Assembly (NCBI GenBank): GCA_963833095.1
Contig: CAWHWQ010000005.1
Span: 192,001-256,000 of the forward strand
Source of the DNA: Vulcanimicrobiota bacterium
Lineage (GTDB): Bacteria > Vulcanimicrobiota > Vulcanimicrobiia > Vulcanimicrobiales > Vulcanimicrobiaceae
Reading direction: 5' to 3'
Length of the DNA stretch: 64,000 nt
This document shows, one piece after another, positions 1 through 64,000 of this stretch. The notes below the pieces were generated by a model that was not told where the DNA came from, made no database searches, and saw only the letters and a list, made by a program, of their open reading frames with translations. Position 1 is the first letter of the stretch. The number at the start of each line of letters is the position of its first letter. A program made the translations under genes and the position numbers.

Positions 1-1472
1 CCGAGCGCCGAGATCGCGCACCACGTCCCATAGATGAAGTTCACGCCCCAGCGGCCCCACCAGGATCCGTCGGCGCGCTGCGTCGTGCGCAGATATTTTA
101 CGGCGCTTGCGACATCACCGTCGCGCGTGTCGCGTCCGAGGAACGCCAGCATCTCGCCGACGTGCGCCGTCACATCTTCAGTCGGCGGATCGATCAGCGC
201 GCCGAAATCGGCAAACGGCATGCGATAGAGCAACTCACGTGTATTGTCGCGATCGAACGCGGCCCAGGCTCCGTTGCGCGAGCGCATCGCAAGCGTCCAC
301 GCCGCGCCGCTCTCCACCGCTTCGCTCACCATATCGGGTTCGCCCGCATCGATGAGGGCGAGCACGACGATCGCAGTGTCGTCGATGTCGGGATACGCAT
401 CGTTATCAAACTCGAAAGCCCAACCGTTGCCGCCGCGAAAATCGCTGCGCATGCGCCAATCGCCCGGAGCGTCCGCGGCGATCTGCTCGCGCAACAGCCA
501 GCGCACCGCCCGTTGCATCGCCGGATGATCGTGTTTGAGCCCAGCGAGCGAAAGCGCGCGCAGCGCCCACGCGGTGTCCCAGACCGGCGACATGCATGCC
601 TGCACGCGCCAGCCTTCGCGGTCGTTGATGATGAAGCGGTGAAAACCGCCAAGACCCTTGCGTACGATCGGATGATCGAGCCCGTACCCCATGAGGTCGA
701 GTGCGATCAACGAATAGACCCACGGGGGTTGAATCCCACCCCAACTGCCATCGGCTTCTTGGCGCTGCACGATCCACTCGGTCACCTTGCGCATCGCCGC
801 CGCGCGCAACCGATTTTTCGAAAAACGATCGTAGAACTTTAGTGCAGCGTCGAGCCACCACATCCAACCTGATCCCGGCACGTGGTGCATCGCCCGCTGC
901 GTGCCGGGGTTGATCACTTCGTCAACCTCGACACCGAGTGGCCGGACAGGACGCTTGGAGACGACGATCGTCAGCGGCGCTACCGTTCCACGCGCCCAGC
1001 AGGCGAAATCGTACACGTTGAACGGCATCCACAGCGGAAAATAGATCATCTCCGGCGGCAGTGACGGGATGCCATCCCACGGATACACACCAAAGAGCGC
1101 GAGCCAAATCTTGGTGAACACGCGCGCTTGCGCGAGACCGCCCATGCGCCGGATCACGCGCAACGCGCGTTGCATCGGTTCGCGTCCGGCGTCGACTCCG
1201 AGGACTTTGAGCGCAACGTAGGCTTCGATCGTGGTGCTTACGTCGGCTGGGCCATCGTAGTAGAGTGCCCATGAGCCATCCTCGCGTTGGCAGCCCAACA
1301 TGTGCGCGATCGCCCCGTCGCGGATCGGCTCTACGTCAATGCCAAGGAAACGGTAGAGCAAGATTTGTTCCGCCGTCATCGTGACGTTGGTCTCGAGTTC
1401 GCCGCTCCACCAGCCCTCCGGCGCCTGTTGCGCAAGCAGCCAGTCGATGCCGCGTTCGAGCGCGTCAGCCAC
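1..1472 (-). CDS. shc: Squalene-hopene cyclase (3' end runs off the window)
   Basis: Manual translation from GTG at 1472 (GGAGG upstream): MADALERGIDWLLAQQAPEGWWSGELETNVTMTAE...; catalytic GWAFEFDNDAYPDIDDTA (DxDD) near 370-425; follows hpnE. Confidence 0.96.
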   Translation of the reverse strand, partial: MADALERGIDWLLAQQAPEGWWSGELETNVTMTAEQILLYRFLGIDVEPIRDGAIAHMLGCQREDGSWALYYDGPADVSTTIEAYVALKVLGVDAGREPMQRALRVIRRMGGLAQARVFTKIWLALFGVYPWDGIPSLPPEMIYFPLWMPFNVYDFACWARGTVAPLTIVVSKRPVRPLGVEVDEVINPGTQRAMHHVPGSGWMWWLDAALKFYDRFSKNRLRAAAMRKVTEWIVQRQEADGSWGGIQPPWVYSLIALDLMGYGLDHPIVRKGLGGFHRFIINDREGWRVQACMSPVWDTAWALRALSLAGLKHDHPAMQRAVRWLLREQIAADAPGDWRMRSDFRGGNGWAFEFDNDAYPDIDDTAIVVLALIDAGEPDMVSEAVESGAAWTLAMRSRNGAWAAFDRDNTRELLYRMPFADFGALIDPPTEDVTAHVGEMLAFLGRDTRDGDVASAVKYLRTTQRADGSWWGRWGVNFIYGTWCAISAL

Positions 1473-2754
1473 GGGGAACCTCCATAATTACCTCTGCGGC
1501 CGCGATTCCGCTACGCACCGCCGACTCCATCGTGTCGGGCCATCCGGTTTGCGTCCATGACCCTGCAATAGCCACGCGCGGATGCGCCGTGCGCTGCAGC
1601 GTTCGTTGCGCGCCGGGACGGGGCAAGTACGTTGCTTCGGGATTGCGCGTCGCCGCTGCGTGCTCGACGCGCCCGCCGCGTAATGCCGGAACGAATGCGC
1701 ACAATTCTTGCCAGGCAAGCCGTTCTAATTCGGTAGTCGGCACGGTGAGCACGGCGCCGGCGGCGCTGATGCTACAGCACACGTATCCTTCGTCTTTTTC
1801 GAAAATCCACTGAAGCGGCGAATCGAGCACCGCGGCAAAATCGAAGCCCAGCGCACCGCGATCGTGCCAAAGGTGAACGTCAACAATCGGATACGGATCG
1901 TAGGTGTCCAAGGCGCGAACACCAAAGCGCTCGGGCGAACCGAGCAGCCTTGCGGTCGTGCGTGGCGAGACCGCCAGTATCACTGCGTCAAAGTGCACGC
2001 GCAGCTCTTGTGGCAGCAGCAACTCGATCCCGTCGTCGCCGGCTTCCATCGCCAGGACCCCGGTCGAGAGATGCACCGCCGAAATGCGCGCGGCAGCCGC
2101 GGCAGCGACGTGCGCCAGCGGCACGGTTGAAAAGCCAAATCGCGCCGCAGACGCATTGCTAAGGAACGCCGTAGCGATCACGAAGAGCGCATCGGTCGCG
2201 CTCACGCGATCGAACGACGCGTTGAGAGCCGGAATAAAGAATGGATCCCAAAAGGCGCGCCGCGTCGCATCGTTCTGACCGTTACGCGCGAGCCACTGGT
2301 CGAAGGTGAGGTCGGCAGCGGGATGGCGCGCGACCGCCGCGCTTGCAAGAGCGCGCGCCACGCGAACGCGCCCTCCGGCGTCGAGGTGCGCGTAGCCCGC
2401 GAACGAGGCCAGCAGATGAAAGGGCGCGGGCAGTGACGCGGCCCGAAGCCGGCTACTGGTGCCGTCGCGCGCGAGCACCAGCGCATCGAAGCGTGGTTGT
2501 TCGCGCAGCGCATAGCCCATGCCGACGCGTTCGACGAACGCAATGAAGCGATCGCAACAGTGCAGGTACACGTGCTGGCCGTTGTCGATTTCCCGCCCAC
2601 CGACTTCAAATGACGTCGCGCGTCCTCCGAGCAGTCGCGTGCGCTCGAAGACTTCCACCTCATAGCCGCGCTCTTCGAGCTCGAGCGCAGCCGAAAGTCC
2701 GGCAAGGCCCGCACCGACGATCGCTACACGCTTTGGGCTCACAGCCCCAGCCAC
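1465..2754 (-). CDS. hpnE: Hydroxysqualene dehydroxylase (FAD-dependent)
   Basis: GAGLAGL dinucleotide-binding motif, LGGRATSF, IDNGQH, TGWPDTMESAVRSG; lies between hpnD and shc. Confidence 0.9.
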   Translation of the reverse strand: MAGAVSPKRVAIVGAGLAGLSAALELEERGYEVEVFERTRLLGGRATSFEVGGREIDNGQHVYLHCCDRFIAFVERVGMGYALREQPRFDALVLARDGTSSRLRAASLPAPFHLLASFAGYAHLDAGGRVRVARALASAAVARHPAADLTFDQWLARNGQNDATRRAFWDPFFIPALNASFDRVSATDALFVIATAFLSNASAARFGFSTVPLAHVAAAAAARISAVHLSTGVLAMEAGDDGIELLLPQELRVHFDAVILAVSPRTTARLLGSPERFGVRALDTYDPYPIVDVHLWHDRGALGFDFAAVLDSPLQWIFEKDEGYVCCSISAAGAVLTVPTTELERLAWQELCAFVPALRGGRVEHAAATRNPEATYLPRPGAQRTLQRTAHPRVAIAGSWTQTGWPDTMESAVRSGIAAAEVIMEVPRG

Positions 2755-3626
2755 GCCCGAACCATCGCCCCGATCTTCTCGGTGCCCGAGAGGCCGGCGC
2801 GGTCATGCAAGGGAAGCGCGGGATCGCGCTCGATCTTCTCGAGAATCCGCTCGTAGATTCCGGCCATCGTTCGCACGCATGCCGCCGGCCGCCGGTCAAT
2901 GTAGCGCAAGACCTCATAGCCACGCGCGAAATACTCCCGCGCGCGCTGCGCCTCGAAAGCGATCAGCGCATCCCATCCTTCTCGCCCTTCGAGGCTCGCG
3001 CTACGCGCGAGCTCCTCAGGATGACAGAGTGCGCCTTCCGCGATTCCGAACCGGCGCAAATCTTCTTGCGGCAAATAAATGCGCCCAAGCCCCATATCCT
3101 CGCGCACGTCGCGCAAGATGTTGGTCAGTTGCAGAGCGATGCCAAGGTCGTCGGCGCGTTTGAGCGCTTCTTCGTCCACAAAGCCAAAAATCCGAACGCA
3201 CATGCGCCCGACAACGGATGCAACCAGGTTGCAGTAGACCTGCAGCTCATCCCAAGTTTGGTAGCGAACTTTGCTTGCGTCCATCTCGACGCCGTCGATG
3301 AGCATCTGCAGCTCACGCTGCGGAATGGCGAAACGATTGACGGCCACGGCAAGCACCTGCATAACGGCGTCGTCGTCTGCGTACTCTCCGCGCGCGCACT
3401 TTGCGATACGCTCGCGGTGACGCAGCAGTCGACCCGGCAAGTCCGGCGCGTGCGCGACGGCATCCGCTTCGTCGTCGACTTGGCGCGCGAAATCGTAGAG
3501 CGCGTAGATCGCGTTACGCTGCTCCCGTGGTAGTGAGATGAACCCCCAGTAGAAGTTTTTTGCCTCGCGCCGCGCCATATCATGGCAGTATCGCTCGGCA
3601 TCGGCGAGGCTAAGTGCTACCGACAT
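2739..3626 (-). CDS. hpnD: Presqualene diphosphate synthase (phytoene/squalene synthase family)
   Basis: NFYWG, YDFARQVDDEAD, LQLTNILRDVRED, GRIYLP; context. Confidence 0.88.
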   Translation of the reverse strand: MSVALSLADAERYCHDMARREAKNFYWGFISLPREQRNAIYALYDFARQVDDEADAVAHAPDLPGRLLRHRERIAKCARGEYADDDAVMQVLAVAVNRFAIPQRELQMLIDGVEMDASKVRYQTWDELQVYCNLVASVVGRMCVRIFGFVDEEALKRADDLGIALQLTNILRDVREDMGLGRIYLPQEDLRRFGIAEGALCHPEELARSASLEGREGWDALIAFEAQRAREYFARGYEVLRYIDRRPAACVRTMAGIYERILEKIERDPALPLHDRAGLSGTEKIGAMVRAWLGL

Positions 3627-4461
3627 ATCTCCCGCTTCTGCCGGCGCGTAGCGAACTGCCCAACGCGCGCATCAGGATCGCGATCCGGTCGCGCCCGCTC
3701 ACCGTTGGTCGTCGCACCTCGGTGTGGTAGTCAATCTCTTCGATGGCCTTGCAAATAGCAAGGCCGCCCATGCGATAGAGCCGGAGCTGCAAGGCGAGCG
3801 CGAACGGCACCATCGTTTCGAGCGCTCGACCTGAATCGAGCAAACGTCGCGCCCGCTCCACCAGTGCGCGAACCGCGCCGGACGTTCCCGATGCGGCAAC
3901 GTCCTCGCCGAGCAGATAACGCCGGCCGATGAGGGCGTCGCGTTTGACGTCTTGGGCGTGATTGGCCAGTTGCAGCCCGATGCACACGTCATCCGAGAGG
4001 GCCTGAGCGGCGGGACCGTTGACGCCGAAGATCGCCAGGACCATACGCCCGACCGGAGCGGCCGAAAGCCGGCAATAGGCCTCGAGTTGCGGCCAGGTTT
4101 GATACGCCGTGGCCTGCTGGTCGAGCCGGTTGGCCTCGATCAAATCGAAGAACGGTTCGGACGAAATCGCGGCGCGCGCGACCGTTTCACGTAACGCGAA
4201 GAGCACCGGATGCACCGGCGTCACGCCGGCAAACATCGCGCGCGCCTCAGTCTGCCAGCGGTCGAGTCGCTCTAGCGCCTCATCGGGCGAAGCGCTTTCG
4301 TCGCCTAAATCATCGGTCGTTCGGCAGAAAGCGTAGATGCGCGCCAGGTCTCGCCGCACGGCGGCACGCACCAGGCCCGAAGCGACGATAAAGTTCTCGT
4401 AATGGCGCCGCGTGAGCTCCCGGCAATATGCATCGGCTGCCGCGAGCGCTACGTCATTCAT
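3610..4461 (-). CDS. hpnC: Squalene synthase HpnC (hydroxysqualene synthase)
   Basis: HYENFIVAS, YAFCRTTDDLGDE, YCRLSAAPVGR, LQLANHAQD. Confidence 0.9.
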   Translation of the reverse strand: MNDVALAAADAYCRELTRRHYENFIVASGLVRAAVRRDLARIYAFCRTTDDLGDESASPDEALERLDRWQTEARAMFAGVTPVHPVLFALRETVARAAISSEPFFDLIEANRLDQQATAYQTWPQLEAYCRLSAAPVGRMVLAIFGVNGPAAQALSDDVCIGLQLANHAQDVKRDALIGRRYLLGEDVAASGTSGAVRALVERARRLLDSGRALETMVPFALALQLRLYRMGGLAICKAIEEIDYHTEVRRPTVSGRDRIAILMRALGSSLRAGRSGRYVGST

Positions 4462-5513
4462 TGTTCGACCAGCATGTCGGTCAACTTCAACTCGTCGATC
4501 GAGCGCAGGCCTAGCGCGAACATCGCGACGCGCATAACTTCGATAATCTCGCGCGCGAGGTCATGCACTTCATCGAAGCCTTGCGCGGCCGCCCGCAAAA
4601 ATGGACCCGCGATACCGATCAAGTCCGCTCCGAGCGCGATCGCCTTGGTCGCATCGAGTCCCTCGCGAATGCCGCCGCTGGCAATAATGAGGCCTTCCGG
4701 CACCGCGGCGCGCGCCTCCCGAACGCATTCCGCCGTCGGAATTCCCCAAGCCGCGAACTGCGCGGCTACGCGAACGCGCCACGATTCATGCGTGCGATGA
4801 CGTTCGACTTCACTCCACGAGGTGCCGCCGGCCCCGGCGACATCGACGCCGGCGACGCCGCACTCGAAGAGCGCGCGAACGACGTCGGCGCTTAGGCCCC
4901 ACCCGACCTCCTTGACCAGTACCGGAACATCTAACCCGTCGCACAAGTCTGCGATACGTTCCATCAGCCCGCGAAAGTCGGTATCACCCTCGGCCTGCAG
5001 TGCTTCCTGAAGGGGATTCAAATGGAGCATCAGCCCGTCGGCGTTCACGAGCTTGATCAAGTGGCGTAATTGCGGGGCGCCGTATCCCTTGTTCAACTGG
5101 ACCGCGCCGAGGTTCGCAAAAAGCAACACGTCGGGCGCGACCGAGCGGACATCGAAGCTTTCGATGGTGCTTGGATCCTCGAGCAAGACGCGCCCCGAAC
5201 CTAGACCCATCGCGAAGCCGAATTCTTGGGCAATACGCGCCAACGTCCGATTGACGCCGGTCGCTTCGGGCGTTCCGCCGGTCATACAGGAGATCAAGAG
5301 CGGTGCGCGCAGCGTACGACCGAAATGCGTGACACTCAGATCAACGTCGGCAAGGGCGATTTCCGGCAGTGCGCAGTGCTGGAATCGGTAACGCTCGAAA
5401 CCCGGGCTAACGCCTTTTCCGCGAACGTCCTGCTCGAGATTGATCCGTAAGTGCTCAGCCTTTCTCGACGTGCTGCCGTCCCCCGATCGGCCGCGCTCAG
5501 TTCCCTGCTGCAA
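4458..5513 (-). CDS. fni: Type 2 isopentenyl-diphosphate delta-isomerase
   Basis: RKAEHL, MTGG, GSGR, HLNPLQE, VKEVGWG, GAGGTSW, ASGGIR. Confidence 0.95.
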   Translation of the reverse strand: MQQGTERGRSGDGSTSRKAEHLRINLEQDVRGKGVSPGFERYRFQHCALPEIALADVDLSVTHFGRTLRAPLLISCMTGGTPEATGVNRTLARIAQEFGFAMGLGSGRVLLEDPSTIESFDVRSVAPDVLLFANLGAVQLNKGYGAPQLRHLIKLVNADGLMLHLNPLQEALQAEGDTDFRGLMERIADLCDGLDVPVLVKEVGWGLSADVVRALFECGVAGVDVAGAGGTSWSEVERHRTHESWRVRVAAQFAAWGIPTAECVREARAAVPEGLIIASGGIREGLDATKAIALGADLIGIAGPFLRAAAQGFDEVHDLAREIIEVMRVAMFALGLRSIDELKLTDMLVEQ

Positions 5514-6264
5514 GCTCGTACGTGATCTCCTTGAATTCCGCTACATAGGCACGATCCAGCGATGAGGATTCAACGATGGACACGGCTTTCGCTGCATATC
5601 GCTTCGCCAAAGGGCTCGAAGCGCCCCGAGCCTGGCTTGCGAGTTGCATGATCGCGCCCAGAAGCCGCCCGGCCCGAGCCAGGACGTCCTCCAGTTGCGC
5701 AGAGGTGCCGGCCATAATCGCGCCGGCCCGCAAACTCAGCGCCAGCATTAGCGGCTGCGTCCCTGCATATGCGACGCGCATTCTCCGGCTCGTCCGCGCG
5801 AGCACGCTTGCGCTAATCAGCCGATTGCGCTGCTCGATTCCGTGGAGAACCGCTTGCGCAAGCACGAACCCCACATCGAGCACGCGATCGCCGTGCACCG
5901 CATCTTTTACGAGCAAGCCTAGCCCGAGCGCATGGAAAGCATCGCCCGCGTTTAAGGTCTGCGCAAGGCCCCATATCGACGAGGTCGTTTCGCGTTCGAA
6001 CGAAAGCGTCGGCGCCATCTGCAATTCGTCGTGAAGCACCGAAAACCGATGCAAACACTCGACTGATGCCGCGACGGGGACCGCCGTGCGCGAATCGCCG
6101 CCACAGGCATCGCATGCCCAAAGCACGAGACTCGCGCAGAGCGGGTCGGCGTACTCGAACGAGTGCCGCATGATGCGTTCGAAAACGGTGCTGAATTGCA
6201 CGTCCGCGTCCCGTAAATATTCTAGCGTACGCGCCTGCCGTTCGCGCAGAAGAGCTAATTCCAA
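5497..6264 (-). CDS. Polyprenyl synthetase family protein with degenerate Asp-rich motifs
   Basis: AASVECLHRFSVLHDE and WG..QTLNAGDA resemble IspA/CrtE, but DDxxD motifs are absent. Confidence 0.7.
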   Translation of the reverse strand: MELALLRERQARTLEYLRDADVQFSTVFERIMRHSFEYADPLCASLVLWACDACGGDSRTAVPVAASVECLHRFSVLHDELQMAPTLSFERETTSSIWGLAQTLNAGDAFHALGLGLLVKDAVHGDRVLDVGFVLAQAVLHGIEQRNRLISASVLARTSRRMRVAYAGTQPLMLALSLRAGAIMAGTSAQLEDVLARAGRLLGAIMQLASQARGASSPLAKRYAAKAVSIVESSSLDRAYVAEFKEITYELAAGN

Positions 6265-6331
6265 AAGGGTGCCGTCTCCTATGTCCTCGCGAAGGAACGA
6301 TGCGTTCGCTAGTGTTATCTATAGCCCTCCA

Positions 6332-7144
6332 ATGACCAAGCAGCTGATCGTTTCTGCCGACGACTTCGGGTTATCGTTAGAAGTAAATGAGGCGGTTGAG
6401 CGCGCGCATCGCGACGGCGTCCTGCGGGCCGCAAGCCTGATGGTTGCGGCACCAGCCGCGCAGGATGCAATTCGGCGCGCTCGCGCGCTCCCATCGTTGC
6501 GCGTTGGGCTGCATGTGGTGCTCGTCAACGGGCGTCCGGCGCTTCCGCCGCAGCGGGTACGCGCGCTGGTCGACCGCGATGGAAATTTTCAGAGCGATCT
6601 CGTGGCGGCCGGGATGCGGTTCTTCTTTCATCCGGGAGCGCGGCGCGCACTCGAAGGCGAGATCCGCGCGCAATTCGACGCCTTCGCGGGCACCGGTCTA
6701 CGGCTCGATCACGTCAATGCGCAGAATCACATGCACGTGCATCCCACCGTTCTCGGCATCATCATCGACGTCGGACGCGACTACGGCATGCACGCCGTAC
6801 GCGTGCCGCGCGAACGGGGCGGCGCGCCCTATCTTAGCCCCTGGCTCGCGCTGATGCGCTATCGCTTGCGACGCGCGGGGATCACGACCAACGACGCCGT
6901 TTTGGGCATACGCGATTCCGGCCACATGACGCGCGAACGGGTCCTCGAGCTGCTCGACTCGCTCGCTCCGGGAGTTTCCGAAATGTACTTCCATCCGGCG
7001 ACCCGAGCGTGGGCGGGCATCGATCCGCAGATCGCGGACTATGATTTCGCCGGCGAACTCGCCGCACTTGTCAGTCCCGACGTGCGCGCGAAAATCGATG
7101 CGGTTGGCGCGGAGGCGGTGGCATATTCCGATCTGCGCGCGTGA
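6332..7144 (+). CDS. hpnK: Hopanoid biosynthesis-associated deacetylase (YdjC/ChbG family)
   Basis: ATG 6332 MTKQLIVSADDFG, VGLHVVL, DHVNAQNHMHVHP, EMYFHP; adjacent to hpnI. Confidence 0.9.
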   Translation: MTKQLIVSADDFGLSLEVNEAVERAHRDGVLRAASLMVAAPAAQDAIRRARALPSLRVGLHVVLVNGRPALPPQRVRALVDRDGNFQSDLVAAGMRFFFHPGARRALEGEIRAQFDAFAGTGLRLDHVNAQNHMHVHPTVLGIIIDVGRDYGMHAVRVPRERGGAPYLSPWLALMRYRLRRAGITTNDAVLGIRDSGHMTRERVLELLDSLAPGVSEMYFHPATRAWAGIDPQIADYDFAGELAALVSPDVRAKIDAVGAEAVAYSDLRA

Positions 7145-8271
7145 TCGCGCTCACAGTCATCCGTTTAGTATTCGGGTTCATCACGTGCTTGGGGATCTGC
7201 TACAGCGCGGTTGCCGTCCTCGGCATGCTACGCTTTTTTTTGTCCCGTGCCGTGCATCTACCGCTTTCGTATCCTCCGGTCACGATCCTCAAGCCGATTC
7301 GCGGTCTCGAAACGGAGCTCTACGAGAATCTCTGCACGTTCTGCAATCAGGAGTATCCGCACTTTGAGGTGATCTTCGGCGTGCGCGATCGCAGCGACCC
7401 CGCCATTGCGGAGATCGAGCGCGTTATCGCGGCATTTCCAGACCGCGACTTGCGGCTCGTCGTCGAAGCGAAGCCGTATACCGGCAATCCGAAGGTCGCG
7501 AATCTCGCGAACATGCTGCCGCACGCAAACGGTGAGATCATCGTCATCGCCGACGCGGATATGCGCGTGGACCCGCGCTATCTTGCATCGATCGCCGCGG
7601 ACTTCGATGACCAGCGCACGGGCGCCGCAACCTGTCTTTATGCCGGCGAGCCGCGCGGCGGGCTTTCCTCGCTGCTCGCGGTGATGCAGATCAACGATCA
7701 ATTTGCGCCGTCCGTGCTCGTTGCGACGTTGTTGAGCGACCCGAAATTCTGCTTCGGCTCCACGATGGCCGTGCGGCGAACGGTGCTCGAAGAAATCGGC
7801 GGACTCGAAGCGCTCGCTGGAACGATCGCCGACGATTACATGCTCGGCGCCCTCGTCACCCAGGCGGGCCATCGCGTACGGCTTAGCCGCTACATCGTGC
7901 GCGACATCGTCACCGAGCCGAGCGTCGGCGCGATGCTGCGGCACGAATTACGTTGGGCACGAACGATCCGCGCAATGCGCCCGCTCGGTTACGCCGGCAC
8001 GATTCTGACCTTCCCATTGCCCTTCGCGCTCCTCACCACGCTCCTCGAACCGACGCAATCGTCCGCATGGATTGCCCTTGCCATAGCATTCGTACTACGT
8101 CTGAACGTGCACACGATGATGGCCGCACTCTTCGGTCTTCGCGGCCAAGCGAAACACTTTTGGCTGATCCCATTGCGCGATTGCTTCGGCCTTGCGGTAT
8201 GGGCAGCGGGTCTTTTCGGCACCAAGGTTCGCTGGAAAGAGCAAACCCTCGATACCCGCGAACTATTGTGA
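7141..8271 (+). CDS. hpnI: Bacteriohopanetetrol glucosamine glycosyltransferase (GT2)
   Basis: ILKPIRG, NPKVANL, ADADMRV, ADDY, HELRWARTIR. Confidence 0.9.
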   Translation: MIALTVIRLVFGFITCLGICYSAVAVLGMLRFFLSRAVHLPLSYPPVTILKPIRGLETELYENLCTFCNQEYPHFEVIFGVRDRSDPAIAEIERVIAAFPDRDLRLVVEAKPYTGNPKVANLANMLPHANGEIIVIADADMRVDPRYLASIAADFDDQRTGAATCLYAGEPRGGLSSLLAVMQINDQFAPSVLVATLLSDPKFCFGSTMAVRRTVLEEIGGLEALAGTIADDYMLGALVTQAGHRVRLSRYIVRDIVTEPSVGAMLRHELRWARTIRAMRPLGYAGTILTFPLPFALLTTLLEPTQSSAWIALAIAFVLRLNVHTMMAALFGLRGQAKHFWLIPLRDCFGLAVWAAGLFGTKVRWKEQTLDTRELL

Positions 8272-8739
8272 GACGGCGGTGACTTCGGCTTGCGTCACGG
8301 CGCTTGCTTTATTGCCCCAGGCCGAGCGAACGTACGTGATGATCGACGCGATGTCGGCGTTGGAAAGTGATTGGCCCCAGGCCGGCATCATGCCGTTATA
8401 ATCGGTTCCCTTCACGCTGACTTTGCCGTTGAGTCCGTATTTGACGATGCGAATCACGACCGAAGGATCGGCGGTTACGGTGGCGTTGCCGGCCAACGGC
8501 GGGAACGTGCCCGCCACGCCTTGGCCGTTGGGCTGATGGCAGCTCGAGCAGTTTTGCGTGTACAACTTTCCGCCGTCGTTGGCGGCTGCGCCATTTTGGG
8601 CTACGGCGGCGGATGCCGTCGCCCCGGCGGCCTCGGAAGGGCTGCTCGTTGCCGCAGCGCTGCCTCCGCCCTTGGCACAGCCGGCCAATCCGCCGATCAG
8701 GAGCGCAAGCGCCGCACATGTCGTTCCAGTGCGTCTCAT
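8263..8739 (-). CDS. Lipoprotein c-type cytochrome
   Basis: Lipobox LAGC; heme motif CSSCH; FPPLAG; YNGMMPAW distal Met. Confidence 0.9.
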   Translation of the reverse strand: MRRTGTTCAALALLIGGLAGCAKGGGSAAATSSPSEAAGATASAAVAQNGAAANDGGKLYTQNCSSCHQPNGQGVAGTFPPLAGNATVTADPSVVIRIVKYGLNGKVSVKGTDYNGMMPAWGQSLSNADIASIITYVRSAWGNKASAVTQAEVTAVSQ

Positions 8740-9539
8740 GGGTGTTGCGTTAGCGCGACGAATTGCACACTCCTCGTTGCAATCAGCGCCTCCAAGGCGT
8801 CGAGCGAAGGGTGCTGCGGCCGCATCAAAACAACCGAGCGTCCTTCGCGCTGCGAGCGCCGGACTGCGCGAGCCAGCATGAAGCGAATATAGCCGCGCGC
8901 GCTTCGGTCGTCGACCGTTTCGTCCCGTTGCGCGATGGGAATGCCTGCCGCGCTGAACTCGACGGCATCCGCGTTACCCCGTTCGTCGAAGAACAGCAGC
9001 CCGGTTCCATCGAGCGATTGCACGAAACGCTCGCTCGAGCGCGACGCCACACCGTCGAAGTTGCCGAAACGCTTGCGCAACTGCGCGAGCTGCCATTGCG
9101 TCGGCGCGTTCTCGAGGTGAAGCAGTACCAGATCACCGGCCTCGTGAGCCAACTGCGCCACCATGGGGGCCTGCGCGGCCGAAGGATCGATGTCGAACGC
9201 GATCGGCACGTTCATCTGCACGAACGCCGCATCGACCGATGGCGTCGTGCCGCACAGGCCGACCACGACCGCCAGTTGCGGCGTGAGCCAATGTTCCGAA
9301 GCCAGCGCAGGACGATCGATGACCACGTCGTCCGTCGAAAAGAGATCGTCAACGCGCGAATCCGAGGGATCGTGCAGCACCGCGTGCGCGCTCGGCGCGA
9401 CGCGCGGCTGTACCTTGGCGCGCGGCGGCGGCGCGGTCGCGCGACCGCTCATGTACCCTCCGACGATCGCGGCGAGCGCTAGCGCGATAATCGCTAGCCA
9501 GAAGGCTTGGGAACGCACACGCGCGAGCTCATCGCCCAA
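8736..9539 (-). CDS. Divergent polysaccharide deacetylase (YibQ-like), membrane anchored
   Basis: N-terminal TM; LAVVV..G, VLLHL, LLFFDE, RDETVDD pattern. Confidence 0.6.
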   Translation of the reverse strand: MGDELARVRSQAFWLAIIALALAAIVGGYMSGRATAPPPRAKVQPRVAPSAHAVLHDPSDSRVDDLFSTDDVVIDRPALASEHWLTPQLAVVVGLCGTTPSVDAAFVQMNVPIAFDIDPSAAQAPMVAQLAHEAGDLVLLHLENAPTQWQLAQLRKRFGNFDGVASRSSERFVQSLDGTGLLFFDERGNADAVEFSAAGIPIAQRDETVDDRSARGYIRFMLARAVRRSQREGRSVVLMRPQHPSLDALEALIATRSVQFVALTQHP

Positions 9540-10747
9540 ATGAGCGCGACGAGCAAGAAGTTGGCGACTAGTGAACTGCCGCCGTAGGATATAAATGGCA
9601 AGGTGATGCCGGTAAGCGGAAAGAGCCCGATCACACCGCCGATGATGATAAAGACCTGAAACCCGAGCGTTGCAGCCATTCCAGCGCCGAGCAATTTGGC
9701 GTAGAGATCCGGTTGCGCGGTAGCGGTCGCGAACATACGGCGCACCATCACGACGAACACGGCAATCACCCCAAGCGCACCGAGCAGTCCAAACTCTTCG
9801 CAGAACGCTGCAAACACGTAGTCGGTCGCCACGTCGGGAATGAATCCTGGATGTCCCAGGCGCAGGCCCGTTCCGAAAAGGCCGCCCGCTGCCAGGCCAT
9901 AGTACGCCTGCGACGACTGATAGCCGGCACCGAGCGGATCGCTAAACGGATTGCGCCACACCGCTATACGGGTCTGCACGTACGGGTAATGATGGATCGC
10001 CCAAAACGCCACCACCGCGAAGATGACGATTCCGCCAAGTACGATATCGACGCGTCGCGTCGCGACGTAGAGCAATGCCGCAAAGGTCGCGAGCAGGAGC
10101 GTCGCCATACCAAGGTCGCGTTGCAGCACGAGAATCGCCATCGATGCACCCCAGCCGATAAAGAGCGGCCCGAGATAGCGTAGATTTGCGCGGACCGACC
10201 ACGGACGGGCCTGAGCGATTACGTCGGCTGTTTCGCCCAGGTACGCGGCGAGAAAGAACACGATGAAGAGCTTGATAAGCTCGATCGGTTCGTACTGCAC
10301 GGGCCCGATTTTAATCCACAAGCGCGCGCCGTTTACTTCCTGACCGAACAAGAGCAACAGCGTGAAAAGTACCAGCGACCCGACAACCCAGAGATACTTG
10401 TAACTGGCGAAGCGCCGGAAGCTGGTGAACGCTGGGCCGGCGGCGACGGCCAAGATCAACGATACCAAAAGCCACCACTGCTGCCGCTGCGCAAGGTCGG
10501 GCGCAAGCCGCGCAACGAGCAGCAGGCCAAGGCCCGCGAGCACCACTGCAAGTGCCGGCAACAAATCATCTCGCTGCGTGCGCGCCGGTTGCAATACAAC
10601 CCACGCGAGCGCGAGCACCGCCAGCGCTCCGAGCAGCCACGGCGGCCCGATCGAGCCTGCGGGCGCGTAGGCGAGCATCAACCCCGTCGCTGCGAGCGCG
10701 ACGAGCATTGGGAGGGCCCGGCGAATGAGGAGCGCTATTGCGCCCAC
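9494..10747 (-). CDS. rodA: SEDS family peptidoglycan polymerase (RodA/FtsW)
   Basis: NGARLWI, EPIELIK, QRDLG, TDYVF, PLTGITLPFISYGGSS. Confidence 0.93.
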   Translation of the reverse strand: MGAIALLIRRALPMLVALAATGLMLAYAPAGSIGPPWLLGALAVLALAWVVLQPARTQRDDLLPALAVVLAGLGLLLVARLAPDLAQRQQWWLLVSLILAVAAGPAFTSFRRFASYKYLWVVGSLVLFTLLLLFGQEVNGARLWIKIGPVQYEPIELIKLFIVFFLAAYLGETADVIAQARPWSVRANLRYLGPLFIGWGASMAILVLQRDLGMATLLLATFAALLYVATRRVDIVLGGIVIFAVVAFWAIHHYPYVQTRIAVWRNPFSDPLGAGYQSSQAYYGLAAGGLFGTGLRLGHPGFIPDVATDYVFAAFCEEFGLLGALGVIAVFVVMVRRMFATATAQPDLYAKLLGAGMAATLGFQVFIIIGGVIGLFPLTGITLPFISYGGSSLVANFLLVALIWAMSSRVCVPKPSG

Positions 10748-11493
10748 GCAGTTAAGAGCGCAAGAGTTACGGTCGTCACGGCGGCGGCGAAGGCCGCCCG
10801 CGCGAGAAAATTGGCGCGATAGACCACCACGGGTATTTCACGCGTTCCAAGCTCCTCGATCGCGCGATCGCTCTCGTCGAAGCGCACGACCAGAAGGTGT
10901 TCGTTCTCACCGGAGCGCTCGACATGTGAGACGAGCGTGCGGCGATCGACATCACCGCGTACGCGATGTCCCATCAAAATCATCACGTCACCCGCATCGA
11001 AGGTGACGCTTGAGACCGAAACGTCCAATGACGAGCTCGTACCAAGCGCGCGGCCGAGGAGCTCGTGCGTTGCTTCACCGAGCGCGTCATCGCCGGTAAG
11101 CACGCTAATATCGCCACGATGCGCGAGGTACGCCGCGGTGCCGCCCGTGTGAATCACGCAGGCATATCCGCCAATGATCACCGCAATCGTGATCGAACAA
11201 CCCGCGGTCACGTAGTCGGCATGCGACGCACTGCGCGAAAAGAGATCGCCGTTAACGCGTGCCAGGGCGCCGAGCACGGCAGTCGGTGCCGCCGGCACAC
11301 GATCGACCGCACGCCGAAAACGTTCGCTTCGCAGGCGTCGCTCGCATTCGGCACGTAGCCGCTCGAGCGTCGCGGGCGCGGCCGCCATACCGTCAACCGT
11401 TCCGAAGCCGCGCGCAACCGCAAAGAGCCACGAGCGCGGCCCAAGCTGCAGCGAGAGACAGGAAGCGCGGTCGCCCCGTATCGCTACGTCCAT
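10735..11493 (-). CDS. PP2C/PstP-like protein lacking catalytic aspartates
   Basis: LFAVARGFG, GCSITIAV, LGRALG, GDVMIL pattern; occupies the pstP position between fhaB and rodA. Confidence 0.65.
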   Translation of the reverse strand: MDVAIRGDRASCLSLQLGPRSWLFAVARGFGTVDGMAAAPATLERLRAECERRLRSERFRRAVDRVPAAPTAVLGALARVNGDLFSRSASHADYVTAGCSITIAVIIGGYACVIHTGGTAAYLAHRGDISVLTGDDALGEATHELLGRALGTSSSLDVSVSSVTFDAGDVMILMGHRVRGDVDRRTLVSHVERSGENEHLLVVRFDESDRAIEELGTREIPVVVYRANFLARAAFAAAVTTVTLALLTAWAQ

Positions 11494-11906
11494 GGCTCTA
11501 ACTTCTCCACGATCAGTCTAGTCGTCCCCACGTCGATTTCGTCGCCCACTCGTGCTTCGATCGCAGTCTCCAGGCGCCGGCCGTTGAGGAACGTCCCATT
11601 TCTACTTTCGAGGTCGCGCACGAAAACGACTCCACCCGCAGCCTCGAGCCGCGCGTGTTTGCGGCTGACCTCGACATCCGCGAGCACGAGTTCACAGCTA
11701 GAATCTCGGCCGATACTGAGGGGGCACAGGCCTTCGAAGAGTCGCTCGCGACCGAGTTCAATGACGCGCAACACCGCATTGACCGGGACGAGGCTCGCAA
11801 TCTCGGCTGGGTTGCCGCCGCGCGGGCGCGCCGCAATCACCGCAACTGCCGCTAACATGGCCGTGATCTCGAGCGTACCGATGCGCATTTGCGCGGCGAA
11901 GGTCAC
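11484..11906 (-). CDS. FHA domain protein (FhaB-like)
   Basis: IGRDSSCELVL, VSRKHARL, DLESRNGTFLNG. Confidence 0.9.
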   Translation of the reverse strand: MTFAAQMRIGTLEITAMLAAVAVIAARPRGGNPAEIASLVPVNAVLRVIELGRERLFEGLCPLSIGRDSSCELVLADVEVSRKHARLEAAGGVVFVRDLESRNGTFLNGRRLETAIEARVGDEIDVGTTRLIVEKLEPWT

Positions 11907-12604
11907 TCGCGTGCCTCGAGCCGCATCTGGGTGTTTCCGAAGGTGAGCACGTCGCCCGACACGACCCGGCGCATGCCCGAGATACGCTCGCCGTTGACGA
12001 ACGTGCCGTTGGTCGAATTGAGATCTTCGACTTCGACGGCGTCCTTTGCGATTTCGAGCGTCGCATGGTTGCGCGAGACGCTGGGATCGACGAGAAAAAT
12101 GTCACTCTCTTCACTGCGGCCGATCGTTGCGGATTTATCGATGAAGTACACGCCGTAGGCAGGCACGCCTTTCATCATGCGCAGATGATAGCGCTTAGGT
12201 GGCGTCAGCGCCGGCGCATTAGGGATAGAGATCGTCACATCGCTCGCAACCGCGACGTCGGCGAGTCCGGGCGGAATACTTTCGCGTGACACCATCTCTA
12301 CGTTGGGACCACCGTCGAAGAAATAGACGCCGACGCGCGCAGCCATATCGCGCAAGAGTTCGGCCCACTCGCGTTCGAGATAGGCGCGGTGTTCAGCCAA
12401 GCGTGTGAAGTCATCGGGACTGACAAAGACCATATAGAGACCGGGAGCTAACATGTGTCCGTCGTCGCCGCGCGTGCGTGCCTCCATGGTCGTGACGAGC
12501 TTGCGCGCGATCTGAGCAGGCTCGAGATCACTCGGAAATGTCTTGGCAAACGTACGCTCGATAAACGCGGCGCACGCTTGCTCGATCCGTTCAAACCAAC
12601 TCAT
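11903..12604 (-). CDS. FhaA-like protein (DUF3662 + FHA)
   Basis: N-terminal F...LEPAQIARKL; C-terminal IGRSEESDI, VSRNHA, STNGTFVNG. Confidence 0.88.
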   Translation of the reverse strand: MSWFERIEQACAAFIERTFAKTFPSDLEPAQIARKLVTTMEARTRGDDGHMLAPGLYMVFVSPDDFTRLAEHRAYLEREWAELLRDMAARVGVYFFDGGPNVEMVSRESIPPGLADVAVASDVTISIPNAPALTPPKRYHLRMMKGVPAYGVYFIDKSATIGRSEESDIFLVDPSVSRNHATLEIAKDAVEVEDLNSTNGTFVNGERISGMRRVVSGDVLTFGNTQMRLEARE

Positions 12605-12616
12605 GCGTTGTGGAGT

Positions 12617-13948
12617 TTACCGGTGCTCCAGTCTTGCGATAAAGAACCCGTCACGGCCGTCCAACCCGGGGGGAACGAGAATGTCGCCCTCCTCAGTAAT
12701 GAACGGTTCAAACGCTGCGGGAATCAATCCGCGTTCAAAATTTGCCTTGCTCCGGAACCACTCGACCACTTCGACCGTCTCGCGCGGATCGGACGAACAT
12801 ACCGCGTAAACAAGGGCGCCGCCCTCGTGGACCGACGGAGCTAGCGCCTCGAGCAAAGCCCGCTGCGTCAGGGCTAGCCGTTCGCCGTCGCCTGGCTGCT
12901 TCTTCCATCGGGCCTCGGGATGACGGCCCACCACGCCGACCCCCGAGCACGGAGCGTCGACGAGAACCCGGTCGAAGCGCCGGCCCGCTTCGAGGAGGGG
13001 GGCCGTAGCGTCGCCGACGACGATGTCTGCGGCCACCCCAGCGCCTTCCAGGCGCGCCTCGAGGACGGCGGCTTTACGCGTATCCCGCTCGATGCAAAGC
13101 AACGTGCCCTGTGGGCCTATGCGCGCCCCTATTTGCAGCGCCTTATTGCCCCGGCCGCTGCAGACGTCGACAATCGACTCCTCGGGTTGCGGGTTGAGCA
13201 CCGCGACCGGCATCGCGGAGCTCTCCGACTGAATCCACCAGGCGCCGCTCGCCCGGGCCTCGCGCGAACGCACCGCGGCCGCCTCATCGATCAGAAGCGA
13301 CTCGGGAACGAAGGCCGAGGGAGTGGCACCGATGCGCTCGGCGGTGAATTGCTCGACGACCTGATCGGGAGTGGTGCGCAGCCCGTTGACCGTCACCGCC
13401 GCGCGAGCCGGGTCGTTCACCGCCGCGCAAATCGCTTCGGCCCGATCGCCGAATACTGCCCGCCATTGGCGTACGAGCCAGGTCGGCAACGAATAGCGCA
13501 CACCCAAATATTCGTCGTCATTTTCGAAGAGGTCGCGGGTCGGATCGGGCGGCCGATCGCGCAAGAACGAGCGCAACACGGCGTTAACCAGATTGGCAAC
13601 GCCGCGGTGACCGTAACGCTTGGCCAGATTCACAAACTCGAAAACCGTCGCGTGCGTGTCGGCCCGCGTGTAGACCAGCTCGTATACGGCAAGGCGCAGA
13701 ATTTCGAGGATCACCGGCGGCAGGTCCGCCCGGCGTTCGCCGATGAACGGCTCGAGATACCAGTCGAGGGCGCGCCGCATCTTGATCGCGCCATATGCGA
13801 GCTCGGTTGCGAACGCGCGATCGCGCGCTTCGAGATTGGCTTTGCGCGCACGATAGTCGAGCGCTTCCTGCGCCCCGCGCTCCGTGCCGCCGCCGGGAGC
13901 AACGAACACGTCACGCACCGTGTGCAGCGCGACCTCGCGCGCGTTCAC
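12617..13948 (-). CDS. rsmB: 16S rRNA m5C967 methyltransferase
   Basis: NusB-like N-terminus; VDVCSGRGNK, DRVLVDAPCSGVG, LVYAVCS, DGFFIARL. Confidence 0.92.
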   Translation of the reverse strand: MNAREVALHTVRDVFVAPGGGTERGAQEALDYRARKANLEARDRAFATELAYGAIKMRRALDWYLEPFIGERRADLPPVILEILRLAVYELVYTRADTHATVFEFVNLAKRYGHRGVANLVNAVLRSFLRDRPPDPTRDLFENDDEYLGVRYSLPTWLVRQWRAVFGDRAEAICAAVNDPARAAVTVNGLRTTPDQVVEQFTAERIGATPSAFVPESLLIDEAAAVRSREARASGAWWIQSESSAMPVAVLNPQPEESIVDVCSGRGNKALQIGARIGPQGTLLCIERDTRKAAVLEARLEGAGVAADIVVGDATAPLLEAGRRFDRVLVDAPCSGVGVVGRHPEARWKKQPGDGERLALTQRALLEALAPSVHEGGALVYAVCSSDPRETVEVVEWFRSKANFERGLIPAAFEPFITEEGDILVPPGLDGRDGFFIARLEHR

Positions 13949-14790
13949 CTAGGGAACCTTGGCTCTCGGTCGTGACGCGAGCGTTCGTAGCTCTCGCCGC
14001 TCATCCGCCCCCGGTTGGGTGCGATGAGCTCGTCGATAACGACGCGATCGCCGTCGACGTGCGCGCGCAACAGCTTCACGCTCTCGCCGTCGATGCTTGC
14101 GCGCGCGCCGGGCGTGGGCGCAAACGCGCGCACCGTGTTGACGATGCGCTCCGGCGCCCACGCCCAATCGACCATTAGGTCTTCTTTGCGAAGCGGGCGC
14201 GTGACGCTTGGCTCGCCGTGTTGCGCGGTTCGCGGAAGCGGGCCGCGTAGGGCCAGGTCGATCGCATCACCGAGCAGATCGGCGCCGAACAGCGCCAGTC
14301 GGTCGTGCAACGCGCCGTAGTCGTCGTCGGCGTTGATCTCGATCGGCTCTTGCAACACGAGGTCGCCGGTATCCATTCCCGCATCCATGAGCATGATCGA
14401 CACGCCGGTTCGCGTTTCGCCGGCAAGCAGGGCGCTCTGAATCGGCGTCGCGCCACGGTACTTCGGCAACAGCGACGGATGCACGTTGAGCGCTCCGAGA
14501 GCGGGGAGATCGATCAACGATTGCGGCAGAATCTTGCCGTACGACGCAAGCGCGAAGAGATCGTACGGTGTTTGCGCGAGCTGCGCGACGAGGTCTTTGA
14601 GTGAAGCGGGCTCGTAGACGTGAAACCCAAGGTCGAGCGCCGCCGTCTTCACCGGCGTCCGCTGCAACTTGTGGCCGCGCCCGGAAGGGCGGTCCGGCTG
14701 GGTTACAACCCCCCCAAGCTGCGTTTTCTCAGCGATGACGTGCAGGCTTGGAACCGCGAAGGCGCTCGTTCCGAAGAACAGCGTACGCAA
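13945..14790 (-). CDS. fmt: Methionyl-tRNA formyltransferase (TTG start at 14790 inferred)
   Basis: FFGTSAFA, VTQPDRPSGRG, NVHPSLLPKYRGATPI, MDAGMDTG. Confidence 0.93.
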   Translation of the reverse strand: MRTLFFGTSAFAVPSLHVIAEKTQLGGVVTQPDRPSGRGHKLQRTPVKTAALDLGFHVYEPASLKDLVAQLAQTPYDLFALASYGKILPQSLIDLPALGALNVHPSLLPKYRGATPIQSALLAGETRTGVSIMLMDAGMDTGDLVLQEPIEINADDDYGALHDRLALFGADLLGDAIDLALRGPLPRTAQHGEPSVTRPLRKEDLMVDWAWAPERIVNTVRAFAPTPGARASIDGESVKLLRAHVDGDRVVIDELIAPNRGRMSGESYERSRHDREPRFPR

Positions 14791-15310
14791 CGTAACGCTT
14801 CGGCCGGTTTCGACGATTTCGCGTTCCTCGTCGGTCTGCGGCAGGCGCACGTTCTTGGCTTTGTCGATGTAGAGCACGCCGTTGAGATGATCGATCTCGT
14901 GCTGCAGACACTGCGCGAACAGACCTTCGCCCTCGAGCCGAATCTTCTCGCCGTTGCGATCGAGACCGCTGACCGCGAGCCGATTGAAATCGCGTGATTT
15001 CGCCCACGTATCCCGGAACCGAGAGGCAGCCCTCGGTCAATTCGACTTCCTCTTCGGCAAGCTCGATCTTCGGGTTGATGACGACCGCCGGTTCGTGTTC
15101 GTCGTCATTCACGTCGATCACGAAGATGCGCTTGGAAACGTTGACCTGCGGCGCGGCAAGGCCGACGCCCGGCGCATGGTACATCGTTTCGAACATATCG
15201 TCGATGAGCTGCTGAATGAGCGGGTCTTCAAGTTCCTTGGGATCGACCTTCTTGGCGATCTTTCGGAGCGTGGGATGACCGTCCGTGATGATCTCGCGGA
15301 TATAGGGCAT
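14791..15310 (-). CDS. def: Peptide deformylase (one apparent frameshift near 14985; true stop uncertain)
   Basis: GVGLAAPQ and EGCLS in one frame; QHEIDHLNGVLY in the shifted frame. Confidence 0.9.
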
Positions 15311-15398
15311 GGCCCGGTTTATACGACTCTCCAAGACGCCGACCATGCCACGGATCGGCCCGGAGGGCCGAACGTAACAGATTCAGCGAAGCTGAATC

Positions 15399-15866
15399 CT
15401 ACTGGATAGTAAAGCTTCCGAGCGGTCCGAGCGGCGTGCAGTTGCTCGTCGTGTCATTCACCCACACGTACCAGGTCGAACCTGAGGGCGATAGGCCGCG
15501 GGGCAGGGTAATGCTTTGATAGACGGGATTCGCGATCGCCGGCGTCGCGGCTGGGGATGGCACCTGCCCCGGGGTGATGGTGGCCATTGTCGCATACGTC
15601 GCAAAGCCGCCACTCAACGAATTGACGCTGTTGAAGATCGCGTTGTAGGTTGGCAGCGGCGCGGCAACGACGAACACGAATTGCTGCGGGTTGTCGGGCA
15701 CGCCGGTCGCGCCGGGAATCGGATAGACCATCTGCACGGTCTCGCTCGGCGAACAAGTCGGGCCGGGCGTGGGTTCGAGCACCGTCGCGCCGCCGCCGCA
15801 GGCGGCAAACACTACGGCGCACAGGGAAAGTCCCAAACCAACGAAGAGCCTGCGCAAGGTCAACAT
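15399..15866 (-). CDS. Hypothetical lipoprotein
   Basis: Signal peptide with lipobox FAAC followed by GGG; Pro/Thr-rich; clean ORF. Confidence 0.7.
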   Translation of the reverse strand: MLTLRRLFVGLGLSLCAVVFAACGGGATVLEPTPGPTCSPSETVQMVYPIPGATGVPDNPQQFVFVVAAPLPTYNAIFNSVNSLSGGFATYATMATITPGQVPSPAATPAIANPVYQSITLPRGLSPSGSTWYVWVNDTTSNCTPLGPLGSFTIQ

Positions 15867-15910
15867 GAGATTATCCTACCGTGGCCTTCCTGGGTTGAGG
15901 ATGAGAATCG

Positions 15911-17355
15911 CTAGAGAATGTATCCCGAAAGATCAGCGTTCTCAACGACGTCTTTGAGCCGTTCGCGCACGTAGGCCGCGTCAATGGTGACATCGCCGCG
16001 TTCCTCCGGCGCGCCGAAGCTGACGTCTTCGAGCAGCCGCTCGAGCACGGTGTGCAGGCGGCGGGCGCCGATGTTCTCGCTCTGCTCGTTGACCTGCATC
16101 GCGAAACGAGCGAGCTGGTCGATCGCGTCCTCGGTGAAGTCGAGCGTGCACGCCCTCGGTCGCGAGCAGCGCGCTTGTACTGTTCGATCAGCGCGTTCTT
16201 CGGCTGGGTGAGGATCGTCTCGAAATCTTCGGCGGTGAGCGAGTCGAGCTCGACGCGAATCGGAAAGCGGCCCTGCAGTTCCGGGATCAGGTCCGACGGC
16301 TTGCTCATGTGGAATGCGCCGGCCGCGATGAAGAGCACGTGATCGGTCTTGAGCGTGCCGTGCTTGGTCTTGACCGTGCTGCCTTCGACGATCGGCAGAA
16401 TGTCGCGCTGCACGCCTTCGCGCGAAACGTCGGGGCCGCCGCGACGCCTTCGCGCCCGGCGACCTTGTCGATCTCGTCGATGAAGATGATGCCGTCTTCG
16501 CCGGCGCGGCGCAGCGCTTCGCGCTTGACCGCGTCCATGTCGATGAGCTTGCTCGCTTCTTCTTGCGCGAAGATGCGCCGCGCTTCGGCGACGGTCACGC
16601 GCTTCTGCGCGTTCTTGCGCTTGGGCAGCAGACCGCCGAGCATCTCGCCCATGTCGGCGCCGCCAGCCCTCGATCGCACGCCCATCATGCCGATCGGCAC
16701 GCTAGGCGTTTCCTCGACTTCGATCTCGATCAGCCGCACGTCGTAGAAGCCGCGCTCGATGTCGGCGCGCGCCTGCTCGCGAACGCGCGCGACGTCGCCG
16801 GGCGGCTCCGGCGCGGCGTGGTTGCGGCTGGCGGCTGCGGCGCCGGCAAGTGTGCCGAAGATCGAGCCGAGCGTCGCGCGAGCGGATTTCCCTGCGGATT
16901 GCGTCCGTGCGCGCGCGTCTCGGGATGCAGCACGTCGATGATGCGCTCGACCGCGGCTTGCTCGGCGAGCTCGTCGACTTCGGCGCGGCGCTCTTCGCTC
17001 ACCATGCGGATCGCCGACTTCGACCAGATCGCGCACCATCGACTCGACGTCGCGTCCGACGTAGCCGACCTCGGTATATTTCGTCGCTTCGACTTTGACG
17101 AACGGCGCGCCGGCGAGCGCGGCCAGGCGGCGCGCGATCTCGGTTTTGCCGACGCCGGTCGGTCCGATCATCAGGATGTTCTTCGGGATGATTTCGTCGC
17201 GCAGATCTTCGCGCAGCTGCTCGCGGCGGTAGCGGTTGCGCAGCGCGATCGCGACCGCGCGTTTGGCCTTGGCCTGGCCGACGATGTACTTGTCGAGTTC
17301 GGCGACGATCTGGCGCGGCGTGAGCGCTCGCGGTATCCGGAAGCGCTGCTGTCAT
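15911..17355 (-). CDS. hslU: ATP-dependent protease ATPase subunit (multiple apparent frameshifts)
   Basis: Fragments: [78 protein letters not shown]. Confidence 0.93.
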
Positions 17356-17892
17356 GGCAGCGTCTCGACGGTGATGTCGTCGTTGGTGTAGATGCAGATT
17401 TCGCCGGCGATCTCGAGCGCCTTGCGCGCGATCTCTTCGGCGGACGAGCGTCGGTGTTGCGCAGCAGCGCCACGGCCGCGGCTTGCGCGTAGGGTCCGCC
17501 GCTGCCGATCGCGGCGATGCCCTCGTCGGGCTCGATCACGTCGCCGGTGCCGCGAGAGCACGAACAGATGCTCGGGCGTGCCGACGATCAGCAGCGCCTC
17601 GAGGCGGCGCAGCGCGCGGTCTTGGCGCCAATCCTTGGCCAGCTCGACGGCGGCGCGCGTCAGGTTGCTCTTGTACTCGTCGAGCTTGTCCTCGAACTTC
17701 TCGAGCAGCGTGATGCCGTCGGCGGCGCGAGCCGGCGAAGCCGGCGATCACTGTGCCGCCGGCGATCTGGCGCACTTTGCGCGCGCCGTGCTTCATGACG
17801 GTCTTGTCGAGGGTCACTTGGCCGTCGCCGGCGATCGCCAGCTTGCCGTCGCGGCGAACCGCGAGAATCGTGGTCGAGCGAATGCTCATCAT
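17352..17892 (-). CDS. hslV: ATP-dependent protease peptidase subunit (apparent frameshifts)
   Basis: STTILAVRR...[32 protein letters not shown]. Confidence 0.93.
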
Positions 17893-19320
17893 CGCATCGC
17901 TCTACCCGCGCGGGCACTGGGCGGTTTCAGCGGCGCGCTTGCTCTCGCTGGCCGTGACGGCGAGTCCCTGGCCAGCGCATCGATCGCGTGCCAGCGCCCG
18001 CTGCCGCCAGCGCGCGCGCGGCGCGCGCCGCTTATCGCGGCGTCGCTTGCCGGCGCGATCGAGCGGCGAGAACCAGGCCCAGGTGACGTTGGCCGGTTGG
18101 AAGTCGTGCGGTCTGCGGCGTTCTGCAGGTGCGCGACGACCGCGCCGAGCGCGGTGTCGCGCGGGAACTCGACGGGCGGCAAGCCCAGCAGCGCTGCGTG
18201 CCGCGTGCGATACCGGCCATCGCGCCGCAGGCGGCCGCCTCGACGTAGCCTTCGGCGCCGGTGATCTGCCCCGCGAAGTAGAGCGCGTCGTGCGCCGCGC
18301 AAGCGCAAGCTGCGCGTCGAGCAGGCGCGGCGAGTCGATGAACGTGTTGCGGTGCATCACGCCCAGGCGCAGCCACTCCGCGTTCGCGAGGCCGGGCAGT
18401 TTGCCGAACGCTTCTTTTTGCGCCGGCCACGTCAGGCGCGTTTGGAAGCCGACGAGGTTGAGCGCGGTGCCGTCCGCGTTTTCTTTGCGCAGTTGCACGA
18501 CCGCGTAGCGGCGTCTTGCCGGTCCGCGGATCGCGCAGGCCGACCGGCTTGAGCGGGCCGAAGCGCAGCGCGTCGTCGCCGCGCTCGGCCATCTCTTCGA
18601 TCGGCAGACAGCCTTCGAAGTACGGTACTTGCCGGCGCGACGTCGACTCGAAATCTTTGGGCTCGTGCCGCGGCAGCGTGCGCAGATCGTGCGATGAAGC
18701 TGCGCGTACTGCTCGCGGTCGAGCGGGATGTTGAGATAGTCGTCGCCGTCGCCCTTATCGTAGCGCGACTTGCGATACATCGGCGACTCGTCGATCGAAT
18801 CGGCCGCCACGATCGGCGAGGCCGCATCGTAATAGTGCAGCCGGCCGCTTCGCCGACGAGACGCGTCGAGTCGATGCGCGGCAAGCGCGTCGATCGGGCA
18901 GCGGCCCGCAGGCGACGATCGCCGGACGGTCGCAGCGGAATCGCGGTCACTTCTTCGCGCATGAGCGTGATGCGCGGGTGCGCCGAGCAGCCGCGACTCG
19001 ACCGATCGCGCGAAACGCTCGCGGTCGACCGCCAACGCGCCGCCGGCCGGCACGGCCGCTTCGCGCGCCGAGGTAACGATCAGCGAATCGAGCCGCGCCA
19101 GTTCTTCTTTCAGCAAGCCGACGGCGTTCTCGAGCGCCGCGCCGCGCAGCGAGTTGCTGCAGACCAGTTCCGCCAGCGCGTCGGTCTGGTGCGCGGGCCC
19201 GCTGGAATGCGGGCGCATCTCGTACAGATCGCACGTCGACGCCCGCGCTGCGCGAGCCTGCCACGCGGCTTCGCAGCCGGCGAGGCCGCCGCCGATGACG
19301 GAGTCGTCAGCAGCGCGCAT
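17889..19320 (-). CDS. trmFO: tRNA m5U54 methyltransferase TrmFO (apparent frameshifts; 3' end approximate)
   Basis: [66 protein letters not shown]. Confidence 0.92.
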
Positions 19321-21542
19321 CGAGATCCGCAGCGGCGGATTCCAAGCGCATCGCGCCGCCGGCTCGTCTCTTCGCGAGTTCGCGGCTTCGCTCGGTCTCG
19401 CGCGGCGCTTGCCAGCGACGACACGTCGTGCTTCTTGTCGGCGCGCGCACTCGAAGCGCACGACGCCGCCGCGCTTGGTTTTCGCGACGACGTAGAGCCG
19501 CAGACCGGGCACGGCTGCGGGAACGACGCGATCCCACGAGACGAAGTCGCACTTCGGGATAGTTGGCGCAGCCGTAGAACGTGCGGCCCTTGCGCGACTT
19601 GCGCTCGACGATCATGCCGCCGTCCTTGGGACAGATCGCGCCGGTGTCTTTGAGGATCGGCTTCGTCGTCTTGCACTCGGGATAGCCCGTGCACGAGATG
19701 AACTTGCCGAAGCGGCCGGTCTTGATGACCATCGGCCGCTCGCAGTTCGGGCAGATCTCGTCGGTCGGCTCGTCGCGTTGATCTCGAGACTTCGGCAGCT
19801 TCTTCTCGGCGTCCTCGAGCTCGAGGGCGAACGGTCCGTAGAACGTCGCGCAGCACGCCGACCCAATCGGCCGTCGCCCTCGGCGACTTTGTCGAGATCG
19901 CCCTCCATCGCGGCCGTGAAGTCGAGATCGACGATGTCTTTGAAGTGCTCGGCCAGCAGGTCGTTGACTGCGATGCCGATCTCGGTCGGTGAAAGCGGCG
20001 CTCTTCTTGCGTCGACGTAGCCGCGAGCCTGAATCGTATCGACGATCGTGCAGTAGGTCGACGGGCCGGCCGATGCCGTTCTCTTCGAGCGCCTTCACCA
20101 GCGAGGCTTCGGTGTAGCGCGGCGGCGGCTCGGTGAAATGCTGCTTCGGGTCGATGCGCGCGGCGGTCGAGCGCATCGTCGCTCGAGCAATTCGGGCAAA
20201 CGCACGCGGGTCTTGCCTTTGCGGCGCGCCGTTGGTCTTGGCCGCAGCGTCGCCATTTTGCGCGTCTTCGTCTTTGCCTTCTTCATATACGCGGGTGAAG
20301 CCGGCGAACTTGCACGAGCTGCCGGTCGCGCGGAACGTGTAATCGCGCGGCGCTGATATCGACGGTCGTTTGGTCGAAGACCGCCGGCGCCATCTGCGAA
20401 GCGACGAAGCGCTCCCAGATCAGCGTGTACAGCCGCAGCTCGTCGCGTTTGAGCACGTGCGCGACGCTATCGGGCGTGCGAGAGACACGGTCGGGCGGAT
20501 CGCTTCGTGCGCGTCTTGCGCGCCTTCGCGCACTCTTGTACGGTCGCTCCACCGTGAAATTCTGCGCCGTAGGTCGCGGTCGATGAACTCGCGGGCCGCA
20601 TCGCGCGCCGAGTCGGCGATGCGCGTCGAGTCGGTACGCATGTAGGTGATCAGACCTTGGGTGCCGTCGGCCCCGCCCAGATCGACGCCTTCGTAAAGAG
20701 CCTGCGCGATCTGCATGGTGCGCCGGACGCGCAAGCGTCAACTTGCGCGAGGCCTCTTGCTGCAGGGTCGAGGTGGTGAACGGCGCCGGAGCGTTGCGGC
20801 GCACCTCGCGGCGCTTGACCGACGCGACCGAAAACGCCGCGCCTTCCAGAGCGCGCATCACCCCATCGGCCTGTTCTTGGTTGGTGATCTCCAGCTTCTC
20901 GCCACGATGCGAGACCAGATCTGCCGGGAAGACGATTGCCGGATCGCGCTCGGTCGCGAGCTGCGCGGTCACGGTCCAGTACTCGCGCGGAATGAAGGCC
21001 CTGATTTCGCGCTCGCGGTCGACGATCAGCCGGACGGCCACCGACTGCACGCGCCCGGCCGAGAGGCCGCCGCGGACCTTGGCCCAGAGCAGCGGCGAAA
21101 TTTTATAGCCGACCAGCCGGTCGAGAATGCGTCGCGCCTGCTGCGCGTTCACGCGATCCATATCGATCTGATGCGGGATTTGATTGCGGCGAGCGCCGCG
21201 TCTTTGGTGATCTCGTGAAGTTCGATCCGCTTGGGGTCTTGGAGCTTGAGCAGCTCGGCGAGATGCCATGCGATCGCTTCGCCTTCGCGGTCGGGGTCGG
21301 TCGCGAGGTAGACCTCGCTCGCGGCTTTCACCGCGCTCTTGAGCTCTTTGATGACGTCGCCCTTGCCCTTGATCGTCAGATATTTGGGCGTGAAATCGTG
21401 TTCCACGTCGACGCCGAGCGTGATCTTGGGCAGATCGCGCACGTGCCCGACCGACGCCTTGACCACGATACCGCGGCGGGAGAAACTTCTTGATCGTCCG
21501 CGCCTTCGTCGGCGACTCCACGATGATCAGGGGCTTTTTCAC
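19320..21542 (-). CDS. topA: DNA topoisomerase I with C-terminal Zn ribbons (apparent frameshifts; 3' end approximate)
   Basis: GTG 21542 [69 protein letters not shown] ribbons. Confidence 0.95.
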
Positions 21543-21549
21543 GGGCCTA

Positions 21550-21579
21550 AGTATACTCCCGGGGTCAAGACCTGGGCAA
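21550..21579 (-). promoter_or_regulatory. Putative sigma70 promoter of topA (probably leaderless mRNA)
   Basis: Minus strand TTGCCC-18 nt-TATACT, with the -10 ending 7 nt before the GTG start; no SD. Confidence 0.6.
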
Positions 21580-21592
21580 ACCCGCTGGGCCC

Positions 21593-21640
21593 TACGCGCA
21601 CGCGTATGTGCGCGCGTACGCGTGCGCGTACGTGCGCGCG
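21593..21640. other. 48-bp perfect alternating pyrimidine-purine tract (Z-DNA/cruciform-prone)
   Basis: tacgcgcacgcgtatgtgcgcgcgtacgcgtgcgcgtacgtgcgcgcg: 24 YR steps (15 CG, 4 TG, 4 TA, 1 CA); contains a 14-bp inverted repeat 21593-21606/21617-21630. Confidence 0.85.
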
Positions 21641-21642
21641 AT

Positions 21643-21671
21643 TTGCATGATGCGTCAAAATCCTTTATAGT
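21643..21671 (+). promoter_or_regulatory. Putative sigma70 promoter of the histone-like gene
   Basis: TTGCAT-17 nt-TATAGT. Confidence 0.7.
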
Positions 21672-21741
21672 GCGCTTAAAGCGCAATTCGTGCGCTGTCC
21701 AAATAACGCTGTTCGTCCCCCCGGGGGACGAGGAGGAATGA

Positions 21742-22134
21742 ATGGACTCCGATACCATGATGAACGGCGAGACAATGGCCGAGGCTAAGAAGCCGCGCCG
21801 TAAAGCTCGCCGCAAAAAGGCCGGGACGGCCAAAAAGGCAGCCGGCGGACGCAAGAAAGCGACGCGAAAGAAAGCTGCCGGCGGACGCAAGAAGTCCACG
21901 CGAAAGAAGGCCGCAGGCGGACGCAAGAAGGCGACGCGCAAGAAGGCTGGACGCAAAAAGGCCGGCGGACGTAAGAAGAAAGCCGGCGGACGCAAGAAAA
22001 AAGCCGGCACGCGCAAGAAAGCCGCTGGACGTAAGAAAGCCGGCGGACGCAAGAAAAAGGCCGTCGGACGCAAGAAGACCGCTGGACGCAAAAAGGCCGG
22101 CGGGCGCAAGAAGACCCGGAAGAAAAAAGCCTAG
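21742..22134 (+). CDS. Lys/Arg-rich histone H1-like nucleoid protein
   Basis: AGGAGG 5 nt before ATG; repeated KKAAGGRKK motifs with synonymous codon variation; own promoter and terminator. Confidence 0.85.
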   Translation: MDSDTMMNGETMAEAKKPRRKARRKKAGTAKKAAGGRKKATRKKAAGGRKKSTRKKAAGGRKKATRKKAGRKKAGGRKKKAGGRKKKAGTRKKAAGRKKAGGRKKKAVGRKKTAGRKKAGGRKKTRKKKA

Positions 22135-22169
22135 CGTTTTGACGCGCTCATCACCCTAGCTTTTAATGA

Positions 22170-22199
22170 AGGCGGACGAAAGTCCGCCTGATTTTTTTC
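22170..22199 (+). terminator. Rho-independent terminator
   Basis: aggcggac-GAAA-gtccgcct followed by gatttttttc. Confidence 0.8.
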
Positions 22200-22200
22200 T

Positions 22201-22407
22201 TGCCGCACGATGCGGCTGAAGGTTCGGAGCACAGGATGTGCGACCGCCGAAGGCGGCCGAATCGTCTTATGCCGCACGATGCGGCTGAAGGTTCGGAGCA
22301 CAGGATGTGCGACCGCCGAAGGCGGCCGAATCGTCTTATGCCGCACGATGCGGCTGAAGGTTCGGAGCACAGGATGTGCGACCGCCGAAGGCGGCCGAAT
22401 CGTCTTA
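22201..22407. repeat. Three identical tandem 69-bp units rich in hairpins
   Basis: Units 22201-22269, 22270-22338, 22339-22407; no spacers. Confidence 0.95.
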
Positions 22408-23190
22408 TGCTATCTGTTGTTCGACGCCGCCGTCGAGCCGGACGATGAAGGTGTGCACGTCGGCATTGAAGCTCCACTCGTGTATCAGAAGCCCGGCGGA
22501 TTCGAGCCCAATTCCCAGGCGTGAACGTCCGAGTACGAACTGCGGTGACGTGCTCGGCGCGGTGCACGCAACGGTCCCGTTCCATGGGTGCATCAGGACC
22601 GTGTGCAGATGCCCGGCAATGATGCGAGCGATCTGTGGATGGGCCCGCACGACGCCAGCCAGGCCGTTGACGTTCTCAAACCCATACGCATCGAGGCCCG
22701 GCAGGCCGGTGCGAAAGGGCGGGTGATGCATCGCTAAGATCGTCGGCCGTCGCGGGTGGGCACGCAGCTCAGCGTCGAGCCAAGCAAGACGTTCATCGTC
22801 GACGAATCCGCCAGCGCGACCCGGGGTCGTGGAATCTAGGCCGATGATGCGCAGCGGCCACGCCTCGATCGCGAAGCTCGCGTGCGATGCGAACGTCCCC
22901 AAATAACGATGATCGCGAAAGGCCCGGCGGAGCGATTCGCGATCATCATGGTTTCCTGGAATCAAAAAGTGCGGAATCTCGAGCCGCCCGAGGATCGACC
23001 GCAATCGTCGATACTCGTGCGGCGAACCTCTTTCGGTGAGGTCGCCCGTTGCGAGGACGATGTCGGGCCGAGGCTGCATTGCGTGCAAGCGGGCAATCGT
23101 GCGGCGAAGGTAGTCGGCCGTATTGGGCATGTGGTGCAGCACGTGCCCGCGGCGGCGAATATGCAGATCCGAAATTTGCGCGACGATCAC
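22405..23190 (-). CDS. Metallophosphoesterase, CpdA/Icc-like cyclic nucleotide phosphodiesterase
   Basis: SDLH, TGDL, PGNHD, MHHPP, AGHLH motifs. Confidence 0.9.
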   Translation of the reverse strand: MIVAQISDLHIRRRGHVLHHMPNTADYLRRTIARLHAMQPRPDIVLATGDLTERGSPHEYRRLRSILGRLEIPHFLIPGNHDDRESLRRAFRDHRYLGTFASHASFAIEAWPLRIIGLDSTTPGRAGGFVDDERLAWLDAELRAHPRRPTILAMHHPPFRTGLPGLDAYGFENVNGLAGVVRAHPQIARIIAGHLHTVLMHPWNGTVACTAPSTSPQFVLGRSRLGIGLESAGLLIHEWSFNADVHTFIVRLDGGVEQQIA

Positions 23191-23276
23191 AAGACGAGCA
23201 TATCGTCCGCGCCTTATCCCGGAATTAAGACCGGTTTAGTACGACCGGACCATTCACTAACGTCGGGGCTGCGCCA

Positions 23277-24250
<974 letters not shown>

Positions 24251-24254
<4 letters not shown>

Positions 24255-25272
24255 GGCGACCTCCGGTGACGCGGGGCGTCCTCGAGCTGCGCTGACCCTC
24301 GGCGCGTTCGTCGTAGAGGCAACAGCGCGCCACGTGGCCCTCCGAAATCATAGAGCGCAACCGGCTCGGCGCAGATCGGCATACGCGCATCGCAGCGCGG
24401 CGCGAAAGCGCAGCCCGGCGGCAAGTTGAGCAGATTCGGCGGTTGACCTTTGATCGGCTCCAGACGGCGCTGCGTGGAATCGTCTAGTCGCGGAAGCGAC
24501 GCGAGCAATCCTTGCGTGTACGGCATCTTGGGTTGGTGGAAGATTTGGTCGGCGGTGCCGTATTCCACCATGTTGCCGCCGTACATCACCAGCACGTTCT
24601 TGCAGACTTCGGCGACCACGCCGAGATCGTGGGTGATCAGGATGATCGCCGCACCGGTTTCCGCTTGCATCTCGTTCATCAGCTCGAGAATTTGCGCTTG
24701 GATCGTGACGTCGAGCGCGGTCGTCGGTTCGTCGGCGATCAGCACTTGCGGATTGCAGGACAGGGCCATGGCGATCATCACTCGCTGGCGCATGCCGCCG
24801 GAAAACTGGTGCGGATAGTCGTCGATGCGTCGCTCGGGCGCCGGAATGCGCACTTTGCCGCAGCATCTCGACGGCCTTGTCGCGCGATTCCTTGCGCGAA
24901 TAAGCCAAGATGCAGCCGCACAGCTTCGGCGATCTGCTCGCCGACGGTCAGCACCGGATTGAGCGAGGTCATCGGGTCTTGGAAGATCATCGCGATCTCG
25001 TGGCCGCGAATCTTGCGCATCTGCGGCTTCGCTCTTTGTCAGCAAGTCTTCGCCCTCGAAGAGCATCCCGTCGCTCGATCCCGGTCGCGTTGCGTGAACA
25101 GGAGTCGCATGATCGATAGCGAGGTCACCGATTTTCCTGATCCCGATTCGCCGACGATGCCGAGCGTCTTGCCGGCTTCGAGCGAAAACGACAGCCCGTT
25201 GACGGCCGTCACCGGCCCATCTTCCGTACGAAAGGTCGTACGGAGATTCCGGACATCGAGCAGCGGCTGACA
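24251..25272 (-). CDS. Oligopeptide ABC transporter ATPase, OppD-like (apparent frameshifts; start approximate)
   Basis: [43 protein letters not shown]. Confidence 0.88.
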
Positions 25273-25278
25273 GCGAGT

Positions 25279-25643
25279 TCAGATCCCCGTTAATGAGAGA
25301 AAGAGCGGGTCAGAACAAACACGACCGCGGCGAACCCGGTGACGCGCTTGATCTGTCCTCGCACCCGAGCCGGCCGCGTAGGCCGAATCGACGCGGCCGC
25401 CGATCGTGCCCGAAAGTCCCTCTTGTTTCGTCGTTTGCACCGCGAGCAGCACGACGAGTCGCGACGGCCGCGATGACAAATAGGCCGGCGAGCCCGTGGG
25501 TCAGCCACGCAGCGTGCGCTTGCAGTGCCGACTGCGGCTGCCACCGCCGGCGGCGGAAGTTGGATGGTTTGGGCGGGTGGAGCGGCTGCTTTCGCGGCGG
25601 CTTGGGGACCGCCGTTCGCTACAGCGGCGAACAAAAAGGTCAA
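25279..25643 (-). CDS. secG: Preprotein translocase SecG with Ala/Pro-rich N-terminal extension (apparent frameshifts)
   Basis: [23 protein letters not shown] + TTG start at 25643. Confidence 0.7.
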
Positions 25644-27570
25644 CGACGTATCTCCTGATGCTCGGTCGAGCGCGCGCGCGAGCCGCTCCGCGATTGCTTG
25701 CGCGGTCAGCCCGAACAGCGCGCGTTGACTGGGCTGCGTGTCGTGATGCACCAGCACGTCGGCGACGCCGATCGCGCTCGACCCGGACTTGAAGGCCCGA
25801 ATCCGACACCTTCTCTACCACCGCCGAACCGAAGCCGCCTGCGAGCGAATGTTCCTCCAACGTGAGAAAAGCGCATGGTCTCGGCCAGCTCGAGGATCAG
25901 CGTCTCGTCGAGCGGCTTGGCGAAGCGCGTGTTGACGACGGTCGGGAGCCGGTCCGAACGGCCGAATCGTCGCTAGCAGCAATCGTAGGCGTCGAGCGCG
26001 GCGTCGACGGTATTGCCCAGCGCGAGGATCGCCACCCGCTGCCGCGTGCGCAGCACTTCGGCTCGCCCGTCCACGATCGGCGCGAGCGGATCGTCCCATG
26101 GCGGCCGCTTGTGCGAACCGCGCGGATAGCGCATCGCGGCCGGGCCGTCGCGAGTCAGCGCGTGCGTCGAGCATCGGCGAGCACTTCGTCTTCGTTGCGC
26201 GGCGCCATCACCGTCATGTTCGGCAGCGTGCGCAAATACGCGATGTCGTAGAGACCCATGTGCGTCGGACCGTCGTCACCGACGAATCCGGCCCGATCCA
26301 TGCCGAACACGACCGGCAGATTTTGCACGCCACGTCGTGCACGATCTGATCGTAGGCGCGCTGCAAGAACGTCGAGTAGATCGCGCAGACCGGCTTGAAG
26401 TCCGCTGGTCGCCGCGCCCGCGGCGAAGCACACCGCGTGCGCTTCGGCGATGCCGACGTCGAAGATACGCGCTCGGGGAACGCCTTGGCGAATTTCGCGA
26501 GCTCCGTGCCGTCGGGCATGGCCGCCGTGATGCGCGATCACTTTCGGATCGGTCTGCGCGACGAGTCGATCAGCGCATCGGCGAAGGCATCCGAGAACGT
26601 CGGTCGCGCGCCGGGCTTGATCTCGAGCTTGCCGTTCTCGACGTCGAATAGACCGAGACGCCGTGGAACGTGCGCGCAGTCGTTCTCGGCCGGCTCGAAG
26701 CCTTTGCCTTTGACCGTGCGCACGTGCAGCAGCACCGGACCGGTCGATGCTCTTGCGCGCGTTTCGAGCGACGTCGCACAGCGCGTCGATAGTCGTGGCC
26801 GTCGATCGGGCCGATGTAGCGGAAGCCCATTTCCTCGAAGATCACCGCCGTCTTGTCGTCGGGCGAAACGAAACTCATGGCGCCCAGTTTCGGCCTTGCA
26901 GAACGCTTTGCGCGCCGTGCCGCCGAACGGCACGTGGCCGAAGACGTCTTTGGCCTTTTCGCGCGCGAAGTTGGCCAACGGCTTCGTGCGCAGCACCGAG
27001 AGATACGAGGCGATCGAGCCGACGTTGGGCGCGATCGACATCTCGTTATCGTTGAGGATCACGATGAAGTTGGTCTTCATCTGCCCGGCGTTGTTGATCG
27101 CTTCATAGGCCAGGCCGCCGGTGAGCGCGCCGTCGCCGATCACCGCAACGACCGTTTCCTCGCCGCCGCGCAGATCGCGCGCCGTCGCCATGCCGAGCGC
27201 CGCCGAGATCGACGTCGAAGCATGTCCCGCGCCGAACGGATCGAACTCCGATTCGCTGCGCATCGCGAAGCCGGAGACGCCGCCGCCTTGGCGCAGCGTG
27301 TCGAACTCGCTCGCGCCCGGCCGGTGAGCATCTTGTGCACGTACGACTGGTGGCTGAACGTCCCACACCAACTTGTCGCTGGCGCATGTCGAGCACGCGG
27401 TGCAGGGCCATCGTCAGTTCGACGACGCCCAGGTTCGGCGCGAGATGGCCGCCGTTGACGGCACAGACCTGGATCAGGACATTGCGGATTTCTTTGGCGA
27501 GGTGGTCGATCTCCGTGCGGCTCAGGCCGCTCAGATCGGCGGGCGATCCCGAGACGTTCGAGACATGGAC
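25640..27570 (-). CDS. dxs: 1-deoxy-D-xylulose-5-phosphate synthase (many apparent frameshifts; ends approximate)
   Basis: [70 protein letters not shown]. Confidence 0.93.
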
Positions 27571-27626
27571 CGCTTTTCGACGCCGCGAACGCGAAGCCCG
27601 TGCAAGCTCCAGGAAGCCTCGGATGC

Positions 27627-28269
27627 ATGACCGCCGCCGATCCCGCTCCGCGTCCGGACCCGAAGTCTGGACCGACCTCGCGCGCATCTTCTCGACGGTC
27701 TGCAACCCGTTCCTGACGGCGCTTGCTGCTCTTCGTCATCCTGGCGGGCGCCCGCTCGCGGACCAACACCGATTTCTGGTGTGCTGCTCTGCAACAGCGA
27801 CGTTCTTCACCTCGATCGGGCCGATGCTCTACGTCTTCTGGCTCTACGCGAGCGACCGCATCTCCGACCTCGACATGTCGAGTCGCGAGGAACGCGAGCA
27901 CGTCTTCGTGCGCGTTCGTGATCTTCTATCGTCTTCGGCACGATCGATCTGTGGCTGATCGGCGCGCCGCGCATGATCATCGCCGCGATGGCCGGCTATA
28001 CCGCTCTCGACGCTCGTCGTGCAGTGGATCACGCGCTATTGGAAGATCTCCACGCACGCGCTCGGCATCACCGCGCCGCTGGTCGCGCTGTGCGTGATCT
28101 AGGGAACGCGCCGCTGCCCGTTTCTGGTCCTGATCCCGATCGTGTGCTGGGCGCGCGTCTACCTGCGAGCTCACACGCTGCGCAGGTGATCGCCGGTGCC
28201 GCGCTCGCAACGGTCTCAACGATCCTCTTTTTTCACATCTTTCACGTCGGTGCAACGGTCGCCATCTAG
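27627..28269 (+). CDS. PAP2-like membrane protein (apparent frameshifts)
   Basis: [34 protein letters not shown] pieces across frames. Confidence 0.6.
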
Positions 28270-29438
28270 TCGCCGGCGCCTGCGGGCGCAAGCAATTCGA
28301 ATGCCCCTTGGGCCGCGATGCGCTCGCCCGGCTTGAGGCCTGCGCCGACCAGGGCAGTCGTTCCGTTCTCGTGCCGGACGCTCACGATCGCCTGGGTGAA
28401 TTTGAACGAGCCGTCCTTTTGACGCTGTTGCGAAAACACGACGTCGTCGCCGGTCTGCGGATCGGCGACGATCGCAATCTGCGGAACCAGCAGCCCGGCG
28501 ACGCGCGCAACCGTGACGCGCGCGCGAACCGCCGCTCCAGCCGAAGCATTCGGCGGGAGACCGCCGACGATGACGGTCGCCGTCTGCGTCGTAGGATCGA
28601 GGGCGCGCACGACGGCGGTGACGCGCCCGCGAGCGCGGACCGTCAATCCGGTGATTGCGAGATCGACGGCATCGCCGATTTGAATTTGGTCTGCGTCACT
28701 CGAGGGAACGCGCAGCGTCGCCTCGTTTTGGATGTTCGGGCCAACAATCACGACGGCCGTTCCCGGATCGACCGGTTCGCCCGGGCGATGTAGTATTGCT
28801 GTGACGATGCCGTCTGAGGGGCTGCGCAGCGTTGCGCGATTGAGATCGCTTTGCGCGAGTGCCGCTTTGGCAGCAGCGCTGGCCGCCTGCGCTTGCGCAG
28901 CCGTTCGTAGTGCGCCCGCGCTTTGCGCGTCCGCCGAATCGGTTGCGAGCGTCGCGCGCGCATCCTGCACATCTTTGAGCGCCACGACACCGGCGCGATA
29001 GAGCCGTTCTTCGCGCGCGGCGGCGCTTCGATCTGCCTCAACGCGTTGCTGGTACCGATTGACCGCAGCGGCCGCCGCCGAAGCGGTCGCGGCACGCGCA
29101 TCATCCTCCGCGCCTTGTGCCTCCAGCGCCAGCGGCTCGAGATCGAGCGCTGCCAAGGCTTCGCCAGCGCTCACGCGATCGCCGACGCGCACATAGACGC
29201 GACGCAACACCCCCGAATTCGCAAAGGCGAGTTGCGATGTCCCGGCGGTGGGCGACCCGACGAATCCACCCTCATCGAGGACGACCGTAAACTCACCCTC
29301 ACGCACCGTGGCGAGCGCTACCGCGGGCGTCATCTCGCGTTGCGCTGCGTCCGAACCGCCGCGGTGCATGACGAGCCAGGCGGCGATGCCGAGCGCGAGA
29401 ACGGTGCCACCTGTGACGTACCAGTATTGCCTACGCAT
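28266..29438 (-). CDS. RND efflux periplasmic adaptor (membrane fusion protein)
   Basis: N-terminal TM, VRVGDRV..GEALA, coiled coil, LRSPSDG, GLKPGERI. Confidence 0.9.
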   Translation of the reverse strand: MRRQYWYVTGGTVLALGIAAWLVMHRGGSDAAQREMTPAVALATVREGEFTVVLDEGGFVGSPTAGTSQLAFANSGVLRRVYVRVGDRVSAGEALAALDLEPLALEAQGAEDDARAATASAAAAAVNRYQQRVEADRSAAAREERLYRAGVVALKDVQDARATLATDSADAQSAGALRTAAQAQAASAAAKAALAQSDLNRATLRSPSDGIVTAILHRPGEPVDPGTAVVIVGPNIQNEATLRVPSSDADQIQIGDAVDLAITGLTVRARGRVTAVVRALDPTTQTATVIVGGLPPNASAGAAVRARVTVARVAGLLVPQIAIVADPQTGDDVVFSQQRQKDGSFKFTQAIVSVRHENGTTALVGAGLKPGERIAAQGAFELLAPAGAGD

Positions 29439-30651
29439 GTTCGTCTCCCATCAACATCTGCAGCGTCGCTTGCGCGCGCACGACGTCGTAATATGCCGAA
29501 AGCTCCGCGACGAGTGCCGCGACGTATGTCGTTCGCGCCGATTCGACGTCGAGACTGGAGCTCGCGCCGCTTCGATAGCCGATCTGCGTCGCATCGTATT
29601 CGGCTTTGGCTTCGCGCAGGGCGCGCTCTGCGGCGGCGAGAGCTACGCCCTGAGCAGTCTGCGTCCGCACCGCGGCACCAACCGAAACGGTGATGCTACG
29701 GCGAACTTTTTCCAGCTGCGCCTTGGCCTGCGCAAGGCGAGCTTCTTCCGCGACGACGCGGTCATGGGCGGCGCCTCCCAGCGGAACCGTCATCGTCACA
29801 TTGGCGCTCGGACCGGAAACCTTGATCCCGGTATCGACGCCGGTCGTGTATCCACCGGCCAGCGTCAGCGCCGGAATACCGGCGCGCTTCGCAACGTCGA
29901 CTGCGTGCGTCTCGGCTTCGACGTCGGCCTGAGCCGACGCGACTTCCGGGCGCGACGCGAGCGCCTGGCGAACGGCGGCATTCACGTCGTACGGAACCAG
30001 CGGCGGTATCGGCTCGTCGCGTGACGTCGCGACCAGCGTGACGGTATCGACTGCCGTTTCGAGCGCCAGAGCATCGGTCGCGTTCTGCGCATCGGCCGCA
30101 GCGCGAGCAAGGTCCGCCTGCGCGTTAGCGAGTGCAACCGCGGCGCGCACCTCGTCGAGCCGCGGTGCATCACCGGCGCTAAAGCGCAGATGGGCCGCGC
30201 GAAGCTGCGCTTGCGCATCGCGCACCGCCGCCGTACGAGCGTCCGCCGCCGCGAGCGCGTCAAGGGCGCCATAGTAATACCCGATGACGGCCACGCGCTC
30301 GTTGCGACGCGCGTCGTCGAAGTCGAACTGCGCGACGCGCAGCGATGCGTCGGCCTGCGCGATTGCCGGCGATGCCGCGAAGAGATCGCCGAGCGCGATC
30401 GTTGCTCCAAACGTCGTGAGCCGCTGCGCGACGACTTGGCCCAGATCGCCGCCTTGCGGCGCTTCGGCGTAGGCGGCAGTAAGCGAGGGCGCGTACTGCG
30501 CGCGAGCGGCATCGAACAGCGCCTGCGCTTCGTCGACCTTGGCACGCGCCATCGCAACGTCCGGCGAATGGGCGATTGCGGCGCGCTGCGCATCGTCGAG
30601 CGTGAGCCGGCCAAACGACGCGACGACCACCGCCAAGAGCAGATGGATCAT
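29431..30651 (-). CDS. TolC family outer membrane factor
   Basis: Start MIHLLLAVV at 30651; LTLDDA, RFSAGDAPRLD, GYRSGASSSLD repeats. Confidence 0.88.
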   Translation of the reverse strand: MIHLLLAVVVASFGRLTLDDAQRAAIAHSPDVAMARAKVDEAQALFDAARAQYAPSLTAAYAEAPQGGDLGQVVAQRLTTFGATIALGDLFAASPAIAQADASLRVAQFDFDDARRNERVAVIGYYYGALDALAAADARTAAVRDAQAQLRAAHLRFSAGDAPRLDEVRAAVALANAQADLARAAADAQNATDALALETAVDTVTLVATSRDEPIPPLVPYDVNAAVRQALASRPEVASAQADVEAETHAVDVAKRAGIPALTLAGGYTTGVDTGIKVSGPSANVTMTVPLGGAAHDRVVAEEARLAQAKAQLEKVRRSITVSVGAAVRTQTAQGVALAAAERALREAKAEYDATQIGYRSGASSSLDVESARTTYVAALVAELSAYYDVVRAQATLQMLMGDEHA

Positions 30652-33600
30652 TCGACCGCAGCCTTTCCCGCGAACCCGGCGTAGAGCACGGGAATTACCA
30701 ACAAGGTAAACGCGGTTGCCGTCGAGAGACCGCCGATCACGGCGATCGCGAGCGGCTTCTCCATCGCCGCGCCCGACCCGATTCCGAGCGCGAGCGGCAA
30801 GAGTCCGCCGATCGCCGCAAAGGTCGTCATCACGATCGGACGCAAACGCGTGCGTCCAGCGGCGACGAGCGCCTCCTCGACGCTGTCGCCGGCGGCGCGG
30901 CGCCGGTTTGCCACGTCGATCAACAAAATGCCGTTCTTGACAACGATACCCACGAGCAGCAACAGCCCCATGAAGGAGGAGACGTTGAAGGGCGTTGACG
31001 TTATGAAGAGCCCGAGCGCGACGCCGATCAGGGCGAGCGGAATCGCGGTGAGAATCACGAGCGGCAGCCGGTACGAACGGAAGGCCGCGAGCATTACCGC
31101 GTACACAAGCGCGATGGCGATGGCGACGACGCCGGCGAACTGGCGGAACGAGTCTTGCTGCTCGCGATATTGGCCGCCGATCGTCGCGCGATATCCAGCC
31201 GGCAGCTGCTGCGCGGAGATCGCGCCGCGCATGCCGGAAACGACAGAGGAAAGATTCGCGCCGGCAATGCTCGCGGTGAGAACGATGACGCGCGCGCCAT
31301 TTTCTTCGTACATCGTGGTTGCAAGTGCAGCTGGAGCAATGCGCGCGATGGCGTCGAGACCAATCGGTCCGCTGGGGGACGCCACCCGTGGATCGGGAGC
31401 GCTTGGCGCGTCGACGAGCACGCGCACCGGTACGAGATTGTAGGGCCCGGGTAATTCGGCCGCAACGTCGCCTTGAGCTTGCGCCGCAAGCGAATCGGCG
31501 AGCGAGGATTGCGTCCATCCAAGTTGCGCGAGAAGCCGGCGATCCGGTGAAACGCGTATTGCCGGATCGGTGTAGACGACGCCGGAGAACACGTCAGCCA
31601 GACCTTTCACGTCGGAGAGCCGAACAGCGAGCGCGCTGGCTTGCGCGACGAGCGTGGCTTGATCCGGACCTTCGAGCGTGACTTCGAGCGGCGCCGGCGC
31701 GCCCGAAACGTCGTCGATCATATCCTCGAGAATCTGGTGAAAATCGAAGTGAGCGGCGGGAACTGCCTGCGCCAACTCGTCACGGAGCCGGTCGCTTACG
31801 ACCGGGTACGGTGCGCGCTCGGTCTCGGGTCGCAGGCGCACACGCAAAATGCCGGCATTTCGGGGCGTCGGCGAGTAACCGTTAGTGTCGAGGCCGGTCC
31901 AGCGTCCGACGCCCGCGACGGCCGGATCCGCAGCGACGACCTGCTCCATCGTGATGCGCCGCTGCGTCCGACGCCTCCAAACTCGTTCCGACCGGAAGAA
32001 CGTAATCGATCTCGAATTGTCCCTCGTCGAGAGTCGGAAGAAAGTCGCTCGGCAAGCGCGCAAGCAGCGCGACGGTCACGAGCAACACGCCAAGCGAGGC
32101 GGCATAAATAACGGGCCGGTGCTCGAGCGACCAACGAAGGATCGGCTCGTAGCGTTCGAGCACGCGATGAACAAAGGTCGCACTGTCGTCCATCTTCTCC
32201 GATCGTATGAAGAGCTTGGCGAGAACCGGTGTAAAGAACAGCGCAAGGGCCAGCGAGACGATCAGCGACGTTGCAAGCGTCAGCGCCAGCGAACGGAAGA
32301 AGAATCCGCTAACACCGGTAAGTAGAGCCAGCGGAACGAAGACGACGACCGTCGTCGCCGTCGATGCGATCATCGCCCCGCCAATCTGCGACATCGAGAG
32401 CGTCACTACCTCACGCAGCGGCAGTTCCGGCTGATCGCGCCGGTTGCGCGCGATATTTTCGATCACAACGATCGCGTCGTCGATGATCAGCCCCACCGCG
32501 ATGGCCAGGCCGCCGACGCTCATCAGGTTGAGCGTCTCGCCGGCGCGACCGATAGCGAAGATTGCAATCGCGATCGCGAGCGGAATCACCGCAGCGGCGA
32601 CCAGCGTCATCCGCAGACTGCGCAAGAATAGATAGATAACAGCGACAGCGAGGAGCGCGCCGATCAGGATCGCGTCGCGCAATGACGCTTGGGAGTCTTT
32701 CACCAGCGTCGTCTGGTCCCAGAAACGCGTGAAGACCGCGCCCATGGGGAGGGCCGCGTTGATGGCCTTCGCGCGCGCGGCTACATCCTGCGCCATACGT
32801 ACGGCATCGGATCCTGGAAGCGCATAGAAACTGACGATCACGCCGTTGTGGGCGTCGAAACTCACTTGATCGGTCACGGGCGCCACGCCCAACTTCACAT
32901 CACCGACCGCGCCGATCGGCACAGAACCGTGTTTGGTGAAGATCTCGACGCGCGTAAGGTCGGCAGCGGTGCGGATGCCGGCGTCAACCACAACGACACT
33001 GCGCGTGTAGTGACGCACTTGCAGCCCAACCGCAGTGACGGCCGTCGCTTCGCCGAGCGCCTGTTCGACATCGCCCGCGGTGAGACCGTACTGCGCGAGC
33101 GCGTTGGGATCGAGGTCGACGTGGTATTCGCGCGGCGGTCCACCCGCTACGCTCACTCGCGCCAGCCCCGGCGTTCCGTAGAATCGCGGCACCATCGATT
33201 GCTGCGCGAGTTCGTGCAGCAGCGTTTGCGACATAACGTTCGACGTCAGCGCGTAAGAGACGATCGGTTCGCTATTGGGATTGATGATATTGGATTGCAC
33301 GCTGACGTTTTGGGGCAAAGCGGCGCGAGCCTGCGCTATCGCCTGGTCGACATAGGTGAGGTCGCCCTGTACGGTGGTCTTCGGATCGAACTCGACGATG
33401 ATCTCGGCGTTGCCTTGGCTCGATGTCGCGAACACGCGCGTAACGGACGGCAATCCCGAAAGCGCGCGCTCGAGCGGCAATGTGACCGCGACGCGAACTT
33501 GATCCGGCGGCAGGTTACCCGCGTCAGCAACCACGTCGATCCGCGAAAACGACATCGTCGGGAAAATACTGGCCGGGATCTGTGTGTACGCCGCGACTCC

Positions 33601-33681
33601 GAAAATAGCCAGCGCGGCAACGAGAAAAACGATGACTTTTTCAAACCGGAGTCCGAACGCCGCAAGGTTCACACGGCGCAT
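30648..33681 (-). CDS. RND efflux permease (CusA/CzcA-like), one apparent frameshift near 31960
   Basis: NLMSVGGLAIAVGLIIDDAIVVIEN; GIVVKNGILL; RLRPIVMTT; two ORFs join in one RND. Confidence 0.92.
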
Positions 33682-33701
33682 CGTCGCACGGGGAGATGAC
33701 G

Positions 33702-35051
33702 CTAGGATGAATGGGGCATGATGACACTCACTGAGGCACCGCCGCCGGGTTGATTGGCCAGGAGCAATTCACCGCCGTGTGCCTGGACCACCGCGTCCGC
33801 GATTGCCAGGCCCAACCCCGTTCCGTCGCGTCCGCCGCGAGCACCGCGCCAAAACCGCTGCACCGCGTGAGCCAGCGCATCGCTCGAGAAGCCTGGACCG
33901 TCGTCGCGGACCGTGAACCGGACGCAGTTGCCCTCCCGCGCCGTCTCGAGCTCGGCTTGGTGAGCGGCGAACTCAATCGCATTATGAAGAATGCCGGCAA
34001 AGGCGCGTTCGAGGGCGCGGGCGTCGCCCGAAATGAGTGCCGACTCCCCCCTCACCGCGATCGACACGCCGCGCTGCGCGGCAGCCCCGGCAAAGCGCTC
34101 GGTGAGCAACGCCGCGATGGCCGCCAAATCGACCGGCTCGAAATGCAATCGCGCCGAATCCGCTCGCGCGGCCAACAGCAACGCGTCGACGATCGCGTCG
34201 ATGCGTTCGACCTCCGAGACGATCGTTTGGAGCGCAGAACGATACTGCGCGGTCGCAGGTTCACCTTCGAGCGCCGCGTCCGCTTCGGCACGGATGACTG
34301 CCAGCGGAGCGCGCAGCTCATGCGAGGCATCGGCGGTGAAACGCCGCTGCCGTGCAAATGCCGATTCCAGCCGATCGAGCATGCGATCGAAGGCCGACCC
34401 CAAACGCCCAAGCTCGTCCTCACCGCCATGGCGAACGCGTCGCGAAAGGTCATGCGCTTCGATCTCGGTGGCGAGATCGCTGAAGGCGTGCAGCGGCGCA
34501 AGCGCTCGGCGCGCCAAGGTCGCAGAAAGCACCACGACCGCACCCCCAGCGAGCGCCGCTGAAAGCGCAATCGCTAGGATCGCGTCGCGATCGACGTCGT
34601 CGATATACGCCGCGCTCTCCCACACGCAGGCATGACCGTAGATGATCGACCCGCGAGCGATCGGGCGGCAAGAGACGCGCAGGCGCTGGCCCCGGTCGAT
34701 CGCAGTTACGGGAACCGCCGCATAAACTCCACGGCGCGCAGCGCGGAGAATCTCGGCGGGAGTCGAGGCGGTCGAGGTCACGAACGGCGCTCCGTTCCGG
34801 GTGAAAACCGCACCGCTCATCGCGGGAGCAAGGGCACCGATCATCTGCTCGCGGTCCTCCGCGTCGAACAAAAGCGCGCCGTTGCGAACGTCGACCAAGG
34901 CCGCGACGGCGGAAGCCGTGGTTGCAAGCCGTGCGTCGAGCGATCCGCGCAGGGTGCGATCGATCGCGGTAAACGAAACGACGGCAACGATCGCGACAGC
35001 GATTGTTACTGCGATACCGTAGGTCCAGGCGAGCCGCGTTCGCAGCTTCAT
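33702..35051 (-). CDS. Sensor histidine kinase (HAMP-HisKA-HATPase)
   Basis: Two TMs, DELGRL, ADASHELRAPL, DDGPG, GTGLGLAI. Confidence 0.95.
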   Translation of the reverse strand: MKLRTRLAWTYGIAVTIAVAIVAVVSFTAIDRTLRGSLDARLATTASAVAALVDVRNGALLFDAEDREQMIGALAPAMSGAVFTRNGAPFVTSTASTPAEILRAARRGVYAAVPVTAIDRGQRLRVSCRPIARGSIIYGHACVWESAAYIDDVDRDAILAIALSAALAGGAVVVLSATLARRALAPLHAFSDLATEIEAHDLSRRVRHGGEDELGRLGSAFDRMLDRLESAFARQRRFTADASHELRAPLAVIRAEADAALEGEPATAQYRSALQTIVSEVERIDAIVDALLLAARADSARLHFEPVDLAAIAALLTERFAGAAAQRGVSIAVRGESALISGDARALERAFAGILHNAIEFAAHQAELETAREGNCVRFTVRDDGPGFSSDALAHAVQRFWRGARGGRDGTGLGLAIADAVVQAHGGELLLANQPGGGASVSVIMPHSS

Positions 35052-35719
35052 TCCGTCCCCATGCGATAGCCCATGCCGCGAACGGTGTGTATCAGTGCGG
35101 GCTCCTGGTCGACGTCGATCTTGACGCGCAGGCGGCGCACGTAGACGTCGACGACGTTAGAGATCGTCTCGTTCGAACGGTCCCACAAGGCGTTCTCGAT
35201 CATGGGGCGCGTCAACACGCGCCCCGCGTTTCGCATGAAGTACTCGAGAAACGCGAGTTCGCGCGCGGTACACTCGATAACGCGGTCGCCCCGCGTGACG
35301 CGATGCGAAGCCAAATCATACATCAGGTTTCCCACTTGAAGGCTGTTCTCCACCGACACCGCAGGCCGGCGGAGAACAGACCGCAATCGCGCTTCGAGTT
35401 CGCGAAGGGCAAACGGCTTGCGTATGTAATCGTCGGCCCCCGCATCGAGCCCGGCGACGACGTCTTCGGTTTCATCGCGCGACGTAGCGATGAGCAGCGG
35501 TGTCGTAACGTTTCGAGCACGCAACGCGCGCAAGACATCGAGCCCGTCGCGCCCGGGCAAATTCAAGTCGAGAACGATCGCGTCAAACCCGCCTGCAACG
35601 GCCAACACCTCTCCCTCCTCGCCGTCGGAAGCGTGCTCGACGATGTGCCCGCGCTCGCGCAAACCACGTTGTAAGGCGTCGGCAAGTCGAACGTCGTCTT
35701 CGACGATGAGAATACGCAC
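35048..35719 (-). CDS. OmpR-family response regulator
   Basis: [42 protein letters not shown]. Confidence 0.95.
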
Positions 35720-35779
35720 CTCCAGAGGCTTTACAATGATTGCGGCAGGAACCCTCGGCAACCACCCGTAGTACGCAGA

Positions 35780-38431
35780 GTGATTCGCTCCGACGAGCGC
35801 GTTGATGGCGCGCTGTTCGACCGCTTCAACGCGAGTGTCGCGACCGCGGTCGATGCCGTACGCCAGGCGTCGGAGGCTATTGCCGCCACCGCGCAAGAGC
35901 AAACGACGCTGATGGTCGCGCTCTCCGATACGGCCGGTACCCTTGCCTCGGCCTCCCGCGAGACGGCCGAGCGGTTACAAAGCGCTCAATCCTCGGCGCG
36001 CGCGGCAGCTTCGGACCTCGGAAACTCCTTTGAAGTCGTCGAGAATTTGTTGACGTCGGTGCAGCAGCTGGCTGAACTTTCCGCCGACACCGCGACTGCG
36101 ATGGACGACTTCGGCCGGCTCATGAGTGAGATCGGCCGGATGACCGAATTCGTCGAAGACGTCAGCGATGAAACGCAGCTGCTCGCACTCAACGCGGCAA
36201 TCGAAGCCGCGCGCGCCGGACAACACGGGTTGGGCTTCGCCGTCGTCGCCGGTGAAGTCGGCCGTCTCGCAAAGACAACGAACGAATCCACCACGGCGAT
36301 CAAGACGCTCGTCGTCGAGATTCAGCGCGAAGCTGAGGCCACGATTCAAGCGGTGCGCGCTAACGCCGAGCGTTCGGCCGCGTCGACGCCGCTCGCGGAC
36401 GTTGCGCGCAGTTCGCTTGCCGAGATCGCCGAACTCGCCGCTGATCTTTCGGTAACCATTGATCGCGCCGTTATCAGCGGCCGCGATCACAGCCATGCCG
36501 CCGAGCAAATGCGCAAGTCGACTGATGGCCTTGCCAATGTTGCTGCCGCGCAGGGCCGCGAAGCGCTCGAATCCGCGTTCGCGACGCAGCGCCTCGCCTA
36601 TTACGGCGCTGAGATCGAGTACATCTCGCGTTCGCGCACGGCATCCAAGAGCGATCACACGACGATCAAGATTGCGACGCTGCTGCCGCCAGGCTATCCG
36701 CCGTCGCGGGCATGGGAGTTTGTCGCGCAACGCGCCTTGGAACTCTCAGAAGGACGCTTGCGCTTCGAGTTGGAGATTCCGTTCACCGGCGGCAATGAGA
36801 TGGAAGCACTGTTGCGCGTACGTTCCGGCGAGATCGACATGGTAAGCGTCACGACCTACGTCGCCGGCGCGCTGGTGCCGCTGGCGCAATTGCTCGACCT
36901 GCCCTTTGTTTTTCCGGATCGCGAGTCGGCGCACCGTCTGCTCGACGGCCCGCTCGGCCAGACCATCCTCGAGTCGTTCGAGTCGTTCGGCTTACATGGG
37001 CTCGCGTTTTTCGAAAACGGGATGCGGCATTTCACCAACAGCCTGCACCCGATTCGCCGGCCGTCGGATATGCGCAAGATGCGCGTGCGCATCCAGGACT
37101 CGGTCGTCTATCTCGCGCTCATGCACGCGCTTGGAGCATCCCCGAAGGTCATTCCCTTCGGCGATGTTTATCGTTCGCTCCAGAACCACGAAGTCGACGC
37201 GCAGGAAAATCCTCTCCCCAACACGCTGGGCGCGCGGCTCCATGAAGTGCAGCGTTATCTCTCGCTCACCGCTCACACCTATAACACGCAGATCGTGCTT
37301 GGGAATATCGAGCGCTGGCGTTCGCTTCCGGCGCAAGACCGCGAGATCATCCAGCAAGCCTTCAAAGAAGCAACCGACTTTCATCGCCGCGTCTCCGGCG
37401 ATGACGACCAGCACGCGCTCGCCGAACTGCGCAAACACCTCGAAGTGCATGAACTGCAGCCTGATGAACGCGAGGATTTCGTGAAGACCTCGCGCTTTGT
37501 GTGGGAGCGCATGGAACCGCTCTTTCCGACCGACGTGTTCCGCTTGCTCCTCAACCGCAACTTGGAAACCTGGCGCCCGCGCGTCAATCTCGGCGCCCAC
37601 GCGTCGACCCATGGATTTACGCTCAACGACATCGTCGAATCGATCGACCGATCGGTCAGTTCGGTGCGCGCGACCGGCGATACGATCGGCACGCAGTCGC
37701 GCTCGCAGATTGCCAGCCTCAATGCGCTTTCGCAGCAATCTATGGAGCTGAGCGGATCGAACGAGCAGCTTGCCAAGGCTTTTTTGGGGCTGGGCGACCG
37801 TTTCGAGCAGGTCGCCCCCCAGGTTCGCATCATGCGCGATACCGTCGGCGAGTTGATCGACACGATCAACGTCCTTTCGTCGATGGCGATACAAAGCCGC
37901 AATGCGCTCGATCAATTCGCCAAGTCAATGCATCAGATTTTCAACATCATCAACTTGGTGCGCTCGGTGTCGGATAAGACCAATCTACTCGCGCTCAACG
38001 CCGCGATCGAGGCGGCACGCGCGGGCGACCACGGCAAGGGCTTTAACGTCGTCGCGGGAGAGGTGCGCGGCCTGGCCGATAAGACCAAAGCGTCGACGGT
38101 GAATATTCGCAAAGTCTTGAGCGATCTCGAAGCGCGGGGCAAATCCGCGGGCGTTGCAATCGAGAACGGCGTGGCGAAAGCCGAGCATAGCGCGCGTCAG
38201 GCGCGCATGGCGCAAGAGGCATTCGGACGTATCGAGCAGTTCGCCAGCTCTGCCCAGTTTACGCTCGAGCAAGCCCAGGATGCCGCGAACGATGAAGCGC
38301 GGCGCGCGTACGCGATGTACGGTGATTACTCGCAGATGGCTGCGCTGGTTGAATCGCACGCGCAGGACAGCCGCGCTGCACTCAGCTCAACGGTCGAACT
38401 CGAACGCCAACGCCGCGCCCTGTTCCAATAG
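35780..38431 (+). CDS. Soluble chemoreceptor: MCP signalling domain - TRAP DctP solute-binding domain - second MCP signalling domain
   Basis: Two hairpin tips ([24 protein letters not shown]) around DLPFVF, ENGMR, MRVR, PFGDVY, DAQENP; no TM or signal peptide visible. Confidence 0.9.
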
Positions 38432-38433
38432 CC

Positions 38434-38733
38434 GTCATCCTGAGGTGCGGCCCCTGTCACCCTGAGGTGCGGCCCTTAGGGCCGCCTCGAAGGGTGCGCC
38501 CTCGGACGTTTTGCCATTCTGCGGACTTCTCCCCAATCTCCGTTTGAAAATGCAATCTTTTTAGCGCGGCTCCAGCCTTTGAGATGCTTTTCCCAGGCAA
38601 CGGCGTCATCGAAGTTCGCAAATTCCGAAACATGCACGCATCGCAGGGGGCGTCTCTTAGACAACCCGTCTCGCGCTTCGAGGCTCGCTTCCGCTCGCAC
38701 CTCAGGGTGACAAACGCTGGCCTCAGCGTGACA
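38434..38733. mobile_element. REP-like palindromic inverted repeats bracketing a GIY-YIG nuclease remnant
   Basis: Left GTCATCCTGAGG and GTCACCCTGAGG..CCTCGAAGG (38434-38494); right inverted copies (38676-38712, 38721-38733). Confidence 0.7.
38476..38665 (-). pseudogene. C-terminal fragment of a GIY-YIG (UPF0213-like) nuclease
   Basis: SKRRPLRCVHVSEF..FDDAVAWEKHLKGWSRAKKIAF..GDW; N-terminal GIY-YIG motif and start codon missing. Confidence 0.75.
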
Positions 38734-38737
38734 ACAG

Positions 38738-39502
38738 CTAGTACTCGAGCACGACCGGGGTCTGTTCTTCCATGATTTGCGCGACGCTCGCGCGGAAGCG
38801 TTGTGCATCGCCGCTGGTAACATAACGCGTTGTTCCGGATCCGGCCTGCGTTTCATCGAGTGCGAGAAAATCAGCCAAACGCGTCGCTTGCACGAACGCC
38901 GGATCGATCAAATCGACCCGATCGTTAAGCGCCGCGCGAAAATGTTGTTCTAACACCGGATAGTGGGTGCAGCCGTAGACCACGGCGTCGAGATCTGGCG
39001 GAAGCGCCGCGCAGGCGCGCGCCACGGCGTCGCGAGCCGCTGGGCCGCTGTGCTGACCCGCTTCGACGAGCGGGACGAGTTCGGGCGCGGGAACCTCCCA
39101 CACTTCACTTTCGTGAATCGCGTTGCGAACGCGCCGGCCGTAGGCTCCGGAGCGCACCGTCGCCTCGGTCGCCACAATACCGATGCGCCGCGCACCCGAG
39201 CGTTGGAGCGCAATCGTCGCCGAATCGAGGAGATCGAAGACCTCGGCGCGCGTGGTGGGCCAGCCGTACACGTCCGCGATCGCGCACGAAGTGTTGCAAG
39301 CCATGACGATCGCTTCGACACCGCGTTCATCGAGCCACGCCAGATTGTTTTGTAGCAGCGCGAAGAGATCGTCGGGTGTGCGACCACCGTACGGCACGTG
39401 CGCCTGGTCGGCATAGTAGAGCAGGTCGACGTCGGGTAGACGCTCGCGTACGCGTCGAATGACGGTAAGGCCGCCCAGCCCCGAGTCAAAGAGTCCGATC
39501 AT
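38738..39502 (-). CDS. murI: Glutamate racemase
   Basis: MIGLFDSGLGGLTV, ACNT, GCTHYP. Confidence 0.96.
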   Translation of the reverse strand: MIGLFDSGLGGLTVIRRVRERLPDVDLLYYADQAHVPYGGRTPDDLFALLQNNLAWLDERGVEAIVMACNTSCAIADVYGWPTTRAEVFDLLDSATIALQRSGARRIGIVATEATVRSGAYGRRVRNAIHESEVWEVPAPELVPLVEAGQHSGPAARDAVARACAALPPDLDAVVYGCTHYPVLEQHFRAALNDRVDLIDPAFVQATRLADFLALDETQAGSGTTRYVTSGDAQRFRASVAQIMEEQTPVVLEY

Positions 39503-41484
39503 TACTGCGCGCTGCCCGCGACTGGATTCTGTTGCGCGTACTTGTCGATCCCGTCGGCAATGGCTTCGGCCATCTGCTGGCGCCAATCGGACGACGCGAG
39601 CTTCGCATAGTCGGACGGGTTGGAAAGAAACGCGGTCTCGATCAGAATCGCCGGCATATTCGCATGCAAGGTCACGTACAAATGGCTCTTGACGGTACCG
39701 TCGTCCTTGACGCCTAGATCGCTCATCGCAATGTCGCGATCCATGACCTGCGCCAGCGGCTGGTCGATCGGCTTGGAGTAATAGACCGTCGCACCGTTTG
39801 GCCCGCTGTTCAAATAGGCATTGCAATGAATGCTGACAAAGAGCCGCGCACCAGCCTCGTTGGCGATGTCGTCGCGCGCTTGGAGAGCGTAGGCGTCGAC
39901 GTTGTCATGGCCGATGCCGATCGCCTCTTGCGTGCTCCGCGGGGTCGGATCGACGTCATGATCGATCGTCCGCGTCATCTTGACTTGCCAGCCGCGCGCG
40001 ATCAGAATCGCCTGCACGCGCTTTGCCATGTCGAGGGTGAGAATGGCTTCCTGCAAGTCGCCGTGCATCGAACCGCGATCGGTGCCGCCGTGCCCGGGAT
40101 CGAGCACGATCAGCTTGGGATTGGTCGGCACGTAGCCTTGCGTCCCGAATTTCCAGCTTCCTTGATCGTTGCTGCCGCTCGGCCCGTATTCATCGGCCGG
40201 CACGGGCGTCACTAGCGTCTGCGGTTCGCTCGCCGAAACAACGGCGCCGATCGAGCCGGTGCCGCTGCGCGGCGCGGTATCGGCAACCATCGCGGTGCCG
40301 ACGTTCAGCGTAATTCCCGTCGCCGCCGGAGAGACGTCGAGCGCGTTATCGCCGGCAAGCGAGACCGCGATACGAACGGTTTGCGGATCGATTTGGCGCA
40401 CGCGCAGCGCGATGAGCGGATCCGCTTCGGCTTGATCTTGGGGACCGCCGGCGAGCTGCGCGTTCTTGATGTCAATCCAAAAGCGGTTGTCGGGTGCGCG
40501 CAAACGATGCCATTCGTAGGTAGCATCGCCGGTTACCGCGATCGCGACGGTTTGGCTGCCGTCGCTTCCGGCTTGCACGCTTACCGTGCCGACCGTCGCG
40601 TTGCCGGTCGCCTGCGCCGACGGACCGGAAGAAGGCGGCGGCGTGCCATTCGTCATGTCGCCAGGCGGCGGAGGCGGCGTTGCGGCGACGGATTGCGGCG
40701 CTGCCGCCACCGATTGTTGGAGCGGTTCGACCAACGGCGGCGCGCTGCCGTTTGCGCCGAAGGCGACTTCGAACTCGCCACTGCCGGATTGCGGCGGATC
40801 GTGCCGCGTCCCGGGCAGAAGATCGATCGTCACCACCGTCTTCGGATCGCGCGCGGTTCCCGACGAAGTAATTTCGACCGAGCGGATGCCGCCGGCATTG
40901 ACCGTGCGCTGCGCCGCAAGCGTCGTGCCGACGCCATCAAATTCATAGACGACGCGATCCGGTGCGTCGGTGACCAGCCGCGGGCGAAGAATGCCGCCGC
41001 CGTGCGCGACGAGGACCGCTTGCACGCCATAGCCTTGCACGTCGAGCGAGGTGAGCAGCCGTTCGAGCACGCCGTCCTGCGCCGAGACGCCGAGCGCGTG
41101 GAGCACGTCGTCGAGCGGAAGATAGACTTCGTCCCCGTTCATATATGCCGCGAAGCGGGCTTGCGCGGTGACCGGCCCGACGCTATATTGCGCATTGCCT
41201 ACACCGAACCCGATGACTTCCGGCGCGGACGTCGTGATCAGCACCATGCGTTCGCCGGCGTGCCAGGTCAGCGTCGCGCCGAGTGCTTTGAACAGCGCGC
41301 GGAGCGCCGGATCGTTGATGCCGACGGCCATTCCGTTTGGCGTGCGCGCGATATGGGTGAAGGTTATTGAGGAGCGTTCGAATGCGTAGCTGACCGTGTC
41401 CGCGCGGACCACGGTCGTTGCGAGCAGCACGAGGATCGCAAACGCGCTACCAATCCGAGCGGCGAAGCGGTGCATCGAGCTCAA
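39502..41484 (-). CDS. N-acetylmuramoyl-L-alanine amidase (Amidase_3) with AMIN-like domains
   Basis: LDPGHGG, FVSIHCNA, PAILIETAFLSN; PDNRFWIDI AMIN-like segment; signal peptide. Confidence 0.92.
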   Translation of the reverse strand: MSSMHRFAARIGSAFAILVLLATTVVRADTVSYAFERSSITFTHIARTPNGMAVGINDPALRALFKALGATLTWHAGERMVLITTSAPEVIGFGVGNAQYSVGPVTAQARFAAYMNGDEVYLPLDDVLHALGVSAQDGVLERLLTSLDVQGYGVQAVLVAHGGGILRPRLVTDAPDRVVYEFDGVGTTLAAQRTVNAGGIRSVEITSSGTARDPKTVVTIDLLPGTRHDPPQSGSGEFEVAFGANGSAPPLVEPLQQSVAAAPQSVAATPPPPPGDMTNGTPPPSSGPSAQATGNATVGTVSVQAGSDGSQTVAIAVTGDATYEWHRLRAPDNRFWIDIKNAQLAGGPQDQAEADPLIALRVRQIDPQTVRIAVSLAGDNALDVSPAATGITLNVGTAMVADTAPRSGTGSIGAVVSASEPQTLVTPVPADEYGPSGSNDQGSWKFGTQGYVPTNPKLIVLDPGHGGTDRGSMHGDLQEAILTLDMAKRVQAILIARGWQVKMTRTIDHDVDPTPRSTQEAIGIGHDNVDAYALQARDDIANEAGARLFVSIHCNAYLNSGPNGATVYYSKPIDQPLAQVMDRDIAMSDLGVKDDGTVKSHLYVTLHANMPAILIETAFLSNPSDYAKLASSDWRQQMAEAIADGIDKYAQQNPVAGSAQ

Positions 41485-41968
41485 GATGTCCCCCCGGAAG
41501 GGTCCCTACAGTTTGGCCCTCGATCGTAATCTGGACCGCATTAACAGAAGGGATTCCCGTTAGCGTATACACCAGACCTTTGAACTCGGCGTTTTCTTGG
41601 AATGTACCGCCGCTCGCCGAGCCGACGTCGCGACTCAGATCGACGGTCGCTGTTGACCCGTTGACGCTGACGTCGCGCACGCGCGTGCCGGCCGGAAAGT
41701 GTACCGCGGCGATGTCGGACGGCGGGCCGGCAACCGCTTGAAGCGCCGCGTACGTGGCGAGGTCGTGCAAGCGCTGCGCGTCGCTCTCCCCTGGTTGCGC
41801 GGCCCGGAACGAAACATCCCACGTGCCAAGCGTCGTCCCGTCGAGCTTGGTGTAGTAGACCGTAACGGCCGGCCCCGAAGCCGGCGCGTGCGGTCGCGAA
41901 AAATACCAGCCCGCAGCCGCCGCGACCGCAAGGGCGACAAGGACGAAAAAGAAGCGCGGAACCCGCAC
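41447..41968 (-). CDS. GerMN domain protein
   Basis: FPAGTRV..V.V....ATVDLS, LVYTLT, VQITIEG; context with amidase and murI. Confidence 0.85.
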   Translation of the reverse strand: MRVPRFFFVLVALAVAAAAGWYFSRPHAPASGPAVTVYYTKLDGTTLGTWDVSFRAAQPGESDAQRLHDLATYAALQAVAGPPSDIAAVHFPAGTRVRDVSVNGSTATVDLSRDVGSASGGTFQENAEFKGLVYTLTGIPSVNAVQITIEGQTVGTLPGGHLELDAPLRRSDW

Positions 41969-41969
41969 G

Positions 41970-42335
41970 CTAGAGTACTCCCGGCATTGCGATGCGCCAG
42001 CCCATGACGATGTTGAGAACGATCAACGCGATCCCAACGAGCGAGAACACCAGCGCAAGCGTCGCGCCGCCCGCCCGTTTTCCAAAGCGCATTGCCATGC
42101 CGTACGACGCCAAAATCAACACGCCGACGAGCAGGTGCAGCCAAACCTGGGGCGGGATCGTTTGATGGCTCGCGCCCATGATGCCGGCCAGCGCCAGACC
42201 GACCAGGAATTGCAGCGCAACCACGGCGTTGACGACGCGACGCCCGTTGGACGTCCAACTAAACACGACGGCGCAGAGCGCGGCCAAGAAGGCCAGCACC
42301 AAGTGGATCGTAAGAACCGCATTAAAGACTTCCAT
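41970..42335 (-). CDS. Hypothetical 4-TM membrane protein
   Basis: Hydrophobic ORF filling the gap; co-oriented with downstream genes. Confidence 0.7.
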   Translation of the reverse strand: MEVFNAVLTIHLVLAFLAALCAVVFSWTSNGRRVVNAVVALQFLVGLALAGIMGASHQTIPPQVWLHLLVGVLILASYGMAMRFGKRAGGATLALVFSLVGIALIVLNIVMGWRIAMPGVL

Positions 42336-42365
42336 TACAATCCCATGTACCGAAAAGGAGAATCC

Positions 42366-43076
42366 GTGTCCTCTTCTACCGATCGCGTATCGCTGAGTGT
42401 TTCAGACGGAACCACGATGAGCGCCTATGTCTCACGTCCAAAATCCGGCACGCCTACTGCCGGTATGCTGGTCTTTCAGGAGGCCTTTGGCGTGAACGCG
42501 TATATGCGCGACGTCACGGACCGCTTCGCGGCACTCGGATTCTTGGGAATTACACCCGAGCTGTTTCACCGCACCGGCCCCGGTTTTGAGGGCAGCTATA
42601 CCGATTTCGAGGCGGTTCGTCCGCACATGGCTGCGCTGACCACCGATGGACTGCGCGCGGACATCGACGCGGCGTACACGTGGCTACGCGGACAGGGCAT
42701 CGATGCCCCGCGAATCGGTGCCATTGGATTCTGCATGGGTGGGCGAGTCGCATACATAGCAAACGAACGCGTGCAACTCGGCGCGGCGATTTCGTTCTAT
42801 GGGGGTGGCATTGTGCCGGATCTTCTTCCCCTGGCACAAGCGCAACGTGCGCCGATCCTGATGTTTTGGGGAGGCCTCGATGCGCATATACTACCCGAGC
42901 AGTACCGCGCGGTCGCCGATGCGCTCACGGCGGCGAAGGCAACTCACGAGCAAGTTGTGTTCAGCCAAGCCGATCACGGCTTCTTCTGCGACGCGCGCGC
43001 GAGCTACAACGAGATCGCCTCACGCCAGGCAATGGCGCTGGTCAACGCGTTTCTCGATGCGTACGGCTTGTTATAG
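42366..43076 (+). CDS. Dienelactone hydrolase family protein
   Basis: AAGGAG + GTG; QEAFGVN, GFCMGG, HGFFCD. Confidence 0.93.
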   Translation: MSSSTDRVSLSVSDGTTMSAYVSRPKSGTPTAGMLVFQEAFGVNAYMRDVTDRFAALGFLGITPELFHRTGPGFEGSYTDFEAVRPHMAALTTDGLRADIDAAYTWLRGQGIDAPRIGAIGFCMGGRVAYIANERVQLGAAISFYGGGIVPDLLPLAQAQRAPILMFWGGLDAHILPEQYRAVADALTAAKATHEQVVFSQADHGFFCDARASYNEIASRQAMALVNAFLDAYGLL

Positions 43077-44301
43077 CGGCATGTAGCGCTTCACGAATGC
43101 GCGCGACGAACGGCCGCTTGTAGGCAAAGACGTCGCGCGCGTCCTCATCATGCACGAGCATTGCCGCATCGGCTTCAAAGACGAAAAGCTGCCCGTCGGG
43201 GAGCACCGTAGCGTCGATCCCGAAGTAATCGAGTCCCACCGCGCGTGCGATTTGCGGCATCACCCGATCCCACGACGCCATCATTCGCGCCGGCGCTTCG
43301 AGAAAGCGCCGCTCCTCGTCGCGAAGTGCGCGCGATTCGCGCATTGGACTACTTTGATAGTGCACCATCCACTGTGGCGCGATCGCAAGGTGGTACGGAT
43401 AGGCCACGCCGTCGACGAAAATCGCCCGAAACTTTCGATAAAGTCCGTCAGGGCTGCGGTAGTCAAGAAACCGTGAAACGTAATAGCGTTCGGCCGGGAA
43501 TCGCTGCACATGCCGTTGGAGGTCGGGCGCTTCGGCCACGTGCGCAAAACCATCACCCGCATGGGTATCGATCGGACGAACCAGTGCGGGCAGCTCGATC
43601 GAGCGGACTTGCGCGCTCGTAACGATCGTTGCGTCGGCCGGCACGATGCCGTCAATCCCGGCGAGCGTGCGCGCCAGTGATTCACGCGCTGTCCCGTGCA
43701 ACCGGCCCGGGTCGTTGAGCGACGATTGCGCTCCATCGAGAAAGGCGACCGCGCGGCGGGCCGCATCACGCGCGGCGTTGGCAGCACCGAACGCGCAAAA
43801 TGCAAGGGCAAAGGGTGGTAATGCCGGCTGTGCCTCGCCCTCGACGTAGTATTTGTGGACCGCGAAGCGCGAGCGATCGAGCAAAAGCTCGAGCGGAGCG
43901 TTGACGCTGTAGGGCGCATCGCGCAACAACAAGAGGATCGGCGTCCGGTTGCCGACCGGCAATGGATCGGGATAGACGCGCTGTAGCGCAAGCGCCAGCG
44001 CGCGATGCTCGTGGCTTGTCGGCGCGTCGTCGAGCACGTGCGCGATTTCGCCGCATGCCCAGTGCGCGAGCGCGGCGGACGGATCCAAATCGGCTGCAGC
44101 ACGATACGCCTCGAGCGCATCGACGTAGCGCCCGCGACGAACCAAGACGTTCCCGAGCATTGCCAAATCGTGTGAGGCGGCATCTCCGCCGGAGCAGCGC
44201 GACGAAAGCTCGCGCTGGGCTTCGTCAATACCGCGAAACGAGGTGAGCGCCGGCGGTGCAACCGAGTGCTCCACCAGTTCAGGAAACCGCAAGTCGATCA
44301 T
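43042..44301 (-). CDS. TPR-containing ATP-grasp-like protein
   Basis: N-terminal TPR (LGNVL..GRY.DAL.AY..A); C-terminal RP.DTHAG.G, YRKFR, GLDYFGID, FEADA. Confidence 0.7.
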   Translation of the reverse strand: MIDLRFPELVEHSVAPPALTSFRGIDEAQRELSSRCSGGDAASHDLAMLGNVLVRRGRYVDALEAYRAAADLDPSAALAHWACGEIAHVLDDAPTSHEHRALALALQRVYPDPLPVGNRTPILLLLRDAPYSVNAPLELLLDRSRFAVHKYYVEGEAQPALPPFALAFCAFGAANAARDAARRAVAFLDGAQSSLNDPGRLHGTARESLARTLAGIDGIVPADATIVTSAQVRSIELPALVRPIDTHAGDGFAHVAEAPDLQRHVQRFPAERYYVSRFLDYRSPDGLYRKFRAIFVDGVAYPYHLAIAPQWMVHYQSSPMRESRALRDEERRFLEAPARMMASWDRVMPQIARAVGLDYFGIDATVLPDGQLFVFEADAAMLVHDEDARDVFAYKRPFVARIREALHAAITSRTHRETR

Positions 44302-44317
44302 GCTATCATGGTGCACA

Positions 44318-44704
44318 ATGCTTCTTGCGCTGTTACTTGCCCTCGTTCATCCCAGCTTGACGTCGGCGGTCGCGCAAGCAACGCCCACGCCGACAACGCT
44401 GACGTACCGAACCTACATTCGCCCGCGCTTCGAGTCGTTCGGTTACGCCGGCGAAATGCGCATCACAATCGTTGATGGTTACGTGAACGGAACGTACCGT
44501 CCCGACACGGGTGGCACGCTAACTCCGGTTCGCGGAGGAAGCCAAGGATCGGATATCTGGTTCGATATCGCGACCCTTGGCGGCGTCCACATCCAAGGAA
44601 CGGTGAAGGGTGACGGGACGATCACGGGCGTCGGCGCGCCGGCCGGCCCGTCGGGCAAGCAGTACGTGTTTACCGCGAAGCCCGAAGCGTCACCCTCGCC
44701 TTAG
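44318..44704 (+). CDS. Hypothetical secreted protein
   Basis: Signal peptide MLLALLLALV..AVAQA; extended -10 TGcTATCAT upstream. Confidence 0.65.
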   Translation: MLLALLLALVHPSLTSAVAQATPTPTTLTYRTYIRPRFESFGYAGEMRITIVDGYVNGTYRPDTGGTLTPVRGGSQGSDIWFDIATLGGVHIQGTVKGDGTITGVGAPAGPSGKQYVFTAKPEASPSP

Positions 44705-45234
44705 ACCGGCAGGGACGGATGCGCGTCGTGCACGGCTTTCCATGACGCGTAGAAGGCCAGCGCCGCGGTCAAGATACCAGCGTAGCCGCCGAATTGGATC
44801 ATCGAGGGTACGCCGAAACCCGCACCGATCCAAAGCAGGATGAACGTGATCGACAGCACGATGAAGACCAGCTTCACCGGCAGCGCCGTATGGCGGACCG
44901 CTTCGATCGTCATGTACAGCGTGAAGATCATCCATGCGAAGAGAATGTAGGCGAGATCGTTCGGGTTCTTCGGAGTGACGAACATCGCCCAGAATCCCGT
45001 GCCCATCCAGAACGCACCATACGACGTAAAGGCTAGCGCGCCAAAGGTGTTCCCCGAGGGGAACTCCCACATGCCGGCCAGCAGCTGCGCTGCGCCGCCG
45101 TAGAAGAACGCGAATCCGAGAAACGCGTCGCCGACGGGCATTCCCGCGTTCTTTGCTGAGAGCAAGAAGGTCGTAAGTGCAAAGCCAGCGAGCCCTAACG
45201 CGGCCGGGTTCGCTATTTTCGGTGGTGATACCAT
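44701..45234 (-). CDS. Acetate uptake transporter (GPR1/FUN34/YaaH, SatP family)
   Basis: ANPAALGLAGF, FYGG..Q..AG, NTFGA..FTSYGAFW; GGAGG SD. Confidence 0.92.
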   Translation of the reverse strand: MVSPPKIANPAALGLAGFALTTFLLSAKNAGMPVGDAFLGFAFFYGGAAQLLAGMWEFPSGNTFGALAFTSYGAFWMGTGFWAMFVTPKNPNDLAYILFAWMIFTLYMTIEAVRHTALPVKLVFIVLSITFILLWIGAGFGVPSMIQFGGYAGILTAALAFYASWKAVHDAHPSLPV

Positions 45235-45370
45235 ATGAAAAAGGCCTCCACGAAAAGTTGCAGTGTGTAGAATAGAGCAATATACAAAAACGCGGGCCCA
45301 CCTGCTTGGGGAATCGAGCGCCGGGGAGCGCCGCGAATAACCGCGAAGCACCTTAGACGGAGGCCGCCCG

Positions 45371-45844
45371 ATGTCGAAGCTGCGCACGCGCGATGGGCTC
45401 GCGGAACTGCAATCCGCGGTGTGGATCTTGCATGCAACGCTCGATCCGCTCGAGACGCTGGCCGGCTGTGGGCACGGAGCGCAGACACAAGACCATTTTG
45501 CGCTGCGCCTGCGCGGGGGTACGCGCGGCGCGGCAATCGAAGCGCGATTTCGCTTTATTGCGGATGGGCGCAACGCGCGTGCGCTTGCGTTCACGTGGAC
45601 GCACGACGATGACGCACCGCTGCCTTCCATGAGCGGCACGATTTCATTTCGGCGGATCGGCCCGCTGCTGATCCTCTCGGTCCACGCGCACTATGCGTGC
45701 GGGCTCGATGTCCCCGAACGGCTCTTCTTCGAAGCCGTTGGTCGCAAGCTCGCAGAGCGGACATTCGCAGGTCTGCGGCGAGCGCTCGTGTATCTGTTGC
45801 AGCATCTCCCATCGCGCTGCATGCACGAGGACCCGTCTGGCTGA
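45371..45844 (+). CDS. Hypothetical protein
   Basis: GGAGG SD; ORF directly precedes the LuxR regulator. Confidence 0.55.
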   Translation: MSKLRTRDGLAELQSAVWILHATLDPLETLAGCGHGAQTQDHFALRLRGGTRGAAIEARFRFIADGRNARALAFTWTHDDDAPLPSMSGTISFRRIGPLLILSVHAHYACGLDVPERLFFEAVGRKLAERTFAGLRRALVYLLQHLPSRCMHEDPSG

Positions 45845-48395
45845 GCTCGTCCCCCGCCCACGCGTCGAGCGGCGACTGCTCGAAGCGGTTGCACGCGCGC
45901 CGCTAACACTCGTCCAAGCGCCAATGGGCGCCGGCAAGAGTGTGGCCGCGGCGCTCGCCTTTGGGCCCGACTCCGGCACGGTATGGCTCGACGCGCGGCC
46001 GTGGCATCGCGCAGCTTTTGCAACCGCGCTGGTCGACTCCGTGCGATCGCTCCGCCCCGAATTCGGACGTCTGACACTGGGCGCGTTCGAAGCGCAAGCA
46101 TCGGCGCAGCACGTTGGCCGAACCTTTGCGTCCGAACTTGCCCACGTCAATCGTCCGCTCACGCTCATCATCGACAATGCGCAGACGCTCACCGCCGACA
46201 GTTCCTTCGCAGAATTCCTCGACGGAGCCATCGGCGAACTCCCTTCGTTCGTGCACGTCCTCGTGCTCGGACGCGCGGTTCCGGAGGTTGCTCCCGCTAC
46301 GGCGCTTGCTGCAGGGGTCGCGATCCTGGACGGGAGCTTTCTTGCACTCGACGCGGAAGAATTACGCGCGCTCGCGCGCGCCTTCGGTCGCGAACTCGAC
46401 GACGACGAACTGGAGCACACCGCGCGTCTCACTGAAGGCTGGGTGGCCGGCGCGGCGCTGGCGCTTGCCGGTTGGCGCGAACCGGAGCTCGCCAAACAGA
46501 TTCTCTCCGAGCTCGGGCCGGAGAACCTTCGTGTGCTCGAAGAACTCAGCGTGTTGCAAACGATCGACGCCGGCATGTTAGCGCGGCACGACGTCTTCGG
46601 CGGCGTTCGCCAATCGCTGACCGACATGCTTGCGCGCGGCGCACCGATCACCGAGATAGGAAACGGCAGGTACCGCGTGCATCCACTCGTGCGAGACCTG
46701 GCACGCACCCAGTTGCGCGCGCGTGACGGCGAGGCCGCTGCGCACCGTCACGCCGCCGAAGCGCATGCGGGAACGGGCCATCTCGCCGCCGCGCTGCATC
46801 ACGCCGATTCCGCGGGCGACGCGGCGACGGCGGGCGCGTTCTTGCGGCTGCACGCGCAAGCCGCGATCGCCACCGGAGACCGCGCGCGTGTGCGATCGCT
46901 TGCCATGCGGATTGACCCTTGCGGACCCGATAACGATGTACGCTGGTACACCGAAGGCTTGCTCGACAAAGCAGCGGCCTCCTCACAAGCACGGGGCGCC
47001 TTTGCGCAAGCTGCAATAGCAGCGGCCGACTCCCACGACGACGCGATTGCCTTCGACGCGCGCGCGCAGATGCTCGAATACGACATCGGCCATTTGGTCG
47101 CGATCGACGCGCGAGAACTCGACGACTTGGAACATCGCGCCGCATCGGTCGGTTCCGGGGCGCCCATCACAGTGGCAGTGTTGCGCGGCTGGGCGCGTGC
47201 CGTCGCGTTTGATTTTCGAGCGGCGCTCGACGAGCTTGCGCAGCTCGGCGACATTCCCGATGCGGCCGCGCGTTTCAATAGCGCGATTCTTCGCGCCTAC
47301 GCGCAAACGGCACTGGGCGAGATCGACGCCGCACAGGACACGCTCGACGAACTCACGCGACTGCTCGAAGATGACGACCGCGCTGTCCTTCAAACGTTAA
47401 CGCTGGTGTGGTTCGCGCGACTTGCGCTTCTGTGGGGACGTACGAATGCCGCCGCTGATTCGGCAGGGCAGGCGGCACGCCTCGCCGCCGCGCTCGATCT
47501 GCGAGCTGAGGAGGCGGCGCTCTATATCGCGCTTGCCGAGATCGCGACGCATAACGGCGATGTCGAGAGCGCAGTGCGTCATGCACAGCGAGCGCTCGAA
47601 CACGCAGATCGCGCCTGGTATGCCGCCGACGTCGCGCGCGTTCGCGCTTTTTCGGAAATAGTGCTCGCCCGCGCAGCATTTCTGGGCCACGACAATGCCA
47701 TCGCGCTCGACTTGGCGCAACGGGCCGCAAAGCATCCCGACGTTCCCGCCGTGCAACAGGCGATCGCGCTGACCGAAGCCGCATTCTACGCGTTGCTGTA
47801 CAAGCCCGAATCGGCGGCGGACCTCATCGCTCGCGCGCACGACGCAATCGCGCAAGCGCGGCCCCTCGACGCCTACGATGCGGTTGGCCTCGCGCACGCG
47901 CACGAGCTCCTGGCATTTCTTGCCGCGGCAAACGGCGAAACACCGCGTGAATCGCCGGCGGCGTGCGCGCCCTTTGCGGGACTACTGGCGCAGCGTGGCG
48001 GCCTGGTCTCGCTGGAGCTTGCCGGCGTCGCGGTCGGCAACGCGCGCCGCGGTGAAAGCCGTGGCACGACCGCGTTCGAAACTGCGCTCGATTTGCTGAC
48101 ACGCGAGGGACCGCGCTTTGAGGCGCGCCTCGCGCGCGCTTACGCTTCCACGTTTATTCGGCCCAGACGTCGCGCCGAAGTGCAACCGCACACCGTGGAC
48201 CTCACTGCGCGCGAACGCGAAATTCTTGCCTTGCTCGTGGACGGTCTCAGCAATAAGGAGATTGCGCAACGGCTAGTCGTTAGTCCGCGCACAATCGAGA
48301 CGCACGTCGAGCGCGTGCTCGGCAAGCTCGAGGTCGGGTCGCGCTCGCGCGCGATCGCCAAGGCGTTGCGCTTGGGCCTGGTGAGTTTGGAGTAG
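45693..48395 (+). CDS. MalT/LAL-like regulator with C-terminal LuxR HTH (true start probably near 45820-45840)
   Basis: LVPRPR, Walker A APMGAGKS, TEGW, YRVHPL, LTAREREIL..GLSNKEIA..SPRTIETH. Confidence 0.88.
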   Translation: MRAGSMSPNGSSSKPLVASSQSGHSQVCGERSCICCSISHRAACTRTRLAELVPRPRVERRLLEAVARAPLTLVQAPMGAGKSVAAALAFGPDSGTVWLDARPWHRAAFATALVDSVRSLRPEFGRLTLGAFEAQASAQHVGRTFASELAHVNRPLTLIIDNAQTLTADSSFAEFLDGAIGELPSFVHVLVLGRAVPEVAPATALAAGVAILDGSFLALDAEELRALARAFGRELDDDELEHTARLTEGWVAGAALALAGWREPELAKQILSELGPENLRVLEELSVLQTIDAGMLARHDVFGGVRQSLTDMLARGAPITEIGNGRYRVHPLVRDLARTQLRARDGEAAAHRHAAEAHAGTGHLAAALHHADSAGDAATAGAFLRLHAQAAIATGDRARVRSLAMRIDPCGPDNDVRWYTEGLLDKAAASSQARGAFAQAAIAAADSHDDAIAFDARAQMLEYDIGHLVAIDARELDDLEHRAASVGSGAPITVAVLRGWARAVAFDFRAALDELAQLGDIPDAAARFNSAILRAYAQTALGEIDAAQDTLDELTRLLEDDDRAVLQTLTLVWFARLALLWGRTNAAADSAGQAARLAAALDLRAEEAALYIALAEIATHNGDVESAVRHAQRALEHADRAWYAADVARVRAFSEIVLARAAFLGHDNAIALDLAQRAAKHPDVPAVQQAIALTEAAFYALLYKPESAADLIARAHDAIAQARPLDAYDAVGLAHAHELLAFLAAANGETPRESPAACAPFAGLLAQRGGLVSLELAGVAVGNARRGESRGTTAFETALDLLTREGPRFEARLARAYASTFIRPRRRAEVQPHTVDLTAREREILALLVDGLSNKEIAQRLVVSPRTIETHVERVLGKLEVGSRSRAIAKALRLGLVSLE

Positions 48396-48396
48396 A

Positions 48397-48422
48397 CACG
48401 CCGCGGATCTCGCCGCGGCGTG
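48397..48422. terminator. Hairpin between convergent genes
   Basis: cacgccgcgg-atctcg-ccgcggcgtg 10-bp stem; no clear U tract. Confidence 0.5.
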
Positions 48423-48432
48423 CCGTTACTCG

Positions 48433-50403
48433 CTAGTCGTCGCTGTCGTTACGTACCGGTAGTGCTTGCGCGGTCGGATCGCCCAACAGCGCTTGATGCA
48501 GATACCAGCCCGCCGTTTCGTAGCCCGGCGGAAGCGGCGCGGGCGCCGGGATCGGTGTAATCCCGAGCGTCGCGCAACTTATGCTCGGCGTGCTGCTTGG
48601 CGCGGCGATCGTCGCCATCGACGCCGGATTTGGAGCCGACGTGCCGGCGAGTTTTCCGGCGTCGAGCGCGTCGGTGAGATCCGAGGTTTGCGGATTGGCG
48701 TCTGCAGGAGCCAATCCGGCGAGATCGCCTTTGAGCGCGTCCGGCATCCAGCCGAAGCCGGGCAGTCCGAACACGGTCTCGATGAACTTCGACACTGAGC
48801 CGTGATCGGCATAGTCATGCACGACTACGCCGGTCTTGGAGAACGGCGAGATAATGAACGCGGGTAAACGCACGCCGTTACCGCACGCGTAACCCGCTTC
48901 AGGTCCGGTTTGGTCTTGCGGGCAGGTGCGTCCGAAGCTCGGCGGAGGAGCGTGGTCGTAGAAACCGCCGCTGTCGTCCCACGTGACGATGATCACTGAG
49001 TCTTTCCAGTACTTGCTCGATGCAATCGCATTGATCACTTGCGCGAGATAGGCTTCCGCGACAGCATGGTCGGAGCTGCCGCTCCCCGGATGATCGTCAT
49101 CGCCGACATAATATTGCTTGCCGGTTGAATTACTGGTGAAGATCGGGTCGGCCGGCCGTAGTCCGTACGTGTTCGCGTTGCCGCCCTTGACCCAGAAGAC
49201 GCCTTCTGGGGGCAGTGACCCGTTCTGAATATCGGAGATCAAACCACTGCTCGACGTATTGTCTCGCAACGAGCTCGTCGTTGCGTACGGCGACCCGGCG
49301 TGATTGATGTAGTCGAAGTAGAGCGGCGCGGTGTGATGCGCACTGAACCCGTTTGCGCCGGTAGCGAGGCCTTCTTCATACCAGGCCCACGAGATCGACG
49401 GGCGATAGAACGCGCTCGACTCGAGCGCAATAGAATTGCGAATGAGCCCGAGATCGTTGGCTTTGAGTGCTTGCTGATCCATCGTCGGATCGAGCAGCAC
49501 CGGCATTGTCACATAGCTCTGGTAGGTGCTGTTGTCAGGCGAGTAGGGACCCACGAACGAAAGATTCGACGCCGGCGGATTGTTATCGTTGGAGATCGGC
49601 ACGCCGTCGCTGTAACCGCCGCCCGCTACGGGGACCGAGGGCGTACCTTCGCCGGCCGCCGCTTCCGTCTGGCCGATCTGGCCTGCGAAGAGCTGAATGT
49701 TACCGGGTGTCGATTGACCAGTGTCGGCTTGGAAGTAGTGATCGAAGAGCGCGAAGTTCTTCGCATAGTACCAGAGATACGGCACGGTGTCGCAGTCGTA
49801 CACGCCTTCAATGCCGATCGCTTCGTTATGCGCTTGTATTTGCGCGGGGCTCGGCGTCGGTCCGAGCGGCGGCGTTCCCGTTTCAATATCGGAAAGAAAG
49901 CCGTCCATGCGACCGTGGTCGATGCCGGCCTCTTGGTCGTTGCGGTCGTTTGCGCCCCCGGTAATATCGGGAGCGTCCGCGACGTAGTTTGGACTCCTCG
50001 GGTTTGCCGAGATCAAGAACGGCCGTTGACAGCCGCCGGCCACCGGATCCGGTTCGCAATCATCGGCACGCGCGGTGGCGCTTGCGAGATTCTCGACCGA
50101 TTGGCCGTTGACGCCGGGAAAGAGCCCAAAGTATGAATCAAAGGTGTGATTCTCTTGAATCAGTACGAACACGTGCTTGACCTTGGCGTGCACCAAGGCC
50201 TCGATATTGGTAGATCCCCGGGGGCCGTAGCGGCCGGCGATCTGAGCCTCTTCGGCTTGCGCGCTCTGCGGTTGTGTGACCGACGCGACTCCCGCGGCGC
50301 CGCCGGTGATGCTGTTTGCAACACCGCCCGCTCCGCCGCCACCGCACCCGGTAAGTAACCACGACGACGTCAAGACGACAAGACCCGCAGCTAAACGACG
50401 CAT
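48433..50403 (-). CDS. Phospholipase C / acid phosphatase (phosphoesterase family) lipoprotein
   Basis: Lipobox LTGC; KHVFVLIQENHTFDSYFG, DDHPG, TWDDSGGFYDH, GVRLP. Confidence 0.9.
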   Translation of the reverse strand: MRRLAAGLVVLTSSWLLTGCGGGGAGGVANSITGGAAGVASVTQPQSAQAEEAQIAGRYGPRGSTNIEALVHAKVKHVFVLIQENHTFDSYFGLFPGVNGQSVENLASATARADDCEPDPVAGGCQRPFLISANPRSPNYVADAPDITGGANDRNDQEAGIDHGRMDGFLSDIETGTPPLGPTPSPAQIQAHNEAIGIEGVYDCDTVPYLWYYAKNFALFDHYFQADTGQSTPGNIQLFAGQIGQTEAAAGEGTPSVPVAGGGYSDGVPISNDNNPPASNLSFVGPYSPDNSTYQSYVTMPVLLDPTMDQQALKANDLGLIRNSIALESSAFYRPSISWAWYEEGLATGANGFSAHHTAPLYFDYINHAGSPYATTSSLRDNTSSSGLISDIQNGSLPPEGVFWVKGGNANTYGLRPADPIFTSNSTGKQYYVGDDDHPGSGSSDHAVAEAYLAQVINAIASSKYWKDSVIIVTWDDSGGFYDHAPPPSFGRTCPQDQTGPEAGYACGNGVRLPAFIISPFSKTGVVVHDYADHGSVSKFIETVFGLPGFGWMPDALKGDLAGLAPADANPQTSDLTDALDAGKLAGTSAPNPASMATIAAPSSTPSISCATLGITPIPAPAPLPPGYETAGWYLHQALLGDPTAQALPVRNDSDD

Positions 50404-50579
50404 ACTGTCGCTACCTCCAATCTGAAGCGAAACGGGTATGCGTCAAATCTAGTAAAATGCGCGGAGGGTTAGTAGTCGGACCAATAATCGCGCGTTAACG
50501 TTCGAAGCGATTGCATCACGCAAACATAATAAAGCACTCCAACGAACGACAGCGAACGAGCGAGCCCTGTTTTGCTAAA

Positions 50580-51269
50580 CTACAGACGATTGCTGAAGTT
50601 GTCGCCCGTCATCCGCGCGCTGGAGAGATCGACCGTTGACAGGTCGACGCCATGAAAGTTGCAGCCGACGAGCGCGGCGTCTTGGAGTCGTGCGCCGGCC
50701 AGCTGAGCGCCGGAAAAATTCACACCGGTGAACACCGCACCGCGCAGGTCCGCCCCGCGAAGGTTTGCTTGCGCAAAGTTCGCGCCGGTCAATTTGATAT
50801 TCGTCAGAGTACGACCGGGCAGATCCGACTGCGCAAAGTTGCAACCCGTGCAGTCGCTCATGATGGCGCGAATTTGCGCCTCGGAGACCGGCCGCAGCGT
50901 CGCGCCCGGCAGGCTGATGCCCACGCCGTGAACGCCGTCGAACGCGACATTCTCGAGCCGCGCATCGGCAAAGTCAACCCCGTAGAGCTCGGCGCCGCGC
51001 AGATCCGCGCCGCGTAAATCCGCGCCACGCAAATCGATACATTTCAAATGCGCGTTACGCAAGTTGACGTTTTGCAGATTCGCGCCGCGAAGATCGGTAT
51101 TTTCGAGGTGCTGCCCGCGCAAGTCGCGGCCGGCCCAATTCGCGTTCTGCGCATCGGTTATGACGCAATTGTGGCTCGCGTCGTCGTAATTGCCCGCGAC
51201 TGCCGCACCGTGCAACGTCCCCGCGAGACACCCGAGTAAACAAGCCAGACTCACTGCCAGAATTCGCAC
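50580..51269 (-). CDS. Secreted pentapeptide repeat protein
   Basis: A(D/N)Lxx repeats; signal peptide. Confidence 0.9.
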   Translation of the reverse strand: MRILAVSLACLLGCLAGTLHGAAVAGNYDDASHNCVITDAQNANWAGRDLRGQHLENTDLRGANLQNVNLRNAHLKCIDLRGADLRGADLRGAELYGVDFADARLENVAFDGVHGVGISLPGATLRPVSEAQIRAIMSDCTGCNFAQSDLPGRTLTNIKLTGANFAQANLRGADLRGAVFTGVNFSGAQLAGARLQDAALVGCNFHGVDLSTVDLSSARMTGDNFSNRL

Positions 51270-51348
51270 GGCAACCTCCGGAACTAAATTCTTAGTTGAT
51301 GATACCGCGCGGGGAGGGGCTTGTCAACTAATTCTTAAAGTGAGGGCG

Positions 51349-51906
51349 GTGGAAACCGGACTGCGCGTACTCGGCGTCGCCCTTGCTATTGGGCTCGACG
51401 TGCTCGCGCTCTCGATCGCAATCGGTATCAAAGAGCCTCCCTGGCGGCAGCGCGCGCGCCTCGGGGTCGCCTTCTCGTCAGCCGAGATTCTTATGCAGAT
51501 CCTCGGGCTCACGCTGGGCACGGGACTTGGGCGTCTCGTCGGCACGATTGCGACTTGGATCGGCCTGGTCGTGCTCGCGGGAATCGGCGCCTGGATTCTA
51601 CGCGAAGGATTCTCCCACGAAGCGGATCGCGAGTTCAACGTCAACACGCTCGGCGGTCTTCTTCTCGCTTCGCTATCGATCAGTCTCGATTCGCTCGGGG
51701 TCGGCTTCGCGTTACCGGCGCTGCACTTGCCGATCGTGCCACTGCTCTGCACCGTGGCCGTCTCGACGGTGTGCTTTACGCTCGCGGGCCTCGCCTTCGG
51801 CGCGATGCTGGGTCACGTCTTCGAAAAGAACGCAGAGAAAGCCGCCGGCATCGTATTGATCGCGCTTGCCGCGATCTTTGCCGCGCAGCAACTACACGGC
51901 GGCTGA
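51349..51906 (+). CDS. mntP: Manganese efflux pump MntP family
   Basis: ALAIGLDVLALSI and SISLDSLGVG duplicated motifs; AEKAAGIVLI. Confidence 0.8.
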   Translation: METGLRVLGVALAIGLDVLALSIAIGIKEPPWRQRARLGVAFSSAEILMQILGLTLGTGLGRLVGTIATWIGLVVLAGIGAWILREGFSHEADREFNVNTLGGLLLASLSISLDSLGVGFALPALHLPIVPLLCTVAVSTVCFTLAGLAFGAMLGHVFEKNAEKAAGIVLIALAAIFAAQQLHGG

Positions 51907-51910
51907 GGCG

Positions 51911-53692
51911 TCACCACCCAACGGCTTCACCATCTTTTCCGAAATCCGAGCCGCCTGCGTAAGCGCCGTTGGGCAGCAGCATAATCGCTTGATAGCCGCC
52001 CATCGGCCCACGATTCGTCGATTGCACCGTGTAGCCCATCGCGCGCAGTGGTTCGCCGACGAGATCGTAGAGCGGTGACTCGAGCGACAGCACGTCGGAG
52101 ATCTCGGCGTGCCGGAAACGTGCCATATCACCCGCCTGTTGCACGTTCGCGCCGAGATCGACGATGTCCACGGCGATTTGTTCGTGCCCTTGGGCCTGCA
52201 TGTCGCCGCCCATCAATCCGAGCGTCATCAGCGGGCGCCCATTCTTTGCAATAAATCCCGCCATCAACGTGTTGAACGGCCGTTTGTGCGGGGCGATCGC
52301 ATTGGGACTTTTTGGCTCGAGCGTAAAGAGGCCACCGCGATCGTGTAGGATGAAACCGTAGCCCGGCACGGTCAGACCCGATCCAAACTCATCGTAGTTG
52401 CTGTTGACCCACGACACCATGTTGCCGAAGCGATCCGCCGTGGAAAGCACGATCGTATCGCCGGCACCGGCGATACTGCCAGGTGCTGCAATCGGCGCCG
52501 CGCGATTCGGATCGATCTTCGCGCAGAGCGATTCTGCATGTTCGCGTGAGAGCAGTCGCGCAAGCGGAACGTTTTCAACGTCGGGATCGGCGTCGTAGTG
52601 GTAGAGATCAGCGTACGCGAGCTTCTTGGCTTCCACCAGCAGGTGCCAATATTGCGGATTCGCCGGCCCGAGCGAGGCGAGAGATTCACCCGGATAAACC
52701 TTCGGTGCGCACTCTTCGAGAATGCCCAGCGCTTCGTTGGTGGCAAAGCCTTGCGAAGGCGGCGGAAGTTCCAGGACATGGGAGCCGTGATACACCGTAT
52801 CGACAGGCTGCATCCATTCGCCGCTGTAGCTCGCGAGGTCGTCGAGCGTCATCGTGCCGCCCAATGCGCGCGACTTCGCAACGATCGCGCGTGCGATTTC
52901 GCCGCGGTAAAATACCTCGCGCCCGTACTTCTGTAACAGCCGGAACGAGTGTGCCAGGTCCGGATTGCGGAAGATTTGCCCCGTTTTCGGAGCAGCGCCG
53001 CCCGGATACCAGGTGCGCACCGAATCAGGATCGAGTTGCGTACAGCATCCACGCAACGGGAGCGCATTGGGGAGTCTCCAGTCGTGCGCGATGCGCTCGG
53101 AAACTGGATAGCCGTTTTGCGCGTAGTCGATCGCCGGCGCAAGCACGCGGTCGAACTTCATCGTGCCGAAGCGCCGTAGCGCTTCGGACCATCCCCACAC
53201 CGAACCCGGAACCGTCACATCGAGGATGCCGCCGTGCGGCATACCGGAACCGGGACCCCAATTTTTGGAGTCAGCGTGGTAGCCTAGGGCATTGAAACGC
53301 GCAATCGTCGCACCGCTCGGCGCTTTACCGCTAGCATTGAGCACGTAGTAGCGGTGATCTTTGGCGATATAAATGATGGCAAACACGTCGCCGCCCATAC
53401 CGACCATCATCGGCTCGACCACGTTGAGCGTCGCGACGGTGGCAACGGCGGCATCGATAGCGTTGCCGCCTTGCATCAAGATACGCAATCCCGCTTGCGC
53501 CGCCAGCGGCTGACTCGTTACGACCATGCCGTTGCGCGCGAGCACCGGGGAGCGGCTTTGAGGGAGCCACCCCTCGGCGCGATCGCCGCGCACGGCCTTA
53601 TCTGCTGGCGTGGTTTTCGGCGCATCCCCAGCGTGAGCTGTGCTCGACAGCGTGAACGCGACGAGCAAGGATGCGACGACGTTCCTCGTCAT
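51911..53692 (-). CDS. ggt: Gamma-glutamyltransferase family protein
   Basis: GGNAIDAA, DTIVLSTADRFGN (Thr nucleophile), KRPFNTL, GLMGGDMQ. Confidence 0.9.
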   Translation of the reverse strand: MTRNVVASLLVAFTLSSTAHAGDAPKTTPADKAVRGDRAEGWLPQSRSPVLARNGMVVTSQPLAAQAGLRILMQGGNAIDAAVATVATLNVVEPMMVGMGGDVFAIIYIAKDHRYYVLNASGKAPSGATIARFNALGYHADSKNWGPGSGMPHGGILDVTVPGSVWGWSEALRRFGTMKFDRVLAPAIDYAQNGYPVSERIAHDWRLPNALPLRGCCTQLDPDSVRTWYPGGAAPKTGQIFRNPDLAHSFRLLQKYGREVFYRGEIARAIVAKSRALGGTMTLDDLASYSGEWMQPVDTVYHGSHVLELPPPSQGFATNEALGILEECAPKVYPGESLASLGPANPQYWHLLVEAKKLAYADLYHYDADPDVENVPLARLLSREHAESLCAKIDPNRAAPIAAPGSIAGAGDTIVLSTADRFGNMVSWVNSNYDEFGSGLTVPGYGFILHDRGGLFTLEPKSPNAIAPHKRPFNTLMAGFIAKNGRPLMTLGLMGGDMQAQGHEQIAVDIVDLGANVQQAGDMARFRHAEISDVLSLESPLYDLVGEPLRAMGYTVQSTNRGPMGGYQAIMLLPNGAYAGGSDFGKDGEAVGW

Positions 53693-53704
53693 GGGCTAAA
53701 GCGA

Positions 53705-54985
53705 TTAGAAGTGCAGACCGAGGCCAACGTACGGGCCGCCCTCGGTCACGCTGCTCGGAGCGTTGTACCTCTCGTGCCAGGCATCGCCTTTATAGCCCCC
53801 CTCGATGAAGAACGGTATGGTCGAGAACGCGTAGGTAACGCCGAGATCGTATCTTGTCACAATGTAGGCGAACTTGATCGCGTTGCCGCCCGTGAAGCTG
53901 GGATTGGTCGTGGCCGACACGTTCCCGAAGTAGCTGTAGTTCCCATACACCGAGAACGGACGGTCGAAGTCGGGCGTTAGCTCGATCCCCGAACCTTGCC
54001 CCTTCAACCATGGGTACCCGGCGTTATTGCCCACCCACAGGTAACTGATGTCGATATAGAGATGCGGCACGATCAAGTTGAGACCGAGGTGCGCATCCGC
54101 CAAATAGTTACGCGCGGTGAAGGCCGGAACTGCGGTCGAACCAGCGTCGCCGATCGTCGTCACGTAACAGTTCGGAGCATAGACTCCGCTAAAATTGCAC
54201 GTGTGCGCGTAGTTGTATTGGGTTAAGCTGCCTCCGAGTATCATCGGAATCCCGGCAAGACTAAAGGCCGCATTTCCGTGAACCGCGTACGAAAAGCCGT
54301 CTTGATTCGCGTTGGTTTGCCCTGAACTAAACTCGTTGTAGACCTTCGGCGAAAGGTAGTCGCCGGCGACGTACACCTTGAGGAACGGGGTGGGCGACGG
54401 TGCCGGTGTGGGCGTCACGACCGGCGCTGGTTCGGCAGGCGGCGGCGGAACCGGCGTGGGCGACGGCGGTGGAGTCGCAGCGATGTAGCGTACGACCACG
54501 ATCTGCTTGTCGGGAACCCATTGAACGTATGCGCCCATGCCTTCGGAGATTACGCGAATCGGCACGAGGACGTGTCCTTGGTACACCATCGGAGGTACGT
54601 CGAGGGGACGCGACTCGCCGTTGATCACCACCTCCGGCCGACCCACCGTGACCTTCACGTCGGAACCGGCCTTGCTGACGTCGACCGTCTTGCTGGCGCC
54701 GTCATAGGAAACGGTGGCACCCATCTGCTCGAACATCGACCGCAGCGGGATGAGGACGGTGCCCCCACGCACGAGCGCAGCGAGCACCCGGCCCTGCTTG
54801 AGCGTGTCCGGCTTTGCGTATACGTGGTGATCATTGAAGAGAATCGGAATCTGCCCTGACGGCGGCGAGCCAAAGGTCGCCGGCGGCGCCATCGTTGCGC
54901 CTTGCCCCTGCGCGAGCGCCACGGCAACGTTCGAAAACGCCGCCGCAAATACCAAACCAAGAATGCTTACACTCAACCGCTTCAA
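53705..54985 (-). CDS. Secreted protein: copper amine oxidase N-terminal-like domain, Pro-rich linker, probable beta-barrel
   Basis: TTG start after GGAGGG; LIPLRSMFEQMGATVSYD, LVPIRVISEGMG; ends GPYVGLGLHF. Confidence 0.75.
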   Translation of the reverse strand: MKRLSVSILGLVFAAAFSNVAVALAQGQGATMAPPATFGSPPSGQIPILFNDHHVYAKPDTLKQGRVLAALVRGGTVLIPLRSMFEQMGATVSYDGASKTVDVSKAGSDVKVTVGRPEVVINGESRPLDVPPMVYQGHVLVPIRVISEGMGAYVQWVPDKQIVVVRYIAATPPPSPTPVPPPPAEPAPVVTPTPAPSPTPFLKVYVAGDYLSPKVYNEFSSGQTNANQDGFSYAVHGNAAFSLAGIPMILGGSLTQYNYAHTCNFSGVYAPNCYVTTIGDAGSTAVPAFTARNYLADAHLGLNLIVPHLYIDISYLWVGNNAGYPWLKGQGSGIELTPDFDRPFSVYGNYSYFGNVSATTNPSFTGGNAIKFAYIVTRYDLGVTYAFSTIPFFIEGGYKGDAWHERYNAPSSVTEGGPYVGLGLHF

Positions 54986-55056
54986 GAGATGGTCCCTCCC
55001 CCAGCTATCCAACCGTGCTTGGCGAAAGAAGCCGTAATGCCTTCGGACCTTAGACT

Positions 55057-55290
55057 CTAGCGCGCGACGTACCGAAATTGGCCGGACGACCAGCCGCACG
55101 TGCTGCCGTCGTTCATGACAAACGATTCAAAGCCGTCGACATCGGGATTGAAGTCGGTATTGAGTGCCTTGGTCGCGGGCCAATTCACCGCCGGCTCCTG
55201 ACGCGCCACTGCGCGTGCCTTGCTGTTGGAGAATTGCGGGCTCTTGACGGCCGTGTTGAGGGCTGCGGCCAGGCGCTTTGCGTCGTCCAT
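55057..55290 (-). CDS. Small hypothetical protein
   Basis: 77-aa ORF directly downstream of the SGNH gene. Confidence 0.45.
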   Translation of the reverse strand: MDDAKRLAAALNTAVKSPQFSNSKARAVARQEPAVNWPATKALNTDFNPDVDGFESFVMNDGSTCGWSSGQFRYVAR

Positions 55291-55294
55291 AGAG

Positions 55295-55906
55295 CTAATG
55301 GAAGTCGCTTGCGATCGCCGCGTTTCCTTCCACGTTTGGATGCAACAGATCAGCCTGGACGTAGGCGGCGCGATACATGCGCGGATCGCTGCTCAGGTCG
55401 ACGACAGGCAGGCCCGTGGCGGACAACATAGCGTTCCAGGCGTTCACGTCTTTGGCGAATTGCGGCGCCTCGGCACCGGTCATGCGTTGCCAGTGACGCA
55501 AGTTCACCAGATAGATCGTTGCGGCGGGCTCTTGGCGGTGAATCAGCGTGAGCGCGTGCACGAAGTCGCGCCGCGCCGCCTCCAGCTCCGCATCGTTTGC
55601 CGAAGCCGTGCGTTTGGTGCCGTCGGGTTTGCCCTCAGGCGTATAACCGAACCCGCCGATGTCATTGGATCCACAATTGAGGATGACGATTGACGCGCCG
55701 CGCGGCATCCTCGGAACCTGGTTGTCTACTACATCTTCACATTGAGACCCGGGAATGGCGAGGTTCGCAAGCCTGCCGTGGATACGCCGCGTGTAGCGCA
55801 CCGCATAGTTCTGCGCTGAAGGCGCGGCAAGCCCGTACCCGTACGTGATCGAATCGCCGAGCGCGACCACGAGCGGCGTCACCGCCGCGAGCAAGAAGAA
55901 CATCAC
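55295..55906 (-). CDS. SGNH/GDSL hydrolase
   Basis: LGDSITYG, GSND, DLLHPN. Confidence 0.9.
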   Translation of the reverse strand: MMFFLLAAVTPLVVALGDSITYGYGLAAPSAQNYAVRYTRRIHGRLANLAIPGSQCEDVVDNQVPRMPRGASIVILNCGSNDIGGFGYTPEGKPDGTKRTASANDAELEAARRDFVHALTLIHRQEPAATIYLVNLRHWQRMTGAEAPQFAKDVNAWNAMLSATGLPVVDLSSDPRMYRAAYVQADLLHPNVEGNAAIASDFH

Positions 55907-56015
55907 TGCCGAACGTTCGCTTCAATCGTGAAAAACGCTATGCCTGGGGGGCTCATTGAGACGTACGCTTTAGGATCGGAAGCAGCCGAGCGGCCTTCAC
56001 GGGAGGGGGATACGA

Positions 56016-56450
56016 ATGGCTACGATCGTCAAGGTCTTCGCCGGGGAATACGACCTCACGCACAAGGCGCGGTTGCGGGCCGAGTTCGATGCGCTGCACG
56101 CTGAAAATCGCCTTGTCTTAGATATGAGCGCTGTAACCTATCTCGACTCAACATTTATTTCTGAACTCATACGACTTCATGAAAAACGAGCCGAACGTGT
56201 CTGCGACCGGCTGACGATCGTGCGCGCCGGGCCAATCGTCAAGAAAATCTTCGCGCTTCTCTACATCTTCACGTTCGCTCGCGTGGTTGCCACCCTCGAT
56301 GAAGCCCTTCCAAAGGACGGTACACCCGTGATCCTTGATCGTGCCTGCACCGGTGATAACCCAGCGCCGCGCCACCGCATCCGCGTGCGCAAGACGGAGT
56401 CTCCGACACCGGTGTGGATCTCCAGCGTCCTGACCGCAGCAGGCGTTTAG
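56016..56450 (+). CDS. STAS domain protein (anti-sigma factor antagonist-like)
   Basis: GEYDL, LVLDMSAVTYLDST (phospho-Ser motif); strong SD. Confidence 0.85.
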   Translation: MATIVKVFAGEYDLTHKARLRAEFDALHAENRLVLDMSAVTYLDSTFISELIRLHEKRAERVCDRLTIVRAGPIVKKIFALLYIFTFARVVATLDEALPKDGTPVILDRACTGDNPAPRHRIRVRKTESPTPVWISSVLTAAGV

Positions 56451-56608
56451 CGACGCGCTTCTGCGCACTAATAGTGTGCAGCTTTTCGGCAGCGCGCCTG
56501 CTATGGTGATGGCATGCATTACGATCGCCGTGGCTTTCTCGGCGCAGCTGTGGCGACGTTTGCTGCGGTTCCCTTTAGCCTCGTCGGCTGTCAAGAGAGG
56601 CGAATTCC

Positions 56609-57835
56609 ATGACACAAGTTGCACAACCCACGGGCAGCGGAACGACCGCCATCCGCCTGTTTCCAACATTGAACGTCGCGCAAGCGGAACTCGACGATCT
56701 CCGTGGGCGCATCAAAGCCACGCGGTGGCCGTCATCACGTGAACTGGTACCCGACCAATCGCAAGGTGTCCAGTTGGCGATGATGCAGGCGCTCGCGCAA
56801 TATTGGGGGTCCGATTACGATTGGCGCAAGTGCGAAGCGAAGCAAAATGCCCTACCCCAGTTCATCACCGAGATCGACGGACAGGAGATCCACTTCATTC
56901 ACGTTCGCTCTAAGAACGAACATGCGTTGCCGCTCATCATTACGCACGGGTGGCCCGGCTCGATCATCGAGCAAGAGAAAGTCATCCCGCTGCTCACCGA
57001 TCCCACCGCGCACGGCGCGAGCGCGTCGGATGCATTCGATCTCGTCATCCCGTCGTTGCCGGGACACGGCTTCTCGCCGGCGCCGACCGTGCTGGGCTGG
57101 GATCCCGTGCGCGTCGCAAAGGCTTGGGCCGTCCTCATGGACCGGCTGGGTTACGATCGCTTCGTCGCGCAAGGTGGCGATTGGGGCGCGAACGTGACGC
57201 AAGAACTGGCGTTGCTCGCGCCCGAAAAGGTGATCGCCATCCACACGAACATGCCGGGTACCGTTCCGGCAGATATTTTGGCTGCCGCGAAGTCCGGCGC
57301 CAAATCCCCGGTTCCGCTTTCGGGTGACGAGCTTCAAGCATTTAACCAGTTGAGCGATTTTTATGCCAAGCACCTCGGCTATGCAGTCGAAATGACCAAC
57401 CGCCCGCAAACGCTCTACGGCCTGAGCGACTCGCCGATTGCGCTCGTGTCCTGGATGCTCGACCACGACAAGGACAGTTACGAGATGATCCGGCCGGCGT
57501 TTTTTGGAGATCCGGGCGGGCTGTCACGCGACGACATCTTGGATAACGCCTCGCTCTACTGGTTCACGAACACGGGGATTCCCTCGGCTCGCTTCTACTG
57601 GGAGAATAAGCTTGACTTCTTCGACATCAAAGGCGTCAAGCAACCCGTCGGCGTCAGCGCGTTTCGCTACGAGCTCTACCAAGCGCCAAAGAGCTGGTCG
57701 GAAAAGGCGTATCCAAACCTCGCTTATTACAAGCGGCACGACATCGGTGGGCACTTTGCCGCCTGGGAACAACCGCAGCTTTTTAGCGAAGACATTCGTG
57801 CGACATTCAAAACAGTGCGAGCCGGGGCCGCGTGA
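56609..57835 (+). CDS. Epoxide hydrolase (microsomal EH-like)
   Basis: YDWR, IHFIH, THGWPGS, QGGDWG, GGHFAAWEQP. Confidence 0.93.
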   Translation: MTQVAQPTGSGTTAIRLFPTLNVAQAELDDLRGRIKATRWPSSRELVPDQSQGVQLAMMQALAQYWGSDYDWRKCEAKQNALPQFITEIDGQEIHFIHVRSKNEHALPLIITHGWPGSIIEQEKVIPLLTDPTAHGASASDAFDLVIPSLPGHGFSPAPTVLGWDPVRVAKAWAVLMDRLGYDRFVAQGGDWGANVTQELALLAPEKVIAIHTNMPGTVPADILAAAKSGAKSPVPLSGDELQAFNQLSDFYAKHLGYAVEMTNRPQTLYGLSDSPIALVSWMLDHDKDSYEMIRPAFFGDPGGLSRDDILDNASLYWFTNTGIPSARFYWENKLDFFDIKGVKQPVGVSAFRYELYQAPKSWSEKAYPNLAYYKRHDIGGHFAAWEQPQLFSEDIRATFKTVRAGAA

Positions 57836-57850
57836 TAAGCTAAAGGGGCT

Positions 57851-58135
57851 ATGCTGATTCAAACGATCATCTATACGTTCGCGCCCGAAGACGCCGACAA
57901 GGCCGAAGTGATCCTGCGCGAGTTACGGGATGCCTCGCGCAAAGAGGAAGGCATGATCACCTTTGACGTCGCGCGCAGCAAAGAACACCCCAATGTCTTC
58001 GCCCTCTGGGAAGAGTATCGCGATGAGGCGGCCGTGGAAGCCCACAAGGCCACCGAACACTTCGGGCGCCTCGCGCTCAATGGTGTACGGCCGCTCGCCA
58101 AGCAACGAATCGCCGAGACCGTTTTTCCGATCTAA
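57851..58135 (+). CDS. ABM-family (putative quinol) monooxygenase
   Basis: SRKEEG..FDV, FALWEEY.DEAA..AH..TEHF. Confidence 0.85.
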   Translation: MLIQTIIYTFAPEDADKAEVILRELRDASRKEEGMITFDVARSKEHPNVFALWEEYRDEAAVEAHKATEHFGRLALNGVRPLAKQRIAETVFPI

Positions 58136-59307
58136 TGCGCGCGATCGACGCGCGCTTCATTGCCGGCGGTGCGATCGCGCTCGCGGTGGCGATGGGCGTC
58201 GGCCGTTTCGCGTATACGCCGTTGTTACCGGTCATGGAACACGACGCCGGCCTGGGTGTCTCCATGGCCGGCACTTTGGCATCCTCAAACCTCTTTGGAT
58301 ATCTCGTGGGCGCGTCGCTGGCGATGCATCCGGTTACGCATCGCAGGCGCCTGGCAATCCTGCGCTGGAGCCTTGCCGGCGTGATTGTGACGACGGCGCT
58401 GATGGCCACGGCCGCGCAGCTGTGGTTACCGCTGCGCTTCTTGACCGGCATCTGCAGCGGCTTTGTGCTGGTGTTTGCATCGAGCATCGTGCTCGAGCGC
58501 GCCGCTCACGCGCGCGCGCCCTCGTGGCCGCCGCTCTTTTTCTCGGGCGTCGGGCTCGGGATCGCATTTTCGGGGGTTGCGGTTCCAGCGTTCGTCGCGT
58601 ACGGCGGTTCGCGCGCTGCATGGGTCGGCATCGCGACCGTCAGTGGCATCGCGTTGCTCGTAAGCGCGCGATGGTTTACCGACGATGCGCCGTCGTCGAG
58701 CATTGCGCAAGCCGGCATCGATGCACCGCTACCGCGCCGCACGACTTTCGCGTGGCTCTTAGCGGTGTACACGGCAGAAGCGTTTGCCTACATCATTCCG
58801 GCTACGTTCCTGGTTGCGATCGTGGCGCGAATCCCGGAGCTCACGCGCTACGCGGCACTCTCTTGGGTATTCGTTGGTTTGGCGGCGGCATTCGCGACGT
58901 TTCCGTGGATTCACGTCGCGGCCCGAATGGGTAAGGCGCGCGCCCTCGCGGTTGCATTCGGTATTCAAGCGATCGGCATCGCGGCACCAGTATTTTCACA
59001 AAGCCCTACAGCCGTCGTCGTCGCGGCCGTTGCGCTAGGCGGAACGTTTATCGCCATCACCCTCTTCGCTGCAGGGCTCGGACGCGATATCTTCCCCCAC
59101 AAAACCAACGACGCGGTGAGCCGCCTTACCGTGTTTTACAGCGTCGGCCAAATCGTCGGCCCGATCCTTGCGACGCAACTAGCGCTGCGCTTTAACTCCT
59201 ACAACCCCGCGCTTCTGGCGGCGGCCGGCGTCGCCGCTCTCGCCTCCATCACGACCCTTATCACGATCGGCGCGCCGCGAGCCGCATCTCCGGTATCGCG
59301 AGCATAA
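58135..59307 (+). CDS. YbfB/YjiJ family MFS transporter
   Basis: AMGVGRFAYTPLLP, N..GYLVG, Y...ATF, GQIVGP. Confidence 0.9.
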   Translation: MRAIDARFIAGGAIALAVAMGVGRFAYTPLLPVMEHDAGLGVSMAGTLASSNLFGYLVGASLAMHPVTHRRRLAILRWSLAGVIVTTALMATAAQLWLPLRFLTGICSGFVLVFASSIVLERAAHARAPSWPPLFFSGVGLGIAFSGVAVPAFVAYGGSRAAWVGIATVSGIALLVSARWFTDDAPSSSIAQAGIDAPLPRRTTFAWLLAVYTAEAFAYIIPATFLVAIVARIPELTRYAALSWVFVGLAAAFATFPWIHVAARMGKARALAVAFGIQAIGIAAPVFSQSPTAVVVAAVALGGTFIAITLFAAGLGRDIFPHKTNDAVSRLTVFYSVGQIVGPILATQLALRFNSYNPALLAAAGVAALASITTLITIGAPRAASPVSRA

Positions 59308-59596
59308 ACAGCGCTACCCGCTCGTCGGGGGTCAACGTCAACGCATTCGCAAGCCGGTCCAGCAGCTTCATCGAGGCGCGCACCGTCGCGCCGCTCTCGA
59401 GCAGACGATACCAGCCGCGCGTGACGCCGACCACCTCGGCGATCTCTTCCTGTGTCACGCGCCGCCCGCACCGGACCGGAAGCCGCTTGTACGGCCCAAG
59501 CGCCGTCGACTCCGGGGGGATACGTCCCCGGAGCAGCCTTAGCAGGTTACTGACCGACGATTGCCCCGCAACCCGGTCGACCGTCATCAACATCAT
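59261..59596 (-). CDS. XRE-family HTH protein (HTH only)
   Basis: VTQEEIAEVVGVTRGWYRLLESG, LANALTL...ER..LF.LA. Confidence 0.8.
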   Translation of the reverse strand: MMLMTVDRVAGQSSVSNLLRLLRGRIPPESTALGPYKRLPVRCGRRVTQEEIAEVVGVTRGWYRLLESGATVRASMKLLDRLANALTLTPDERVALFMLAIPEMRLAARRS

Positions 59597-59664
59597 AGCC
59601 GCATCGTAATACGCGTCGCCCGTGAGAATCTATGAACTGAGAGTTCGTGGTACGATAAACGACC

Positions 59665-60204
59665 ATGAATGAGCGGGCACGCCAAACCGAGCTGCGGTCG
59701 TTTCTGGCCACCGCCCGAGCACGCTTGCGGCCCAGGGATGTTGGGCTTCCGATCCTTGGGCATCGGCGCCTTCCGGGTTTGCGCCGCGAAGAGGTCGCCG
59801 AACTCGTCGGAGTATCGCCGCGATGGTACGCATCATTCGAGGCCGGTGACGGGCGGCGTCGCTTCTCGACAGCCTTCGTGCAGCGCGTCGCGGACGTCTT
59901 GCGCCTTTCCGATCCCGAGCGCATGCGGCTCTTCGAGCTGGCACTTCCCGAGGCGGCCGCGGTGGCGCGGCACGTCCACGCAGCCGCCGGGCGGGCCATC
60001 TCTTCGGCGATCTACCGCCAACTCGTCGCGCAAGAACGGCTTCGCGAGGCGCAGGAGCAACTTCGCTTCGCTCAGGCCTCCGCGGGGCGCGCGCTTGCGA
60101 CGGCCATTTATCTCACCTTGCTGGAAAAGGCGGCCCCCAAACCGCCCCGCAGCCGCCATCTAAGTATGGCGCGAAAGCGCGATGCGAAACCAGCTGACGC
60201 CTGA
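59665..60204 (+). CDS. XRE-family HTH protein (MmyB-like N-terminus)
   Basis: ELRSFL..ARARL.P.DVGL...RRLPGLRREEVAELVGVS..WY..FEAG. Confidence 0.85.
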   Translation: MNERARQTELRSFLATARARLRPRDVGLPILGHRRLPGLRREEVAELVGVSPRWYASFEAGDGRRRFSTAFVQRVADVLRLSDPERMRLFELALPEAAAVARHVHAAAGRAISSAIYRQLVAQERLREAQEQLRFAQASAGRALATAIYLTLLEKAAPKPPRSRHLSMARKRDAKPADA

Positions 60205-60610
60205 GGAATGCCGGCTCGTTCAAGCGAGCTTCGCGCAGATCGATCCGGTGGCCAGTCGCGTCGCCGCGCTGTTTTATCAGCGGCTCTTCGAGCTGGACCC
60301 GACGCTCGCGCCGCTGTTCAAAGTCGATATGACCACCCAAGGCGCGCGTTTTATGGAAAAGCTCGCCATTGCCGTAAAGGGGCTCGAAGATCTCGACGAG
60401 ATCGCGCCGTTCGTCGAGACACTTGGCCGACGACATGGGGGCTACGGCGTCAAAACAAAAGATTACGATACCGTTTGCGATGCGCTGCTTTGGTCTTTAG
60501 AACAGCACCTGGGGCCGGCGTTCGCAGAGGACGTCAAGGCCGCGTGGTCGGCTGCATACGAAGCGCTTTCGACGAGGATGATCGCGGCTGCGGCAGCGCA
60601 GGCTTCGTAA
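60182..60610 (+). CDS. Single-domain globin (flavohemoglobin-like M family)
   Basis: LVQASF, FYQRLFELDP..LF, LGRRHGGYGV, DALLWSL, AWSAAY. Confidence 0.92.
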   Translation: MRNQLTPEECRLVQASFAQIDPVASRVAALFYQRLFELDPTLAPLFKVDMTTQGARFMEKLAIAVKGLEDLDEIAPFVETLGRRHGGYGVKTKDYDTVCDALLWSLEQHLGPAFAEDVKAAWSAAYEALSTRMIAAAAAQAS

Positions 60611-60619
60611 AACACCTCG

Positions 60620-61468
60620 CTAGAAAATTCGAACGGCGAGCGCAGCGATGTCGTCGCGTAGCCGGCCGTCGCAAAAGCGGTTTACGTCGGCGAGGACGTG
60701 CTCGACGAGGCTCACCATAGACGGTGCAGCGCGCACCGCCATCGACACCGACGCGACAAGCCGCTCAATGCCGTACAGATCGCCGTCCGGCGATCGCGCT
60801 TCGGTGACGCCGTCCGTCGTCGCGACGAGAATCGTTCCCGGGGTGATGTCGACATGGCGCTGTTTGAAGAGATGGTGCTGGTCGTCGAATACGCCGATGA
60901 TGGGAGCGGTCGGTTCAAGGACCTCCACGCCCGCTCCGGGTCTGTACAAGATCACTGGTTCGTGTCCGGCGGAAGCATAGTTCATGGAGCGCCGGTCGTG
61001 GTCGAGAATTCCCATGAAGAGGCTTGCGAACGACTCGGTTCGTTCGAACGCGTTGTTTTCGATGTAGGCGCGGTCGAGCGATCGGATCACACGTTCGGCC
61101 GTCAGACCCTCCGATGCGTAACAGCGCAGTCCATACTTGACCAGCGCCGCGTGAATCGCTGCGGAAGCGCCTTTGCCGGAGATGTCGGCAATGGAAAGTG
61201 CAACGTTGCCATTGTCGAAATGATAGACATCGACGATATCGCCGCCGATCGCGCGCTCGGCGAGCACGTAGGCCACGTGGTATTCGATGCCGTCGATTTC
61301 ATGCTCGGACGGAGCGAACAGGTGCCGCATGAGCACCTCGGCAGATGCCCGATCCTCGCGCGCCAGATGGCCGTTGGCCGGGGGCTCCTGCGCTGCCAAC
61401 TCTTCCACGGGCGAGGGCTCCGGCTGCGTAACAACCGGCTCTACGTGGACGCGTTCGTCGAATGTCAT
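60620..61468 (-). CDS. Stand-alone SpoIIE/RsbU-type PP2C phosphatase
   Basis: GGDIVD, ADISGKG, SAGHEP, TDGVTEAR, DDIAAL. Confidence 0.92.
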   Translation of the reverse strand: MTFDERVHVEPVVTQPEPSPVEELAAQEPPANGHLAREDRASAEVLMRHLFAPSEHEIDGIEYHVAYVLAERAIGGDIVDVYHFDNGNVALSIADISGKGASAAIHAALVKYGLRCYASEGLTAERVIRSLDRAYIENNAFERTESFASLFMGILDHDRRSMNYASAGHEPVILYRPGAGVEVLEPTAPIIGVFDDQHHLFKQRHVDITPGTILVATTDGVTEARSPDGDLYGIERLVASVSMAVRAAPSMVSLVEHVLADVNRFCDGRLRDDIAALAVRIF

Positions 61469-61668
61469 GGGTAATCCGAGGGAAGCGCGACAACCAAAGA
61501 GTTGACGCTGGTCGTTGGATTGTCGTAGGAGAGCCGAAATCATGCCGACCGGGCCCTTGCCGCATGATATTGTCCTTTTGTCCAGTTGAAACGAACGAAG
61601 TCACACCATCGGAGACGGGTGCTGGGGCGAACGCGCTGAACCATTGCGCCTATCGTCAGGAGGTACCA

Positions 61669-62966
61669 ATGAGCGACGGACATCGTCATGAGTGCGGGAG
61701 CTTTTTCGGTTGTGGTGAGGAGCAGGGCCAGGGCGTGCTGCGCCAAGACCTGGTGGAGCGCTCGTACGACGCGCGGGCCGCGGACCGTCTCACCCATATG
61801 GACGAGATCGATCGCGGAACGTTCGACGGTTATTTGACGGCGCGGGGACGCTCGCGGCGCGACCTTTTGAAATCGAGCGCATTCATGGGGGTGCTCGCGG
61901 CGATCGGACCCTGGTTTGCGCGGCCGGCGATTGCCGCCGACGGGGGCGGCCCCCGTCGCGGCGCGTAGCCGAAGGCGACGGCCGCGTGCACGTGGTCGAA
62001 TGCACCGATGAAACGACCAAACTCGGGATCTACGATACGACCTTGCCGCCGATCCTCAAAATCGATTCCGGGGACGTCGTCAGTTACCGCAATACGTGGT
62101 CGCATTTCCTCAATCAATTGCAACCCGGTGTGCCGATCGAGAAACTCGCCGCGATTCGCGTCGCCAATCCAGGGCACGGTCCGCACTCCATCATCGGACC
62201 GATCTGGGTGAACGACGCGCAGCCCGGCGACGTGCTCGAGATCCGCTACCAGCGATTCGAGCCGAACAGCTGGGCCGCCGTCTTCAATAATCCAGGGGCA
62301 CTCGGGACGGGACTCCTGCCCACCGATTTCCCGCAAGGTCAAGTCAAATACGTCGATCTAGATTTGACGAACATGCGCACCGAGTTTCTCCCCAACATTC
62401 ACGTGCCTCTCAAACCCTTTCAGGGGACGCTCGGGGTCGCGCCACCCGACGGATATTTTCCACCGCTGCGACCCGGGGTCACGAATTCGGTGCCGCCCGG
62501 ACCGCACGGCGGGAACACCGACCTCAACGAGATGTCGGAAGGCTCGATCATGTACATCCCGGTGTGGAAACCGGGCGCCCTCATCTTCACCGGCGACTCG
62601 CACGCGGTGCAAGGCGACGGCGAAATCAATCTGAGCGCGCTGGAAACGGGGATGAAGGAAATGCGCATTCAGGTGGTGCTGCACAAGAATAAGAACTTCG
62701 CATGGCCGATCGCCGAAACGTCGACGCACTGGATGATCCTCGGGTTGGATAAGGATCTCAACGTGGCGATGGCCTCGGCTGCGCGCAACGCGATCAAGTT
62801 CCTCTCAACGCGCGCGAACATGACCGAGCTCGATGCTTATGCGTTGCTCAGCATCGCAGGTAACTTCCGCGTCACGCAAGTGGTCGACATCGTGCGCGGC
62901 GTGCACGCGATGATTCCGAAGAGCCTGTTTGCAGCCGACTTTAAGCCGCACATCACCGTGGTGTAG
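61669..62966 (+). CDS. Acetamidase/formamidase family protein with Tat-like leader (apparent frameshift near 61945)
   Basis: AGGAGG + ATG 61669; SRRDLLK; downstream frame has GPH..IGP, PG.HGGN.D, GDSHAVQGDGE...ALE. Confidence 0.85.
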
Positions 62967-62979
62967 TTCGATCGATATT

Positions 62980-63375
62980 TTGATGATGCTCGCGCACTAT
63001 CTCGTCGGGACGTGGAATTGCACGTATCGCGCGGGAGCAGCACACTTGACCTACACTGCCATCTACGCGCACGATCGCGGCGGTCACACCTTGCGGGAGA
63101 CGGCTTCCTGGACGGGCGGCGGCGACGAAGAGTTACTGGCGTATGATGCGCGCCACCATGCCTGGACGGCGGTCGTGTTCGAAGACCAAGGAACGACCAC
63201 GATCCTGCGCGCGAGCGGCAGCAATCCAAACAAGATCGCCTACCGCAGCATCTACCCCGACAAGAGCCTCGCCGTAACGTTCGATCGCGTCTCGGCGAGG
63301 GAGTACACGCTGCACGCAACGGTACGCTCAGGTAGCAAGACGATCACGTCCATCGATACTTGTTCGCGCCGCTAG
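62980..63375 (+). CDS. Hypothetical protein (DUF1579-like)
   Basis: LVGTWNC, YDA....W pattern. Confidence 0.55.
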   Translation: MMMLAHYLVGTWNCTYRAGAAHLTYTAIYAHDRGGHTLRETASWTGGGDEELLAYDARHHAWTAVVFEDQGTTTILRASGSNPNKIAYRSIYPDKSLAVTFDRVSAREYTLHATVRSGSKTITSIDTCSRR

Positions 63376-64000
63376 CCGCCAAAAAACTCGATGAAGTGAC
63401 GCGCCACGTCGGCCGGCTTCTCTTCGGGTAAGAAGTGGCCGCAGTCGAGTGCTTCGCCCCGCACGTCGTCGGCCCAGCCGCGCCAGATTTCGAGGAAATC
63501 CCAGGGCTTTCGCAGCCGGGATGTCCCCCAAAGGGTGAGCAGCGGAGCCGCAATTTTGCGCGTCCCGCGGTCGGCGAGATCGTTTTCCGAATCGATCGTT
63601 GCGCCGGCGCGATAGTCGGCGCAGGTCGCGGCAATTACGGCGGGATCGTGAAATGCGCGCCGGTATTCGGCCATCGCTTCGGCATTGAACGCAACGTTCG
63701 GTCCAGCCCAAGCCGGCGCCATCCGATCGAGCCACAGGTCCGGATCGGCGGCAATCATACGCGCGGGCAAATCCGAGGCCAGCGCGAGAAAGAACCAATG
63801 AAACGATCCAACGCCACTTTGACGGTCGAGCCGCTCGAAGGTCTCAATCGTCGGCACGATATCGAGCACCGCAATTTTGGTTACGCGCTGCGGATGATCG
63901 AGCGCCATACGATACGCAGCGCGTCCGCCGCGATCGTGCCCCGCCACGGCGAATCGTTCGAATCCAAGCGATGACATCGCACTGACGATCGCAGCGGCCA
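63372..64000 (-). CDS. Alpha/beta hydrolase, fluoroacetate dehalogenase-like (5' end outside the window)
   Basis: GHDRGGR, LDIVPT, HWFFL, CADYRAG, CGHFLPEE. Confidence 0.85.
   Translation of the reverse strand, partial: AAAIVSAMSSLGFERFAVAGHDRGGRAAYRMALDHPQRVTKIAVLDIVPTIETFERLDRQSGVGSFHWFFLALASDLPARMIAADPDLWLDRMAPAWAGPNVAFNAEAMAEYRRAFHDPAVIAATCADYRAGATIDSENDLADRGTRKIAAPLLTLWGTSRLRKPWDFLEIWRGWADDVRGEALDCGHFLPEEKPADVARHFIEFFGG

Follow-up and report, generated by a model that had tools for sequence, protein, structure and literature searches.

Whether Z-DNA has any function in bacteria has been an open question for forty years. Alternating (CG)n and (TG)n inserts were engineered near promoters on E. 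coli plasmids in work that reportedly includes that of Rahmouni and Wells in 1989, and Sheridan, Benham and Hatfield are said to have found in 1999 that a distant B-Z transition inhibits the supercoiling-dependent activation of ilvPG. The locus described here is like the plasmid constructs in its proposed principle, namely that an alternating tract within the same domain takes up the negative supercoils that transcription generates and alters promoter output. However, those inserts were artificial, whereas the present tract occurs naturally, is unique in its genome, has been retained in three genera and lies against a -35 hexamer. The bop promoter of Halobacterium reportedly includes an alternating purine-pyrimidine element of ~11 bp, a description attributed to Yang, Kim, Molinari and DasSarma in 1996. 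As here, the promoter is natural and prokaryotic and has a non-B-prone alternating tract, to which the supercoiling response of bop reportedly was linked. In contrast, bop is archaeal, its short element resides inside the core promoter, and no topoisomerase locus is involved.

Homeostatic, supercoiling-sensitive promoters of topA and of gyrA/gyrB in E. coli reportedly have been known since the work of Menzel and Gellert in 1983 and later studies. These promoters and the present locus have in common that the promoter region of a topoisomerase gene is expected to read the superhelical state. In E. coli it is the core promoter (spacer and discriminator) that is credited with the response, whereas here an upstream non-B-prone tract is involved that is bound to the promoter of the neighboring gene. 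Flipons in eukaryotic promoters also are conformational switches that are encoded by alternation upstream of the start site, but these act in chromatin with Z-alpha proteins. Alternating patterns generally are suppressed in prokaryotic genomes according to a published survey (PMC4060949), and a 2026 review describes as limited the in vivo evidence that Z-DNA regulates bacterial genes (PMC13463272). No topA locus with a tract of the type described below was found among the papers listed in the literature searches, the coverage of which leaves most subscription journals outside.

The window, which is the whole stretch of 64,000 nucleotides that was analyzed, derives from assembly G000 (80.7% complete, 2.8 Mb, 62% G+C). 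The intergenic tract between topA and a gene for an H1-like protein reads TACGCGCACGCG TATGTGCGCGCG TACGCGTGCGCG TACGTGCGCGCG, 48 bases across which pyrimidine-purine (YR) alternation is unbroken (Table 1). The 24 dinucleotide units comprise 15 CG, four TA, four TG and one CA, and 39 of the 48 bases (81%) are G or C. The tract therefore has the sequence character expected of a Z-DNA-forming element, namely an uninterrupted YR run of at least ~12–14 bp that is rich in CG and CA/TG. A consensus scan of 1.2 kb identified exactly two promoters compared to 0.2 expected in shuffled sequence. The scan placed the plus-strand site one base to the left of the position tabulated, as TTTGCA-18-TATAGT with the first hexamer from 21642, but this is the same site. 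The two promoters face outward and both are conserved in relatives, and thus constitute a divergent pair whose predicted transcription starts are ~136 bp apart, near enough for upstream supercoils to be shared. The sequence-only reading had described this architecture accurately: the alternation and its 15 CG steps were exact on direct reading and by script, and the two named promoters, with -35 hexamers at distances of 14 bp (topA) and 3 bp (H1-like gene) from the tract, agreed with the scan.

Table 1. Positions of the tract and of the surrounding features in the window.
Feature	Position	Strand	Description
topA (topoisomerase I)	19307..21542	-	GTG start 21542; reading frame apparently shifted at several points in this assembly
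Putative topA promoter TTGCCC-18-TATACT	21550..21579	-	Consensus scan
Variable spacer, topA -35 to tract	21580..21592	.	13 nt here
Strict pyrimidine-purine alternation, candidate Z-DNA element	21593..21640	.	Degenerate (YR-CG-CG)8 hexamer array, 48 bp
H1-like gene promoter TTGCAT-17-TATAGT	21643..21671	+	Consensus scan; -35 hexamer 21643-21648
Predicted 5' UTR	21678..21741	+	Two invariant stems then GGAGGA; RNA start placed from the -10
H1-like gene	21742..22134	+	130 aa, rich in K/R/A/G, acidic N-terminus
Terminator-like hairpin and T run	22170..22199	+	3' of the H1-like gene

The length of the tract is exceptional for the genome. A histogram of alternating runs across the 2.8 Mb contained one run of 48 bp, one of 22 bp, six of 20 bp and nine of 19 bp, with counts that dropped approximately two-fold for each extra base; the second-longest run within the window was 16 bp. 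The longest runs in 20 simulated genomes that had the same trinucleotide statistics were 21–28 bp (mean 23.1). As the second-longest real run of 22 bp matches the simulations, chance accounts for that run, but not for the 48-bp tract. CGCG occurs 49,466 times in the genome, roughly twice the expectation from base composition, and this bias already is contained in the trinucleotide-based simulation. Analysis of the tract with Tandem Repeats Finder detected periods of 6, 12, and 24 with unit matches of 64–87%.

The tract region is covered by contigs of four public runs (X1–X4), all from one study, that were each assembled independently. Record 19 of X3 (21553–21716) and record 29 of X4 (21574–21812) are identical to the window. 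Records of X1 and X2 also span the tract, and there was no difference or indel inside it among the matches listed. Open reading frames that cross the tract (21339–21650 and 21490–21741 on the plus strand, 20283–22109 on the minus strand) were rejected as genes because the adjoining spacer varies between 12, 13, 14, 15, and 35–38 nt among congeners and the frame is not kept. An Rfam search of the region 21000–23000 with E values up to 1 returned only microRNA and sRNA matches that were far below threshold and were caused by the alternation.

The identity of topA that had been proposed was borne out by Pfam matches to Topoisom_bac, in three frames, and Zn_ribbon_Top1, and by a TopA N-terminus that was conserved in 36 of the 36 loci examined. 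The frame changes in the window fall at positions 21467 and 21176. In contigs from X1, X2, and X3 the extra base at 21467 is absent and one base more follows 21176, whereas X4 provides no cover there. As contigs of three runs differ from the window exactly at these places, the frame breaks most likely are assembly indels rather than marks of a pseudogene. The putative promoter has the family-wide pattern AGTATAC...GTCAAG...GGCAA, and in other families of the class takes the form TTGACA-17-TATAGT. The -10 element ends 7 nt before the GTG codon and, as judged from this predicted start, the topA mRNA therefore would be leaderless or nearly so. The neighboring genes are trmFO, a phosphoesterase gene and ABC transporter genes. 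One nearby ABC transporter gene also is split in this assembly.

On the other side of the tract, the core of the H1-like promoter, ATTTGCATGATGCGTCAAAATCCTTTATAGT, is an A+T-rich island between the tract and GCGC blocks. An UP element would be A+T-rich at -40 to -60, but the tract occupies approximately -38 to -85 and is 81% G+C. The predicted 5' UTR of ~64 nt includes a first stem in which GCGC at 21681–21684 pairs with 21692–21695 and a second in which TCGTCCCCC at 21713–21721 pairs with GGGGGACGA at 21723–21731 (inverted repeat I7). In addition, GUCCA at 21697–21701 is able to pair with UGGAC at 21743–21747 in the start-codon region. The stems are invariant in an alignment of 27 sequences (A1) and no covariation was detected there. 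The promoter and 5' UTR are kept in 125 of 271 family genomes and in 28 of 78 genera, tallies that take in the unpublished genomes G176, G219, and G197. The description of the downstream gene as histone-like was right as regards the basic composition of the product, in which 43 lysines and 20 arginines (48% together) are accompanied by 24 alanines and 21 glycines, but no Pfam or NCBIfam family was matched that would stand behind the name. The nearest Atlas clusters consist of unnamed proteins of the same phylum, and HC2 is a weak lead only, at 0.88.

The closest public relatives of the source genome all are metagenome-assembled (Candidatus Eremiobacterota/Vulcanimicrobiota, Baltobacteraceae, Candidatus Aquilonibacter) and represent uncultured soil bacteria. 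A 701-bp query around the tract gave matches in 40 of 41 genomes searched, including G000 itself and the unpublished G036. Each of the 16 congeners that hold the locus has a tract at the equivalent place. The uninterrupted run is 39–46 bp in 15 of these, and in the remaining genome, G013, segments of 25 and 27 bp are separated by one transversion; when G000 is counted, the run is 43–48 bp in 14 of 17 congeners. A search for any 28-bp alternation was positive in 16 of 18 genus genomes, again with G000 counted. The two genomes that were missed were G013, with its split tract, and G007, which is 74% complete and in which the locus is unassembled. As the number of matches in each of the 16 genomes equals the expectation for one tract of the observed length, the tract is the only one of at least 28 bp in each of them.

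Alternation of at least 28 bp was present in 33 of the 301 genomes of a class-wide sample. Among the matches examined, those in G137, G167, G243, and G196 are unrelated repeats elsewhere in the genome. Outside the genus (g1), tracts of 43–61 bp occupy the same topA/H1-like locus in three of three genomes of genus g35, in six of six of genus g36 and in G336. In total, 27 genomes of the three genera possess the tract at the same place with a length of 39–61 bp. Shorter tracts at this locus are found in G057 (27 and 29 bp) and in three genomes of g34 (30 bp). At 40 further loci in 17 genera there is mostly a shorter CG-alternating box that ends against (A)ATTTGCA: the box is 26–30 bp in four of five g34 genomes and 14–21 bp or absent in g20, and all three g50 genomes have several segments of 14–28 bp with phase breaks. 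A search based on TopA recovered 80 loci, 78 of which include upstream DNA. Wherever TopA shares at least 84% identity with the query (11 of these loci), the tract is 39–61 bp, whereas among the remaining 67 a single locus (82% identity) has 48 bp and the others have 30 bp or less. As the long form is limited to close relatives in TopA and short boxes occur throughout the family, the long tract evidently arose within one clade through growth of an older short box, whose family-wide ancestral form is 10–30 bp. Boxes of this size are poor Z-formers, and the original role thus may have been different. Doubts that the sequence-only reading had raised against its own proposal were dispelled by these comparisons: equally long YR tracts are not common in the genome, where the next run is 22 bp and simulations reach 21–28 bp; alternation rather than sequence is conserved upstream of topA in 27 genomes of three genera; and the tract is supported by independent assemblies in the contigs of four runs.

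The tract is positioned relative to one promoter only. It ends 2 nt from the -35 hexamer of the H1-like gene in 22 genomes, including the window, and 0 nt from it in the other five of the 27, all of which belong to g36. In contrast, the spacer between the tract and the topA -35 hexamer is 12–81 nt in the same genomes and is unalignable, with an additional segment of ~23 bp in 8 of 17 congeners. The tract is fixed to the H1-like -35 hexamer but floats relative to that of topA, and topA therefore is at most an indirect partner. Thus, the tract is an element of the H1-like promoter, and topA shares its torsional neighborhood but not its spacing. The earlier proposal that a switch at the tract may couple both genes to the superhelical state consequently would apply to the H1-like promoter and must be reduced for topA to, at most, an indirect connection.

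The letters of the tract change among relatives, but the alternation persists. When all pairs of the 27 genomes were compared over the last 44 columns of the right-anchored tract, transitions amounted to 0.29 per site and transversions to 0.045, compared to 0.096 and 0.262, respectively, at four-fold sites in the first 44 codons of topA. The comparison was repeated with the 10 closest disjoint genome pairs, which lessens but does not remove the dependence of the counts on kinship. The four-fold sites then showed 128 transitions and 226 transversions (n = 1242), and the tract showed 85 transitions and 17 transversions (n = 380) compared to 69 expected transversions. One pair, in which G003 has a single phase slip, accounts for 16 of the 17 tract transversions. 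Altogether there are five breaks of alternation in the 27 genomes, namely this slip and in-phase single transversions in G013, G002, G006, and G100. Among neutral changes in these G+C-rich genomes, transversions between G and C are the most frequent, yet they are missing from the tract, and a role that needs G+C richness alone is thereby ruled out. These substitution patterns indicate that selection acts on the alternation itself. We consider it very probable that the tract is a selected structural cis-element.

The order within the tract goes beyond free alternation. Units other than CG recur at every third unit: 95 pairs were separated by three units compared to 54.7 ± 5.2 in shuffles, and the excess also was apparent at spacings of 12, 18, and 24 bp. 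In genus g1 the variable unit is in register from the promoter, at units 5, 8, 11, 14, 17, and 20; in g35 and g36 this register is less sharp. Of the 27 genomes, 27, 26, and 23, respectively, have CG at the three units next to the promoter. The longest pure CG run averaged 3.56 units compared to 5.66 in shuffles, and none of 1000 shuffles gave a value that low. TA makes up 12.5% of units when 1.3% is expected from the composition of four-fold sites, an approximately ten-fold enrichment. The number of hexamers per tract varies from ~7 to 10 and the variable unit may be any of TA, TG, CA, or CG. Thus, the tract is a degenerate (YR-CG-CG)n array. Operator and iteron arrays have a conserved word at fixed spacing and number; here the CGCG cores recur in a 6-bp register and their copy number varies. 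The hexamer order fits any of three readings, namely an origin in a hexamer repeat, avoidance by selection of perfect (CG)n that is prone to slippage, or recognition of the hexamers by a protein.

To our knowledge, Z-DNA is the only non-B form for which strict alternation with a CG bias is the defining requirement. The energetics of the B-Z transition were modeled with twist values of 10.4 and 12 bp per turn and 0.4 turn per junction. Each CG, CA/TG, and TA unit was assigned an energy of 0.7, 1.3, and 2.5 kcal/mol, respectively, and each junction 5 kcal/mol, as given in Table 1 of the SIBZ paper (PMC3024258). The model considers a single Z run and ignores competing melting, cruciforms and proteins. 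In a genome scan with a 5-kb domain, the most easily converted sub-tract (30 bp) had a predicted critical superhelical density (σ) of -0.036, which ranked second behind a (CG)9 run, and many (CG)n runs of 14–20 bp were within 0.003 of this value. With a one-run partition function for the same domain, the probability of Z-DNA in the tract was 0.03 at σ = -0.03, 0.75 at -0.035 and ~1 at -0.04, and the predicted Z segment, 25 bp long at -0.035, reached 46 bp at -0.06. The predicted onset shifted with domain size, from -0.031 (10 kb) through -0.035 (5 kb) to -0.042 (2 kb). The usual unconstrained superhelical level is approximately -0.03. Onset therefore is predicted at or beyond that level and would need transcription-driven stress. 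The expectation that the tract is a genome-wide outlier for Z-DNA is thus upheld for length and capacity and is not upheld for the predicted threshold. In the model, the threshold is ordinary for the genome, whereas the capacity of ~9 turns, two to three times that of other sites, is exceptional, and the tract would behave more as a graded sink than as a hair trigger. The predicted onset across the 27 tracts, -0.035 to -0.0375, is nearly automatic for CG-rich tracts and was given no weight as a sign of conservation. Moreover, the tract is not optimized for Z-DNA in that TA, the costliest alternating unit, is over-represented.

No match to the Z-alpha domain (PF02295) was found in the genome, but this search is uninformative because control genomes equally were without a match. 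No cytosine-5 methyltransferase (PF00145) was found in the 80.7% complete G000 assembly, and a mechanism assisted by methylation thus is unsupported. Gyrase is the source of negative supercoils. The gyrA gene is missing from G000, which was treated as an assembly gap because a single GyrA of 833–835 aa is present in each of four congeners checked.

Transcribing polymerases each leave negative supercoils behind according to the twin-domain model. At this locus, leftward transcription of topA and rightward transcription of the H1-like gene would pile negative supercoils onto the tract between them. We favor a B-Z transition as the mechanism because strict, CG-biased alternation is placed between back-to-back promoters and touches a -35 hexamer. 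Once the local superhelical density passed approximately -0.035, the tract would start to flip from B to Z, and under rising stress the Z segment would lengthen from ~25 to ~46 bp, taking up as many as ~9 turns. After the flip, the polymerase would meet left-handed DNA, together with a B-Z junction, in its upstream contact zone on the H1-like promoter, since the tract ends 0–2 bp from the -35 hexamer. Output of the H1-like gene then would follow the torsional state and may rise or fall with the flip. The same flip may clamp or buffer the torsion that is available to the topA promoter. We infer that Z-DNA may form in the cell, that either promoter may be affected and that the H1-like protein may have a role in DNA topology. 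The chances are judged to be about even that the tract is a cis-acting structural element of the H1-like promoter in which unbroken, CGCG-cored alternation was selected and which works via Z-DNA. Somewhat more tentative is the possibility that it is a working bacterial flipon, selected over tens of millions of generations, that converts torsion at the promoters of topA and a nucleoid protein into a change in expression.

The main rival to Z-DNA is that the tract remains in B-form as an array of sites for a protein that reads the CGCG cores every 6 bp, either a regulator or the H1-like protein in autoregulation, which would load beside the -35 hexamer. The 6-bp periodicity, the register kept within g1, the CG units proximal to the promoter and the excess of TA all would suit such a protein, as would the short CG boxes at the same place throughout the family, and the hexamer order would be explained by it no less well than by Z-DNA. 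However, the number of hexamers ranges over ~7–10, the variable unit can be any of the four, and the register is blurred in g35 and g36. Successive sites at a 6-bp spacing also would lie on opposite faces of B-DNA, and no regulator gene is linked among the neighboring trmFO, phosphoesterase, and ABC transporter genes. Moreover, recognition of CGCG cores would not by itself keep transversions out of the variable unit, where they are lacking as well. A hexamer-reading protein is judged unlikely on balance, but carries more weight than the remaining explanations. A B-form, G+C-rich clamp that keeps supercoil-driven melting within the A+T-rich promoter and halts it on the upstream side, or an insulator between the two promoters, would accord with the position of the H1-like promoter core as an A+T-rich island bracketed by the tract and GCGC blocks in a genome of 62% G+C. 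A clamp would need G+C but not alternation, whereas transversions are depleted approximately four-fold (17 compared to 69 expected) and are nearly absent if the slip is set aside, and TA units are enriched instead of being avoided; this explanation is considered improbable.

A microsatellite of hexanucleotides without function, in which slippage renews units and purges interruptions and so mimics selection, would explain the tandem periods of 6, 12, and 24 and a transition divergence about twice that at four-fold sites, as misaligned repeat units would produce. This explanation is regarded as very improbable: imperfect units (64–87% matches) damp slippage, the mean longest pure CG run is below that in shuffles (3.56 compared to 5.66 units), the length is held at 39–61 bp over three genera with the promoter-side end fixed, the tract is the only one per genome in the 28-bp search of genus genomes with a match, and no length variant occurs among the listed contig matches of four runs. 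A contingency microsatellite of the phase-variation type was considered separately and was rejected, as the units are not identical and 14 of 17 congeners have 43–48 bp. Extrusion of a cruciform under negative supercoiling, which was part of the original proposal, is the least credible of the alternatives. The tracts do contain overlapping inverted repeats and their single-strand DNA hairpin energies are -20 to -30 kcal/mol. The 14-bp inverted repeat that had been noted exists, but it is imperfect (14 nt at 86%), as are companions whose arms of 13 and 19 nt match at 92% and 89%, respectively, and such repeats are usual for any CG-rich alternating tract. The hairpin energies equaled those of shuffles of each tract's own units in the 27 genomes (mean z -0.04), with one of 27 below the 5% tail; furthermore, no symmetry centre is conserved across the tracts, and alternation is not required for a cruciform. 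The self-complementarity of the tract is a by-product of alternation, and the cruciform reading consequently is unsupported.

Z-DNA, as the preferred reading, makes a distinctive prediction: variants of the tract that differ by transitions only should work, whereas transversion variants should fail. The long form in nature tolerates only changes that keep the alternation. The family also supplies a natural control, in that the same promoter is accompanied by 0, 10–30, or 40–60 bp of alternating DNA. Although the relatives are available only as metagenome-assembled genomes, the element and two promoters span ~140 bp, and synthesis and testing in E. coli therefore are feasible. The tract is a rare, naturally occurring candidate for a switch in DNA shape that would sense twisting. 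If the proposal is true, a topoisomerase locus and a very basic, putatively DNA-binding protein would be tied in these bacteria to a physical sensor of DNA twist.

The assembly of G000, the genome that carries the window, contains indel errors and gaps. The topA gene is split among three reading frames, and two of the shifts are mended in contigs built independently from three public sequencing runs, which have one base fewer at 21467 and one more after 21176. The ATPase domain of an ABC transporter similarly is divided between two ORFs, and gyrA, which was found in all four congeners considered (4/4), is missing from the assembly.

Features of the topA/H1-like gene region and their positions in the window
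Feature	Position	Remark
topA	19307-21542	split
topA -10 to GTG start codon	21542-21556	-10 is TATACT
Palindrome GCGCTTAAAGCGC	21672-21684	13 bp (15 bp including flanks); overlaps predicted transcription start
H1-like gene 5′ UTR and start-codon region	21678-21747	
Repeats within H1-like gene	21835-22114	tandem, 15-57 bp
Segment absent from contigs of two runs	22179-22404	27 different letters in its place
69-bp unit	22201-22410	three perfect tandem copies directly past the H1-like gene's terminator
ABC transporter ATPase domain	23676-25066	two ORFs

Repeated DNA occurs within and downstream of the H1-like gene. The repeats inside the gene, delimited with Tandem Repeats Finder, encode units of the AAGGRKK type, and similar repeat DNA elsewhere in the genome, around 594,100 of C1, suggests by its likeness a second gene of the H1-like kind. 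The 69-bp unit produced 23 blastn matches in total in the genome, ~20 of which are diverged, dispersed copies; the unit resembles a small repeat of a mobile or REP-like kind. The contigs that skip this region point to related strains without the repeat insert. The spacer that separates the topA -35 from the alternating pyrimidine-purine tract contains, in 8 of 17 congeners (loci L007, L009, L012, L016 and L018-L021), a segment of ~23 bp similar to CCTGAGCTTGTCGAAGGATG; some genomes of another genus (L073 and L074) have it at the same spot. A looser version of this sequence is found six times in G000, and the segment may be a small repeat element.

In most of the family, 7 nt separate the end of the topA promoter's -10 element from the GTG start codon, and therefore the topA mRNA would be leaderless in these genomes. 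Other families of the class carry the same promoter, TTGACA-17-TATAGT, ~50 nt upstream.

The palindrome at the predicted start of the H1-like transcript is kept across genera in the form GCGC-N5-GCGC, and could be an operator besides half of an RNA hairpin. The 5′ UTR itself shows almost no variation across the family. It includes a GCGC/GCGC hairpin with a variable loop at the 5′ terminus and a second hairpin, CGUCCCCC/GGGGGACG, immediately 5′ of the Shine-Dalgarno sequence; as the stems are invariant, no covariation was detected in them. The GUCCA motif of the UTR also is predicted to be capable of pairing with UGGAC in the start-codon region. Translational control of the H1-like gene is possible.

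Follow-up and report, generated by a model that had tools for sequence, protein, structure and literature searches.

Positions 35780-38431 of the window (the whole 64,000-nucleotide stretch of DNA that was analysed) carry, on the plus strand, a single unbroken frame of 883 amino acids, as the first-pass annotation had claimed; it starts at GTG. The encoded protein is a soluble, membrane-free chemoreceptor in which two signalling hairpins (residues 13-285 and 613-883) flank a complete DctP domain (residues 295-591). The features of the gene are listed here with what each assignment rests on.

35780..38431, plus strand: whole gene, MCP hairpin, DctP domain, MCP hairpin, 883 aa plus stop (Pfam, NCBIfam, homologues)
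35816..36634, plus strand: hairpin 1 (H1), residues 13-285 (AlphaFold2 helices 5-145 and 147-285)
36179..36271, plus strand: tip 1, residues 134-164, presumed CheA/CheW-binding U-turn (near-total residue invariance)
36635..36661, plus strand: connector 1, residues 286-294, variable (pLDDT < 50 at 289-292)
36662..37552, plus strand: DctP (TRAP solute-binding) domain, residues 295-591 (Pfam, NCBIfam, fold match)
37553..37615, plus strand: connector 2, residues 592-612, variable (pLDDT < 50 at 602-612)
37616..38428, plus strand: hairpin 2 (H2), residues 613-883, paralogue of H1 (AlphaFold2 helices 615-747 and 753-882)
37985..38077, plus strand: tip 2, residues 736-766 (invariant tip motif)

The MCPsignal family (PF00015) matches the receptor in two stretches (E 6.1e-53), and the AlphaFold2 model contains two helical hairpins with conserved tips. 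The middle domain, which had been read as DctP from the letters alone, is matched by PF03480 at residues 300-578 (E 3.4e-70, 237 bits) and by TIGR00787 (dctP, NCBIfam) with 217.9 bits, the cut-off being 175; the positions first proposed for this domain and for both tips also fit the intervals listed. No membrane or hydrophobic segment was found in the 883-residue chain by Kyte-Doolittle analysis. The highest 19-residue mean, 1.62, falls in the core of the DctP domain, where the sequence aligns with that of 4P47, a soluble protein. The stop-to-stop frame, at 918 amino acids, is too short to hide a signal peptide or membrane anchor at the N-terminus, so that hydropathy and frame length agree with the earlier claim that the protein has neither. 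The DctP domain begins at residue 295, and no export signal or extracytoplasmic location was found for it. The native receptor contains no cysteines.

The two hairpins are equal in length and share one register. The N-terminal arm of H1 runs to about residue 145 and the C-terminal arm starts at 147, each spanning about 19 heptads. H1 can be aligned gap-free with residues 265-505 of E. coli Tsr, and no indel falls inside it among 47 homologues. H2 is 30% identical to H1 (E 2e-25) and lies in the same heptad register at an offset of 602, at which 66 conserved hydrophobic positions are common to both hairpins, against 49 or fewer at other shifts. Judged by arm length, H2 likewise has about 19 heptads per arm, although its alignment to Tsr needs seven extra residues, and the only indel inside it is a change of one residue, seen in a single sequence. 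In the homologue alignment both tips hardly vary, with mean column identities of 0.94 around tip 1 (residues 125-175) and 0.89 around tip 2 (residues 727-777). A loose methylation-type motif occurs only once in the receptor, at residue 816. By eye, residues 35-45 of H1 look like a methylation helix.

This design is real and limited to one family of Eremiobacterota. The receptor is found in 37 of 301 genomes of the phylum, all in that family, as 36 intact copies and one split copy (in G115, a 4-nt indel in connector 2 splits the gene), and the genomes include single-contig ones (G136, G202 and G144). Full-length homologues form 83 clusters of 838-903 amino acids with 53-98% identity. The labels "Dormibacteraeota" (P0091) and "Verrucomicrobiae" (P0033) on two homologues would suggest a wider range, and we do not count them as other phyla, because the hairpin segment of P0091 is identical to that of a locus in G168, a genome placed in the window's own order. 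Junction 1 is bridged by exact contigs in three sequencing runs and junction 2 in four, so that both joins of MCP and DctP sequence are spanned by contigs from four runs of one study. No RNA data set carrying the gene was listed. Given this support and the conservation among genomes of the phylum, the gene is not a chimera. No paper describing a chemoreceptor with an internal DctP domain came up in our literature search, and 12 of the 20 supplementary files of PMC9321776 hold no match to DctP or TRAP terms; within the literature searched, the architecture is thus undescribed.

The AlphaFold2 model of the DctP domain matches the fold of apo IseP (8t9t) with Z 33.7 and rmsd 2.3 over 304 aligned residues. 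By alignment, E340, R416, R437, F460 and N477 of the receptor correspond to D76, R152, R173, Y196 and N213 of 4P47, positions of the type described in PMC11668362 as ligand contacts of the TRAP binding protein family. The same source describes the acidic residue of the pocket as usually bonding a hydroxyl of the ligand. These five predicted pocket residues, among them the carboxylate-binding arginines and asparagine (R416, R437 and N477), stay the same in 48 of 48 aligned homologues, at identities as low as 53%. The motifs singled out in the first-pass annotation are all present and equally invariant in the 48 aligned homologues: ENGMR (E412, N413, G414, R416), the arginine of MRVR (R437), PFGDVY (F460) and QENP (Q475, E476, N477, P478). 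Conservation of the domain matches that of the hairpins, with a mean column identity of 0.75 in a range of 0.69-0.78 for all three domains, and it keeps its predicted ligand pocket. A carboxylic acid is the ligand class to which these residues point; the closest solved structures share about 30% identity with the domain and bind a variety of acids, and so narrow the ligand no further. Gene neighbourhoods give no further clue and were rejected as a guide to the ligand, being unconserved. As had been noted, neither dctQM nor che genes are adjacent to the receptor gene: upstream and divergent lie genes for an OmpR-type response regulator and a HAMP histidine kinase, and downstream a racemase and an amidase. 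No conserved neighbour was shared among eight full-length and six single-hairpin loci; the former lie near PAP2, LIV-type ABC, PAS-LuxR or histidine kinase genes, the latter near LrgAB (2 of 6) or a carboxyltransferase (2 of 6).

The genome that carries the receptor is 81% complete, and gene absences in it are read against that figure. Its only CheA, of 664 aa, and its only CheW, of 168 aa, are encoded on contig C1 next to flhA, flhB and cheC, so that both are available to the receptor; these two proteins account for both of its CheW-domain matches, and a membrane receptor in the same genome uses them as well. CheR is present, and the CheB matches in the assembly are interrupted by a frame break or a TAG. 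CheW was found in 34 of the 37 receptor genomes, the other three being assemblies of 290-550 contigs, and most of the family have just two CheW-domain matches. Neither a triple-CheW protein nor a second Che cluster was found in the 81%-complete genome, and F9-type triple-CheW frames are confined to other families of the phylum. With a single Che system and no triple-CheW, one baseplate seems a better fit than two. Likewise, DctM was not found in the receptor's genome at that completeness, and it is absent from four of five near-closed relatives of one or two contigs each (G136, G202, G144 and G079), the fifth (G130) having one DctM far from the receptor gene. In this respect the earlier reading is supported.

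Simpler paralogues, of 572-684 amino acids, consist of one hairpin followed by a C-terminal DctP domain. In a tree of hairpins, 15 H1 rows, 15 H2 rows and seven of eight single-hairpin rows form one clade (SH-aLRT 98), with congruent H1 and H2 subtrees. H2 therefore arose by duplication, and the double form is, on the evidence of this tree, derived from the single-hairpin MCP-DctP paralogues. Among 22 Pfam-checked relatives, 14 are MCPsignal followed by DctP and four are MarR with DctP; fusions thus occur in single-hairpin MCPs, in membrane-anchored MCPs (HAMP-MCP-DctP) and in MarR regulators, in all of which DctP would serve as a cytoplasmic sensor. Homologues are nevertheless named "DctP family TRAP transporter solute-binding subunit" in public sources.

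Several known systems share parts of this layout. DosM of Vibrio cholerae (VC1403), from F9-class cytoplasmic arrays, is similarly soluble and has two MCP signalling hairpins per chain, a comparison that concerns likeness of layout and not the VC1403 sequence. However, the hairpins of DosM are in tandem, and PMC9321776 describes 98% of its homologues as lacking a sensor, whereas the receptor has DctP between hairpins that are duplicates of the hairpin of its local MCP-DctP lineage. DosM belongs with a triple-CheW protein in the F9 gene cluster, as described in PMC7534058, whereas the receptor's genome has single-domain CheW and CheA in a flagellar cluster; the receptor thus shares with the F9 class the two signalling domains and not the triple-CheW. 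Helicobacter pylori TlpD resembles the single-hairpin paralogues, both placing the sensor behind the C-terminal arm of a soluble hairpin, but it has one hairpin and hence no counterpart of the DctP domain inserted between two. The sensor of TlpD is a zinc-binding CZB domain. TRAP binding proteins (nearest solved 4P47, 4XEQ, 4OVS and IseP, 8T9T) have the same fold and the same carboxylate-binding residues as the DctP domain; they are exported and deliver to DctQM, whereas the receptor's domain is internal to a cytoplasmic chain in a genome where no DctM was found. Type-II binding-protein folds also act as MCP ligand domains in ESM Atlas clusters that combine MCPsignal with NMT1, Phosphonate-bd or SBP_bac_3. 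MCPsignal and SBP-type families are the only Pfam families listed for these proteins, which involve other SBP families, occur in Bacillota and Spirochaetota and have lengths of 511-645 amino acids.

The connectors bear on how a ligand signal might be transmitted. They are the least conserved parts of the protein (column identity 0.46 for connector 1 and 0.38 for connector 2, against 0.69-0.78 for the domains), and they hold 9 and 40 indel events, respectively; the N- and C-terminal ends of the protein aside, nearly all length changes fall within them. Such variable sequence and length argue against rigid mechanical transmission. Of the first-pass proposal that a binding protein was recruited as an intracellular organic-acid sensor, the sensor role is supported by the soluble receptor, the retained pocket and the failure to find DctM in the 81%-complete genome, whereas the idea that flytrap closure rigidly moves the hairpins is weakened.

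The AlphaFold2 model sets both tips side by side in a single-chain four-helix bundle. Two single-chain four-helix bundles align to it along their full length over ranges that cover both tips: 1yo7_B (120 of 120 residues, rmsd 2.0, Z 15.8, range 114-782) and 6z0c_A (199 of 199 residues, Z 16.5, range 89-813). The fold-back expected of a pseudodimer, one of the arrangements first envisaged, is thus what the monomer model gives. However, a tandem two-hairpin protein from the same genus, modelled as a control, folds back too (1yo7_B 120 of 120, rmsd 2.1, range 161-558; 6z0c_A Z 17.9, range 143-580), and fold-back may simply be the default of modelling one chain alone. We therefore rejected the modelled geometry as a discriminator. 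Large-versus-small core pairs between H1 and H2, sought as a sign of H1:H2 packing, were not found, the core side-chain volumes of the two hairpins being alike (r 0.79). Our preferred geometry, in which both hairpins of a chain pair side by side, parallel and in register, to make one four-helix bundle, has in our estimate about an even chance of being correct.

The main competitor is a bridge like that of DosM, in which a homodimer would form opposed H1:H1' and H2:H2' bundles with their tips in two baseplates of a cytoplasmic sandwich array and a pair of DctP domains at mid-plane, sensing the same internal acid. Each chain has two complete conserved tips, the long flexible connectors would permit such an extension, and the only studied two-signalling-domain receptor, DosM, appears by cryo-tomography in PMC7534058 as an extended rod across two baseplates. 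Moreover, the ancestral single-hairpin form must homodimerise, which makes H1:H1' pairing the older state, and the modelled fold-back does not tell the two geometries apart. We nevertheless consider this arrangement unlikely: it is opposed by the two CheW-domain matches in the receptor's genome and most of its family, by the lack there of a triple-CheW protein or second Che cluster, by the restriction of F9-type triple-CheW frames to other families, by the membrane receptor that shares the same CheA and CheW, and by the side-by-side tips of the model.

It is far less probable that DctP is a structural spacer or a protein-docking module that senses no small molecule. The precedent would be the DosM homologues, which PMC9321776 regards as scaffolds in the 98% that lack sensory domains, but a scaffold would not explain why five predicted ligand-contact residues stay invariant down to 53% identity, why its conservation equals that of the hairpins, or why DctP is also joined to MarR regulators and to other MCPs, in which one expects a sensor for a ligand. 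That the gene encodes an ordinary TRAP solute-binding subunit, as the public names of its homologues imply, or is an assembly chimera of dctP with mcp genes, can be regarded as refuted: MCP hairpins lie on both sides of DctP in one frame, a signal peptide is lacking, the search for DctM found none in the receptor's genome, and 37 genomes, several of which consist of one contig, keep the gene, with exact contigs bridging both junctions.

We therefore consider it probable that the protein is a cytoplasmic chemoreceptor that signals to the single flagellar CheA/CheW pair, with DctP sensing an intracellular carboxylic acid and, at about even odds, the duplicated hairpin completing a single-chain bundle. 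An ancestral soluble hairpin-DctP receptor gained a duplicated hairpin behind its DctP domain. That domain would no longer serve a transporter; its ligand would be a small carboxylic acid inside the cell, the likeliest candidates being acids that carry a hydroxyl next to the carboxylate. H1 and H2 of one chain would then form a four-helix bundle equivalent to a normal receptor dimer, with the single DctP domain tied across its far end by two flexible connectors. In IseP, domain I comprises residues 1-153 and 243-281 and domain II residues 154-242 and 282-336. The N-terminus of the receptor's DctP domain would accordingly lie on lobe I and its C-terminus on lobe II; with termini on different lobes, closure on the ligand would alter the geometry of the tether, or the docking of the domain where the four helices end in conserved aromatic residues, thereby shifting kinase control in the organism's only, flagellum-linked CheA/CheW pathway. 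More tentatively, the receptor may be a natural single-chain chemoreceptor with an asymmetric, built-in "dimer", and the most derived member of an unrecognised class of intracellular DctP sensors whose other members, single-hairpin MCP-DctP, membrane-anchored HAMP-MCP-DctP and MarR-DctP proteins, are all labelled transporter subunits by annotation pipelines.

Chemoreceptor dimers are symmetric by sequence, and this symmetry hinders asking how one ligand or one methylated subunit controls the kinase. If the preferred reading is true, a single-chain receptor with diverged halves would let each half be mutated alone, and its one sensor and lack of cysteines would make cross-link mapping easier. 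The TRAP binding-protein fold has been recruited as an intracellular sensor in receptors and MarR regulators alike. Transporter labels assigned in genomes where no DctM was found inflate the transport capacity inferred for Eremiobacterota. For the organisms themselves, the receptor probably allows steering in response to an organic acid within the cell, and it suggests that taxis follows an internal metabolite in this soil phylum, which is abundant and almost uncultured.

The receptor gene is one 883-aa ORF, laid out as follows.

Window 35780-38431, + strand: receptor gene, single 883-aa ORF with a GTG start
Residues 5-145 and 147-285: helices of the first signalling hairpin, H1 (AlphaFold2)
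Residues 295-591: alpha/beta domain, DctP (AlphaFold2)
Residues 615-747 and 753-882: helices of the second signalling hairpin, H2 (AlphaFold2)

Pfam matches PF00015 (MCPsignal) twice in the product (E 6.1e-53) and PF03480 (DctP, the TRAP solute-binding family) at residues 300-578 (E 3.4e-70). The NCBIfam model TIGR00787 is matched at 217.9 bits, above its cut-off of 175. Both results establish the middle domain as the DctP domain named in the first-pass annotation. The AlphaFold2 model, built from 48 homologues (mean pLDDT 80.9, pTM 0.57), drops to low confidence in just three stretches, residues 1-7, 289-292 and 602-612. The protein has no cysteine and no membrane segment, its highest 19-residue hydropathy mean (1.62) lying within the DctP core, and the stop-to-stop frame of 918 aa leaves no room for a hidden upstream signal peptide. 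The earlier description of one ORF with two MCP hairpins, a full DctP domain and neither transmembrane segment nor signal peptide is thus upheld by Pfam, AlphaFold2, hydropathy and frame length.

The gene is real. A chimeric join, the doubt attached to the first description, is not borne out, since contigs of four DNA runs (X1-X4), all from a single study and perhaps from the source samples, span both junctions between hairpins and sensor with zero mismatches.

Junction 1, window positions: X1 36304-37099; X2 36299-37099; X3 36455-36842
Junction 2, window positions: X1 and X3 37075-37883; X4 37102-38146
Junction 2 in X2: contigs 37075-37605 and 37577-37883, overlapping across the junction

Moreover, 83 homologue clusters (838-903 aa, 53-98% identity) cover at least 95% of the receptor, every one with both Pfam families. 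Intact copies occur in 36 of 301 sampled genomes of the phylum and a split copy in one more (G115); all 37 holders belong to the window's family, and they include all 10 other genomes of its genus, as well as G136, G202 and G144, each assembled as a single contig. G276, flagged as unpublished, is part of this tally but supplies just a row with DctP only. An exhaustive search of 1.84 billion representatives added one full-length receptor (P0068) and fragments, and the cluster in the ESM Atlas comprises 249 members, with Vulcanimicrobiota the commonest phylum. In G115 a length difference of 4 nt within the variable second connector (locus L026, G115:C7:398300-401400) divides the gene into a hairpin-DctP ORF and an H2 ORF, which may reflect misassembly or a genuine split.

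The DctP domain of the receptor is not a transporter part. It is the sole DctP match in its own genome (81% complete), where no gene for the permease DctM was found; DctM is also missing from four of five near-closed relatives (1-2 contigs each) and lies far from the receptor gene in the fifth. Among solved structures the best matches are the TRAP binding proteins 4P47 (E 5.7e-50), then 4XEQ and 4OVS, and the fold matches apo IseP (8T9T; Z 33.7, rmsd 2.3). As described in PMC11668362, with 4P47 numbering, R173 of TRAP binding proteins forms the carboxylate salt bridge, R152 and N213 supply supporting bonds, an aromatic residue at 196 shuts the site, and acidic residue 76 is the usual partner of a ligand hydroxyl. 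The alignment to 4P47 is gap-free across these positions (residue n corresponds to receptor residue n+264), placing them, in the same order, at R437, R416, N477, F460 and E340. Because all five are invariant in 48 of 48 homologues, the carboxylate-binding pattern named in the first-pass annotation is retained and a carboxylate is the expected ligand. From sequence it would probably be a hydroxy-acid; the solved relatives are just ~30% identical and of varied specificity, so the prediction stops at the class of compound.

Sensory use of DctP appears to extend beyond this receptor. Among 22 relatives from the exhaustive search examined with Pfam, 14 have MCPsignal followed by DctP, four MarR with DctP, two DctP with Peripla_BP_6, one a double DctP, and one DctM with a double DctP. 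One or two N-terminal hydrophobic segments are present in 19 of 30 proteins of the MCP-DctP type, and three Pfam-checked proteins carry HAMP, so their C-terminal DctP must be cytoplasmic too. One such cluster (P0134) is from Sulfuricaulis sp., and source names, where given, are TRAP binding-protein labels except for P0145, named methyl-accepting chemotaxis protein. In the membrane-anchored receptors (~700 aa; P0141-P0158 and similar), a closely spaced pair of hydrophobic segments at the N-terminus precedes an MCP hairpin and a C-terminal DctP, and some also include HAMP; soluble single-hairpin forms exist too and extend beyond Eremiobacterota. The MarR DNA-binding domain fused to DctP (463-493 aa; P0161, P0206, P0234, P0170) looks like a cytoplasmic regulator that senses its ligand through DctP; Candidatus Baltobacteraceae is the source of one, under the NCBI name of TRAP binding protein, and the DctP-only rows of the 301-genome tally (frames of 461-541 aa) may be of this type.

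H1 and H2 are 30% identical (E 2e-25) and share a heptad register at offset 602, where 66 conserved hydrophobic positions coincide, compared with at most 49 at any other shift. A quick-search LG+G4 tree of 72 hairpin segments, for which the program warned of long branches, groups H1, H2 and seven of eight single-hairpin MCP-DctP rows into one clade (SH-aLRT 98); H1 and H2 each reach SH-aLRT 100, and the branching of their subtrees matches. Of the 301 genomes, 11 carry a single-hairpin form (a hairpin followed by DctP, ~600 aa), and three of these have both forms. The simplest path suggested by these comparisons is an ancestral hairpin-DctP receptor that would have gained a duplicated hairpin behind its sensor.

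The two hairpins might form a four-helix bundle within one chain or, as in V. cholerae DosM, bridge separate baseplates. In structural searches the single-chain four-helix bundles 1yo7_B (120/120 residues, rmsd 2.0, Z 15.8, model range 114-782) and 6z0c_A (199/199 residues, rmsd 3.1, Z 16.5, range 89-813) align in full to the receptor model over ranges that take in both tips; therefore the four helices by tips 146 and 750 lie side by side in the model, which is a parallel, in-register, single-chain bundle. The modelling control was an 888-aa tandem two-hairpin protein that lacks DctP and comes from the same genus (pLDDT 86.5). Since it gives the same picture (1yo7_B 120/120 residues, rmsd 2.1, range 161-558; 6z0c_A Z 17.9, range 143-580), the fold-back may be how AlphaFold2 treats any lone two-hairpin chain, and DosM, the sole studied case, is an extended rod (PMC7534058).

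The pattern of conservation also bears on this choice. Mean column identity is 0.78 in H1, 0.75 in DctP and 0.69 in H2, rising to 0.94 and 0.89 at tips 1 and 2 and falling to 0.46 and 0.38 in connectors 1 and 2. Across 47 homologues H1 never changes length, H2 does so through a lone single-residue event, seen in one sequence, and through C-terminal extensions, and DctP by one single-residue deletion common to 18 sequences; connector 1 shows 9 events and connector 2 shows 40. Conserved aromatic or hydrophobic residues mark the far ends of all four helices (F13, F16, F267, Y274, Y275, F613, L874, L881, F882). We consider the single-chain bundle slightly more likely than a DosM-like bridge, because the hairpins share the same, fixed length, the ends of all four helices are conserved, the tips diverged at different positions (L151 and G161 in H1 versus K and R in H2), and the genome has a single Che system and no triple-CheW protein.

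That system comprises a single CheA of 664 aa and a single CheW of 168 aa, adjoining cheC, flhA and flhB. CheR is present and no CheD was found in the genome; CheB matches at G000:C1:186917-187401 are split over two frames with a TAG within one match, and the assembly may hold an interrupted cheB. CheW occurs in 34 of the 37 receptor-holding genomes, the remaining three being in 290-550 contigs, and most genomes of the family have exactly two CheW-domain matches; these tallies take in seven genomes flagged unpublished, none among the 37. Triple-CheW frames, the F9 hallmark, are confined to other families of the phylum.

G007:C201:23500-24930: single frame with three CheW domains
G026:C5:30824-32269: single frame with three CheW domains
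G014:C2:34741-36174: single frame with three CheW domains

The sole cultured member of the phylum has no flagella, according to PMC9758169.

Two other MCPs are encoded in the genome: a 560-aa protein with three N-terminal hydrophobic segments and longer arms, and a 213-aa fragment. The former (L003:2651-7038, on G000:C2) has no periplasmic domain and is flanked on either side by ORFs of 445 and 434 aa carrying only dCache_3/sCache_3 domains, an arrangement that could represent a sensor separated from its transducer. The latter (L002:3389-4030, - strand, on G000:C3), with proline- and arginine-rich ends and an out-of-frame look, may be a frame-broken piece of the ~714-aa MCP of closed relatives. 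An AcrB-family ORF in the window (31882-33681, - strand, 599 aa) covers just profile positions 12-578 of 1021 and may likewise be truncated or frame-broken; an outer-membrane efflux domain ORF (29431-31518) comes next after it. The control protein is a second soluble two-hairpin receptor of the genus (L024:5654-8320, - strand, from G136; also in G202, L025), with two MCPsignal domains whose tips lie close to residues 190 and 525, and a conserved C-terminal domain (665-888) that has no Pfam match and whose fold resembles that of Cache/PAS-like sensors (4ywz Z 11.7; 5ere, 3lid and 2zbb Z 10.5-11.1). Its organism-labelled homologue clusters, among 37 in total, are all Eremiobacterota; it was not found in the receptor's own genome.

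DosM is the nearest named system. However, the receptor's genome lacks the triple-CheW context, and the receptor has a sensor, whereas DosM normally has none (PMC9321776). The layout of TlpD-type receptors is shared with the simpler single-hairpin paralogues. The first-pass annotation proposed that flytrap closure moves both hairpins. In IseP the N-terminus lies within domain I and the C-terminus within domain II (PMC11668362), so closure would shift two tether points relative to each other. Rigid transmission does not fit as well, given how the connectors differ in both length and sequence; we therefore favour, over a rigid piston, a ligand-induced closure that would alter how the domain docks on the conserved ends of the helices or how it is tethered there. 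The literature searches found no paper describing a DctP domain within a chemoreceptor. The present analysis contributes the mapping of the pocket, the duplication tree, the wider class of DctP sensors and the modelling control.
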